Shown: piece by piece, positions 1 to 64,000 of the stretch | How positions within the stretch are numbered: position 1 is the first letter of the stretch | How the letters are laid out: the number at the start of each line of letters is the position of its first letter | Assembly (NCBI GenBank): GCA_010093815.1 | Contig: ML996569.1 | Direction: 5' to 3' (one strand) | DNA from: Pseudovirgaria hyperparasitica | Lineage: Eukaryota | DNA: 64,000 nucleotides | Position numbers and translations under genes: made by a program | Notes under the pieces: model-generated | The model's database searches: none | Told to the model about the DNA's origin: nothing | The model's input: only the letters and a program-made list of their open reading frames with translations

Positions 1-468
1 ATATCTTCACGCGTCAGGCCGTCCTTGTTGCCCTCGCTGGCCAAGAACTCGGTAATCGCTTGAGCTGCCTCGCGCTCGTTGTGGTACATCTGAGCCGAGT
101 CGATTCTAGAAGACCAGGGGGGGTTGTCTCGTCAATGGTTACACCTCTCTGCGAGCACCACAGCTTGGCTCAAACCTACCCTCGATACCCCGCCTGTTCT
201 GTCAGTCAGAAAGAGAGATACACACACGGACCACAATCTTTTTGCATGCATAATATAATAGCAAGAGTGACAGACCTCCAGAGCCCACCTGACAGCCCTC
301 ACCGTCTCATTGCCTGACGTGAGATAGACGCCAAGCTGGATCTGAGGCATGCTCAGGCCATTTGACAACTCGGCCAGTCAGCCGGAAACTCTCCGTTCAA
401 AAGGGAGTTCTTGCAGTGGCGAGGCTCACCGTGACACGACTAGCTAGCGAGATGGATTGCGCGGCCAT
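1..468 (-). CDS. Aldo/keto reductase, 5' part (runs off window start); spliced
   Basis: ATG at 468; spliced translation [54 protein letters not shown] matches the AKR N-terminus (GYR.IDsA.xY.NE); GT-AG introns including a 14-nt micro-exon (~180-193). Confidence 0.9.
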
Positions 469-2608
469 GGCTGGTGGTGGTAATGAGATAGATGTTGGGT
501 AATAGACAAATGCTTTTTTATTTATTTATTCTGATTAGCGGAAGATGATGGCGGCGACTGAAGGAAGAACCCCGCTGGCCTTGTAAAGGATGCGAGACTG
601 TCAGACGATGATGATGAAAGATGTATATGACACGGGACGGCGAATCTCATGATATGACGTCGTATTGCGTGTTGACGGTGTGTCTAAAGGTTGTCCAGGG
701 TGTCGCCTCATGCAGTGGATGCTGCTGATCTGCTCTCGCGGTCCCGGGAGAGTGGGTAGCGGATGCGGTAAGGCGGTAAGGCGGTAAGGCGGCAAAGCAA
801 GCGGTAGGTAAATGTAGGTACAGTACATGCTGTAAGTAGCCCATAGCTTCTCTGCAGGGCCACGCAGGGTTTATACTGATTAATTACAGTGTCACTTTTC
901 TTTGCAACTCGTGGGATTCTCATCCTGGAACGAGGTGAGATGAGATGTTGCTTTGCTTTCTTGCCCTGCTCTGGTTGCGCAATCGATACACACATACACA
1001 TACATACACATACGTACACGTTACTCGACTCAGCTGCGATGGGATGGCGACGTCTTGGCTGACTGGAGGCGAGAGCTGAGCAGGAAGCATAGAAGCTGAG
1101 GTGACGTCCTCATATCCCTTTCACAAGCGTGCATACAGAGATCTCCGTGAGGCTGCAAAGGAAGGCGAAACGGAGCGTGCCCGTACGAACGAAAGAAAAA
1201 AAGCCCTTACACAACTGACGTGCGGCTCTACAATATGCAAACCTTCGGGCAAAAGCATCTGATGAATGGGGTGGTGGATGATGACTTCAATTTCTGATCA
1301 CTCATCATTTTCACCTGGACATGCCAATCATGCATTGCCTGGACGCGGCAAGGTCCAAAATGCTGGTAATAATAATGGCGGGTGAATAGACAGCTTCAGG
1401 CAGAGCGAAGATCCCCTATTTCGGCTACCCCGGTGGGACCTTTTACGCCTCACGCACGCCCGTCGACCACCTTGAAGATCTGCGCATCCGTCCGTCCTAT
1501 CCATTCATGCGTCCATTCATGCGTCTATCCATACCACAGGGCTTCTCTCCTCACATCATCATCATTATCATCAGCAAATCACAGGCAATATCCCGTGTTG
1601 TTGCCCTGTCAGTCCGTGGCGACTACAGTACACGCCCGTAGCTGTGCTTTGATCATTGACTCTGATGATGACGACGACGACGATGATTGATGCTGGTCAT
1701 GAATGAATGAATGAACAACCGCCTCGTTCTCGCCATCGTCCAACCATCTCTTCAGCTTATCGCTGCTGCAACAGTTTCAATATTGCAAGGCGATATTGCG
1801 CACGCACCGACTTGACGACTACAGTGCAACATCAAACACCTACAGTCTCGACATGAATCATCTGCTTGATTAAGCATACAATAATTAGATTGGTCTATTG
1901 AGCGCAAGCCACTTCGCCTTGAAATTTAACCTGTACCTTAACCCTGGAGTGGGGCCAGGGCGGGAAAAGACTGGCGTGGGTGTCCCAGGTCCTTTGTTTG
2001 TCGACCTTTTTCTCCCCCCCCCTGCCTGTGCTGGTGGTGGCTAATTATGGGGAATTTGTTGGTTTTCGAATGGGATCAAACAACCTCCATTCGCCAATCG
2101 TTCTTCAGCTTCAATCTGCCAGTCATCCCGTTGGCTCCCAGTCTTGCGCATCTCGACCATCAGTTACACAGGAATAAGCACTGCTTTTGGACTGGCGATA
2201 TATAGTCCTCCGCGTTTGCCGGCCTCGATTCGTTCTTTCAGGCCAGGCACTAAACTAGTTGCCGTCATCATACACTACGAGACGAGACGACAACGCCGGC
2301 CGCTGATGCTTCCAAGCTTCCATCTGATCCATCCCCTCGGATTTATTTTCCCTAATCACTGCCATACTCCATCTTCTACATCCTGGTTCACGACTTCACT
2401 TTTTGCTACCTACTGCAGGTCACGCGACTGTCCTGACCCACTAATCGCCTCAACATCCCGCTTCTAGAGCTTTGCTGTCTAGATCCGCCTGCCGTTTGTG
2501 TGAGTCTGCGCTCGCCAACCTCTTTCCATCACTTCATACACATTTCTTATATTATTCCCGTACCAGTCCCAGAAAAATCCGCTTCTAATTGGCGGCTCAG
2601 GCTGTGAT

Positions 2609-3352
2609 ATGTCCTCGAGCTACTTCACAAGCGAAAACCAGGGGCTTCAACCACGACCACCAGGGGAACCGCCGTTTGCCCGTCCCTCTCCAAGTGGATC
2701 CGACGCTGGAATGACGGGCGATCCTCAGTTCGACATCTTCGAATGGCATCCCGCATATCAGAGCTGCCAGCGCTACTTTCTCGACCACGCCCAGCATGAC
2801 GGCAGTGTCCAGGCAGTCGCCGCTCTCGTCAACATCGCTCTACCCTTTCAATGGGCCCAGAGTCCCATCTCAAACTCCTCCGCTTCTCCCATGCCCGGCG
2901 CAAATCTCGCACCATATCAACAGCACTACCAACGACCAGGACCTTCGCAAGGGACCCAAAGGCCTGGAGCCGGTCTCGCATGGGTCTCACTCGTGCCCTA
3001 CATTCGCCGCCTGATAGTCACGGGATTCGACAGCGCAGGCGTCCTCCATGGCTTCTTCGGCGACGAGTGGAAGAAAGGCATCGGCCCCGTGCAGGAATGC
3101 GAGAGGCGCAACTACCTGTTCGCCGCCAAGAGCGTTGGCTGGGCCAAAGTCAAATGCCAGTACGACATGTCTCCACACGAGAGCGTGCCCTTCCTGAAGC
3201 CGCTCCAGAACGTGCAGCTAGCCGAGATTGAGGGTGCGGAGAAGACTTGGAGCCAGTGGCTTGCGATGGAGGACTGGATGGTTGGGCCTCGTGCGCCCGT
3301 CGCGATGGATGAGGGTGGTCCGTCGAGGCCTCGCCCGAGCCAGGAGTTGTAA
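2609..3352 (+). CDS. Conserved fungal hypothetical protein (247 aa), single coding exon
   Basis: Clean ORF with coding-like codon usage; globular segments PQFDIFEWHPAYQSCQRYFLDHAQH and YIRRLIVTGFD..ERRNYLFAAKS; probable 5' UTR intron (GTGAGT ~2500 to CAG 2600). Confidence 0.85.
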   Translation: MSSSYFTSENQGLQPRPPGEPPFARPSPSGSDAGMTGDPQFDIFEWHPAYQSCQRYFLDHAQHDGSVQAVAALVNIALPFQWAQSPISNSSASPMPGANLAPYQQHYQRPGPSQGTQRPGAGLAWVSLVPYIRRLIVTGFDSAGVLHGFFGDEWKKGIGPVQECERRNYLFAAKSVGWAKVKCQYDMSPHESVPFLKPLQNVQLAEIEGAEKTWSQWLAMEDWMVGPRAPVAMDEGGPSRPRPSQEL

Positions 3353-3895
3353 AGTCTGTTTGTTGGTTTGGTTTGAGACTGCATACTATGACCCGGCGTT
3401 TTGATACACGATAGGATGGGATGGCATGGTATTGGCGTTTTATGTGATTATTTTCATTGAGAAAGACACGCGTGTGAAGTCGCGCGTGGTCTTTTTCCTT
3501 TTTCGGTGTAACAATACTTTCGTTTGGGGCAATATGCTGATGCTTTTACATTCTGATGAGTTGCCAGTCTTACTCGTTTGTGCTTATTTTATTGTAGAAA
3601 CCTTGGTCTCACAGCTTGAGTTTCGTGTTGATAGACGATGGATGGCAGGGCGAGGCGAAACGGCACTAGTTCCAACTTTCCTTCAAGAACCCCACGTGGA
3701 CTTGCACTTACATAATCATGCACCCAACTTGAACCCTAGCCATTCTCCAATAACTAGCGTCTACTTAATTAACTGGTATTTTATATTTGGTATCACTATA
3801 GTTTACCTGCACAAGCTGGACGACACTCTAAGGACTGTGCCCTCACCTCTAAACTCACCTCACCGTTTTGGCTACATCAATCTCACGCTCTCCTC

Positions 3896-6800
3896 ATGGA
3901 CTCTCCTGTGAAGGAAGAACCCCCATCCGAGGTATGGGCGCGCTTCGTCAACAATTGTCTCGCAATGCGCGTGCGTCCCGAGAGGTTTGATGCCCTCTCC
4001 CAGAAGTTGATCGTGAATTCGCCAATCGAGGGCCGGTTCCTCGCCAATATTGTCTTGCGCCCACAAACTCCAGGTTACGAGTTGATGGATCCTTTGGTTC
4101 TTGGATACCTCGAAAAGGCTCTTTCCCGTGATCTGATCGATGCTGGCGACATCCTGCTCTCACTCTTCCGGTGGTCCAAGGATCGGCCATATAACAACGA
4201 CGAGGACAAGAACTCTGCTGAGGCACATCGACGGAACCCACCTCGCCTGGATGAGCTTGTGCTGCATCACTTGGCGAGGGTGTTTGCCGACTCCCAGCGG
4301 CCCAAAAGCCCGCCTGAAGCGCGTCGGACTCTCATTCTGGTTACGAAGTGGATGGTTGCCATGGTCGACCTTCACCATAAGGACTCGATGCTGCAAGCGA
4401 TGAACGGTGCTGAGCATACCCATCGCATCGTTGCTCGGGACGCCTTGGGCCAGCTTGCAATCGCGCTCTTGAGCAATGCCAGAGTGGTTGGGATCATGAA
4501 CAATAGAATCTTCCGCAAAGGTTCGTTTCAAAATCTGTGCTGGTGGTGAATTTGGTCACTAGCCGGAGCCGTCTCCTGACTGACAGATCACAGGCGAAAA
4601 GAAGAGCCTGGCGCAGGCTGTTTCGACCTTTGTACCATTTCTGGCACAGATCTCGATCAATACGTCCAGTCGTCTGGCTGAGCTGCAGAAAAGTCATGAC
4701 TTAGTCGAAGAGCCTTTGAACGATATTGTTGGCGACAAAGAAGCCAATGACCTTGCTGTCGCGACGATGCAGCTCCAGTCCGTGGCGGAGTTGCCAGTGA
4801 TTAATTCACGATCTGGTCTGTTCATCTTCTTGAACTCTCTGGTAAGTGTAGTCAAACTGACCGACTGAGCGGATGCCTGACTACAACAACAGCTTGTTGG
4901 ACGCCCTCTGACCGATGACACGACCATCCTGGTGTATCTCAGTAATCGCTACAAGGTATGCATCACGTGTCGAATGGTGTACGCGTCTAGAATTTTAGTG
5001 TTGATATGATGCAGGGAGATGCTCAAAGATCAACAGTCGATCTAATCACGGCCGCCTTCGATGTCCTTTCGAACGGCAACAACAGGCACGAGTCGCAGAT
5101 TCACATGTTCAACCTTCGATCGTTTCTGGTCAACAAAGTTCCAACGATCATCGCCACCCTCTCGCACTCGATGTTTCCACCTCTGACACCTGAGTTCTGC
5201 ATCACACAAGCTCTGGCACACATTGATCCAAACTCATTCCCTTCACTCGCACATGCGAGCTTCGATGTTGCCGCTGGCGACAATCCTCTGATGGACGTTC
5301 GACAAGACTTTCTCTTTGCCTGCGCTTTACATCGGCTCCTACCGGTTGAAAGTATTGAGCGACTGTTGGGTGAGCAGCCAATGTCTGATCTGCCCTCCGG
5401 TGGAGCATACACGAAAGGGGCCTTGGTCTCCCAGTGTTCGGCCAACCCGGAGCGAGTGGAGGAGCTACTGAACGAGATCGAACGGATGGACGGCAACGTA
5501 GGAGCTATTGCGATTGCAATTACTGAGGTAAGTCATTCTTATTTTCCAGAAGTTTCACACTAACATACACCTTTCGAAGGTCGTTCGAAATCTTTGCGCT
5601 TCCAAGGAAACCATGTCACTCAAAGCAGTCTGTAACGGACTGTCGCGGCGGCCAAAGGCTCTTGACATCATCCTGCAATACACATCACCGACCAGTATCC
5701 TGCAGCCTCTTTGCCATATGTTGGACGCTTGGAGACACGAGGAAGACCAAGGGGAGTACCAGCCAGTATTTGACGAGTTTGGTGCCATACTATTACTGGT
5801 CCTCGCGTTCGTACATCGCTTTGACTTGACTGCCCAGGAGCTGGGCCTCAATAATGACTCTTTTGTCGCACAGCTGCTACAGCGCGGACACATCAGCATA
5901 AAGCAACGCGACTTGACCCCGGAGCAAGGCAAACACCTGGCGGGTTGGGTCAACGACCTTTTCGGAAAGGATGGAGTAGATCAGGTGTTGAGGACTTGTG
6001 GTCCGCAGGAATTCTATCAGCTTGTTCCAACATTTTTCAGCCAGACAATGATGGCGTGCGCCGCAGACGTGCTGCCGTTGAAGACGGTGGAATCTGGACT
6101 TGAATGTAAGTTTGGTCAACGTTATGGACTGCATAGCTTATTGACATGTGAATGCAGACTTGCTTGAGACGTTTCTTCTGCCTTCATTAGTCGGTGCGTT
6201 GAGGTGGATGGCAGCTCGCGCACTTCAAAAACCTGGAAAAGAGATCGTAGTCCTGATCCAGGTCTTCAACAAGCTCATGAGACCATCCTCGATATCGGGC
6301 GATGCACAGGCAATGCACAACACCATCTTGTCCATCGTCTCGAAACAATTGCAGGCATGTTTCCAAGTCCTCCGGAAACACAAGCAGCTCGCCAAAGAAA
6401 TCGAACCGCTTATTGAACGGCTCAAGCCACATCTGAAGTACGAGCGAACGGCATACAGCTCCGTCAGTGAAATTGAGACGTGGACCTCACATTCCAGCAC
6501 ACTTTGCCAGGTGATACGTGGCAATATACAACAACTTATTTCCTGGGCTACGAACGCGACCCGGGTTCTTGTCAGCCCTCCGCCCTACCCTGCGCGTCTT
6601 CTACACGTCGCCGAAAGAATCCTCGGGCCGAGCAAAGTCCTGCGCGCCATCATCGACGAGGTCAGAGCCCAGACGGACACCGGTCATGGGGAGTATGCGC
6701 TTGATATTGGGGTCTCGATGATCTGCGCAGTCTCGACCGACAACAGCCCGCTGTCTGTAGACTGGCTCACGTCGCCGGTACCGTCACCACATGTCCCTCG

Positions 6801-7221
6801 CACACGACCAAACCTGCGCGACATGCTGAAGGTGGAGCTCGATGAAGCGGCGGATCTGATAGCTAGCGATCCACTTACAGCGGAAACGATTGTGCGCTTG
6901 CATCGGCGTGTCGAGGCACAGCTGGCTGTGTCCGCCTTACCGGATCTCTCTACCACGGTGATTATACAGGACATGCATATCGATGTAGACGTCCCATCCG
7001 ACAGCAACAACGCACAGCAGAATGGCATGGACTCTATCAACTTGGGTGGCAGCACAGACGACATGATGTCCGGCTTGGGCGATCTCGGTGGCGATACTGG
7101 CGATGCGACAAACCATGGTGGAGACTTGGATCTGGGAGATCTTGGAGATATGGACAATCTAGGGGATATTGGAGACATGGGAAATATGGACATGGATGAG
7201 ATGTTCCCGGATTACTTTTGA
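3896..7221 (+). CDS. MED5: Mediator complex subunit 5 (Nut1/Med5), multi-exon
   Basis: ORFs 3896-4549, 5006-5563, 5613-6167 and 6148-7221 plus small exons join through GT-AG introns; segment LDAWRHEEDQGEYQPVFDEFGAILLLVLAF recognised as fungal Med5. Confidence 0.85.
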
Positions 7222-7601
7222 GGGGCGGGCATATATATCATCGCAAGCTTGTAGATGGATCTCTGGTCAGGTTACTATTACAAGAGATATAACACAATAT
7301 TACAGTATATCAATGGTAAAGAAATGGAAATAGTTCAACAAGCAATCGTCAGGCCCGGTTTAAATGAGGCCGACACGTCCAGCTGCATTGAGTCAGTACA
7401 GCCGACAGAGCCCCGAGGCCGAGATCCGCGCACGGACCCAAGGTCAGCGTGGGGAAGCTCCGTAGCACATCACATCATCTGGTCTGAACAACACCTTGAT
7501 GACTGTTCACATCGGACAACCATACTTCTCGTGCATGTAGCTTGGGATACTCCATCGTATGCTGAGCATCCCACCGTTCTTCTCCATTCCTCCTCCCAGC
7601 A

Positions 7602-8941
7602 ATGGCGTCCAAGGCATTGCGGCCAGCCGTGCGACCGCGACTCCCGATTCCCAACACTACGACGTCCCACATCAGACCCCGAGACCTCAATTGCAGATGT
7701 ACAGCAAAGCGGAGATGCTACAGCAGCGAAGCCCCCGCCAGTAAACGACGACCGAAAACAGCCCTCTTCTTCCCAGGTACGCGCGAAACCCCAAAGCCCA
7801 TCATCCCATCACCCTTCCCAAAACCCCCTCCAAACTAACCACCATCCCCGGCTACCCCTTAGGCCAAGGCGTACAACGAGTCGGCATGGCCGACCTCTGG
7901 GTCTCCGCCTTCCCAGCAACCGCCAAACCTCTCCTCGACGAAATCGACTCCGTCCTCCAAATCCCCCTCTCCACCATCATCGCCTCCGGCTCCAACGCGG
8001 TCCTCACACAGACGGAAAACGCCCAGCCGGCCATCATGGCCGTCAGCGTGCTAGTCATGCGCATCCTCGAGCGCGAATTCGGCTTCGCCACGGGCGAGCG
8101 CATCGACGTGGTGCTGGGCCACTCGCTAGGCGAATTCGCGGCGCTCGTGGCGGGCGGATACTTGCGCTTCGACGACGCGCTGCGGCTGGTGCGCACGCGC
8201 GCCGAGGTCATGGCGCGCTGCAGCCGCGAGGCCTTTGAGCAGGAAGGCAGCGAGTTTGGCATGATTGCGCTGGTGTGCGAGAACCAGGCGCGGATGGAGG
8301 CGCTGCTGGACGGGATCCAGGAGTTTCTGGGCTTGGCGGGCCCCGGGGCGAAGAGCGATAGTGCGGACGATACCCCCGCGGTGCGCCAGGTGATGGTGGC
8401 GAATATCAATAGTAAGAATCAGATTGTGCTGAGTGGGAATGTGGAGCGGATGCAGACGCTGCTGGCGCATCTGAGGCAGTTTGGTGGGCATGATCCGCGG
8501 AGTGTGCGGCTGAAGGCGGATACGCCGTTTCATAATCCGCTTATGATGCCGGCGCAGGAGACGATGAAGCGGGTGCTTGGGCGGAAGAGCGGGTTTAGCG
8601 GCGGGGATATGGTGGCGTGGCCGGGGCTGATGCCGTGTATTTCGAATGTGACGGGGCGGCCGTTTCGGGACCGGGAGAGTTTGAAGGACTTGCTGTCGCG
8701 GAGCTGTGTCGAGACGGTGCAGTGGTGGAGTAGCATCAAGTATCTGGACCAGGAGGAGAAGGTTCGGCGCTGGATCGGGGTTGGGCCGGGCAAGGTGGGC
8801 AGGAATCTGGTGGGCAAGGAGGTGGGCATGAAGGGCGCGGTCAAGGGCGGGGGCGTCTGGGGTATTACGGATCCGAGGGAGATTGAGATTTGTCTCAAGG
8901 GGTTGGAGGACACGGAGAATGTGGAGGACGAGGAGGACTGA
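7602..8941 (+). CDS. MCT1: Mitochondrial malonyl-CoA:ACP transacylase (FabD/Mct1); intron 7777-7862
   Basis: Arg-rich presequence; FFPG|QGVQ across the intron; TENAQPAI; catalytic GHSLGE; ANINS..QIVLSG; PFH motif. Confidence 0.92.
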
Positions 8942-10140
8942 TGGGCGGGCGTTGACGTTGCACTTGTCTGGCTGGCTGTCTGTCTGTCTGTATACGTACA
9001 ACATCGTTCCTCGGCCTCTCTCATGCTCCCGTTCGACACTCCCAAACGCCAACCCGGAATCAACAGCAACGGCAAGGCCTGTTGTACTCGGTTGCATTCA
9101 TCGCCAGAGGCACATACATCGTACCAAATCAACTCGGTCTCCCCGCCAGCACAGCACCAAACTCAGTCAACTGCCGTATCACGTCCTCGCCATACCGCCG
9201 GCCCTAGTCCGTCAGCAACAGGCCCAGCATGACGAAGTTGATCCTGAATCACGGGGCAGTGATAGTGGTGCTGGTCAGTGAGTGAGCGGAATTGGGGTTG
9301 TGAAATGGCTGATGTCAGGCGTGAGGTCTGTATGACTAAGTAGTCTTGTGCAATCAGGTATTATTATCAAAAGGCAAAGTAAGTGAATTGGCTGCCTGGA
9401 AGCTGTAGCTGTAGGTCGCTACCCTAATGGTGGAAGCACAACAACGTGGAATCGTGTAGTTTACCCCGCATTTTCTGCTGAACCTGCATGGCGGGGGACG
9501 GGCTGCTGGGTATACATTTATATATTGGGTACTTTGACGGTGTTTGTATTTGTATATGAGTATCGATGTCGATTGAGGGTTGTTTCTTGGTATTGTTCAC
9601 ACCAGCCGTTAGTCGGCGCCTTAGGCGCATTAGTTGTTATGTACGTCTATTTACCCTTCTACCCCAGATTATTCAGCAGGCCTGTCCTTGTTTCTGCAGA
9701 CCCCGCGTTTTGGACCCGATGGGATTGAGCGCTGCACGAGTCATTGTTTTTGTAGCTCACGGCGCGTGCATCATGTACGTGCATACATACGTGCATAACA
9801 TACTGTAATTACAAATCTGTATCTATATCTACATACGGATGAGTGTTGTATAGCGTCTCCTTGGCTCATGTCCATCCATGAAACCCACTCCCCCCCCTGC
9901 CGACGAGCCGCTAGTTAGTGCATATGCCCTCGAAACACTCACTCTATTCTGATATCACCATGCGCCACTTTTGTTCTTAGGCTGTTCTGGATTCGACTGC
10001 GCTGCTGTGTACTCTCCGCTTTCCACTGTCCACTGTCCACTATCCACTATCCACCTCTCCCGCCTGGCATCTTCACCAACTCTCTCTCTTTTGAGATTCT
10101 GTCTCTCGTGGTCAGTCATGTCCGGATCTCCGAAACGACA

Positions 10141-12657
10141 ATGAACGCTGCTGCCTTTGTACCCTCGCCGGACCAGGCCTCGCCCGATGTCCGGCATGCC
10201 CGCTCACGATCTGAGATCGAAGACGGTCATCCTGTTGGCCTTGAGCATCGAACGCGCCTTAACTCTAATCAATCCCTCGATAGACCTAGCTTCAAGCATC
10301 GCCGTGTTCATGGCAAGGCCCTTGATCTCGGTCTTCAGTCTGCCATTCCGGAGGAGGGATCGACCTCGCCGCCGACGTCTCAGAGCCCATCTTCGGCCTC
10401 GCGTCCGGATCTAGACATGATGCATCCGACCGTGTTCAGGGCCGCCCATAAACTGAGCTCCATCAATTGGATCGGGAGCTCGCCCATGTTCGGCCACATG
10501 CCCGACCTCCAGGACCACATGGACAGCCAGCCGGACATCTCGTCTGCCATCCCAAATGGCACTTTTAATTCTTCGTCGTTGCTGCCGCTGAATAACAGTC
10601 CCCTGGCGCTGCTAGACATCAACAGCGCATACCATGCCGGGAGTCCGGCGAGTGCCAACCAGGGGAAGAAGCGGCAGGGCTACTACTACGTCGACGGCGG
10701 CGGTGCGAGGCTTCCGAGGGTCAAGAAGCGGAGGCTGAATGTCGATGCGTTCGAGTATCCGCCGCTGGACATCCAGTCGCCCGGTGACTTCTACTTTGCT
10801 ATTCCGCACATTCCTGAGTCGTCGTCTGCGAAACCCAGGGTCGACTTTGTCACTTATACTGCCATAACCGCGGCTTTTCGAGACCATTGCATCCACAACA
10901 CCTTGCTCCAGCCGTGCTTCGAGGACACGCCTTTCATACCGCTGAATACGATGAATCATCTGATTGACCTCTACATTGCCCACATGCACCCACTACTGCC
11001 CTTTCTGCACCTGTCTTCCATGGACCTGAATCAGTGCTCGTGGGTTCTCGCCCTCGCCGTCGCCACGTTCGGCACTCACTTCCTCAACGACCCGCAGTCC
11101 CGCAACCTGAACATCGCCATGCAGGAGTTCCTCCGCCGGGTCCTCCTGACCACGCACGCAAACCTCGACAAGACATCACAGTCCAAGTTCGAAGAGCTCT
11201 GGCTGGCCCAAGCAAGCCTGCTCTCCTGCCTCGGCGGCTTCTTCTCCGGCAACGCCAGGCTGCATCGCAACGCATACAACGCCCGCTCCGCTCTGTGCGC
11301 ATTCTGCATCGAGTCCTGGGCTCTGCCAGACTACATCGAGGAGGACCGCCCCGAGGGCCACGACGACTCCATCTGGCTGAGCTGGTGCTTCAACGAGTCC
11401 GTCCGCCGCACCGGCTACGCAATCTGGCTCCTCGACAGCATGCTCGCCTACGAAATGGACTACTCCCCTCTCCTCAGCCTCGCTCACGCCAAAGTCCCCC
11501 TCCCCTGCCCCGAAATCATGTTCGACGCCCGCAACCCAAGGGAATGGCTCACCCTCTCCAGACTCGCCACCCCGATGCCCTCCCTCATCGTCGCCTGCGA
11601 ACTCCTCTACACCAAAAAACACATCAACATCATCACAGGCGAGTACTCCCGCGTCCTCCTCATCCACGCCATCTTCCAGCGCACCTGGGACATCGAGCGC
11701 TACATCCGCCAGCCCCTCAGCCACCTCGTCCCCATCTCCTCCATCTCCTCCTCCTCCCCCTCTTCCTCCTCCGCAGCCGCCACCCGCTCTGCAATCCCAA
11801 CCACCACCTCCTCCCCCTCCACAACCCCCCCCAGCATCCTCCCCAGCGCCTCCCTCCACTCCGCCTGGCTCAACGCCGCCTGCGCCGCCCTCAACGTCCT
11901 CCACTGGGGCGCAAACGCCTGCGTCGCCGCCCAGTCCGGCACCGAACACCCCACCATCCTCCACCTCCACCTCGCCCACATCGCCCTCCTCGCCCCGCTG
12001 CCCCACCTCGCCCGCCTCGCCTACCACATCGCCGGCATCACCCCCTTTCGCTGCCCCGCCGACGAAGAGCACGCCAGAGCTGTCGTGTTGGACTGGATCC
12101 GCGGCGAGGACGCGCAGGATAGAGCCCGGCTGGCGGTTATTCGTGCGGGGGGCATCTTCTGGCATGTTCGGCGGTATTCGTCGTCCGGGTTTTATGAGCC
12201 GGCTGCGGTGTTTCATGCTACGCTTGTGTTGTGGGCTTATAGTTTCTTCGCGAGGCCTGCGCACTACCATCACCACCACCCCTCTCATCCATCTCACCAC
12301 CCCGCACACCCCGTGCAATCGCCCTCCTCAGACACAGAGGAATCAGAAGTAATTAATCTGGATCGTCCGCTGGACGATGAGCTGGCGAGTGCGTTTGTGA
12401 GGCGTGGCGCGCGGATGAGGGCGTATTTAACTGGGGTGGGCGGTTTGGCGGATGAGGGTAGTGCCGCGAGGGTTGTGAGGAGGGGGGCCGGGTTGGTGAG
12501 GGGGTTGGTGGCGATGTGGGGGTATGGGTGNNNNNNNNNNNNNNNNNNNNNNNNNNNNNNNNNNNNNNNNNNNNNNNNNNNNNNNNNNNNNNNNNNNNNN
12601 NGGGTGAGAGGAGAGGCTGAAGGGGTAAGGAGGGGTGAGGGGAGAGAGGGGGGATGA
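10141..12657 (+). CDS. Fungal-specific transcription factor domain protein; 3' end uncertain because of assembly gap
   Basis: LYIAHMHPLLPFLH, W..W...ESVRRTGYAIWLLD and LPCPE..F motifs of the Fungal_trans region; first ATG at 10141; N-gap at 12531-12601. Confidence 0.8.
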   Translation: MNAAAFVPSPDQASPDVRHARSRSEIEDGHPVGLEHRTRLNSNQSLDRPSFKHRRVHGKALDLGLQSAIPEEGSTSPPTSQSPSSASRPDLDMMHPTVFRAAHKLSSINWIGSSPMFGHMPDLQDHMDSQPDISSAIPNGTFNSSSLLPLNNSPLALLDINSAYHAGSPASANQGKKRQGYYYVDGGGARLPRVKKRRLNVDAFEYPPLDIQSPGDFYFAIPHIPESSSAKPRVDFVTYTAITAAFRDHCIHNTLLQPCFEDTPFIPLNTMNHLIDLYIAHMHPLLPFLHLSSMDLNQCSWVLALAVATFGTHFLNDPQSRNLNIAMQEFLRRVLLTTHANLDKTSQSKFEELWLAQASLLSCLGGFFSGNARLHRNAYNARSALCAFCIESWALPDYIEEDRPEGHDDSIWLSWCFNESVRRTGYAIWLLDSMLAYEMDYSPLLSLAHAKVPLPCPEIMFDARNPREWLTLSRLATPMPSLIVACELLYTKKHINIITGEYSRVLLIHAIFQRTWDIERYIRQPLSHLVPISSISSSSPSSSSAAATRSAIPTTTSSPSTTPPSILPSASLHSAWLNAACAALNVLHWGANACVAAQSGTEHPTILHLHLAHIALLAPLPHLARLAYHIAGITPFRCPADEEHARAVVLDWIRGEDAQDRARLAVIRAGGIFWHVRRYSSSGFYEPAAVFHATLVLWAYSFFARPAHYHHHHPSHPSHHPAHPVQSPSSDTEESEVINLDRPLDDELASAFVRRGARMRAYLTGVGGLADEGSAARVVRRGAGLVRGLVAMWGYGXXXXXXXXXXXXXXXXXXXXXXXXXVRGEAEGVRRGEGREGG
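12531..12601. other. Assembly gap (71 N)
   Basis: Run of n in a G-rich low-complexity context. Confidence 0.99.
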
Positions 12658-13075
12658 GGAGAGGGATTGGGAGAGAGGGAGTAAGGAGGGGGTAAGGAGA
12701 GGGAGGAGGAGGGGGTATATCTAGAGTCTACCGATATAGGTAGGATTTATTACTTGGTAGTATAACTATAGGAGAAGAGAAGAGAGGAGAAGAGAGGAAA
12801 GGGAAGGGAATGTAATGATATAGTATGGAATGGAGTAGCACATATGGTATGGCACGGAATGAATGGCACGTATGGCATGGTATGGCATATATGGCATATA
12901 CTCCACCTATGCCTAAACCATACAACACAAACACAGCAGTTATAAGCACGGCAGTCATAAACATCATAAACACAAACACACACCCCCAACACAACCGCAA
13001 CATACCACCCAGCACCTACCTCTCCTTCTCCTCCTCCTCCTTAAATGTCATGCTAATTTTTCACATACTAGCTAA

Positions 13076-13113
13076 GTAGGTAGGTAGGTAGGTAGGTAGG
13101 TACTAGGTAGGTA
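13076..13113. repeat. (TAGG)n microsatellite
   Basis: Seen directly. Confidence 0.9.
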
Positions 13114-13788
13114 GATACTACGTACACACAAGCCCCTCCCCCCATCCCACTCTCCTCCAAAAACCTCTAAAGTACCCCAAATCTAATCCAGATCTGAAAC
13201 CTTTGAAATCCCAAGTACCCTCCCCTAAGTAAAACTCAAGTCAGTATCCCAAATCCCAACTTGATCCCCCAGAACCTATAAAATCTAAAGGAATCTGGGA
13301 CTTGTTGAATGCTATATTCCCAAAGGGGGGGCCCGTTGGGCGTTGTGTGTTTATTGTCTGTCTGGCTGGCTGTCTATCTGCATATGTCTGTGGTGTGTGG
13401 TGGGTTGTGTCTCGTCTTGTTATGGCGTGTCTTGTCCTGTTCATATATCGTATGTACTTGGTAGATGACTGGTTGCATAGATAGATGGATAGATACATGG
13501 ATACATAGAAACCCATCTGCCCCTTCCCTCTTCCATTAACCTTACATAAATACACATGCACCAGATAGACGAACGACTGACAAAAAAAAGCCGACTTATT
13601 AAGAACTACTTATGCTAATGGTATATCTAGCTCGTATCGTCTCGTAACATGATGTGATGTGTGATGTGATGTGATAGTAGCCCCCGAAAAAAAAACACAT
13701 CCCGAAAAACACCCATAAGCCGCATTTTCACAACGCCAGACAACGCCGTTTCGCAACTCACAATGGCTGACATACATACACACGCATG

Positions 13789-13789
<1 letters not shown>

Positions 13790-13845
<56 letters not shown>
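13790..13845. repeat. (AC)n microsatellite, ~28 units
   Basis: Seen directly. Confidence 0.97.
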
Positions 13846-13848
<3 letters not shown>

Positions 13849-13904
13849 TCCGTTCAAAAAACCCTCACAGTCCCCAGTTGCCTGCCCACCTGCCCACCTG
13901 CCCA

Positions 13905-16020
13905 CTACCCCCTCCCAGGCGACCCCGGCGAGCGCCAAACCCACTGCCCATGCCCGCCCGTCTGCGTGAGCGTCGCATCCGGCACACTGCCAGAGCGCAT
14001 GGTGCCCTCACCACCAAGCGTACTGCCCAGCTCATCGCTATACGGCGTCATTCCACCCGGACCATCGACGTCGCGTTCGACGGGGCGCAGGTGATGCTCG
14101 CTCATCAGATGGGCGGGATGCGTGCCGGGGTCGACAAAGGGGGTAGTTTTGCGGTCGAGATGGGTGTGGTGGGGCGAGTCGAGTTCGCTGGGCATGACGT
14201 ACATGTTGCCGTCGGCGGCGGGGCTGGTGATGGTGGTGGTGTTGTTGGTGTTGTAGGGGTATGTGTGGACGGGGATGGCGGGGGTGTAGCGGGCAGGGTA
14301 GGTGGGGAGTTCGGGGGGCGTGGTGTTTGATGAGGATGTTTTGGTGGTGCGGGTGTGGGCGCGGTGGCGGAAGTACCAGATGAGGGCGATGATGATGAAG
14401 AGGGCGGCAGCGGAGCCGATGGAGGCGCCGACGATTGTGGCGGTGGATGGCGCGGAGGAGGAGTTGGGGAAGGGGAATGTGGTGGGGGGTATTGCGGTTG
14501 GGTTGGCGGAAGGTGTGATTTTGAGGGTGAAGTAGACTGGGAGGTCTTGGTTGGACCACGAGACTGGGGCGGTGAGTGTTGCGCCGCCGGTTGGGCTACG
14601 ATGCAATTGTTAGCTTAGGGAATATGTGGTGATGACGAAAAAGGAGGTCAACGTACCCGCCACCTATCACTGCTGTAATATTGCTAGGGACCTGATATTC
14701 ATCCAGCGATTCGTTGAATGGCGCCCATTCGATCCAGTCGTTTCCACCGCCCATTTTCAAGTTATGCGTCCCCCAAATGGTGGGAGCATCGCAGTAGTCC
14801 GACTCGTAGGGAAAGGTTCCGCCGATGATGATCATCTGCGCATTGTTGACCACATTGCAGCTCAGAGAATGATGCGGATGGCCCTCGCCAGGCTCCGCGC
14901 CCCACCATTTGATCCATCGAAAGGACGGTAGGCTGAGGACATGGACATCGTCAAACGAGGAGCCCGTCGGCGAGAGACCTCCATACATGTAAATATTGTA
15001 CGAAGACCGGTCCGACGCCCAAGTCACCCCGGCACAGAACCGTCCCCGGCTTTCTGGCACATCACCCGTTGCGGTTTGAAGATACCATTTTTGGCTGAGG
15101 ACGTCAAAGATGTGGATATCGGACATGTTGGCGCCAGTGATGGTGCCATTCTGGAAAGAGTCGAGGACGCCGCCGAAGTGGACGAGGAGGCCTGCATCCG
15201 AGGCTGGTAGGTACAGCATCGTGCCCTCAGCACGCCCAATGTCATCTGGTCCTGAGCTGTTGGTCCATCGGTTCTCATCGATGAGATACTTCAGCATCCG
15301 GCTGGACGCCTCTGGTGCTCTACTCCCCCAATCAGGCGTGGTAAGATTGTTCTGCCAACCACCAAACAAGTAGCCCTCGGAGCGGTCCTGGATTGTGGTT
15401 CCGGCCCCCCAAGCAAGTCTCTCGGGAACTCCAGGCAACGGACTATCCGGCGATGTCCAGCGGTCGGACGTGATATTGTACATCCATACCGACGATTCTT
15501 CCACCTGATCCGAGTCCGCAAACTCTCCGCCGAACTGGTAGAACGTCTGGTTGCCGGCGTCGCTCCAGAGAATACCGCCGGATACGATTGGCACGGTCGC
15601 ATCCTTTGACAAGTCGTCCTTCAGCTGGGGCATGCCATTTTCAATGTCCGCCAAGTCATTGTACAACAGCCATTTGTCTGTATCCTAGTCAGTTTCCCGC
15701 TGTCGATGGCCACTTGATGACACACTTGTCTGGTTAGTCTTGGGACTGTCGCTATTCCAGACGACTTCACCACCTAGACGGATATCAGTAGGGTTCAAGC
15801 GCCGGGCGTCGACAACTGACCATCAATATATAGTCGTTGGCCGATGATGGTCGTCTGATGACCGAATCTAAAGGAAAGTGAGCGTTCGACTCATCTGATG
15901 GCCGCAAGAGCACGGATCTATGCACCTTCTACAGAAATCTCCCACAGGGTCCCGAGCCTGCTGTAACGAGTATTGCACCGCTGCGAGAGCGACGAGAGTA
16001 TGGTACAGCAAGCGCGTCAT
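13905..16020 (-). CDS. Signal peptide + kelch-repeat ectodomain + single TM membrane protein, multi-exon
   Basis: MTRLLYHTLVALAAVQYSLQ signal peptide; FCRR|FGHQT..LYIDG|GE; repeated GG..W kelch blades in ORF 14596-15666; TM IVGASIGSAAALFIIIALIWYFRHR in last exon. Confidence 0.85.
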
Positions 16021-17224
16021 GGCATCTATCTTGGTTCATCACCACTCCCATCCACGTTCGCATAGACCAGAGGTATGGTTGATGATTTCATCCAGACAAG
16101 GACGCGTATGTGGAGAAAGACAAAGTTGGGGATCGAGACTTGAGGACCAGCGGCGGAATTGTGCACGAGCTGACGTGGGGCTGAGCGTTGGTGCTGAGAG
16201 GGGCCTGGACGCGGACACGATCGTTCCCCGTCTGCGGCCATGGACTGGGCGCTGGCACGACTTTGTGCATGGATTTGATTCGGTAGACATTCCGAGTGTA
16301 CGATATAGTGCGGGTATATACAGTCGGCTTCGTGGCTAGCTGGAGCATGTGCGACACAATAGTATCGTTAGATGATGCCGCACAACCCCTAGAAATTGCT
16401 GGACTATCTAACTAAGTCTTTGAGACGAGCGACGGCGGATCGTGTTAGGTTTGCAATAGCATCTCAGTAATTCAGGGATGGATGCGCTGAATGTCTGGCA
16501 ATTTGTGGCGTGAGACAACGGTCTGGACAGACAGGACGCGATGCAATGCTCGCTCTACAGTACATCATTCGCAATGCCCTGACTGTATATTATCTCACAA
16601 AGTCTGAGGGCCGACTTGCTCCTTGGAGAGGATGTGGTCCAGGGGGTTCGTTAGTGTCGCTCGAGCCTCCAGGTTATCAAAGCTGAACGTAGTGCAGGGG
16701 GTTCTTGGGGCGGTGACAAGCTCGTATTGGCGACACCGTGTTCCCTGCACCACTCAAACTTCTCCCGGAACGCGTCGAGCTACATCATGGTCATCGTAAC
16801 ATCGGTTGGTGTTCTTGCTTGTCCTGATACTTGGATGGACTTTTAGAAATTGATATATTGCGATTGTAATTCAGTTGTGGAGAATCGTGATTCCGTCGTG
16901 GATGGGAAGCTGGAGGCCGGCAGGCTGAATTGCCGAGTTACATGAGGCGACACGAGGATACACGAAACGACAAGCATGGCATCCATCGTTCAATATTTTT
17001 TGAACGACATGCATGCCCATCCATGCTTCCCGTCTGCTAGGGGTCCTCGGTCGGGTCAGCTTCAAAGCTGGTGGCTGATTCGGCGCAACCAGAAAACATC
17101 GTTGGTTGGCCCTGGGCGCGTCGATGATGCATGACTCCTCGCTGTAGAGCATCATCAGGCATCTAGCAAATGCAGACATTTCCATTTCCATGATTGTCGC
17201 CCGTCTAATACAACTATCCAGTCA

Positions 17225-19225
17225 TCAAACCAGGTTCAACTTGCGCTTCTGCGCACCACTGAAGTACTCATGTCCACACGAAAACGTGCCCAGTCGTTCA
17301 TATGCCCCCGCCGTCCGTGGAGAGAGGGCGAGGACGAGACCAGATACGTACTCGTGAGAAGAGCTGACTAAATTCAGACACCAAACACCGACCCGATCGA
17401 ATGGGCTGTAGACATCACTCGGCCCGCCCCGTGTAACGGTCTCATAGCTTTCGTCTGCTTCGCCTAGTCGCGCAGATACGACGAGTAGGGTATCAGGGGC
17501 CACTTTGATCGTCGTCAAAGAATTCTGCAGCTGTAAGGCATATTCAAATTCATGCTCGTGCGGGGCTGAAAGTGAACCTTCTATCAACTGCCCTTCTAAC
17601 TGTATACAACCGAAAGATACTTCGCCGAATGGGTTCATTCCACGCATGGTACAAGACGCGGACACGATTCTGACATTCGAGATCAAGTCTTCATCTGCGC
17701 TATGCGTGTATCTGATCTGCGTGTCAACAGACGCCCAGGTGAAGCTTGGTGCACGATATGTCGATAGTCTGAGTGTGGAGACTGGCGCTGATAGACTCGA
17801 ATCTGATGACCACAATAACCCCTGGGGAAGATTCGACTTCCAGAGCCCAGCGAGATAGTCCGAGTCTTTGGCGTTGATACACGAGCGGAAGTTCTGGGCG
17901 ATTCCGGAAATGGCCGGAAGCTTGTCTGATGGAACAGTGAGTTTGCGCAAGGAGTACTGCGCTGTTATACGGTGCCAAACATCCCAAGCTTCACTCTTCG
18001 GCACTTTGGATAGCAAACCTGGGGTGGTGACACATCCTCTCCACGTCGACGTGCATTCACAACGGCACACTTTCCGGCATTCATAGACAAGCTCGGTTTC
18101 AGTATAGTGGAGGATGCGGGTACAGAGAAGGTGCTCTTGCAAGACCCAAGCTCGGGACATTAATGGGCCGTGAGGTCTTGCAGGTCGACTCTCACCCAGG
18201 TCAGGGTGGTGCCGGTCAAGTTTGCGGGCGCGTAGATACGTACACTTGCCCTGCGTATTCTTATACTCCAGCACGATCGGCTTTCTGCGCGGCGCAAATA
18301 TCCTCTCATCGCTACTCTGTGGATGCACAGCAGATATAGTGATGTGTGCACAGCGATATATGTTCATCATGTTTGCAGATTCCGTTTCCCAATCATCGCG
18401 GCAATCTTGGATGATGCAGAGAGCATCTATCCACAGGAAGCCAATGCCTAACTTACGCGCGATGATGACTGCATCTTGGAACAGTGCCGGCATTGCACCA
18501 AAGTCAATATACTTCTTGCGTGCTGCCAGATTCGCCTTGGTAGTAGTGATGCTTGGCCCGCGTCCCCAACAATGGCTTAATGCCGCATATTTCAACCGAT
18601 TGTATGGCAGCTCACACAGCTTGATTGGACTCTCTTTATCTTTACCGACGTAGAGTAAACGCGTTGGCTGTGCTGCAGGAGCCTCCTGGCAGACTGTGTG
18701 TTTACTTACACAGTCGTCAATGCATCGCTGCGCAAACGCGAAAGAAGCATCAGAATCGGGCGACAGTGGTATGCTGGCAGCAGAGCCTATGGACGGCCAA
18801 GGCGACCGGACACCTGTCGATTGTCAGCGACTTCTCGAGCACAAATCCAGAAGCCAGTCAGTACCAGGCGAAGTGTAGATCTCAATCTGTTGGTCCTCGT
18901 ATCTGACATGACGAATCGATGCGCAGACAGGCACATTGAAGCCCAAATCCACGATGATTGGAGCTCTGACTGTCGACCAGTCAACGAAGAAGGCATCGAG
19001 TGCCTCCGCCAATACGCTACAGAATCTGCACCCGGCACGCGACTTTTTCAGCTGCAGTGCGTCGACAGGAAGGCTGAGACTGATTGTACGTCCCGACAAG
19101 GCTTCGGCGTCGTGCGAAGACGCTGCATGGCCTTTGGCATCGAGATTGTTACAGATCTTGCAGGACGAGCGACCTGTCTTCGGCCACGTACTCGAGCGCT
19201 TTGCGACCTGGTGTTTATTAGGCAT
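17225..19225 (-). CDS. HET (heterokaryon incompatibility) domain protein, 2 exons
   Basis: PTRLL, YAALSHCWG, LWIDALCIIQD, ESANM..IY, RAWVLQE, DKLPAISG, YLAGLW and APSFTWAS motifs; one intron ~18815-18865. Confidence 0.93.
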
Positions 19226-19407
19226 AAGTACCCGTTTATCTTAGATGAACATCAACATAATGGTCTGACGTTGCAAAGTCAAGCTTGGAACCAAAGTTTG
19301 TCCTCGGGTAAGAGAGACTGAAGACAACTTCGGCCCCCGGTTATGGCCTGAGGCATAAAGCATTATTGTAGCTACAATGATTGCAACTCATACGTACACT
19401 GAGACAC

Positions 19408-20387
19408 CTATGGAGCTCCAGTGAAGACCATGCCTCCGTTGGCGCAGAATACACTGCCCGTGGCCCACGCTGAATCTGGACTGACGATCATCCCAATAAT
19501 CCCAGCAATTTCATGATCCCACCCTGGCCGAGTGCCAGCCTCTGCAAATTTCTTAGCATTATCCTCACCGTCCAGATCAGGACGCAGCGCCATCAAGGGC
19601 GTGTTATTGATCAGGTGGCCGAGAGTGCCTCCTATTTTCCCCGCCGCCGCTCCGTACATGTCTGTCGCAACCGGCCCCGGGTTGATGGAGTTGACCGTTG
19701 CACGTTCAGCAAGCTCACGAGACCAAGACCTCGTCATGGCATCCAGCGCAGCCTTCGTACCTCCATAGATTGACTGTGATGGCAAGCCAATAGAAGCTGA
19801 CACGGAAGACAGATTCACAATCCTGCCAGACCGATCATGGGGCAAGTAAGGAATTGCAGCTTTGACCAGCAGTAGAGGACCCCTGACATTGACATTGTAC
19901 TGGAAAGCAAAGTCTTCAGCCTGCTCTTCGGCGGTCAAGTCAGCCAAGGCATGATTGCTGCTCACTCCAGCGTTGTTGATGATGATATCAAGCTGAAACT
20001 TGCCCGATTTCGGGTGCGAGAAATGGTTTTTTGCCGTCTCGACCACGTGAGCTGGGCCCTTGATACTGCCCATATCGGCTTGAACGATTGTAGTCTGTAT
20101 GCCATGGTCTGACTCGAGCTGCTTCGCGAGCTCTTCAATCTTTGCAGTGGACTTTTCGGATGTATAGTTCATGACGAGATTGGCACCGCGAGAAGCCAAA
20201 AGGCGGCATGTTGCAGCACCGATACCTGTAGAGACTTAGATGATGGTATCGTAGAATATCTGGCATAATAAAACTCGCCTCGCGAAGCACCCGTCACAAT
20301 CGCAACTTTGCCATCCAGCACTCTTTGGCTGTTTGTCCCTCCTAGATTGGTGGACGCTGTTCTACCATAAGATGGTCGTTGAGCCAT
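19408..20387 (-). CDS. Short-chain dehydrogenase/reductase (3-oxoacyl-ACP reductase-like), 2 exons
   Basis: VAIVTGASRG|IG, INNAG, NLSS, YxxxK (YGGTK), VNSINPG. Confidence 0.93.
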
Positions 20388-20879
20388 AACGATAGATAGT
20401 AAGTATATTTGTTATACCTGAGCAATACCCTTCAGTGTTGTTGTGTAACACAAGTTTGATCGTGTTGTGTAACTGTGAGTCCCCAGCTTTAGTGCATGTG
20501 GGGTCGCAGGGTTTACATACATACAAATAAGCCTCATGACTTCATAATGCAGCTTTAAGTGGGGTATGAAGAGTCTCCTCCATGGATGTAAAAGTACCTA
20601 GATAGAAGTGTCCCTAGCTATTTAGCTCGACCCACTAAAGTGTATCTCTCTAACGGTTCATTCTGGTTTTCGTCTGGTATTTCTCTGTCGTTGTGAGAAG
20701 AGGCCTTTCTGGGCTTATAGGCCGCTAACATCAAGTGAAATTATAACGCCACACAACGTAGCATGTTTCCCGGAATCTCCAATGAGTTTTTATTTGACTT
20801 AATGGACATCATTACTATTTCAGCAGTGTTGCTACGCCCATCCTATTAACCAACGCAGAGTGACTGTGGGAAGCTTCCC

Positions 20880-21921
20880 TCAGCCTGGAGGAAGCGTGCT
20901 TGCATCAACAATATCCTGAGCATCCTTCTCATCAATCTCTTCAGATCCGTACAAAGGTGAACGTGGGAGAGCCATCAGACCTAGGAAGTGTCAATCGCCA
21001 TAGAAGATCAGATTACTATTTTGACTTACCAGTCCTAGCACTTTCCAAAATGCCAAACGGAGCAACCAGCTTCATGAAACTCTCGATTCTGCTGGGTTTT
21101 GCCGAAACTTCGACAATACAGTTGTTATTGCTGATGTCCAACACCTTTCCACCAAATTGGTGAGTCAGGTGAGTGATTGCTTCTAAATGCTCATGCTTGT
21201 GTCTCAGAGCTTCGCTCACGGCTAGCTTGCTCGGATGAAAGTCGCGTTCTGACTGGGCAAGACTATGTGCATTCCCCAGCTGCGAAGCGGATTCTGCATC
21301 GGCTTCCAGCTCCTCCGGTCCATTATCGGTCACCATCTCTCGATGATGAGCCAATAATTCTTCGAAATATTCCGGACCGAGAATCGATACCTTGGCCAAG
21401 AGCAACTCACGCTGAACGAGCGGAGCAGCTGTATAGTCCAGGACAGCCCAGACTGGGACAAGATCTTCTAGTTGACGGCGCGCCTGTTCAACGACGCCAT
21501 CTTGTCCCTGAAGTACAATTGTCATTCGAGAGAGATCCTCAACCTCAGTGTTGCAAACAACCAGCGAGTCGATGTTGAAGCCGCGCGCAGCAAGAATGCC
21601 AGAAACACGAGAAAGCACACCGGGCTCATTTTGCACGAGACAGTTGAGCACATGTCGTTTCGGAGGAGCTGACGAAGGCAACGGGGTCTCGTAGAGAATC
21701 GAAGAAACAGCAGCAGGAGCCGACCATGACGATGGTGTATCTTGGGTGGGTAGAGGTGCGGTTCGGCGGTGAAGGGATTTGTATGCAAGGGCTTGTGTTG
21801 AGGAGTTTGACGAGTTTCGCACCTGCTGTGACTGAAGACAAGTAAGAGAATTGGTATTTGTAGAGGGTCGCAGTAGTTGTCTACTGTTAGGCAGAGCCAG
21901 TATAGCTCGCCGAGTTGCCAT
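20880..21921 (-). CDS. ILV6: Acetolactate synthase regulatory (small) subunit, mitochondrial; 2 exons
   Basis: HVLNCLVQNEPGVLSRVSGILAARGFNIDSLVV ACT domain; last exon GLMALPRSPL..STLPPG*. Confidence 0.96.
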
Positions 21922-22260
21922 CGTGGATGTGTGTACAGCGCTGACCACAGAGATCGAGCTACTATCTGTTGAGTCGAGAGCAAAAAGCCGAGAACGTGAA
22001 TCACATCCGAGCTTGGATTATGCGATGTCGGCGCTAGATATTCCGCTCCGCTGTGCCTTGGCAGTCCCCACTCGCCTTCATCACGCATAAAGGCGGGTCG
22101 GCATTCCGCCGGCCCTAGATACTCATCTAGCCTGGGCTTCTTTCACTGTTACCCGCAACTCGAAGATTCGGCTTCACGATCACGCGCCGTCGCTTGTCTT
22201 CGCCGATGTTGGTAGTGTGATACCCAAAGTCTTCTTCTATTCCTACTTCTATCAGTCACC

Positions 22261-24234
22261 ATGGGCCGCTTCGACCAGACTGAGCGCAAACCGACGCGCG
22301 AACGCCGTTCGCGATCTCCATCCTCAAGGACCTCCGAACCCATTCGCGAACGCAGCCCAATCCAGCGAGAAGAGACTGATACACCCTCAAAAGAGCAACT
22401 GAAAGCTGATGCTGCAGCGAGAGCCAAGGCCGCTGCTGAGAGGATCAACGCGTCTCTTGCGGCAAAGAAAGCTATTCAAACAGTCGATGTCCCTCCAATC
22501 CGCTCAGTACGTACGTGATTCCTGTTCGTCTATCAGACTAACAAATGTGTTTTGCAGGCAAGCACCGAAGCTGCCAAAAAGTCATCTGGCGTTGCTGGCG
22601 TTAGCGACGAAATCTACACGCAAGATGGGGATTTCATCCGCGACATCGAGGTCAATGATTTACGAAATCGCTACACCTTGACCAAAGGCTCAACACAGAA
22701 AATGGTAAATAATTTTGTCATCTTGCACAACTGATCTTCAGGCAGTCCCTGTCACTCTCTGTCCCTTCAGTCACATTGACCCCACTTCAGGGCTTGTGGG
22801 AAGTATCTGTAATGTGTTTTACGCATGTGGGATCAGTCCAGAAGCTTACCACAGTGCTCATTTAGCCGCTCTTCTCGCGAGCTCATCCCCCAATTTTGCA
22901 TCTGCTGACCGCATCTGTGTGACATCTAGATCAAAGAAGAAACTGGCGCCGGTACGCTACCACCTGACTACCATAGAATTGTTTGAGAGACAACCTTACT
23001 TATATGTGTCAAGATGTCACTACCCGCGGCGAATACTACCCGGATAAGACTTTAGCCACTGCTGCTGTAAGTGTCTTCTCACCCAAGGTCAAACAGAACA
23101 GAAAGCTAACATTATATAGTCTCCACCTTTGTATCTCCATATCACAAGCACGAGCAAGGAGGGTCTTGAGCAGGCTGTCGCTAAGATTAATGAATTGATG
23201 CAGCAGGAACTACCTAACCTGGTTGATGAGCGTAGATTTCGCCGTCGTGAGCCTGAGCAATTTGAGCGAGATGAACTGGGTCGAGTCTGTCTCCTTGCCT
23301 CAAGCGAGATTGAACAACATGCTAATATATTGACCCAGCGCAAATGGCCGGAGGAGCGCATTCCCATCGATCTAGAGCCGATCCCAGGCTTCAATCTCCG
23401 AGCCCAGGTTGTCGGTCATGGGGGAGCATATGTGAAACATATCCAGCAAGAGACTCGATGCCGTGTTCAAATCAAGGGTCAGAATTCTGGCTTCATGGAG
23501 CCAAACACCGGAAGAGAAAGTGACGAGCCCATGTATCTTCATGTTGCGTAAGTGCAGGTTTGGACGTCATGCTTGTCCGTTACTGATTCTCATAGTGGCC
23601 CGGATCCGAACGAGGTCAAGCGCGCAAGAGGTCTCTGTGAAGATCTCCTAGCAAGTGTCAAATCGCAATACGAATCTTTCAAGGAGCGTGGCGGCGCTCG
23701 CGGACGTTACGGTGACCGGGAATCGAATGGAGGCGGCCGGGGTGGATACGGGGGTGGTGGACGTGAGTATGGTGGTGGCCGTGACTCTGGCGATCACTAT
23801 GGATACGGCTCGCAACAGTCTCCGACTGGCCAAGGTGACCCCAACAGCCAAACCGCCACCCCCTCGTCGGCAAATGCAGACTATGCAGCCCAATACGCCC
23901 AGTACTACCAACAGTATCAGCAGTACGCCCAAAATGGTCAGGATCCGTACGCTGCTTACGGGGGCTATGCGAATTACATGGCTATGTATCAGCAGTACTA
24001 TGCCCAGCAAGCAGGTCAAGACCAGAGTGGTGGTACCCCAACCCAGGCAACTTCACAAGCGCCTCCACCTCCTCCTTCGAACGATGCGCCGCCTCCACCT
24101 CCTCCGTCCGGATCTGATGCTCCCCCGCCACCGCCTCCTGGTGTACCGTCTGGTTACAACAACGTAGGAGTGTTTAAGGCTCTCCGTGTCTGCTTGCTAA
24201 TTGATAATAGGTTCCACCACCCCCTGGGCTATAA
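22261..24234 (+). CDS. KH-domain RNA-binding protein (KHDC4/Blom7/RIK-like), ~8 exons
   Basis: DIEVNDLRNRYTLTKGSTQ|IKEETGA|DVTTRG.YYPD; FNLRAQVVGHGGAYVKHIQQETRCRVQIKG..ESDEPMYLHV; RGG, Y/Q-rich and poly-Pro tail; spliced end VPPPPGL*. Confidence 0.88.
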
Positions 24235-24677
24235 ATGCGTACGGAAAAGCTCCACATGCTGACATTGTGCTGTTGTCTCTGATACCTCTCACAGGTGCTA
24301 GAGTCTTGCTGAATCTGGGAAGAAAGGTCAGATATCTCTCCAATCAGTATATGTGGGATCCATACGGCAGCATTTCATATTGCATTGGCGTCGAGATTGT
24401 GTTTAGAATATGGGCTATGAACCTGAAGCCCGGTTGTTGCTAGCTCAGAGCGTAATCAAATAATCCTGTGTCAGGTAGACTCTAACAATGAAGAAACATC
24501 TGATACTCCAAATTTTTGACAAGATATCTGTGTTGTGATGCAAGCGGTTTTGAGCTGCACGGGCCTGGCCAATCGGAGGGCTTCTAATTACCTCCGATTT
24601 CGCATCATCGCGAACACCCAAAAAAGTTCAGCGCTGGACCAGGTTGCATGCGATCACAGCGACTGATCTGGTGCACC

Positions 24678-27265
24678 ATGTCAATACTTTTCGCACCCGC
24701 CCGTGGTTCTCGTGTCGCTCTCTCGCGAGCTGATCTGGTAAGTTTCAACATCAATTGCCTACAGTAGTCGCGTGCAAGAATCCACAGCTTCCACCCAGAA
24801 ACCCTCCAACATCAAATAATTGATGGCTGACGCTTTGCTACTAGAGAACCTCGCGATGTGTAGGACAGGTCAGCAGCTCAATTCGGAGCCTGGCAACAGT
24901 CACAAACCCTCGCCCTCCTCAAATCGACATTTCATCTCGCACGCCGCCGTATCCTAAGCTCCTCAAGCGCCTAGCAGAAGTCCGCCGTGTATTGGGCTCA
25001 AGTCGCGCCCTTACCCTGGCAGAGAAAATCCTTTACTCGCATTTGGACAACCCTGAAGAATCACTCTTGACGAACACTCAGAATGGCGCCAATATTCGAG
25101 GCGTTGCCAACCTCAAGCTCAAGCCCGATCGCGTGGCCATGCAAGACGCATCAGCTCAGATGGCTCTTTTACAGTTCATGTCCTGCGGAATGTCCACTAC
25201 GGCTGTCCCTGCGAGCGTCCACTGCGATCATATGATAGTCGGAGAGAAGGGCGCGGACACAGATTTGCCGAATTCGATAGCAGGGAACAAAGAGGTTTTC
25301 GACTTTCTTGAAAGCGCTGCGAAGAAGTACGGAATTGAGTTCTGGCCGCCTGGTGCGGGCATCATTCATCAGTCAGTATTGGAGAACTACTCGGCACCTG
25401 GGTTGATGATGCTGGGAACCGACAGTCATACACCAAACGCTGGGGGACTAGGTGCCATCGCGATCGGCGTAGGTGGCGCTGACGCTGTTGATGCCCTAGT
25501 AGATGCTCCTTGGGAACTCAAGGCACCTAAGATCCTAGGTGTGAGACTCGAAGGACAACTCAGCGGCTGGACTTCTCCAAAAGACGTGATCATGTACCTG
25601 GCTGGGAAACTCACAGTCAGGGGTGGCACAGGGTTCATTATTGAATACCATGGACCCGGCGTGGACACCTTGAGCTGTACCGGAATGGCTACAGCTTGTA
25701 ACATGGGAGCAGAAGTTGGCGCCACTACCTCTCTCTTCCCCTTCTCTCCGGGCCACATCTCATACCTAGAAGCTACTCATCGTGGTCCCATTGCTAAGCA
25801 AGCAGCTGAAATTGCGTCATATGAATCTTCTCGAAATCTTCTCCGTCCAGATCCCGATGCCGAATATGACCAACTCATCACTATAAATCTGTCGGAACTT
25901 GAGCCACACATCAACGGACCTTTCACCCCTGATCTTTCTACTCCGCTTTCGAAGTTCAAAGATACTGTCGCTATAAACAATTGGCCTGAGACTTTCGGTG
26001 CTGGACTGATCGGTAGCTGTACAAACAGCTCATACGAAGACATGACCCGTGCCGAACACCTTGTCAAACAAGCTCAGGCTGCTGGGCTATCTCCTAAGGC
26101 CGATTTCTTTATTACTCCGGGAAGCGAACAGATCCGTGCAACACTTGAGCGAGACGAGACACTGTCAACATTCTCGTCCGCTGGTGGTACTGTACTCGCA
26201 AATGCGTGTGGACCGTGTATCGGCCAATGGAAGCGAAATGACGGTGTTGAAAAGGGTACTGACAACGCCATCTTCACATCATATAACCGCAATTTTCCTG
26301 GTCGCAACGATGGCAATCGCAAGACAATGAACTTTCTCGCGTCTCCGGAGATTGTCACGGCAATGAGTTATTCTGGCAGTACAACATTCAATCCCATGAC
26401 TGATAGCATCCCGACCTCAAATGGACAAGAGTTTCGGTTCAACCCCCCATCTGGCTACGAGCTACCATCGGCAGGATTTGCAGATGGAAACCCACTTTTC
26501 CAGCCTACGCCCGGCGTACCAGACCCGACCGTAGATGTGGCCGTGTCTCCTACCTCTGATAGACTTGCACTTCTAGAACCATTTGCACCTTATCCAACCG
26601 GTCAGGAATTTTCCGACCTTCGCGTGCTATACAAAGTCAAAGGCCAATGCACAACCGATACCATCTCGGCAGCTGGTCCGTGGCTGAAGTACAAGGGTCA
26701 TCTACCCAATATTTCCGAAAACACCCTCATCGGCGCCGTCAACGCAGCAACAGGCGAGACTAACACAGCCTATGACACCGATGGCACGACATCCGGTATT
26801 CCAGAGCTGGCGAAGCGTTGGAAAGATCAAGGCCGCGAGTGGATCGTCGTAGCCGAACACAACTATGGCGAGGGAAGTGCGCGAGAACACGCCGCCCTGC
26901 AACCGCGCTATCTAGGTGGCCGGATCATCCTTGCCAAGAGCTTTGCTCGTATTCACGAGACGAATTTGAAGAAACAAGGCGTCATCCCATTGACGTTTGC
27001 GAATGAGGCGGATTACGATAAGATCGATGCTTGCGATGAGCTGAGCACCAGGGGGCTCTGGGAGACGCTGGAGAGTGGCGGCAAGGGTAGCGTGGAGCTT
27101 GTGGTGAAGAAGAAGGACGGCTCCGAGGTCGTGGTGCAGACGAAGCATACGCTAAGTGCTGATCAGTGTGGGTTTATTATAGCAGGTAGTGCACTGAACT
27201 TGCTTGCGCGACAGGCACAGGAAGCACGAGAAGAGGTCGTTAGGGGAAATGAGTTGAGCGATTAG
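24678..27265 (+). CDS. ACO2: Mitochondrial aconitase family protein, ACO2/AcoB type (homocitrate dehydratase-like); 1 intron
   Basis: DRVAMQDASAQMA, HCDH, GTDSHT, IGSCTNSS, ANACGPCIG, TTDTISAAG, NYGEGSAREHAA; ACO2 rather than ACO1 inferred from TTDT and GSARE variants. Confidence 0.85.
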
Positions 27266-27594
27266 AGGTGGGAAGTTCAGGGAAGGCGTTGCTTGTGGGG
27301 TGGTATAAACCTTGGCCGTATTATATGTACATACGCCGGCGTTACAGAGCCGTGTGAAAATTTGACGTTGTTATCAGATTCTACAGCCTCTACTTCGATT
27401 GGTGATACATCTTTGTCAGATTACGACGAGCCAGGATGTTGTCTCAGGGGTGTATGGCACACATCCGTATCGTCTCTTTGTGTATCGTGCACTTTGTCCT
27501 CTACGTAGGCGGCGAACAAATTCCACTGTAAAATATATTCCATTCTTATGTTATAGTAAGCGTGTTTTGCCTTTTTCATTGACATGGGATCATA

Positions 27595-27814
27595 CAACAG
27601 GGGGCTGCAAAAGTCGCTCTTTTAGGCGAGAGCCTCACTAATCATATACTTTACCACGTTTAGATCTCCCCAGAAATGATATAGAGAGTAAGAGGTATAT
27701 ATCGAATATTTTGATCGTAGAGCTCAAGTAGGATAATGCTACTGCTATAAAGGCGGGTAAGACGAGTGAGTGTTGATGAGAGACGATCCACGACTTTTGC
27801 TGCCCCCCCTGTTG
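27595..27814. mobile_element. Short MITE-like element (220 bp)
   Basis: TIRs CAACAGGGGGCTGCAAAAGTCG (27595-27616) and CGACTTTTGCTGCCCCCCCTGTTG (27791-27814); ATA on both flanks; AT/TpA-rich interior. Confidence 0.7.
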
Positions 27815-29605
27815 ATATGACCAGGACCGCGGGCTCTTATTGGCCGATCAGGACTCACATCAGTAATTTTGAAGTTGTGAATGGTCGTAGAAGATTTCGG
27901 GCTGTTGGACCTGTGATGAAACGGCTATATCATAGTTCTCTGAATACTTGTATGGCATAGTAACCGCTTAGATAATGGCTCCGTGCTGGCCGATAGAGAA
28001 CAGCGTGAAGAGCAGTATCCCAGCGTAGAGCTCGATGAGAGCGGCCTTCCAACCGCACGAGACGCAGCATCTTCAGTTTACCGCTCCTAATTATCGAGGC
28101 GATTAGTGAACTACTCATGACTGGCAAACGGAACAGTAGACGGGACGGTCATGAGGTTTAGAAATGGCGGCAAGGGGTTTCGGCTCAGTGTTTTTGACGA
28201 GAGTCCGCTCATGCGGTACGTGATCTCAATGGTTCTCAACTGCCGTGATACCGGTACTACTTCTCCCGATCTGTACAGCCCTGGAATATGCCAAGTAAGG
28301 GGAGTTGATGTGTTCACTCGAGGTCTTCAAAGTGATCAGTGAGGCACAGACGAACGTAACGAGTCGTACGTCCTCCATCGAAAAAATCCTAAGATGTGCC
28401 GCGCATCAATAGACCCACGGGGGCGGGCTTGCCTACCTGCCTGCCTGCCTGCCTGCTTGCTTGCCAGCTTGCCATGCCCTGCAGCACCGCTGGAGCGACC
28501 TCGACAATCCGCCCGCCGCTTCCATTGACAAAATCCCATCACCAAACGCCTCTCCAATTCCCCGAATAGGGAACCGTCATCACCGCCAACCCCACACAGT
28601 ATCACAAAGAACAACGCATGAGTCGCGCCCACGGCGCATGCTGCGGCGTCGGATCTCACCAGCACGCCGGCAGGCGGAATCCATTCCACCGCGTCCATCC
28701 CACGCGCGTTACCAGTACGGCAAGCCCGCCGGTGTGGTAACGGCTTGCTTGCCTGCTTGCTTGCCCATGCCCATGCCCTCTCGCTCGTGTCCCATACACT
28801 CGAGCGTATTATGGACACCCGTGTACACCCCGTTCATACGTACACGCCGTACACACGCTGGATTCTGCTCATACACACGCGCAGCACACCCCCTCATTTT
28901 CCTTGCAGAATGGCACTGGGCGTCCCGCCCTACGGGGCGTGTGGCACCCCGTCCCGAGATTCACGATCCCGCTGATCTGCCAATAGCGCCGGTGCTACTT
29001 TTGACGTCTGTGGCATAGGGCTTGGTGTCAGGGTCGATTCAATGTCCCGATTTGGGAGGCAAGGCGTATTGGTAGGTCTGGATGGTGATGTGGAGGGTGG
29101 TGACCTATTTCACCATGTAGACAGAATAGGTTTGTTGAATTCCGCGGGGTAGGTGTTCGTACAGTGTGATGGCCATTATGCAGTCATTCCACGTCGCTGT
29201 TACTGGTGCTTGACTTCATTGTGTGTTTTTCCGAAGACGCCTCGTAGGGCTGGGAGGGAGGTATTCCAAGGCTGAGGCTGACTAGGGGGCGAGTCATGAA
29301 AAGGCGGTACGTAAGGCGGCGCGGTTACATTAGGGTTCAGCGGTAGTGGTATTGACCCGGGGGTTCGTCCAGGGCTGACCGTATGTGGAACTATGGAACT
29401 GCCAGTGTGGCGTAGTTGAGTTTGTTTGGAGTCTGATTCGAGCGACTGATGCTCCGTAGCCTGTAAGGAGGTACGTTTTGACTTCGAGCTTCGAGCTCTC
29501 CGCATTTTTAAACGCGCCAAAATCGGAAGGCTGTTCCAATGTTAGCATGAGAATAATCTCTGGGTACGTGTCTAATGTAAGGTACTTTTTCTGGTTTGGA
29601 AAAAC

Positions 29606-30956
29606 CTAGAGTTCATCGCTGCACTGGCAAGGATCAACAGATCTTTCACTCTTAAGCTCACGGCTCATGAGACTTTGAATACGAATGTCATCTCTACAGA
29701 ATTTCTCAAGATAAATGCAGATGGCTTCGGTCTCTATTGTCGCTCTCCGATCAATCCACCAAAGAGCTTTCCGAGCTCTTTTATACCACAGTGCAAGAAG
29801 CAACATTGCTCTTGGGTCTTTCTCGAACAACTTGGCCCGAAAAGGCTGCGACATATGATGCAAGAAGTTCAGCCAACGACCTTTCGTTGACATGTCGTAT
29901 TCCAGACTTCTTTGCCTTGCGAGTACATGAACAACAGCAAAATAGGGATTACTTATTGTAGATGTTGCGTCAAGCTCACATATCTCTGCTAGCTGAGGGT
30001 CCACGCCCACGATGCCACGATCAGGGATAGGGCTGAATACTTGTGCGTATTCTTGCGCGGCTTCGAGGAACATGCTGTCGGGTCGCAAAGGATCAGTCAA
30101 GTTCCAGACAGCCATCTTGCCACTGCTCATTCGCAGCCAGTCGAGGTCGGAGGGGTCGTTTGGCTTTAATGGCCATGCTTCTTCAGGTGAGGTTGCATCG
30201 AAAGAAGAAAAGGTCACAATGCCAAGAAAGCCAGCTGTGGCCCAGAGAGGATCCCTCGCATCCTGCTCGATTGGCCTCGACAAGGCCTCGTTGAAGAGCT
30301 TGATGCTTTGGTTCTGGTGGAAGAATTCAGAAGGAGTCTGCGTTGTCGCTCTTGGAGACTTCAGGTACCGCTCATGTAATGCAGTGGCGGCAAGTATGGT
30401 ATGCGCAAAGAAAGGATACTGCATCTGACTTTAGATTACTTCAGCATAATGTCCGAAAATTAGGGCGTACTTGAACAGCATATTTAGCAAGCAGTCTCTC
30501 TCCCAGATCAACAAACTTCGGTCCACCAAGGCTTCTCAGGGTGGTGACACGGAATTGTTCCATCAGATCCACACATCTATCATTCAACGTGAAGCTGGAA
30601 GCTCCAGTCCCACAGTTGATAGCGATCTGAAGTAAAGGCTCCAGTGGCATCTTAGATAGCCTCTTGTAGCCATTGGTCTGATTTGAGAGCTTCCAGGTCT
30701 CTACTCCTTGAGTGGGCGCTTGGAGGTCTGCTATTGTCGATGCATAATTGCAGACAACACCATAGACGTTGCATTTCAAACATTGCGGCTTAGTCTCGTC
30801 GCACTAAGGGATAATTAGCTAGAATAGCCTCATGGTACAATACTATCATGCCTTGACGCTTCTCAATTTGCAGTTACCGCAGCCTTTACGGGATCGCTGA
30901 TAGGGCTTTCGCTTTCTCGGCGCGCGGGCTGGCGGTATGATCTCTTTTGATCCCAT
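29606..30956 (-). CDS. Zn(II)2Cys6 transcription factor (Upc2/DUF3468-like C-terminus), 3 exons
   Basis: RSRKGCGNCKLRSVK|CDETKPQCLKCNVYGVVCNY; PFFAHTILAATALH motif; first intron is GC-AG. Confidence 0.9.
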
Positions 30957-31109
30957 GATAGCGACAAGAACCGAATAATGAATCGTGAGTATCAGTAACT
31001 TGCCTTCGAAAGTAGCATGTTGCGAGGAGGATCTGTCAGTGGACACGAGAGAGGGTTAGTGTAAGGATTGATGCTATGTCCTAAGTCCGAGCCGGCGAAT
31101 TCCTTCCAT

Positions 31110-31611
31110 CCGTTTGTCCATAGTTACATGAGAAAGCTTGGCAGACGGCGCACACATGTCGCGCGCGCACACGAACCATAGTATAAACGACATTTTTAAC
31201 TATTACCGCTATATTATACCTCTATAATTATAAATACTACTATATACTAATCTTAAATAACCCTAAGAATATATCTATACTCTTTTTATTACTTTAAATT
31301 ACCTATAATATCTCTAAAATTATAGAAAAAGAGTAAAGAGAGTAGATTATAGAGAGAGATTCTTAGCTCTAGCTACCTATATACTCCTAGATTTTAAGGC
31401 GCTCTAGAAGGATATAGAGAGAATATTAAAGATCTATAGTACTATATATTAGTTATACTAACTTTCTTCTATTATATATTATAGTTTTATATATTATAGA
31501 GGGATAATGCGGCGGTAATAGGTAAAAATATCGTTTATACTACGGTTCGTGTGCGCGCGCGACATGTGTGCACCCTCTGCCAAGCTTTCTCATGTAACTA
31601 TGGACAAACGG
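31110..31611. mobile_element. MITE / internally deleted DNA transposon (502 bp) with ~119-bp TIRs and RIP-like core
   Basis: Left arm CCGTTTGTCCATAGTTACATGAGAAAGCTTGGCAGA.. is the reverse complement of the right arm over ~119 bp with ~9 mismatches; AT on both flanks; core very AT/TpA-rich. Confidence 0.93.
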
Positions 31612-31895
31612 ATTGGTCTGTCTTTCAATCGGGTCTAATTATGATTGGTATTGGCCTATCAAAATAAGCTAACCTTCTCTCGTGTTGTATCTGATGCTAA
31701 CCCTTTCTCGTCTTTATATATAGTGAGTTTGCTTGCCTCGATAATGAAAACGAAGGTCTCACATACCTAGGTTCCTGCCCGCAATGTTGGATTTACACGG
31801 ACTTTGCGTGATAAAGTGCGAGATCTGAGATCCCAGCTGGTAACCATGGCGCGCATCATCCGAGTCGTGGGAGCAAAGTGTGTGGTCTCATGGCA

Positions 31896-31903
31896 TATAA
31901 ATA
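31896..31903 (+). promoter_or_regulatory. Putative TATA box for the epimerase gene
   Basis: TATAAATA ~130 bp upstream of ATG 32031. Confidence 0.45.
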
Positions 31904-32030
31904 TGTGCCGTTGTCGTAGGGAGAAACTTGTCTCGACATCACATCTCGACAACGGTATTCTCCTTCTCACTTATACTGCCCCTTCAAATATTGAATACAG
32001 ACATCTCAATTTCCACTAAACTTTGACAAG

Positions 32031-32984
32031 ATGCGCACATTCGTAACTGGCGCTACTGGTTGGATTGGACAAGCCGTCATCAAGGAACTGCTGAGCGCCG
32101 GCCATCAGGTCCTAGGACTCTCCCGTTCTGATGCCGGAACGAAAAAGCTGGAATCTCTGGGGGCAGAGGTACACCTAGGATCACTACAGGATCTAGAGAG
32201 TCTCAAAGCAGGTGCAGCAGCATCGGACGCAGTCATCCATTGCGCCTTCACACACGACTTCAAACCCGAAGAAAAGGAAGGAGCGCAGTCGGACAAGGAA
32301 GAGAAGCCTGTAGGCGACTTCGTAGACTGGTGTCGTATTGATAGGGTTGCCATCGAGACAATTGGTGCCGCCCTGTTGGGAACAAAGAAGCCATTCGTTG
32401 TCACAAGTGGCACTCTCTTACTCCCGCAGGGCCGCCTCGTCACGGAAAATGACTTACCAGACCTTAGCACGCCACTTGCGGCTGCTCGTGGACCATCAGA
32501 GACTGCTACTATTGACCTGGCCAAGCAAGGTGTTCACGCGATGGTCATAAGACTAGCACCAACCAACCACGGTGAAGGTGATAAAGGCTTCATCGCAATG
32601 ATGATCGCGACCGCTCGCAAGATTGGAAAGTCAGCCTACATCGGGGAAGGACATAGTCGGTGGCCGGCAGTCCACCGGCTTGACACTGCTCGACTGTATA
32701 AATTGGCCCTCGAGAAGGGCTCTGCTGGGTCGATCTACCATGCGGTAGCAGAAGAGGCGGTGCTTGTGAAAGATATTGCAGAGGCCATCGGCCAGAAGCT
32801 GGGGCTGCCTACCATTAGTATGGGAGCAGAGGAAGTCTTAGAGCACTATGGCTTTCTTGGTCTCGCAATGGGCGGTAACAATCCGACCTCGAATGTGAAG
32901 ACGAAGAACGAGCTGGGGTGGGAGCCGAAGGAGATACCGCTCTTGGAGGACATTAAGCAAGGAAAGTACTTCACATCTGTGTGA
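32031..32984 (+). CDS. NAD-dependent epimerase/dehydratase family oxidoreductase (YLL056C-like), intronless
   Basis: FVTGATGWIG Rossmann motif, DAVIHCAFTHDF, RWPAVHRLD.A.LY.LALE, ELGWEP. Confidence 0.92.
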   Translation: MRTFVTGATGWIGQAVIKELLSAGHQVLGLSRSDAGTKKLESLGAEVHLGSLQDLESLKAGAAASDAVIHCAFTHDFKPEEKEGAQSDKEEKPVGDFVDWCRIDRVAIETIGAALLGTKKPFVVTSGTLLLPQGRLVTENDLPDLSTPLAAARGPSETATIDLAKQGVHAMVIRLAPTNHGEGDKGFIAMMIATARKIGKSAYIGEGHSRWPAVHRLDTARLYKLALEKGSAGSIYHAVAEEAVLVKDIAEAIGQKLGLPTISMGAEEVLEHYGFLGLAMGGNNPTSNVKTKNELGWEPKEIPLLEDIKQGKYFTSV

Positions 32985-33228
32985 ATATGTACATTCATGA
33001 GTGGATACAAGGTTGGATAGTGTTTGTATGCAGGTCTGTTGCCTGCACAATACTTGTTTGTACTGAAAGAAAACCTGGAAACAATGAAATAGATCGTGGC
33101 TGTGCTCAGCCTGTGAGAACCCTGTGGCGCAGCACGCTAGGTCCCCCGCAATCCTCGGACACGTGCGGTCTCGATTTCAAGCACGACGTTCCTTTCTTTC
33201 ATTCTCAGTCGCACTGCATGAATTCATC

Positions 33229-33967
33229 ATGGCACTGAAAAATACGTGGTATCACCGGCGCGTTGCAGATAGTGCTGCAAAAGCGTGCTGGATCTGCTAT
33301 AAGCCTTCGACGAGTGTCCTCATCACCCCAGACAATAAGGTAAGGAGTGACTTGGGGAGAAGAAAGGGCTAAAACATAATTAGTCCTGTAGAGCTGACAT
33401 GAAATGTCATCTCAGGACTTTTTCTATACCTGTGCTGGGCATCTGAAGGATAGGAATTTTGCTGTTCCAGATCCAGATGAAGCTGCAGCAGCTGAGAAAC
33501 GTAAGAAAGATGATGATATGCAGAAGGAGATCGATGCCGTGAAAAAGGAGTATGCCGAGAAAATGAAGAAGAGGATGGAAAAGAAGGAAGCCAAGAAGAA
33601 GGAGAAGGACAAAAGTGACGAAAAGAAGAAGGAAGAAGAACAGAAGGGTGAGGAGGAAGAGAGCGCCTTGGAGAAAGAGAAGAATGACAAGGTAGGCTTC
33701 ATGCTTCGTCAAGAGAAGTGTAACTGACCACTACGCCTAGATCGATGCCCTATCCAAGAAGGAGACAGCGGGAGACGACGGGCCACGAATCTATTCACTA
33801 CATAAGTACGCACACTCTTTATTGTTTGACTTGTAAACTGACACCGTCGTAGAAATTTCTATCAACAGAGACTCGATCGAATCCGCAACGCTGAGCTAGC
33901 AAAGAGAAACCGGGAGCGACTGAAGGATCCATCAACCTTCCCAGCCGTGCCTTCGAACCTTCCCTGA
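33229..33967 (+). CDS. VFA1: Vps4-associated protein 1 (Vfa1) family, 4 exons
   Basis: N.W.HRRVA...AKACWICYKPSTSVLITPDNK|DFFYTCAGHLKD; K/E-rich coil; C-terminal FPAVPSNLP*. Confidence 0.85.
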
Positions 33968-36819
33968 TGAAGCTGGACTGGCCGTCGAGCCACAGTCTCA
34001 CGTAACAACCTAACGGCACTGCCTCTCTCAACGGCAAATGCACTCTGTACGACACCACCCATTCCACCCGCCTTTTTTCAGGCGAACCTTGCTCTCTTAC
34101 TGGACAGCATCCATGAACTGCTTACAGACACCGTCCCTGGATACTCTACAATCCACGCATTTGCCAAGCGCCGAATGTGTAGCGACCGACGCTAAGCCCT
34201 AACACTCGAATTAGTCGCCTTTGGCATGCGTTGAAATCTGCAGTCAGCAATTAGTTTACAACACTAACAGGTCCGTGGATGCCGGCTTGCAGCAATCATC
34301 CCGCTTCGCTGACACCGAGAGTCGTTCCGGTCCGTGACCCCCGCATCTTGGTATGCATTCTGCGGTCTCGGGTGTCTTGGATCAGGGGGGTAGATGGCTG
34401 CGATACCGGACGACAGCTCATGTAAATCACAGCGCAACAGTCCTTTCTTGGTAATTTTTTTTCTTCACATAGATAGCTGTTAAGATCAGGTCGTCTAGTG
34501 TACAGGCCAAGACGTTTTAAGATTGAGTTCTGACGCCCGGACATTGCCTCTTGCTGGTCTGACTTTCCGACTAGCAAGGAGCAATGTTCTCAAACCATTA
34601 TCTCATTTGGTGGTGGTCAAGTGCCGCTCTATGGCTAGAAGAAATACATGACATGAGGTGGAGACGTGGTGGTCGCTGCGAGGCCGAAGCATTGGCACTG
34701 GTGACAGTCTGCGACCTTGCCGGGTTGCATGATCGCACGCGCTCTATAACTAGTCTGGTCAAGACGTTGCGGCACAGGTTGGCAGCTGCCTCAACCATCA
34801 ATATTGAACCCGCGGAGCCAAATTTTTTCGTTCTTGATAGTCCTCTATCTTAAATGTTGATGTGATGAAATATCGACTCTACTCATGTGTGCGGAATATT
34901 TGACGAAGTAAACAACTATCTCTTATCATCCCAACGATATTGCAGGGCTTAGAGTTCCAGATCTTGCGATCGATGACGGCCCGGTGACATGTTTTCCAGA
35001 TCGCCCATATTGGACTTTTTAGTCCCAGGACAGAACTATCAATCGTCTGATCTCGGGCTCCATAACATTAAACATGCCCTTAGGTAACACCACCAGATTG
35101 TGCCATGTGCGACATCAACGTCACTAATGGGAGAATGCCACATTTAAGGGCTGACTCACTGTGCTCGTGCTTACTGTGGGTCAGGATACCGTTACCGAAT
35201 CCCTCGAGCGCGGAACGCCGATGGGTTTGTTGCGAGCGAGTGTGGGGAAGTGGAGGCCTGCGAGATATACGGCGACATATGGAAATTTAGACCTAATAGG
35301 GTCAGGCGTTGGGTTCAGGTGCCATGTGTTTGTGGCGATACTGTGTGGGTGCTAATATTGATTGAGCTCGAGCACTACTTGTTCTGATATGAAGATTGCG
35401 AGTGTAAGACATTCGTGTACACCTTCGCTTGTGTAGATACGAACGACGAAGCCTCCGATGTGATCAGTGGTGGCTAATAACGAGTATTTCGGCGGTAGTA
35501 AGGCCGCGCACATCTTGATAATGTACGTCACCGTCATTTACCCCTGAGTCGTACGTATGCCGCACTGCGCTACAGTACTACAGAGCATACACGTCGATAG
35601 TCGAAGAGCGTAGTAGTAAGGATCAACATAACGCCTGTGCTCATGCGTGCTGTTAGTCAAGTACATTGGCTATAGACAGCTGTGAGCTGTCCTACCGAAG
35701 ACTTCCGTGGAACAGCATCGGTGCTAATCCTTCGCTTATGTAGTGAATCATGACATGCTTTCACACACGCAAGCGCTCGGAGGCGAATCCACCCTTTGGG
35801 GCAGCGCATGTAGTGACTACGTGTCTGGATACGGATAGGAGAGATTAGTGATATGCCTCATAGTTCCGCTATCTCGTATGGGAGTGCTATACAGAGTTTG
35901 CAAAGTTATAGGGATTCAGCGAAAGACGTGCCAGATTTCTTCAGACAACATGCTGGACTGTGCAGAGCGCTATCTGCATTATACGAAAATCGATAGTGTG
36001 GTGGTGACAGAATACTAAAGCATGCCTTTCCTTGACATATATGACAACGCCTCTACATCTTAAGTTTCTTGATATGAGACATTTATGGTGTCACGGACCT
36101 GCGAGGAAGTCGAGCAACGCGATAACATGGATTCTGAAATGGCTTGAGCTTCATTTGTAACCACGCGTGAGAGTCGATGATAGTGCTCAGAGAGTCGATA
36201 CCAGTAGAAATACTCGGTTTGAGTGAAGCTCACCAAGCCTTTACACTCATATAACCGCTGTATGCCCTGTGTAGCGCTAATTTAGATCGATCGAAGTGGG
36301 GAGATGTTTACATGATGTTTTTACGAGTTGGGCATCACGGGAGCCGATACAGTGGTGCACGTTACAGTGGGTATTCGGTAGATTCTGCCGACAGGCCCCT
36401 GATCTCGTGTCGCACATTGAATCGAATCTCATCGGACTTGGTGTATTTCATACACTGGACGGAGGGTCTTTGCAGCCGCTGTCGGCGTTTCGTTCGCAGT
36501 TGCTACCAACATACTCATTTCGCTCCCTGATCTATGCGCGTCGCCTCGATTTGGCTCCGGAGAATGTTCACGTATACCCCAGCCGAGCAGCGACTCGATG
36601 AAATCCCAGCAGCATCGCCGCTGGTCGCAATATGTGTTCGGATGACAAGACAACCGCAGCGTGATTTGGACACGGGCATCTCTCATGGTACTGAGTTGCA
36701 GGTTCTGATTCCTCATCCTTGGAGCTGGTACGAGACTCATTTTCGATTCAATGTTTTGATAGGAACCATAGTGATAATAAGGTGCTGTGGACGTCCCTGG
36801 CAGTCATGCATTGGACCTC

Positions 36820-38227
36820 TCAAAGGTTCAACTTGACAGCAATTGTCGCATTCCGCTCTGTTTGACTATCTTGCAAACCAGGAGGGCGACGAATGCCCAG
36901 CCCAGGAGCAGTCGCACGAGCCTTCACTTCGTCAATGCGACTTCTGGACAGACTAATACCAGGCACGACCCAGGTGCCACAGCTACACTGCATGCCCTGC
37001 CACGCGTATTTCCCAACGTTGGTCCGACACTTTGGGCATTCCAGGCGGCCTTCGACTTTACCTTGCTCGAGCTCATGGCGCATCCAGGATAGCGGGTCGA
37101 CAAAATAATGAGCACAATCTGCGAGTGAAGGATTCCCGGTTTTTTCTATCTTTTTGTCCTCTAGAGTGGATTTGCTGTGTTGCTCTAAAAATTGCGACGT
37201 AGCCAATGGACGCCTAAACGTATGTTAGCTAAGCCTATCGAGGCTGGATGAGGCATTCAGGGTGCAATCGTGATTACCTGCACTTGCGACACTTCATTTC
37301 AAAGCGTGCTTTGTCGATACTCTGTGTATGCTCGTCTTCGAACCTGATCTTATCGGCATCAGGGGCCTGTCCACATGCACGGCTCATCTCCACCTCGCGC
37401 ATGTACATCCACCGTTGATAGACTGGAGAGCTTTCGACATCATCAGGGGTATTCATTTCGTGGAAGAGCTGTAACTGGTGCATGAAGCCTTCATTGGGTT
37501 CGCAGATGGGTCTAGCCTGACGAAGAAGATCCAAAGCTTCCTGTGGCATAATGCGATGTTTCTGCAGTAAGAAGGCTATAACGGTAGCTGCTGATCGCGA
37601 TTTACCCATCGCGCTGGAAATTGAGTGTCAATACGTGAATCAGATCTGCATTGCCCTGAAAGCGTAGCAAAGTTGTACAAAAGTGGCAGGGGCATCAATG
37701 GCTTGGGGAGAAATCAAGGCGAAAGCTCGTGCTATGCACCGATGAGGCTTGTGCAGCGGTTCGCAAAAGGATTTGAAAGAATCGCATACCGTCTGTGTAG
37801 CTGACAAGTGGCAATAGGAAAATGTGCACGAATGAGAGGACATTATCAGCTGAAGGCAAGATCACTTACCAATGCACGAAGACGCCACCTCCGCCATCAA
37901 GACCTTCCTGAATGAATTTGTTGGTTGACGGCCAATGAACCAGAAGGTTTTCGTCTTCAACATCATCCACCTCGATTTGCATGTGGTGAAAGGGATCGAA
38001 AAGCTCTCGATCCAGGCCCATGCGCAGCACTGATAGAACGTGTGTAATATTGGCCTTCTGAAAAGCGTCCTTTCTTCGAAGGCTGAACATCCTGTGGGTA
38101 ATGGATCAGCCGCTGAGTGTTAGGAGCACGCCATTGTGAGGGCTTGCTAGCTTGAGGCTGAAAATGCGGTGACATACCCTCCAATATAGATGTTATGGTC
38201 ACCCGGGACACGGTCTAGCGACGACAT
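36820..38227 (-). CDS. YVH1: Dual-specificity phosphatase Yvh1, 4 exons
   Basis: VFVHC|AMGKSRS catalytic loop; EPNEGFMHQL; C-terminal Zn domain CRKCR..CAHYF..LECPKC..YAWQGMQCSCG.WV.P. Confidence 0.93.
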
Positions 38228-41200
38228 GGCAGAAGACGGAGTGGAAATGGTGGCGGTCGCGAAAATGACTAATTATGGCTCTGTGCTGGAGAGGCTTCAA
38301 GAGCAACCAGTGATCCGATTTGTGTCCCCAGAGGCGTAAGGAGATACAGACGACGCGCACAAGAGCTTATAGAATGAGAGGAGTTGATAGTCTCAATCTC
38401 CAACGTATATGTAGGTGCGAAACCAGAATTCTCAACTGTAGATCCGTAGATCTGTAGGTTGCTGAAGCTGAATTGAGAAGGGCCCGGGTCAGCTGCGCAT
38501 CACTCAGGGCGAAAGATGTGCGTAAAGGCACGGCAACAGAGTAGAGTTTGATTGTGTAGTATCGCTGTTGGAATTCAGATGAACGTTGAAGCGCAAGAGC
38601 ACGATTGGAGATGGGACCTTCGGGAATCGTTTCGAAGAGGTTTGCACTGTAGTCAGACTAAGAGAGTGCGTGCGGTCGGTTGTAGATCTAGCCCGGCTGC
38701 CTCAGGCCGTCAGGACTGTTTCTGCCTTGTAGCCTTATATGTAATGCTCAACGGCCCGCCCCGAAAGAACTACAATCCAGCTCCGCAATGGCAAAGACAA
38801 ACCTCAATTCTTGTCCAGGAGAACACCCTGCGTTGTCGGAAACAGGCATCCGATGCCTCCGCAAGACTGGAGTCTGAGAGAGTATCCCTGTACTATGTAC
38901 GAACAATGGACTGATCCGCAGCATCTGCACGTTCTGACGCATTCGGCATGGTGAAAAGCACATACTGCAAGTAGCACACAAAACACAGTCTGCCGACATG
39001 CTGGGGGGATAAAAAGATGCGCAAGCGTTGGGCAACGCAACGCAGGAGCAGGTTAATTCATCAACCAAGACTGTCGTACTCCCGGTTCATTACTTTTTTA
39101 TCAAATTCTCCACGCTTGGCAGCCGATCCGAGCAGCTGCACATTGGTCTTCAGTGGCGCTGCTGCTAGACTTCTGGAGAATTAGATCGCAATCGAGTATG
39201 GGCCGGAAAATCAGCGACACGCCGTATAGCGCGAGGCGATGGACAGTAGCTTGGCCCTCTCAACTCTACTGGCAAGCCCTGCCAGCCCAGCACGGCAGGG
39301 AGATTGAGTAAACAGGGGTGGCCATGCACCGCCACACAGCCTTGAAATCCCTCGCCTCTTCTGATAAGTGCTAGCGAACAGAGGAGCTCGAGGCTCGATC
39401 TCGTGCGAAGAGCCGTTAGATCTGTATTGTGACGTGCATTGCCTCCACAAACACTCAAGGCTGAGGATGGCCACGTTGTTGTGCGTCGTCAAAAGCCAGC
39501 TGAGCGCAAGCATAAGCCCTGACGGAAGATACATCATTGGTCTGGAGCAAATGCGTGCCGAGATGCGAGAACATGTACGACGATACTGTATAAACAGTGA
39601 ATAGGAGCAGAACGGTATGTGATAGGGGCACAACACGGCCGCCGGGATCAGGCGTTTCGCTGTCCCCACCTTCTCACTTGTGGTTGGTAAGGCTGACGGC
39701 TACAATTATGGAGCACAAAGAGCGCAGCTAAAGGGGTTCGAGGTTCGAGGCTGTGGCTACACTTTACGAGTTTAGACATAGCATTGTGCCTGTTACGGCT
39801 CCGATTTTGCTTTGCGTGCGTGGTTGGCCCCGGTCTTCCAAGCCGTTCATCCTTCATCATGGTTGTCTTGTCTTTTGTCTCTTGTTTCTATTTTCATCGG
39901 CGTGAGGGAGGTGTGAGCTTTGGTTTACCTGCGTCTTTAAGTCTAATTAGTTCCGAGCATTGTCTCCGAGCCAAGCATGCGCTCTCATTGTGACTAGCTA
40001 AGTGTTGACATTGGAAAATGATTGAGCCAGACGCAACTCGAACAGAGGAATGTTTATGAAACTTGCACCGTCTTCCGCTACGCCAGGCGCACCGGAGAAG
40101 GACAGTATCGCTTCATTATGGGGTGGGACCCTCTTTCTGTGGCCCTCTCACGAGTCATATAGCACTTTCCAGACGTGTCCCGACGGTTAAGCTTATGTGC
40201 AGTGCATCTCGCTTCTGCTTTCCCTAGGGCATCTCATTCCTCACTGCAGAAGTGCACGCGGACTATCCAGGCTAGGGGTGACCTGCACCACCAAAGAACA
40301 GAAAGCCAACAATCAAGAGCGCAGCAGCTTCTGAGGGCCATAGTATTGGCTGCACTTGGCCTGGCAATATGGCTTCTCTCTGGTACCAATCCTACCAAGG
40401 CCTGCGCTGTGTCAGCAAATGCGGGCTTGACATCATGTATCTTTGCCCTGGACGACAATGCCAACAAATCACCTTTATGGCAAAGCGTGTTCCGGTGCAA
40501 TGGTGAAGACTGCAGCTTGCTCACGCTTCAAGCCAACGGACCTGTTTCCACCTTTCTCATCATGCCCTGTCGACCGTCATTCCCTCCCTTTCTGCTGCAT
40601 AACTATGTCGTTCTTTGATATTGAGGCCAATCGAATGTCGTTTCAGACAGTAGCTTCTCACGCTGCATATTGTAACTTGTTGATTGATGTCAGGGTTGAT
40701 AGGCGCCATGCATGCCTAGCCCTGCATCAAGGCTTGACGTCTTGCCTTCCATCTGCTGAGTGCTCCAGACTTTGTCCCCAAATAGAAATTTTGCTGCCAA
40801 ACTATTGGCCCTAAAGCAATGCAGCAGCACGTCTTTGTTCTGTTCCCATCAATCGACGTCCCAGCCGCCAGTCATCCATGGCCCTCGCTCTGGCTGCTCG
40901 TTCTTCTTGCGACATCTTCTTTGCTATTATCCTGCTTCAACATCTCGCATGGTTTCTTCAAGTCGACTGGCTCCACTTCCCACCAGCCATCTACTTTGTG
41001 CCTTGTCGCTCGCTTGCATACAGGACCTTTCTCGCTCGATCTGGCCCGGTTACGCTGCAGCTCTCACTTGGCAGACCAGGTTGAGGATACCGTAGTAGGA
41101 CTGCGCGGTCCAATTGCCAGCCCGCGCGTCAGCTCGAGGTCTGTACAGATATCATTGCGTTGTCTGCATCTCACTCGCCTGACAGACGTGATGTGACAGA

Positions 41201-41617
41201 CATTGTATACCTTCTACCAAACAAATTCTGCCAAGCAAGGTCTGTAAGCGAAAGACGACATCTCTCGAGTTGCTAGTAGTTATCATTGCCACTCACCGCA
41301 TCTGCGTCCGGACACGCACGGTCACCACTCGCCATTGATTGCTGCTTGGCCGGCGGAGGATATATCCAAGTGGCTGACTCGAAAGAGGTGAGTTGAAAGC
41401 CTGGTGGTCCTCCCCACGCTTGTGCACACAAACTCCTGCCGATTTGTGCTTTGAGCCCCCCCGGTCGCCGCCAGACAGTAGCCCAGACGTAGGGTCCTAG
41501 GTATTACTGCCTCCAGCGCCAACGACGGCACACCACCACCACCACGACGCACGCACCCATCCACTCCACCCGCCGTAGTGTCATGGCGCCCTTGATGCCT
41601 GGCGCCGCTGGTGTGTG

Positions 41618-41742
41618 GTGCGTGTGTATGTGTGTGTGCGGTGCGTGTTGCGAATTGCGTGTTGGTTGTTGCGTGCGTGGTGGGTAGGTAGGTAATTAGC
41701 TAGTAGTGTGTGTGTGTGGGTGTGTGTGGTGTGTGTGTGTGT
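41618..41742. repeat. Degenerate (GT)n tract upstream of the C2H2 TF
   Basis: Seen directly. Confidence 0.8.
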
Positions 41743-42314
41743 CTCGACCATGGTTGGAATTGCAGGGAGGGTGCTCCATAGGCAGCCCACTGTGCGGTTA
41801 ACGGGCGCACCCCTCCCCCATGGATCAGCCCTATGAAGCTGCTACTACGAGCCATTTGCTAACCTTAGCATCCCCCACCAGCATCTGCAACACCCTCTTT
41901 CGCTGATTTATTCCTTATTCCTCCTCTCCACCTCCAACCCTTTCTCTTCTCTGCTTCTCCTGGCGACGCATTGGAGATAAACATTCACAATTCTCTTCTC
42001 CCGACTTCCGCCTTGCGGTTCATGGTTCCCCCTCAAGCCCTTGACCGGTGTGCTTCCTCCTTCCCTTCCTTCTGCCGCGGATTGTGTTGTGGTTCGCTTT
42101 GACCTGAGCCGCGAGCGCCGCTCCTCATCTACTCCCTGGCTCTAGTTCATTCGGCTCTCCCGTTGGCGGATACTTGTCATCCCAGTGCAAACTCGTTCCA
42201 GCGCCTTGCGATAGTTTCCGTCTGGATCGCCACTAAAGTCTGGTACGGCGTTACCAATTACGTTTGTACTTAATCTCCCCTTCAGCTCGTGGCAAGGCGC
42301 TCGCCAAGCTGGCC

Positions 42315-44663
42315 ATGTCGCACGCGACGTCAACCACGCCATCAATTCGAATATATGACTCGGCGCACCACCACAATCAACAAAATCGGTACGCCGGGAT
42401 CTCTCGAAACTCCTCGTATCCTTCCGGGCCCTCTGCCCCGATGGCCATACCCAATGCAAGAGAAGCGGTGCCGCCGCCTCTTCCTCCACCCCGCTACATC
42501 AGTGATCTTGACCAGCACCGTGACATCGGTTGGCAGTTTGCCAACGACCCAACTCGGGCTTCTTTTGGAGGACAGCATCATGGATCCGTCAAGCCAGGCT
42601 CCTCTTTACTCGGTGGCTTCGCAAGTCTACCTTCGCGAGAAAAGCCGGACAGTGCCGTCGACTGTACATCTTCGCGTCGACTAAGCCTCCTGTCGAGGTC
42701 GAGCGATACAGAAATGCCCGACGACGATGACAAGGCCAGGCCGTCGACGACCAACTACAGGTATGCACTACTCAGAACGTGTCACCCAACAAGTCTGCAA
42801 AAGCCGTACTCACGCTTTGTGCACTTGATGCATTTTTGGGGAGCATAATGCTCATTTGAGGAATTAGCTACTGACTACTGGTAGTCTACAAAGCGAAAGG
42901 CAGCTTGGGCAGAAGTCCCTACAGAACTCTTCACAGGCATACGACAAGCAGCTGTTATCCAAGATTGGTGGGCCAAATGCACCTTCCGGTGTGGCCAAGC
43001 TGAATGGTCTACCACCCCTCGCTACGCCCGACCGTAGACCCAACAGCAGCAACAGTCTCACAAGCCCGGTGTCTCGCTGGCCGCCATCTGGTACGATCTC
43101 GCCAGGAGGCTTCAAAAGCCCGACGTTCGATCCTGCACCCTTAGAAAGAGAAGGCACACAAATGCGGCGCTTTGGCAGCGTGTCTACAGACGGAGGTCTT
43201 CCTGTGTCAAGACAACAGGGCACGGGCAGTTATGACCAGAGTACAGTGTTCACGGACTTTGGCATGGACGAGAGCGGCGTGAGGGATTTGAGCATGAACG
43301 ATCGAAGCCCCGGATCAGACGAATATCAAACTGGACCGAAGGCTGGAGTGAAGCGTGCAGCACTATCACCGCCCGTAGAGGCAGCCAGAGAGGATAGGCC
43401 AACGGGAAGCGGCATTGACCTGTACCACCGCCGGTCACAGCAGATGCTGGGTAGCCATCGCAACTCACCAGTGTCACGATTCCAGACTGGGCAGCATGGC
43501 TCGATATCATCGGCATCGTCATTTGGGCCGCGAACGAATTCGTATGCATCGTCTTACGGGGTGTCGTTGGCCAGTAGTGCAACAAGCTATAGCAGTGAGC
43601 GGTTGTCACCAGGGGCTCTGTCGCCTGGCGGAGGACGGGGTAACTGCGGGAGTGGTGGTGGTGGTGGTGGTGGTGGTGGTGGTGGTAGTGCTGATAGGGA
43701 GCTTGGACCCGCAGCACCGCACCTAAGCCCACGTGGATCGTTATCATCGAAAGGGGCCTCAGGCCTAGCAACACCAGCACCAGCACCAGCGCCCGCGCCC
43801 GCACCCGCCGCCCACGTCCAGGCGCTCCAGCGGTTGTCGGGAGGCTTCTCTGATAACCCAATCGCCATCGATGCCGCCGCCGCCGCCCTCCAACAACACC
43901 ACCGCCATCAACAACAACAGCAACAACAACACCACCACCACCAGGCTCAGCAGCACTCGCAAAAACTCTCTCAAGACAGCATGCACGCTCATTCGCGCCA
44001 CAACAGTAGTGCCTCCAAAGCACAGGGTCACTTCATCTGTGAATGCTGCCCCAAGAAGCCAAAGAAGTTTGAGAGCGAAGAGGAGCTTCGGTAATTCCTC
44101 CTCCCACCACATCCAACCATTTATCTCGCCCTCCCACTTTACTGACTTGTTGCTACAGAATCCACGAGCTCGAAAAGCAATATACCTGTGCATATTGCCC
44201 TAACCGCTTCAAGAACAAAAACGAAGCAGAGCGTCATCAGAATTCACTCCATCTACGAAAGCATTCTTGGTCCTGCGCCGCCTTGGCTGGTGTGCACGCC
44301 GCATACCACCCCTCGACTGTGCATCCAGGTGCAGACGTGTGTGGTTATTGCGGTGAGGAATTCCCAAATCCCGCTAATTGGGATGTACGATCCGAGCATT
44401 TGAATCACGTGCACAAGTACGGCGAGTGTAATCAAGCAAAAAAGTTCTTTCGCGCGGACCACTTTCGCCAGCATCTCAAGCACAGCCATGCTGGGACCAG
44501 TGGGAAATGGACTAATCAACTGGAAAATGCATGTCAAAAGGACGAGCCCCCACCAAAGGAGCGACTGTCAGCCTTTACCGCCCCAAACTCCCCCGTCACT
44601 ACCGCTCGAGGGGTTGCTTCATTGATGAATTCAATCATAGACGAACATCAAAACGAATCATGA
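42315..44663 (+). CDS. C2H2 zinc-finger transcription factor; exons 42315-42760, 42885-44090, 44159-44663
   Basis: Ser/Pro-rich N-terminus; poly-Gly, PA and Q/H tracts; CECCPKKPKKF..EELR|IHELEKQYTCAYCPNRFKNKNEAERHQNSLH, CGYCGEEF..HL..VH, C...KKFFRADHFRQHLKHSH. Confidence 0.9.
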
Positions 44664-47199
44664 GCCGCATGCCTCCGCTATTTCAGGAATTCCCAAGGGG
44701 GCAATTTAAGCAATTCTTGTCAATACTTCGTACCCTCGTTTCGACTGCACCAAGGCATATATACGTCAGTCTCCGTCTGCGCAGCATTTTATCACATAGG
44801 TCAAGTTGGCGTTACATCTGCCTAGGATATCCCCAAAACTTTTAAATAGCACATCATTCGGACGGAAAACGGAAAACACTCATGCGGCTAGGCCAGGTGG
44901 GCGATGAAATCGGTACGCCGGCCTCTGTTAGCACATCTAATATCACGACCTGACGACGGAGTTTTTTTGTTTGGCGCATTGGAGTAATAAAGTCCGTGGG
45001 GGGAAATGAAGTCTTTTGCTCAGTCTTTGTCTAGATTGTTTTTGTTTATGATTTGTCTTTGTCCTGGATGATTAGTTGGCAATGATGGTTGGCTCACCAT
45101 CTTGGCCACAGCTAGCAAATTTCATGTGACAAGTTTGAAGATGTACATGTACATGAATAGTGTATGGTTCGGGTGGGGGGAGCACATATCCTTACAATAT
45201 CCGCTACAGTTAGCACGACGGCCTAGAATCTGCATACATCAAGGACGCTCTACTAGAGAGTGGGCCAAGTGAAGCTAGATTTGACGAGCATTCAGGGGAT
45301 ACAATATTATCCTGATTATTCAGGTCTCGTTATCTGCACAGCACGGCCCCTTTTGGCTTGCTAGATAGTACAAAGGGGATGTTTGGGGTAGTAAGGCGAG
45401 CTTCTGAGTGCTTGCGAAGGTTACATTGGCAAAAGGTTGGCAACAACCCTACACCTTCCTCATAGGTGCACAAAGGAACAAGTCGGCGGACAGGCGCGCG
45501 CTAATTAGAAGCTGTCGCTCGCTCCTCTGTTGGTGATACTGGCCGCTACCTCTACCACCACTCTAATTATTCCTACCCAAGCTTGTTTGTGAATCGTTCC
45601 ATGAGCTATTATGCCCTCGCGTCAATGCTTCCAAAGTCGCACAATATCTTCGCATCTGTCCGCAGGATCTTCCCCCGGTCTCCCCACTCAAAACCTCAAT
45701 CTCAAACTCATACCCCGCTCCAAACCATTGGGACGTGGAACATGTTGTCCTCGTAGCGTCTCCGACGACATGACGCTTTCGGAGTTCGACCGCCAGCCCT
45801 GTTCAAAGGACAAGTGTGAGATTTCACGGCGACATGGTAGTATAGAACGATTCATGGCCTGTGTTGAATCGGCTAACCGGAGCTTACTTTATCTAGGATG
45901 TGGGTAGGATCAGCTCTCCCCAATCCTCCGAGTTGGCTGCAGATCGTCCGGGCTGCCCGACACCTTGCAAATATTTGCCCTGGGCAACACCTATCCTTCA
46001 TGGCGTCTGTCAAGCGGACAGGTTGACAAGTCACAATAGTGTGAGCAGCAGTTGCATTATAAACAATCGCTCTTACTGCAGCAGATGGACTGGGCAATGA
46101 GCGACGATTTCGAGCCCAATTGATACCTAGAATCAGGCCCCTGCAAGACATGCCTGGATGCTGGAGGTAATTACCTTCCATATCAAGCACTAAGAATGAC
46201 AATCACAACTGGCTGTCTCAATGGTGTGTGGACGGACGAACGACGAAGCGAGACCAGTCCCGATAGACACATAACTTTGGGGGAAAAGGAAGCCTAAGGC
46301 GAGCGGCAACATCAAAGCCGCAGAAGCTTTGCTGCATCGCTGGCGTCATACATTATCTGATGCAAAAGCACCTGAGGCACACAAACAGACATGTCTCGCA
46401 TGTCATGATTGGCGATGAATCCAATATGTCTCAAGCATCGACGGCTGGTACGGGGCCAGGTGAAATCACTGGCGCAACACAACGTCACAGGTAGATGGCG
46501 TCAAGCCCCTATCGATTGCATTTCTTTGTGCATCCTTCTGCAACAGCATCCCGTCAGCTTTTGAGTGGAACGTCAATGAAATAACAGCGGTACCGTGACC
46601 CTGGTAACCTGACTCCATCAAAAATATCAGCAGCCACGCTTCCAAAGCCGCCGTACAGATGGTATGTAGGAGGACGGAGAAGGCGGAGAAGCAGTAGGCT
46701 GCTTACATGTCTCCAAGGGGTCAGACAATATTCATCCATATGCCGTTGTCGCGGAAGGAGAAGCGGGCACTAAAGTCCGCCGTAAGTTAGCGCATATTCC
46801 TCCATGTGCGCTACCCGTAGCCTACCAGGACCACCAACCTACCAGCCTTCCAAGCTCCCACCCACCCAACCATACAACACAACCCTCGAACCTCGAACCC
46901 TCCAAAAATCTCCAGGAATGTTCCAAGTAATGTCGTCACCTAGCAAGAGCGATCGGTGACTGCCTATACCCACTATTTTTTCTATATCCGGAAGTCTCCT
47001 TGCTCACAGGAACAGCACACGGGTTCTAGAGAGCCCATGCATGCGTGTCGAACCATGATCAAACTGTGGTGTTTGTTATGTAGCTTTGTCAGCCAGCTAA
47101 TAAACCTACTAAGGCATGATATCGTATTACACTGCTCTACACTACGCGGCATTATAATTCGACTCTCAAGGCCTCTTATTATTGTAGTAACTTAGCAGC

Positions 47200-47960
47200 T
47201 AAGTCGACGACGACGAGAGAGGGAAGGGGTGATAGGATGGATATACATGTCTACTAGTCTCTCGAAAATAAGGCTGTAAATTCCTAGAAGCATGGTGTGT
47301 ATACCAAGTTGTACTGAGGTCTCCGCAATGGTATATGCTATATATATATACTACTAGTTTGGTGACTTTGGTCTGTTATTATCTAGTGATGGTTTAGGGG
47401 TTTGAGGCGCGTTAGTATCTAGATAGAAGGGGGCTTATATCTTTTAGGGGTGGATGAATGGAGGGGTTTTAAGGTGTGCTGCTGCTGCTGCTGCTGCTTC
47501 TTCTTCTTCTTCTTCTTCTTCTTCTATAATATAAGTATTAATAAAAGAGAGAGATATACATACTAACCCCTCGTCTTCTATAGATAAACATAGAAGCAAT
47601 AGGTATATACTATTCCCTCCCTCCCTAACCCTTGAAATAGATTATATATAGACCTTTCTTATTATTTCTACCTAGAAGAAGAGCATAGAATAGAAAAGAG
47701 AGATAGAGGTGTTAGACGGGAGAGAGAGCTTAGAGTAAGTCTAGAGTAAGGTCTAGAGTAAGAAGGACGTACAAGCTAGGTAAGGGTAGGGTATGCTATT
47801 TTGCATGATGGAAAGTACGATGAATTCATTTAGTATGATTCAGAATATTAAGGTCGGAGTTAATAGAGATATAATAGATGTGGATATGGAAAGTATATCA
47901 GATAGGAGATGGTTGGATGGTTAGATGATGTTTCTACTATATTACATTAGTTCTATGTTT
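47200..47960. repeat. AT-rich, TpA-rich RIP-like relic with microsatellites
   Basis: CpA/TpG-poor, TAG/TAT-rich; (GCT)n(TCT)n at ~47478-47525; 3x TAGAGTAAG at ~47731-47762. Confidence 0.7.
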
Positions 47961-48962
47961 GGATATTTTGGGAAGTGGATGATAGTAATGGGGCAATAGT
48001 AATCATAACAATAATCAATCAAGATTGTCTTTTCACTCTTCGTCTACATGTTCGTTCATCCATCCATACACACAATGAGAACATAAACAACCAAAAGCCC
48101 CCTTCAAACCCCCTTCCAGACAGCTACCCAAGTCCAAATCCTCTCACAACGCGCCTACTCCCACAAACTCAGCAGTCGTGGGGGCTTCCCTGGGACGCGT
48201 TTTTTCGCCAGCAGCTTGAACCTCAGATCTACCTCTAACCTCGAGAATGAATCAAAGTGTAAAGCTACATTTACGTGTCAATCAATTACTCAAAGGAAAA
48301 TGAAAGGCAGCAAGGTCGTAGAAAAGCCCAATATATAGATATTGGCCTGACTTTTTCTCATGGCTTCTGGGAGAAAAGAATAAACCTACTCCACCCTGAA
48401 CCTTGGGCACGTACTACTGCTCGCTTACTATCTTCTACTGCGTGGTGCATCATCTACATCCTAAGTCACGCAGAGAGCAGTGGCATATGATACTAGATGA
48501 CTCGACGAATACATCTCACCATCTCATTCACGGTTGGCAGTTGGTATTCCTCAGCAGTCCGACAATAATCCACTATGGTGCGACACGGTACATAAGCAAA
48601 CGAAGAGAGCACGAGCAGAGCATATCTGTCTTTCACGCATGAAGAAGTTTCTGGTAAAAGGGCACGGCAATACAGGAGATCTACAAGACTTCCGGCTGAC
48701 CCGGCTTGCATACGTACGTATATACTACATCACGTCCAGCGGAGACTTATTTTGCAATGCAGAAGAAGCACTCGTTTACTCGATTCGTATGGAAAGCCCG
48801 CCTGGCAAAAAGAATATCATCATATTAACGATACTCGTAACCAAAACATGGGGATAACTCCTGTTTCCAAGCCAACGTTCTCCGTTTACCCAAACGCTCT
48901 CTCTCTCTGTCTCTCTCTCGACCTCTCACTTTCACATTCCTCAGCCCCATCCATCAATCACA

Positions 48963-50485
48963 TCACGTACTCTTCACACACTCCGAAAAGTACCACTGTG
49001 CATACAATTCGCTCGCACTGATTGGTGCCTTCGGTGCCGGCCAGTCGGCACTCATGTCGCCGCCATGCAGGTGCTGCTGCTTCGTTCCTTCAGAGTAATT
49101 GCTTGAGCTCTTGAGCCTCACAGACGACATGCGGCGTCCCGGATCGCTCCTTGTGCTAACACTGGAACTCGTCTCACGTGGCAATGGAAAAGCTGGAAAT
49201 GCGGGCGGGACCAGCTCTAGCTCTGGCTCGGCCAAGATGCCACCAGCTGAGATGGACGATCTGTGGCCGTGACCATGGCGTATGAACTCGGCAGATTGAC
49301 GGGTGAAGATCATTGTGTATTCGCGTACAAAAGTGCGTACAAACTGGACGCTTTGACTTCTCTTCAATACATTTCGTTTCTTCTTGCGTGGTGGTCGCAT
49401 CATCTCGGTGATGGACTGTCCGATGTTCAAGGGCTGGCTACTGAGTCGTGGCTCATGTACAAAGTCTCGTTGGAGAACATTGTGGTGAGGTCCAGCGGGT
49501 CCTGTTCGTGCTTCGCGCGTGTGGGATGGATAGCGTGCCCATGCGCCACTTGGCTTGTTGCCTGCGTCAAATGAGACCCGTGCCGCTGCTCCAGGCGGCA
49601 GGGCTGAAGCTGGCCGAGAGTAGGTCGATGAAGGGCGAAGGACATTACCCCAGCATGTGGGAATGTCGTCACTCCCAAAAGCGGAGCTTGGGGTATGGAC
49701 AGCGCGAAACGACTTGATTTCTGGAGCATCTTGATCATACGTTGCCGAATCAAGGAGCCTAGCTGGTCCAATCGCATTTATTGGCTCGACTAAGGTTGTT
49801 GGCTCAATCTCTTCGACGTGTTTGACAAATGTACGCGATCCGGCTCGCGACATCCTCTTAGCCCCTGACGAGCGTCAGCGACATATCAAAATAGACTGAG
49901 GATTAATTGCCTACTCGAATATACTTTGAAGCTGGGCACACTACTTCTCTTACGAAGGTGTAAGGGTATAGTTGCAGATCTGCGAGGAGTCTGTCCGAAA
50001 GGACTTTTCATAAAGTCCTGGAAGCTCTTTGAACGCCGTAAAGGGTCATTCTCTGGTTTTTCCGGGTTCTGTGAGAAAGGCTGCCTTATGAAATCGTGAA
50101 AACTTTTGGATCGTCTCAGTATATGGCTCCTCTGCCTCTTTACTTTCTGCGACCGTCGGTTCCGGAGTGAAAATGATATGTCTCGCTCAAAGAAGCTTTT
50201 CCAAAACTCCTTTCGAGCTGACCGCCCATATCGATCGCGTCGCCGCTGACTGTGCGGTGACAACACTTTTGGATCTTGTAAAGGTGTTAATGGATCGATG
50301 ACCTCGCTGTGAGTCGAAGACTCAGAAGACCAGGGCGAATCGAAAGACGGAAACGGGAAAGCCTTAAGGCGTCTTCGCTTGCTTTGAGTAGCAGAGGCAC
50401 TGTCGGTGCTCTTGTCAATATGGCGTGGCGCAGGAGCTGGCGAATCTGTCGTCATGCGTGGATGACGGCAAAGTACATTTCGCAT
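48963..50485 (-). CDS. Hypothetical Ser/Arg-rich protein, 2 exons (start uncertain)
   Basis: ORFs 49886-50485 and 48963-49853 join in frame via a GTAGGC..GCTGAC..CAG intron (~49865-49914); motifs WARYPSHTR..R..PAG..NV..RDF and GHRSSISAGG.L..PELE look conserved. Confidence 0.7.
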
Positions 50486-50545
50486 CGCGACAATGTTGCA
50501 AGGACCAGCTTACGCCGTAGTAGTCTTTAGACAATAAAATGATGT

Positions 50546-51466
50546 TCAAGAAGAATGGCCGCCATTGTCGGTTGTCTCGACGAACCAGGCTGCTACGCTC
50601 GGTGTACAGAGAGTCTGTACTTCTTGCCAATTTTGTTCAGCAATCGCTTCCCGTATCCTCGTGGAGCTCACGCCTTCTGCTTCTCCGTTTGGACTCTCGA
50701 TCATATCAATCTGGTTCGCCCATTCCTTCTTAAGGCCTTGATCTTCTAGATCACCGTCTCTGAGTTGTCTAAGATAGCCGCGCTGCTCATCCAAAGTTCC
50801 AAAGTTTGCTGATGACTTATCTGAGGCAATGCTTGGTCTCATGGTGACTAAAAACCTGTGGCCGGCCTCGAAAAACGGCGCCAGCGCAGACAATGGAGGA
50901 CTGTGATCCTGGTAGTATCGCGGTGCACATACACGGATGATGGTGTCATAACCGATAAGATGCACGTGAACTGGCTTGCTTGGGTATGCTTGAGGCTCAG
51001 CCTTAGAGATTGCAGCCGACTTATCGTGGTAGTATGGAAACTTCGTGAGGCCAATATCAATTGGTATGGACGATTCAGGGAGAGATGCTCCAGGCGGACA
51101 AGATGATAGTCTTTTAGTGAAATGATCGGAAATATCCTTAGCAAACAATGACATGTAGGCTAGTCTCTGGGCAAAGACGGAATGGTCGAACGAGCCCTTG
51201 TCCGCATTGTGAGTACTGAAAAGAAGTAAGAGCCGGTAGGGCCTTGCGAATGTCAAGCTCTGTTGAAAAATTGCATTCGTTGCGAGTGATAGATGTGCTA
51301 TCGATGGAGGATTGAAAGATGAGTCCAAAATGAAAAGCGTTCTGAATTCTCCTCGAGACTGTCCGACAGTCTGTACGATGCGAAAGTCTGCTGACGACGA
51401 TACGAACTGTTTAACACTGTTTTCTAGCGAAGACAGAGTCTTCTTGATGGCGGCGACACGGGACAT
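50546..51466 (-). CDS. POF1: Pof1-like nicotinamide-nucleotide adenylyltransferase / cytidylyltransferase family, intronless
   Basis: LDSSFNPPSIAH, LLLFSTHNADK, PYYHDK, HLIGYDT..R...P.YY, GVSSTRIR. Confidence 0.8.
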   Translation of the reverse strand: MSRVAAIKKTLSSLENSVKQFVSSSADFRIVQTVGQSRGEFRTLFILDSSFNPPSIAHLSLATNAIFQQSLTFARPYRLLLLFSTHNADKGSFDHSVFAQRLAYMSLFAKDISDHFTKRLSSCPPGASLPESSIPIDIGLTKFPYYHDKSAAISKAEPQAYPSKPVHVHLIGYDTIIRVCAPRYYQDHSPPLSALAPFFEAGHRFLVTMRPSIASDKSSANFGTLDEQRGYLRQLRDGDLEDQGLKKEWANQIDMIESPNGEAEGVSSTRIREAIAEQNWQEVQTLCTPSVAAWFVETTDNGGHSS

Positions 51467-52064
51467 GTCCTAAACTGCATAAGATAATAAGACTCGGAAG
51501 GTGGAGGGATAGATTAAGAGAACCCTGCAGTGCACCCTTCGAGGTTCTCCGTCAGAGCTATGACCATTAGATAAGCCCAACCTCACGATTGTAACACACT
51601 AATTAGGCGTTTGCATCCTCGAACTCGTACTTTACGGAATGTCGGTAGAGATGGTTGAGATCATTATATATGTGAACTTGGTTAAATTTGTTTCCACCGC
51701 GACTCGAGCATCTAGATACTGTCATCGATAGCGTAAGATAGACTGCATAGAGAGGTTTGAATCAAACATCCTCTACTTAATTTGATATACAAAGAAGTAA
51801 GAAACGGAGGCTCCCTCGATTTTCGTATGTATCGTCGAGATCCCCAGCATGTTGAAAGCTGCAAACACTTTTCATGGTATCATCGCCCTAGTCATCTCCC
51901 CGGTCATCTCCCCAGTCAACTCCCCATGCAACCCATGTGACGTCCTATTGTTGAAACGCCGATGTTGAAATCGCACCATCTATAAACTAAGATGCTTTTT
52001 CTAGTCCATGCATGTTGAAAATTCATAGCGCATAATACATCGCAGCGGTTGGGCGCTGCTTAGT

Positions 52065-54518
52065 TTAAGAAGAGTACTTCTCGCGGAAGATCTTGGCAGC
52101 GTTGACCAAGTTGATCAACGCAGCCTTAGTCTCCTTCCACTGACGGGTCTTAAGACCACAGTCAGGGTTGATCCAGAGCTGTTCAGGCTTCAAGTATCTG
52201 AATGACGATTAGGATTATGACGGTGACCGTTTTGTGGAAGTTACTTACTGCAGCATCTCAGCAATGCGATCCTCAAACTCCTTCTCAGCAGGCACACGAG
52301 GGGAGTGAATATCGTAAACACCAGGGCCAATGTGGCGGGGGTAAGCCTTGTCGACAAAGACCTTGAGGAGCTTAGCGTCACTCTTGCTGTTCTCGATGGA
52401 GAGAACGTCAGCGTCGAGGGCGGCGATGGCATGGAAGAAGTCCTGAAACTCGGAGTAGCAGAAGTGTGAGTGGATCTGAGTAGAGTCCTCAACACCGGCA
52501 GTGGAAAGCTTGAAAGAGTCGACAGCCCAGTCGAGGTACTTCTCGCGCTCAACGCCAGAGCGGAGAGGAAGTCCCTCACGCAGAGCCGGCTCATCGACCT
52601 GGATGACATAGATGCCAGCGGCCTCAAGGTCAACAACCTCCTCACGCAGAGCGAGAGCAAGCTGCTGAGCTTGGACCGATTGGTGGACATCATCACGAGG
52701 GAAAGACCATCGCAGACAGGTGATAGGACCAGTAAGCATACCCTTCATGGGCTTCTTGGACATCTTTGCGGCATACTTGGATTCCTTAACGGTCATAGGA
52801 GCTGGACGTGAGACGTCTCCAACGATGATTGGGGGGCGTACACAGCGTGAGCCGTAACTCTGTACCCACCCGTTGGTGGTGAAGGCGTACCCATCGAGAC
52901 GCTCGCCAAAGTATTGAACCATGTCGTTACGCTCCGGCTCACCATGAACGTAAACGTCAAGGCCAAGCTCGTCCTGGACTCTGATGACCTCATCGATCTC
53001 CTTCTCGATGAACTTCTCGTACTCCTCGGGTGTGATTTCACCCTTGGTAAATTTGTTACGTTGAATGCGGATGTCCTTGGTCTGGGGGAAGGAACCGATG
53101 GTAGTGGTAGGGAAGAGGGGAAGGCTAAGGTGCTTCTTCTGTTGCTCATAACGTGCGGGGAACTCAGACTTGCGGTCGTGCATAGCTTTGGTAATCTTAG
53201 ATTGAGCCTCCTTGACAGCGGGGTTGTTGGTGCGCTTGGAGGTAGCGCGGGCCTGCATAGCCTTCTCATTTGACTCGAGCTCGGCCTTGACTGATGCAGG
53301 ACCATCAGTGACAGCCTTAGCAATCACAGCGACCTCACGGATCTTTTGCGCAGCGAATGAGAACCACTCTCTGACGTCAGCATCGAGCTTCTTCTCACTA
53401 TCAAGAGAGTGAGGGGTGTGGAGGAGAGAACTCGAGGTAGCAACGATGACGCGCTCTGCACCAAGCTTCTGAATAGCAGTCTCAACGATCTCAATAGCCT
53501 TCTTGAAGTTGGTCTTCCAGATGTTACGGCCGTCAACAACGCCGGCAGACAAAACCTGATTAGGTCCGAGCTGGCTGATTACGGGCTCAAGTTGCTCTGG
53601 GTGACGGACAAGGTCAACGTGAAGAGCGTGTACGTTTGCAAGCGCTGGGAGAACATCGAAGTTGTGGACGATGTCGCCAAAGTATGTGGCAAGAACGATC
53701 TTGGGGAGGTCGCTCTTGGCCAGAGCCTCGTAGGCAGGCTTGAAGGCAGCCTTGACGGCTGGTTGCAGGTCAAAGACCAACACAGGCTCATCAATCTGGA
53801 CGGTCTCGGCGCCGGCCTTCTTCAGAGCGGTCAGAAGCTCGACATATACTGGGAGGAGCTTGGGGAGGAGGGAGATAGGTTCGACATCTTGGTCACGGTC
53901 GGCCTTTCCAAGAGCAAGGAAAGAGACCGGGCCGAGAAGAACAGGCCGGGTGTTGATGCCTGCTTCCTTGGCCTCCAAGTATTCGCGGACAGGCTTCGGG
54001 TCAGATGCGAGTTTGAAGCTCTGGTCTTTCTGAAGTGTAGGCTTGACGTAGTGGTAGTTTGAGTCGAACCATTTTACCATTTCCTGGAACGTTTGTCAGT
54101 GCTGAACTACTGTGAGCAGTGAAGTACGGCGTACCAGACTGGGAACATCGACACCATCCTTCTGGTGGCCACGACCCATGGCAAAGTACTCGTCAATTGG
54201 CGCCAAACCGTGTTTCGAGTAGCGCTCTGGGATAGCCTGTATGTTATAGTCAGCTAGTGATTCCCTGTGTCTGACGATTATGCATACGTTGAACATCTGA
54301 ATGTGGTCGAGGACGTGGTCGTAGAATGCAAAGTCGTTGCTGGGGATCTGGTCAACACCAGCATCCTTCTGCAATTTCCAGTGAGCAAGACGAAGCCTCT
54401 TGGCTTCGGCGAGAAGCTCATCACGGGAGAGCTTGTCGGCCCAGTATGCTTCATTGGCCTTCTTCAAGTCACGGTTTGCACCCATGCGGGGGAAACCAAG
54501 GACTGATGACGACACCAT
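52065..54518 (-). CDS. MET6: Cobalamin-independent methionine synthase, 4 exons
   Basis: [74 protein letters not shown]. Confidence 0.98.
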
Positions 54519-55925
54519 GGTTGTGGAACGGATTGAGGTACTGAAGAAACGGGATAGGGAGATTGTGTATTTCAGTAGTGAGAGGGGTATTTTGAAAAGT
54601 GAAGAGAGGAGGGAAAGGAGCAGAGTGGGAAGAGAATGCAAGAAAAGCGGTGGATGAGGTGATGGGCAGAGATTTTTGTAGCTGATCGCACAGCGGGGGT
54701 GGGGTTGTTCGGTTCACCAAGGGATAGAGATTTGGAGGCACGGACCATCCGATTCGGTCGCCGTAGTGTTTTGAGTTTCGGCCTTTGACTGGCTGGACGC
54801 GCTTCAGGAGCTGGAAAATGCTGCGTTTGCGCCCAAGATTCCCCGGACAACGGACGTGTCGATATAATACTGCTTGGACCACGGCAACATATCAATTAGT
54901 TACTCTACAAGAATTCAACGGGTACATTTCAGATTCGGACGCAACCAGGGCGCAGAACTCCCTATCTTGAGCTCTATCATTCCGACCGGAGAAATTATCA
55001 CTACCTCGACCGGGTATTGCCATTCATGGCGATCGCACAAACGTCTTGCCAGGGCTACTTGACGTCTCACCACGGGGGCAGCGTCTTACTTCTGATCTCC
55101 TACAATCCGCTATGGAACGAAGTTGTCCGTGCCACATTATCATGTTGGCTCGCTACCGGGCATGGTCACTACTTCATGCACCGCCCCCGTCACGACATAA
55201 CAGCTTCATGGCTTCTGTTTAGCACACCGCTCTAGCTGCAACATAGTCTTGGCTCGTCGTATCTCATGGCGAACCACTGAACGAGAATGCTTGAATTACC
55301 TATCCACAGAATAGTCATCTCGACAGTCTCGAGCTCAATGTACACACTGGGTTCAAGTGCCTCCGATTCTCCGGAGAATATCAGAACTCAAAACACTTGA
55401 AATGGACCCCTCATTGGCCGAGGTGGGCGCGGTTTTTCGGTGCATATCGCCCACCTCCGATAGGCTCCCCAGACATGTCAGCATTTCATCCCGAGATCCA
55501 CATAATTGCGGTACTTCAAGCTTCAAGCGCTAGTCTTGAGCTTCTATAAGACCACAGGAGACGGAAACAGAACATCAATAAAGGTAGATTTTTAGCCATT
55601 CTCCAAGCGCAATGTCGCTGTTCTCGCGTTGCTGCATGCGTAGACCCTGTGCGCCTCTCTGTTATGATGGATGCTATCGCGGGGCATTAGCTAGGCCTCA
55701 TACAGCCTGTGGGCCAGGGTCCTAGGCCGCATTATCCGACGAGCGCTATAGGTAGCTTTCAGCAGCGCGAGTATCAATCTTTACCTCTATCTTCTTTCCC
55801 CAAGCTTCTGAGCATCAGTAGCATCAGTATCAAGTTTTCACCTTTCAAAGAGCCAGGGAATATCTTGCGATAGAACAATTGGTGTGTACGCACACTGGAG
55901 CATACTGCGCAAGTCAAGCTTCAAG

Positions 55926-56795
55926 ATGAACGGCACCAGCCATCCACGCGATTCCGAAGAAGGTCTCCTGGGCCGCAAAGACAGCCGTTTCTCTTGGGCA
56001 AACATCCGGCGACACTTCGATGAAGATGTCACAGAAGCATGGGGCGACGCCCTGCTCATCGTAACATGCTTCGTAACTGGCCTTCTCGATGGCGCCGTGT
56101 TCAACGTCTGGAGCTGCTTCGTGAGCATGATGACCGGTATAACCTTCTTCCGCCCCAATCAAGCATCTCCGTATTGAGAGTTGAGAACAGGAAACACTGT
56201 CTATGTCGGTCTCGGCGTCACCGGCCAACCCGCATCCCAACCGTACCGCTGGGCCAAATCCGGCACTGCAATTCTCTCCTTCATGCTCGGCACCTACTTA
56301 TTCTCACGTTGCATGCGATACCTAGGGCCCTTGCGCCGTCTTACCGTTATCCTCGCCCTTCTCCTTCAGGCACTTCTCTGCTTCGCATCTGCCCTCCTTT
56401 GCCTCTTCTCAGTCGTGCCCGCCGACGCTGGCACTCTACTGCCAAATAATTTCATCGTGCTCCTTCCGCTCTGTCTTCTCTCTATCCAGAGCTCGGGCCA
56501 GATCGTACTGAGCAGATTTCTGGGATATGGCGAGATCACGACGGTGGTACTGACGAGCGCGTATTGTGATTTAGTGTTCGACGAGAAGGTGTTCACTGCG
56601 CCGATGACGGCGAATGTGAAGAGGAATCGGAGAGTGTGTGCGGCAGTCATGTTGGTGCTAGGTGCGATGCTGGGAGGGTTCGTGACGAAGAATGGAGACA
56701 TTACGAATGCGTTGTGGATCTCGGGCGCGATGAAGGTGGGTATGGCGGGGGTTTATGTACTATGGAAGGGTAAGGGGGGTGTGAGATTAGAATAG
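55926..56795 (+). CDS. DUF1275/YoaK family membrane protein, 2 exons
   Basis: CFVTGLLD..F..W.CFVSMMT|GNTV; TTVVLTSAYCDL; several TM helices. Confidence 0.88.
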
Positions 56796-56962
56796 GGGGA
56801 TGTACTGTGTACGTTGGTGGATATAGACGCTAAGGAGTGTGAGATCAGACTCAGTATAGATTGGGTGGATGTAGAACCCGTAGAACCTGCATAAATATAA
56901 TTGGTCTCATTGCTACAGACTTTCACATTGTTCATGCTTGCCAGTCAGACAGCCGAAACAGC

Positions 56963-58130
56963 CTAAATAATCTTTCCTTTATTAACGACAAATGATTCCA
57001 GAGCGCTAACAGCTGCCCACAGCCTGTTCTCACCCTCCTGGAAGACCAGACTCCTCGGTCCGTAAAACACTTCGTCGCTAACTTCTTCTGGGTGGCGAGG
57101 CAGACAGTGCATAAACTTCCATCCCTCCTTCGCTCCGCCCTTTTTCGCCATCTCACTAGTAACCTGAAAGCCCTGGAAGGCTTTGATCCTCTTCTTAGCT
57201 TCCTCCTCTTGGCCCATGGATATCCAAGTGTCTGTGACAATGACATCCGCATTTTTAACAGCTTCGAGAGGCGAGGTTGTCTCTTCAAGCTTGCCATGAT
57301 GCGGCGAAGTCTCCGATGCCTTGGCAATTATGGTTTTGACGTGCTCTGGGATGCCGTAACCCTCGGGTGAAGCGACCGAGAGGTTGACGCCTAATTTCGT
57401 GGCCCCTATGGCAAGGTCGTATAGGACATTGTTGGCATCGCCGACCCACGCGATCTTCATGCCTTCTAAGCCTAGACTTGCGCCACGGTGTGATCGGAGA
57501 GCAGAGGAGCTGGAAGGAAAGGCTTCGTGAATTGTGAGGAAATCGGCGATAGTTTGCATAGGGTGGAAAGTGTCACACAGGGCGTTGATGACAGGAACAG
57601 AGGAATGCTTCGCTATTTCAGCGATGTCGCTATGAGGGCCGACGCGGGCTACGATGGCGGAAGTCATGCTAGATATGATGACGGTCGTGTCATATAAGGA
57701 TTCGTTCACCTGGAATCAGTCACGTCAGTCCTGGGTGCATCCGGGCAAATTACAATCACATTAAGATATGGCAGCATACTCCTAATTGAATGTCGTTCTT
57801 TCCCAGGAACATAGGCGATCCACCAAGTTGTGCAATTGCTCCCTCTGTTGACACTCTGGTTCGTGTGCTCAGCTTGCTAAAGAGCATAGCTACAGTCTTG
57901 CCGGACAGCGCTCCAATGAGATGTTGGGGGACTGCGCCAGATTTAATGGCCTGCTTATGTGAAGCTGCATTGCGAACCAATGCTGTGAATTCAGTAGGCG
58001 TGAGGTCTGCAATTGAGAGCAAATGGCGTGGAGCAAATGGTGAAGTCGGTGGGGTCGTAGGAGAAGAGTAATGGCGGATTTGAGATGCTCGAAGCTGTCG
58101 AACGAAAGGAGATGGTCTCAGAGGAGCCAT
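56963..58130 (-). CDS. ARG3: Ornithine carbamoyltransferase, mitochondrial; 2 exons
   Basis: HLLSIADL, FSKLSTRTRVS, DIQLG|VNESL.DT, HPMQ, WVGD.NN, TDTWISMG, FMHCLPR. Confidence 0.97.
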
Positions 58131-58628
58131 TGCGACTGCCTTGTTGTTAGAGGTTAGATAAAGGCGCAACCAGAACTTTTACGAGGACAAATTCACTCTA
58201 CGGCGGGGATCTTGACGAGCACCTGAGATCAGTCGTGACTCGACAAGGCGTGAAAACGTAAAAAGCTGGGGCAGCTGGGCTCGGATCGTCAGGTAGCCAT
58301 AGCTCCCAAGCATACCACTTGTACATGGCCAAGCAGCTAATCAATCTTATCTCGGCTGCCAAACCCACCCCAAATGCCCGTGACGGCTGCATCGGGGCAG
58401 GGATCAAGGCTGACTGGGTGCGCATCGTGCCTGGCATCCCGCATCTCACTGCGCGTCCTTCCACAGCCTCAACCACTTCCGCCTCATCTCTCCTCCACTC
58501 CACTCTATTCCTCTACACCGCCGTCACCATTTACCTACCCATTTACGACATGTATTAGCGATCCACGATTTATACAACGTACATCATTTGGTACCCACCT
58601 TACCCACCAGACATCTAGAGACTCCGCA

Positions 58629-61371
58629 ATGGTCGAGTCCAACGATGACGCAACCCGGCTCGCTGGTCGACCTACCTCCATCACGTCCAGCAGATCTAGA
58701 CGATCACAACGAAGTAAAAATCATGAAGAGACACCTCTTCTCGCCCGAAGTGATCGCGAAGACAGTGATGTAGAGGATGACGATGCGAATCAAGAACTGC
58801 CGTCTGCATCGCGCGCCTCGGCGTTCCTCCAGTCACTCCGGAATCTCAGGGATAGAAAGCTCTCGTCGAGCAAGAAGAGAAGATGGCCAAGTCTTATTGC
58901 ACTTTTGGTGCTCTTTATAGTCCTAGTACTAGTCCTGGTATTCGGATTCATAATGCCCGCGGCTGTCAAAGAGTATGCGACCCAAGCCGTTGATTTCCAA
59001 CCAACAAGGCTCTCACTAGTCTCCCTCACTGAGACTGGCGTGCGAGTACACGTGGAAGGTGACTTCGTCGTGGACGCTTCCAGGGTTTCAAAAAAGTCAA
59101 CAAGAGATTTTGGGAGATTTGGAACCTGGATCGCGAGGGAGGTGGAGACTGGAGAGTCAGAGGTCACGGTCTACCTTCCGGAGTACGACAATATCCCTGC
59201 TGGGAAGGCTATTATACCCTCCATCAAGGTCAACATCCGTAATGGACACGTAAATCACATCGACTTCCATACCATCGTACAGCCTGGCGTTGTCGATGGC
59301 CTGCGAGACGTCGCTAATGATTGGCTCGAAGGTCGCCGTGGGGATATTATACTTCTTGGAAAAGCTGAAGTACCTCTGAAATCTGGAATCTTCAGCCTCG
59401 GTAAACAAACACTAGAACAGCCACTGAAGATCGAAGGGTCAAAGATACCGGCTGTCCCGAATTACGATATTGCCAGACTGGACATTCACGAGATGAATAA
59501 TACCAGTAACCGAGGGGGCATGAGCGCGGATGCAACGATAATCATTGAAAACGACTTCCCGGTCGCCCTTAATGTGCCTGCTGTAGGATTTGACGTTATG
59601 GTTGATGGATGTACCCCGCTAGATTCGTACATCACCGTTGGAAATGCGTCTACATCCCACTTGGATATAAAGCCGAATGCAGATGTCCACGTTTTTGCAT
59701 CTGGAGATGTCCGGGAACTGCCACACGCTCTTACTAAAGACTGTCCAAATTCCGATAAATCACCTCTTGATCTCTTTCTCACGAACTATATTCATGGCGA
59801 AGATAGCCAGATCTATATCAACTGCTGTACTTTCCCAGATCCGGATACTCCATCATGGGCAAACGATATACTGAAGGACATCGTCGTTCCTCTGCCCTTC
59901 CCTGGCCGAACATTCGATCATCTCCTAAAGAATTTCTCGTTGGCAGATGTACAATTCCATCTGCCTGAAATGTGGGCTGAGCCTGGTACGCCAGCTGCAC
60001 AGCCCAAGATATCGGCCAACATCATCGCCCTAGTCGGGCTACCGAAGGAGATGAACTTTCGTTTGGATGTTGGTCACGTACGTGCCGATGCCGACATCTA
60101 CTACAAACATAAGAAGATGGGCAGACTTGACCTCAATAAATGGCAACAGGCCCATTCCAAGAGAGTCGACAACTCGACAGAAGGGCCGGAGCTAGAAATC
60201 ACCTCTCATGTCGACAAAGCACCTCTGGAGATTCTAGACGAGGATGCTTTCACAGAGATCGTTCAGACACTACTTTTCGGGGGAAGGACTCTCTACCTTG
60301 AGGTCAAGGCCAGTGTCGATGTGCAAGTTGATACCCCTCTTGGCAACATCACTGTCCAGCAGTTGCCCGCAAAGGGTGTTGTCCCTGTGAAACGTTCGTA
60401 GCCTAAGTCCAATAAACTCATCTTTGTTTAGAGCTACGCTAATTGGCGTTAGCGGTATCCTCGGGTGATGGTGGCATGGGATCTATTCGCCCACAAGTTG
60501 GGAATCTCGAAATCATTGATACTGATGATCGTTCTGTGACGGTCCAAGCCAGAGTTAATCTCACAAATCCTACCAACTATTCCGCCATCGTCCCATACGT
60601 TAACATCAACATTCTTAACAATGATACCATACTTGGCCACGCTATCGCGGAGAATATAACGGTACATCCTGGCAATAACACTAATTTACCTGTAAAAGCC
60701 ATATGGCAGCCTGGCGTCGCCGAGGGTGCAAAGGGTCACAAAATCGGCAGAGAGTTGATCTCCCAATATCTATCTGGTAGGCGCACAAATCATCTTCTGG
60801 CCCAGACGCTCACATACTAAACTCCCTAGGCTACAATGTGACCCTCACGCTCCAAACTCACGCCTCCACAATCCCTGCCCAACCCTTCCTCGGCCGTCTT
60901 CTCTCCTTCTTCCCCATCACTATCCCCGCCCCGCACCTTCACCAACCTCCTCCCGGTGACGACCCATCCGATGACCCTGATGAAGACTCTCCCAACGACC
61001 CACCAAAATTCATCCGCCGCACCATCATGCATATTTTCAGTTCCTCTGCGACATTCGACCTCCTCTCACCCTTCTCATCCACCACACTGTACCTCACATG
61101 GTTAAATGCTACCGCGTTCTACCACGAAGAGCCCGCCGGCAAGATCCTGTATGATGACGAGATTGAGGTGCCGCCAGGGCTGAGCACAACGCCAAGATTG
61201 CCCGTGAATTGGGAACTGGGCAGTGTGGGCTTTGAGGCTATTCGGAAGGCGCTTGGTGGCAGGTTAAGGTTGAATGCTACAGCTACTGTAGGCGTGAGGA
61301 TTGGAGAGTGGGAGCCGAGGGGCGGGTTGTGGTTTGTTGGTAGGGGCATCGGCGCTGGGGTTCGGCCGTAG
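58629..61371 (+). CDS. Tag1/DUF3712-like type II membrane protein, 3 exons
   Basis: N-terminal EETPLL acidic dileucine signal, single TM, long beta-rich lumenal domain with N-glycosylation sequons; ORFs 58374-60401, 60443-60820 and 60838-61371 join. Confidence 0.75.
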
Positions 61372-61924
61372 TGACGGTGAAGTGGATCAAGCTCTGCAGT
61401 ATGTTTGTGATTTGGTAGCGCCTTTACACGTGTGGCGTTTGTTGTGGGATATATCTGGGATTGAGTAGTGAAAAGCCCTCGGAGATCTTTCAGTCAGGGA
61501 GGTTGGATAGGTATCTACACCTGTTCATGCCGTTCGTATCGTGTATTGAGCAACTCACAGCTATCTGGGCTCGTTTATGTATACTTGTAAACGATAGATG
61601 GTCGCAATTGTTCATTGACGTAGAAAAGAGTATTAGATGTAGCTGTAGAAGCATTGCTACAGAAATGAAATATGCTAATACCATATGGCATATGAGATCC
61701 CACGTCTACGGCATTGTATCAAGTTGCATGTTTATGCTATGGGGAGATAAACATCTGAAAAGGAGCAATTTATGGCGTGTGAAGCTACAATTTTGCCACA
61801 TAGAGTTTAGCGTGATTATCACACGCTAGTCTGCATTAGTAAATACTGAATCGTGGAAAGTGTCCCTTAGCAGCATGAGCACCACAACTTTGAATCTTCC
61901 ACGACACCACAAACACATATCACC

Positions 61925-62763
61925 ATGGCGCGGTCAACAATACCAAGCAGTATACACACTGCTCTGACTCTCCTCTCCATCGCAATCCTTGTCCTTCCCT
62001 CGCACGCAATCTACTTCTACTTCGACGGCAACTCGCCAAAATGCTTCTTTGAGGAGCTTGCCAAAGATACCCTCGTAGTCGGTTCGTGTCTCCCGCGACT
62101 ACTCCTCTCGAAGTCGAGGCTATACTGACTGGGACATATCCAGGCCACTACGACGCCCTCCAATGGGACGAAGCAACTCGCACATACAACGTCTCTCCAG
62201 ACCTGAAAATCCAAATCACCGTCGAGGAGACCTTTGACAACGACCACCGCATTGTCAACCAGTCTGGCGCATCCAAGGGCAAATACACCTTCAGTGCGGC
62301 AGACAGTGGGGAGCATCGCATCTGCTTCATCCCGTCGGGTGTTGCGGCTGCGGGCTGGCTGACCGGCGGTGCGATGACGGGCAACGTCAAGTTCAACTTG
62401 GATATGATCATTGGCGAGACGAGTAAGATCGAGGCCAATGACAAGGACAAGATGAAGGATATTCAGACCAAGATTCGGGATCTGAATACGCGGTTGCAAG
62501 ATATTCGCAGGGAGCAGGTTTTCCAAAGGGTATGTACTGGTTGGTCGTGCTGTGTACAGAGTTACAAAGACGCATGGTGACTGAGGAGCTCGAGGGCTGA
62601 CATTTTACGACAGGAACGCGAAGCCGAGTTCCGTGATCAATCTGAATCCACCAACTCGCGCGTCGTTAAGTGGACGCTGGTGCAACTCTTCATCCTGGGA
62701 ATTACCTGCGCGTGGCAGCTTACGCATCTACGCGCATTTTTCATCAAGCAGAAATTGACTTAA
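61925..62763 (+). CDS. p24/emp24/gp25L family COPII cargo receptor (Erp1-like), 3 exons
   Basis: Signal peptide; KCFFEEL.KDTLVV GOLD domain; DIRREQVFQR|EREAEFRDQSESTNSRV; TM; FFIKQKLT* tail. Confidence 0.93.
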
Positions 62764-63061
62764 GGGTGAAGTATCTGCATCCTACTTACTATCTTTATAT
62801 TGAAAGACCTTTAAAGACAGAGCGTTCAGAGACGGGTATGCGAGAGACGTAGCCGGACTATCTGGAGCGAATGGATTTCGCCTCGGACATCGTCTCCATT
62901 ATGTCTACGAGTAAACGAATATCAGAGGTTGTAAGACAGCACGACTTATGTGAGAAAGTAACAAGAGCCATGAAAATCCGTACATTTATGTTAATCCAGG
63001 ATATCATCAACATCGCACGTATCAGACGCCATAGAGCTTATGCATATTCATTTCTATTATT

Positions 63062-64000
63062 CTATCTTCCTATCGACCGGAGCTGTACACCTCTCTCGTT
63101 CTCATTCTCTTCAATTCCATCGTCCGACCCGTCCACCAGTCCCCTCTCCTCATCCCTCACTACTTCTTCCTTCACTTTAGTCTTCTCCTTATGCACCGCA
63201 ACATAAATCGCGCTCCCCAGAATCAGACTACTCCCAACAATGCTCATGCCCGTAGGGCTCGTCCCAAATATCAACTTATCAAATCCCAGCGCGAACAGCA
63301 TCTGCGTATATACCATGTTCGTCGCCCGACTACTCTTCTCCGCCTGCAAGCCCGCCGCCAGTAGAAACTGCATCGTGAACCCACAGACCCCAAGAAACGT
63401 CAGCAAGGCCCACTCGCGCAGTGTTGCGGGGAGTACGAAGCCGATGGACGGGAATGCGGTCATGGCAACGAAGCACACCAAAGTAACCCACGCTGCGTAG
63501 TAGTTCACGCTGATGAGTGGGTGTGCCCGTTTGCCGATCCAGCGGATGGTGGTGTATGCGCTGGCTGCGCCGAGCACGCCGAGAAGGGCGACGCCGACGG
63601 CTCCGGCACGTTGTGAGGGTGTCACGGCGGCGTAGTTGTAGGAGTCGATAATGGGGACATTAGTCGTGTTGCTCGTTACTGGTGCGCTGTCGGCGACGCC
63701 GCTGGCTGGCGGAGATACGGTAGGTGGAGTGCTGGAGAAAAGGAATGTAGGACGCGCAATGAGTACGACGCCGAGGATGGAAATGTATGCGCCGATTTGC
63801 TCCATGCGGGTGAAGGGTTCATTGATCAAAAACGAACAGGCCCAGCAGGCGAGAGACGGGGCGAGGAAGGTTATGACTGTGGCGTCGGACAGAGGGAGGT
63901 ATTGGAGAGAATCTAGAAGAGTGAGTGTGCTGGTCAGTAATACTTTTGGAGAGACGGTCAACGTACAGTACATGCCGAACACGCCAAAGAAGCCACCGAA
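63062..64000 (-). CDS. EamA/DMT family transporter, 3' part (starts beyond window)
   Basis: YSLQYLPLSDATVITFLAP, GVVLIARP, AYTTIRWIGKRAHPL, GSSLILGS multi-TM. Confidence 0.9.
   Translation of the reverse strand, partial: FGGFFGVFGMYCTLTVSPKVLLTSTLTLLDSLQYLPLSDATVITFLAPSLACWACSFLINEPFTRMEQIGAYISILGVVLIARPTFLFSSTPPTVSPPASGVADSAPVTSNTTNVPIIDSYNYAAVTPSQRAGAVGVALLGVLGAASAYTTIRWIGKRAHPLISVNYYAAWVTLVCFVAMTAFPSIGFVLPATLREWALLTFLGVCGFTMQFLLAAGLQAEKSSRATNMVYTQMLFALGFDKLIFGTSPTGMSIVGSSLILGSAIYVAVHKEKTKVKEEVVRDEERGLVDGSDDGIEENENERGVQLRSIGR

Follow-up and report, generated by a model that had tools for sequence, protein, structure and literature searches.

A long, conserved intron in a KHDC4/Blom7-like gene of filamentous fungi as a probable splicing-control cassette

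Intron 2 of a KHDC4/Blom7-like splicing-factor gene in Pseudovirgaria hyperparasitica, together with the 22-nt micro-exon that follows it and with intron 3, is probably an ancient splicing-control cassette that works through linear signals rather than folded RNA and sets the dose of the splicing factor. The gene was analysed within a stretch of 64,000 nucleotides from contig ML996569.1 (assembly GCA_010093815.1), hereafter the window, and in orthologous loci from metagenome contigs. In every lineage sampled, intron 2 of this splicing-factor gene is three to four times as long as introns usually are; it holds a conserved acceptor that competes with the productive one and whose use, seen in transcripts of several species, brings a premature stop.

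The gene occupies positions 22261-24237 on the + strand of the window, begins with an ATG at 22261 and comprises eight exons (22261-22506, 22558-22704, 22930-22951, 23014-23066, 23120-23284, 23339-23547, 23596-24163 and 24211-24237) that encode a KHDC4/Blom7-like product of 477 aa, separated by introns of 51, 225, 62, 53, 54, 48 and 47 nt in gene order. An exon-by-exon domain search split a match to Pfam KH_12 between exons 2 and 5, and exon 6 matched KH-I_KHDC4-BBP (Pfam, E 2.4e-23). Exon 6 also shows 100% identity to 'hypothetical protein EJ05DRAFT_474748 [Pseudovirgaria hyperparasitica]', a K-homology protein of 477 aa. By its domains and its named homologue, the host gene encodes an RNA-binding protein of the splicing type, as is characteristic of unproductive-splicing modules. 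Exon 2 (22558-22704) ends in ...TQKM in phase 0 and includes the beginning of the first KH domain (positions 2-26 of the KH_12 profile), and the micro-exon, exon 3 (22930-22951), encodes IKEETGA plus 1 nt. The joins of exons 2, 3 and 4 (...TLTKGSTQKM/IKEETGA/DVTTRG...) are gapless in an alignment with 20 named homologues from Pezizomycotina, and thus no coding exon is concealed in intron 2.

The gene model is matched by transcript contigs of the organism itself from two runs, X1 and X2, which represent one sample of one study; the kind of library is unrecorded, yet spliced contigs are present. A 1781-nt contig of X1 matches all eight exons junction for junction and the X2 contigs agree, and in contigs of both runs intron 2 is removed as a 225-nt skip with GT..AG ends and the 22-nt exon is included. 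Because these spliced contigs match the model, they confirm the oversized intron 2, its contrast in size with the other six introns (47-62 nt) and the micro-exon, all of which a first-pass annotation had read from the letters of the window. The contigs of both runs show the productive junction only and have zero coverage of 22716-22869; as contigs lose rare forms, an unproductive isoform is neither shown nor excluded in this organism.

A homologue-alignment scan of metagenome contigs gave 326 pattern matches, of which 231 were confirmed and 80 loci were kept. A complete, unspliced intron 2 is present at 60 loci (59 from metagenomes and the window), which amount to 42 distinct sequences with the intron at the same position. 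Intron 2 is long in all 42, with a median of 188 nt and a range of 102-236 nt, whereas intron 3 of the orthologues measures 55-70 nt and introns 4-6 of the same genes measure 45-72 nt, a range that sets aside one mis-parsed row (intron 5 of locus L074). The exon after intron 2 is 22 nt in every orthologous locus listed. The best named hits of the loci are proteins of Lecanoromycetes, Leotiomycetes, Dothideomycetes and Eurotiomycetes at 50-85% identity, a level at which the class labels of the loci are rough. An alignment of intron 2 shows three conserved linear blocks with unalignable sequence between them. When the introns of the same 25 species are compared, the number of alignment columns with conservation of 80% or more is 47 for intron 2, 15 for intron 3 and 8 for intron 4, whose conserved columns lie at the ends only. 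The alternative splice site and the intron around it are therefore conserved beyond the level of ordinary introns, a further mark of unproductive-splicing modules.

Intron 2 (22705-22929, + strand, 225 nt, GT..AG) opens with a weak donor, GTAAATA (22705-22711), which has A at +5 where the other introns of the gene have G. The donor GTAAAT is found in 40/42 of the intron 2 sequences, and +5 is A in 28/29 for intron 2 but G in 47/47 for introns 4-6; L045, a variant of locus L043 with a GTAAGT donor, falls outside the search pattern and is not among the 42. Block A (22730-22741, + strand) consists of a branch-like ACTGAT followed by CTTCAG and, together with the donor, forms a pseudo-intron of 37 nt (22705-22741). 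CTGAT is present in 38/42 sequences and the full pattern of donor, branch-like site and YAG in 40/42; the pseudo-intron is 32-43 nt long, GT follows its YAG in only 1/40, and use of this YAG was seen in none of 12 transcript-like contigs described below. The first-pass annotation had listed three CTTCAG sites as acceptor-like, and these are present at 22736, 22765 and 22785, the first alone (22736-41) falling in a conserved block. The variable middle that follows (22742-22843, + strand) has practically no conserved columns and holds most of the helices that had been annotated, which are likewise not conserved.

Block B (22844-22865, + strand) contains a weak branch-like GCTTAC (22844-49) and an inner acceptor, TTTAG, that ends at 22865; a second YAG in this block, CACAG, ends at 22854. 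An in-frame TAG had been annotated at about 22863 as the stop to which use of one of the CTTCAG sites would read; this TAG is itself part of the conserved inner acceptor. Across the orthologues, block B combines a branch-like GCTTAC, GCTCAC or ACTGAT with a YAG 12-25 nt downstream, and the AG and the C that follows it are near-invariant. A regular expression for block B matched 41/42 sequences, a count that includes L080, whose match is truly block A, takes an upstream GCTTAT in L057 and L060, and misses the variant ACTCA of L024. The L080 lineage, whose intron is 102 nt, is without block B, and thus the block is dispensable in that lineage. Use of the inner acceptor would add 64 nt (22866-22929, + strand) to the micro-exon, shift the frame and reach a stop TGA at 22920-22922, as predicted in silico for the window; by the same prediction, any YAG within the window's intron 2 would, if used, run to a stop.

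Block C (22887-22910, + strand) comprises a C-run (22887-91), TTTTGCATCTG and the productive branch site GCTGAC (22904-09), and is followed by a conserved GTGACATCTAG that reaches the productive acceptor (22919-22929, + strand). The same order, C-run, TTTGCATCTG, strong branch site GCTGAC and then GTGACATCTAG, recurs in the alignment. In 30/42 sequences the 32 nt that precede the productive branch site include a C-run of at least three, mostly at -15 to -18, compared to 11/36 control introns, and C-runs are frequent in the variable part of intron 2 as well (34/58 windows of that part). Intron 3 (22952-23013, + strand, 62 nt, present in the transcript contig) is also unusual: in the window it has the donor GTACGC, an inner CTGAC (22964) with CATAG (22972-76), a CTTAC (22995) that resembles a weak branch site, and AAG as a non-consensus acceptor. 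In the orthologues the donor is GTACG in 29/29 and the acceptor is AAG in 29/29 (3/47 for introns 4-6), and 27/29 have an inner YAG at a distance of 15-40 nt upstream.

Twelve metagenome contigs were called transcript-like on the basis of mRNA-like lengths and the absence of the other introns; their RNA type is not known. Five are fully spliced (L001, L002, L003, L004 and L009), three retain intron 2 alone (L012, L019 and L021) and one retains intron 3 alone (L029), although retained introns could be nuclear precursors. The intron 2 retained in L019 has the same sequence as its counterpart in the genomic loci L074-L077, where introns 3-5 are present. The remaining 3/12 contigs (L005, L006 and L023), a count that carries no information on abundance, join exon 2 to the sequence just after the inner acceptor, giving an extension of 50-55 nt with a stop inside each. 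Their inserts start with CC, CT and CA, not GT, and so are not whole short introns, and the first base of the L023 insert is the one that directly follows the TAG of block B in L069 and L070, two related genomic loci. A premature stop that arises through alternative splicing is observed in these three contigs of relatives, and its counterpart in the window, whose own contigs are productive only, is predicted.

In the proposed cassette, the productive path would join the weak donor GTAAAT to the strong distal branch site and acceptor (GCTGAC...TAG), in competition with the weak inner branch site and the acceptor that belongs to it (GCTTAC...TAG, with its end at 22865). Splicing to this acceptor, or retention of intron 2, would give an mRNA with a premature stop ahead of the KH domains, and the fraction of transcripts so lost would determine the dose of the KHDC4/Blom7-like splicing factor. 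The intron would then be kept long because the competing signals need housing. The dead-end forms may be degraded by nonsense-mediated decay (NMD), the ratio of productive to unproductive splicing may be regulated, with either the KH protein itself or general spliceosome activity as a candidate input, and block A, which sits beside the donor, may act as a decoy intron that is too short to be removed. Poison splicing of this gene had been suggested in the first-pass annotation. The suggestion gains from the inner acceptor and the weak signals, which are kept in at least four classes of Pezizomycotina, and from the contigs of relatives that use this acceptor into a stop or retain intron 2, but for the window's own organism it meets the productive junction only.

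It is possible, though doubtful, that the KHDC4-like protein, which has KH domains of the branch-point-binding-protein (BBP) type, binds branch-like and C-rich elements in the pre-mRNA of its own gene (blocks A and B and the C-run) and thereby tips splicing towards one or the other of the two acceptors, productive and dead-end. In the available accounts of the human protein, Blom7alpha/KHDC4 alters the choice of both 5' and 3' splice sites in minigenes and favours the distal 3' site, and its SELEX motif is given as (U/A)1-4 C2-6 (U/A)1-5. The A/U-flanked C-run, which is conserved in position directly upstream of the productive branch site, resembles this motif as there described, a motif that is itself loose. 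If the preference reported for human Blom7alpha in these accounts is transferred here, the protein would raise productive splicing, and the circuit would thus not be simple negative feedback. Were such binding to occur, the gene would regulate itself with no need of RNA structure and with the aid of a too-short decoy intron, in a circuit that would date back to the ancestor shared by, at a minimum, Dothideo-, Eurotio-, Lecanoro- and Leotiomycetes and would rank among the oldest conserved regulated splicing events in fungi.

A different means of control had been put forward in the first-pass annotation, namely that intron 2 folds into nested helices and a mutually exclusive pairing, and so acts as an RNA switch by which an acceptor is either exposed or hidden. 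In its favour, the complementary segments exist where they were described: ACTGAT begins at 22730 and GGATCAGT at 22830, CACATTG at 22772 and TAATGTG at 22810, CCCAC at 22781 and GTGGG at both 22796 and 22827, and TGACCCCAC at 22777, with an ACA at 22851, 15 nt past the alternative arm; a small local hairpin at about 22864-22883 also appears in the minimum free energy (MFE) and centroid structures. The stability of the intron, however, is that of chance: its MFE is -52.2 kcal/mol, compared to -52.16 +/- 4.53 for 200 dinucleotide shuffles (z -0.01), and 87/200 shuffles fold as well or better. The annotated helices are absent from both the MFE and the centroid structure of intron 2, and its minus strand shows no excess stability either (z +0.68). 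Across 31 orthologous introns the mean folding z is +0.32, with z below -2 in 1/31, and RNAalifold found 0 pairs in their alignment. In the same 31 sequences, the three nested helices have standard pairs in 39.8% of cells, compared to 37.5% when shuffled and 35-44% when slid, and the mutually exclusive pairing in 42.1%, compared to 45.1% when shuffled, although pairing counts in the variable middle are weak evidence, as this region aligns poorly. A search of 22200-23400 against Rfam gave no match at E<=10, and one of the whole window gave none at gathering score, and the main text of two screens for conserved structures in fungi (PMC5640933 and PMC8216456) names no KH-domain gene. With stability at the level of shuffles, no consensus pairs and no covariation, the helices do not amount to structure beyond chance, and a folded switch as the means of control is largely refuted and very improbable. 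The best reading of the aligned sequences is that intron 2 is kept long for linear splice signals and not for an RNA fold. A helix that bridges the ends of the intron, TGTCA (22716-20) with TGACA (22920-24), was also considered as a zipper; it is present in the MFE and centroid structures, but was rejected as its pairing in the orthologues is 72.4%, compared to 72.9% when shuffled, with no covariation.

The cassette must also be weighed against an unlikely but more serious alternative, in which the architecture is constitutive and serves a micro-exon that is hard to splice, and the extra isoforms are noise with no regulatory role. As two spliceosomes cannot fit 22 nt apart, introns 2 and 3 would need ordered or assisted removal, and the weak signals, the additional branch-like sites and the length of intron 2 would do no more than provide for that. 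Both introns flanking the 22-nt exon do carry unusual conserved signals, contigs exist in which intron 2 is kept and intron 3 is gone (L012, L019 and L021) as well as the reverse (L029), and the window's organism shows the productive form only. However, an acceptor whose sole product is waste should decay with time, whereas the AG of this one is near-invariant across classes; a weak donor with A at +5 is hard to see as an aid to splicing; and unproductive forms are abundant enough for assembly in 6/12 transcript-like contigs. An inner AG with almost no variation, together with the conservation of the weak donor, makes pure noise less likely. A very unlikely reading is that intron 2 hosts an H/ACA or C/D snoRNA or another guide RNA, or that it is a nested intron (stwintron or recursive) removed in two steps; its length lies within the range of snoRNA hosts or twin introns, the ACA stands 15 nt past a possible pocket arm, and donor- and acceptor-like motifs occur inside it. 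The Rfam searches (E<=10 in 22200-23400, gathering score over the whole window) gave no match, although lineage-specific snoRNAs outside Rfam would escape them, a C box is found on the + strand in 0/42 orthologous introns, and the middle of the intron, the expected site of such an RNA, is not conserved, so that the guide RNA offered in the first-pass annotation as a lesser option finds no footing. As to nesting, the 1/40 frequency of GT after the block A YAG and an inner-acceptor junction that reads ATG/C... mean that no donor is regenerated. Also very improbable is that the blocks are conserved for a role in the DNA, for instance as an intronic enhancer, and not as RNA signals. Block C does hold a putative E-box-like CATCTG and TGAC-type motifs, but each block is a splice-signal consensus (donor, CTNAY branch sites or YAG) in sense orientation and at splice-signal spacing, and one block serves as an acceptor in transcripts.

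An additional candidate, in which block B (GCTTACC) would mimic U1 by pairing with the donor (GGTAA), was rejected as a conserved feature: by eye, block B takes different forms (GCTTAC, GCTCAC or ACTGAT) opposite a donor that does not change, with no compensation, and the extended complementarity TTACCAT/ATGGTAA is confined to a few lineages.

Regulated unproductive splicing is a known property of animals and plants, where SR protein and hnRNP genes possess poison exons or poison sites, and in mammals decoy splice sites and decoy exons promote intron retention. Block A is similar to the mammalian decoys in that it brings a donor, a branch-like site and a YAG within 32-43 nt, shorter than real introns here (45-72 nt); unlike theirs, its decoy role is a putative one, read purely from sequence. 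The cassette as a whole resembles the NMD-coupled alternative splicing (AS-NMD) described for RNA-binding-protein genes in the available text of PMC11062102, sharing a splicing-factor host, intronic conservation far above that of neighbouring introns and a premature stop upstream of several junctions. It differs from AS-NMD poison exons in that the organisms are filamentous fungi with 50-nt introns, the alternative is an inner 3' splice site or retention and not a cassette exon, and a role in NMD and feedback is presumptive. In the autoregulated yeast introns of RPL30, RPS14B, RPL22 and similar genes, as presented in the available literature, the gene's own product likewise controls the removal of an intron that is longer than average; those introns depend on a conserved RNA structure bound by protein, whereas the window's intron shows neither structure nor covariation. 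The fungal TPP riboswitch, as cited in PMC5640933, is alike in that competing splice sites in a fungal intron choose between productive and unproductive mRNA, but there a covarying, Rfam-listed aptamer acts through long-range pairing, whereas intron 2 of the window lacks both a match in Rfam and conserved pairing. Stwintrons of Pezizomycotina, from the available descriptions, are also oversized intervening sequences with extra donor-, branch- and acceptor-like motifs; in these, removal of the inner intron completes an outer signal, whereas in intron 2 no donor is regenerated and the inner-acceptor product is a dead end.

Conserved regulated alternative splicing is well documented for animals and plants, and the non-canonical isoforms of filamentous fungi have mostly been treated as noise. 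Intron 2 is not a new kind of RNA element, and is best filed as a new, deeply conserved fungal case of the known unproductive-splicing control in RNA-binding-protein genes. No description of it was found in the available text of the literature on KHDC4/Blom7, autoregulated introns, fungal AS-NMD and stwintrons, or in the main text of the fungal structured-RNA screens PMC5640933 and PMC8216456. The cassette is a concrete case, and one that is simple to mutate, in which the control of dosage through unproductive splicing could be examined in Pezizomycotina, and it bears on how a spliceosome that works by intron definition handles a micro-exon. It also carries a caution for the reading of structure from raw sequence, as complementarity in one species was here a product of chance and the true signal is linear and visible by comparison only.

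The small hairpin at about 22864-22883 is GC-rich in character and lies just past the inner acceptor, and segments of a similar form (GCCG..CGGC) were seen by eye in some Dothideomycete-like loci.

Intron 3, which follows the 22-nt micro-exon of the KH splicing-factor gene, was compared between the window (22952-23013) and 28 metagenome loci carrying orthologues of the gene. All 29 sequences begin the intron with the donor GTACG and end it with the non-consensus acceptor AAG (29/29 for each). An inner YAG also lies approximately 22-27 nt upstream of the AAG acceptor, with a CTCAY/CTTAY branch-like site between the two, and no contig showed use of this inner YAG.

Natural variants of intron 2, which precedes the micro-exon, occur at two metagenome loci. 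The intron of L045 (3314-3497) is near-identical to those of L043 and L044 except that a consensus donor, GTAAGT, replaces GTAAAT, and from its sequence this may be a natural allele with a repaired donor. In one lineage, represented by L080 (582-683), intron 2 is 102 nt long and possesses block A (a branch-like site and YAG near the donor) and block C (a C-run and the productive branch-site region) without block B, which holds the inner weak branch site and inner acceptor; in this lineage the inner acceptor has been lost by natural deletion. Immediately 3' of this acceptor in the window lies a short predicted GC-rich hairpin, GCTC..GAGC (22864-22883), and a subset of the Dothideomycete-like loci has a putative GC-rich hairpin resembling GCCG..CGGC at the equivalent place.

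Three contigs, L011, L027 and L036, keep introns 2 and 3 and lack introns 4-5. They represent transcripts with incomplete splicing or else come from lineages in which the cassette of intron 2, micro-exon and intron 3 was kept and the ordinary introns were lost. Block C and the micro-exon are present twice in L078 (1450-1860), in inverted orientation, and the contig is probably an assembly chimera. Besides the inner-acceptor extension of the micro-exon, the transcript-like L006 has an in-frame stop within exon 2 (LTK*STQKM, at approximately 115-125), which may be a sequencing error or mark a decaying copy.

The KH gene is flanked in the window by two long ORFs, at 21016-22017 (-) and 24845-27265 (+). 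By eye, we take the first to resemble the ACT-domain small subunit of acetolactate synthase and the second a member of the aconitase family.
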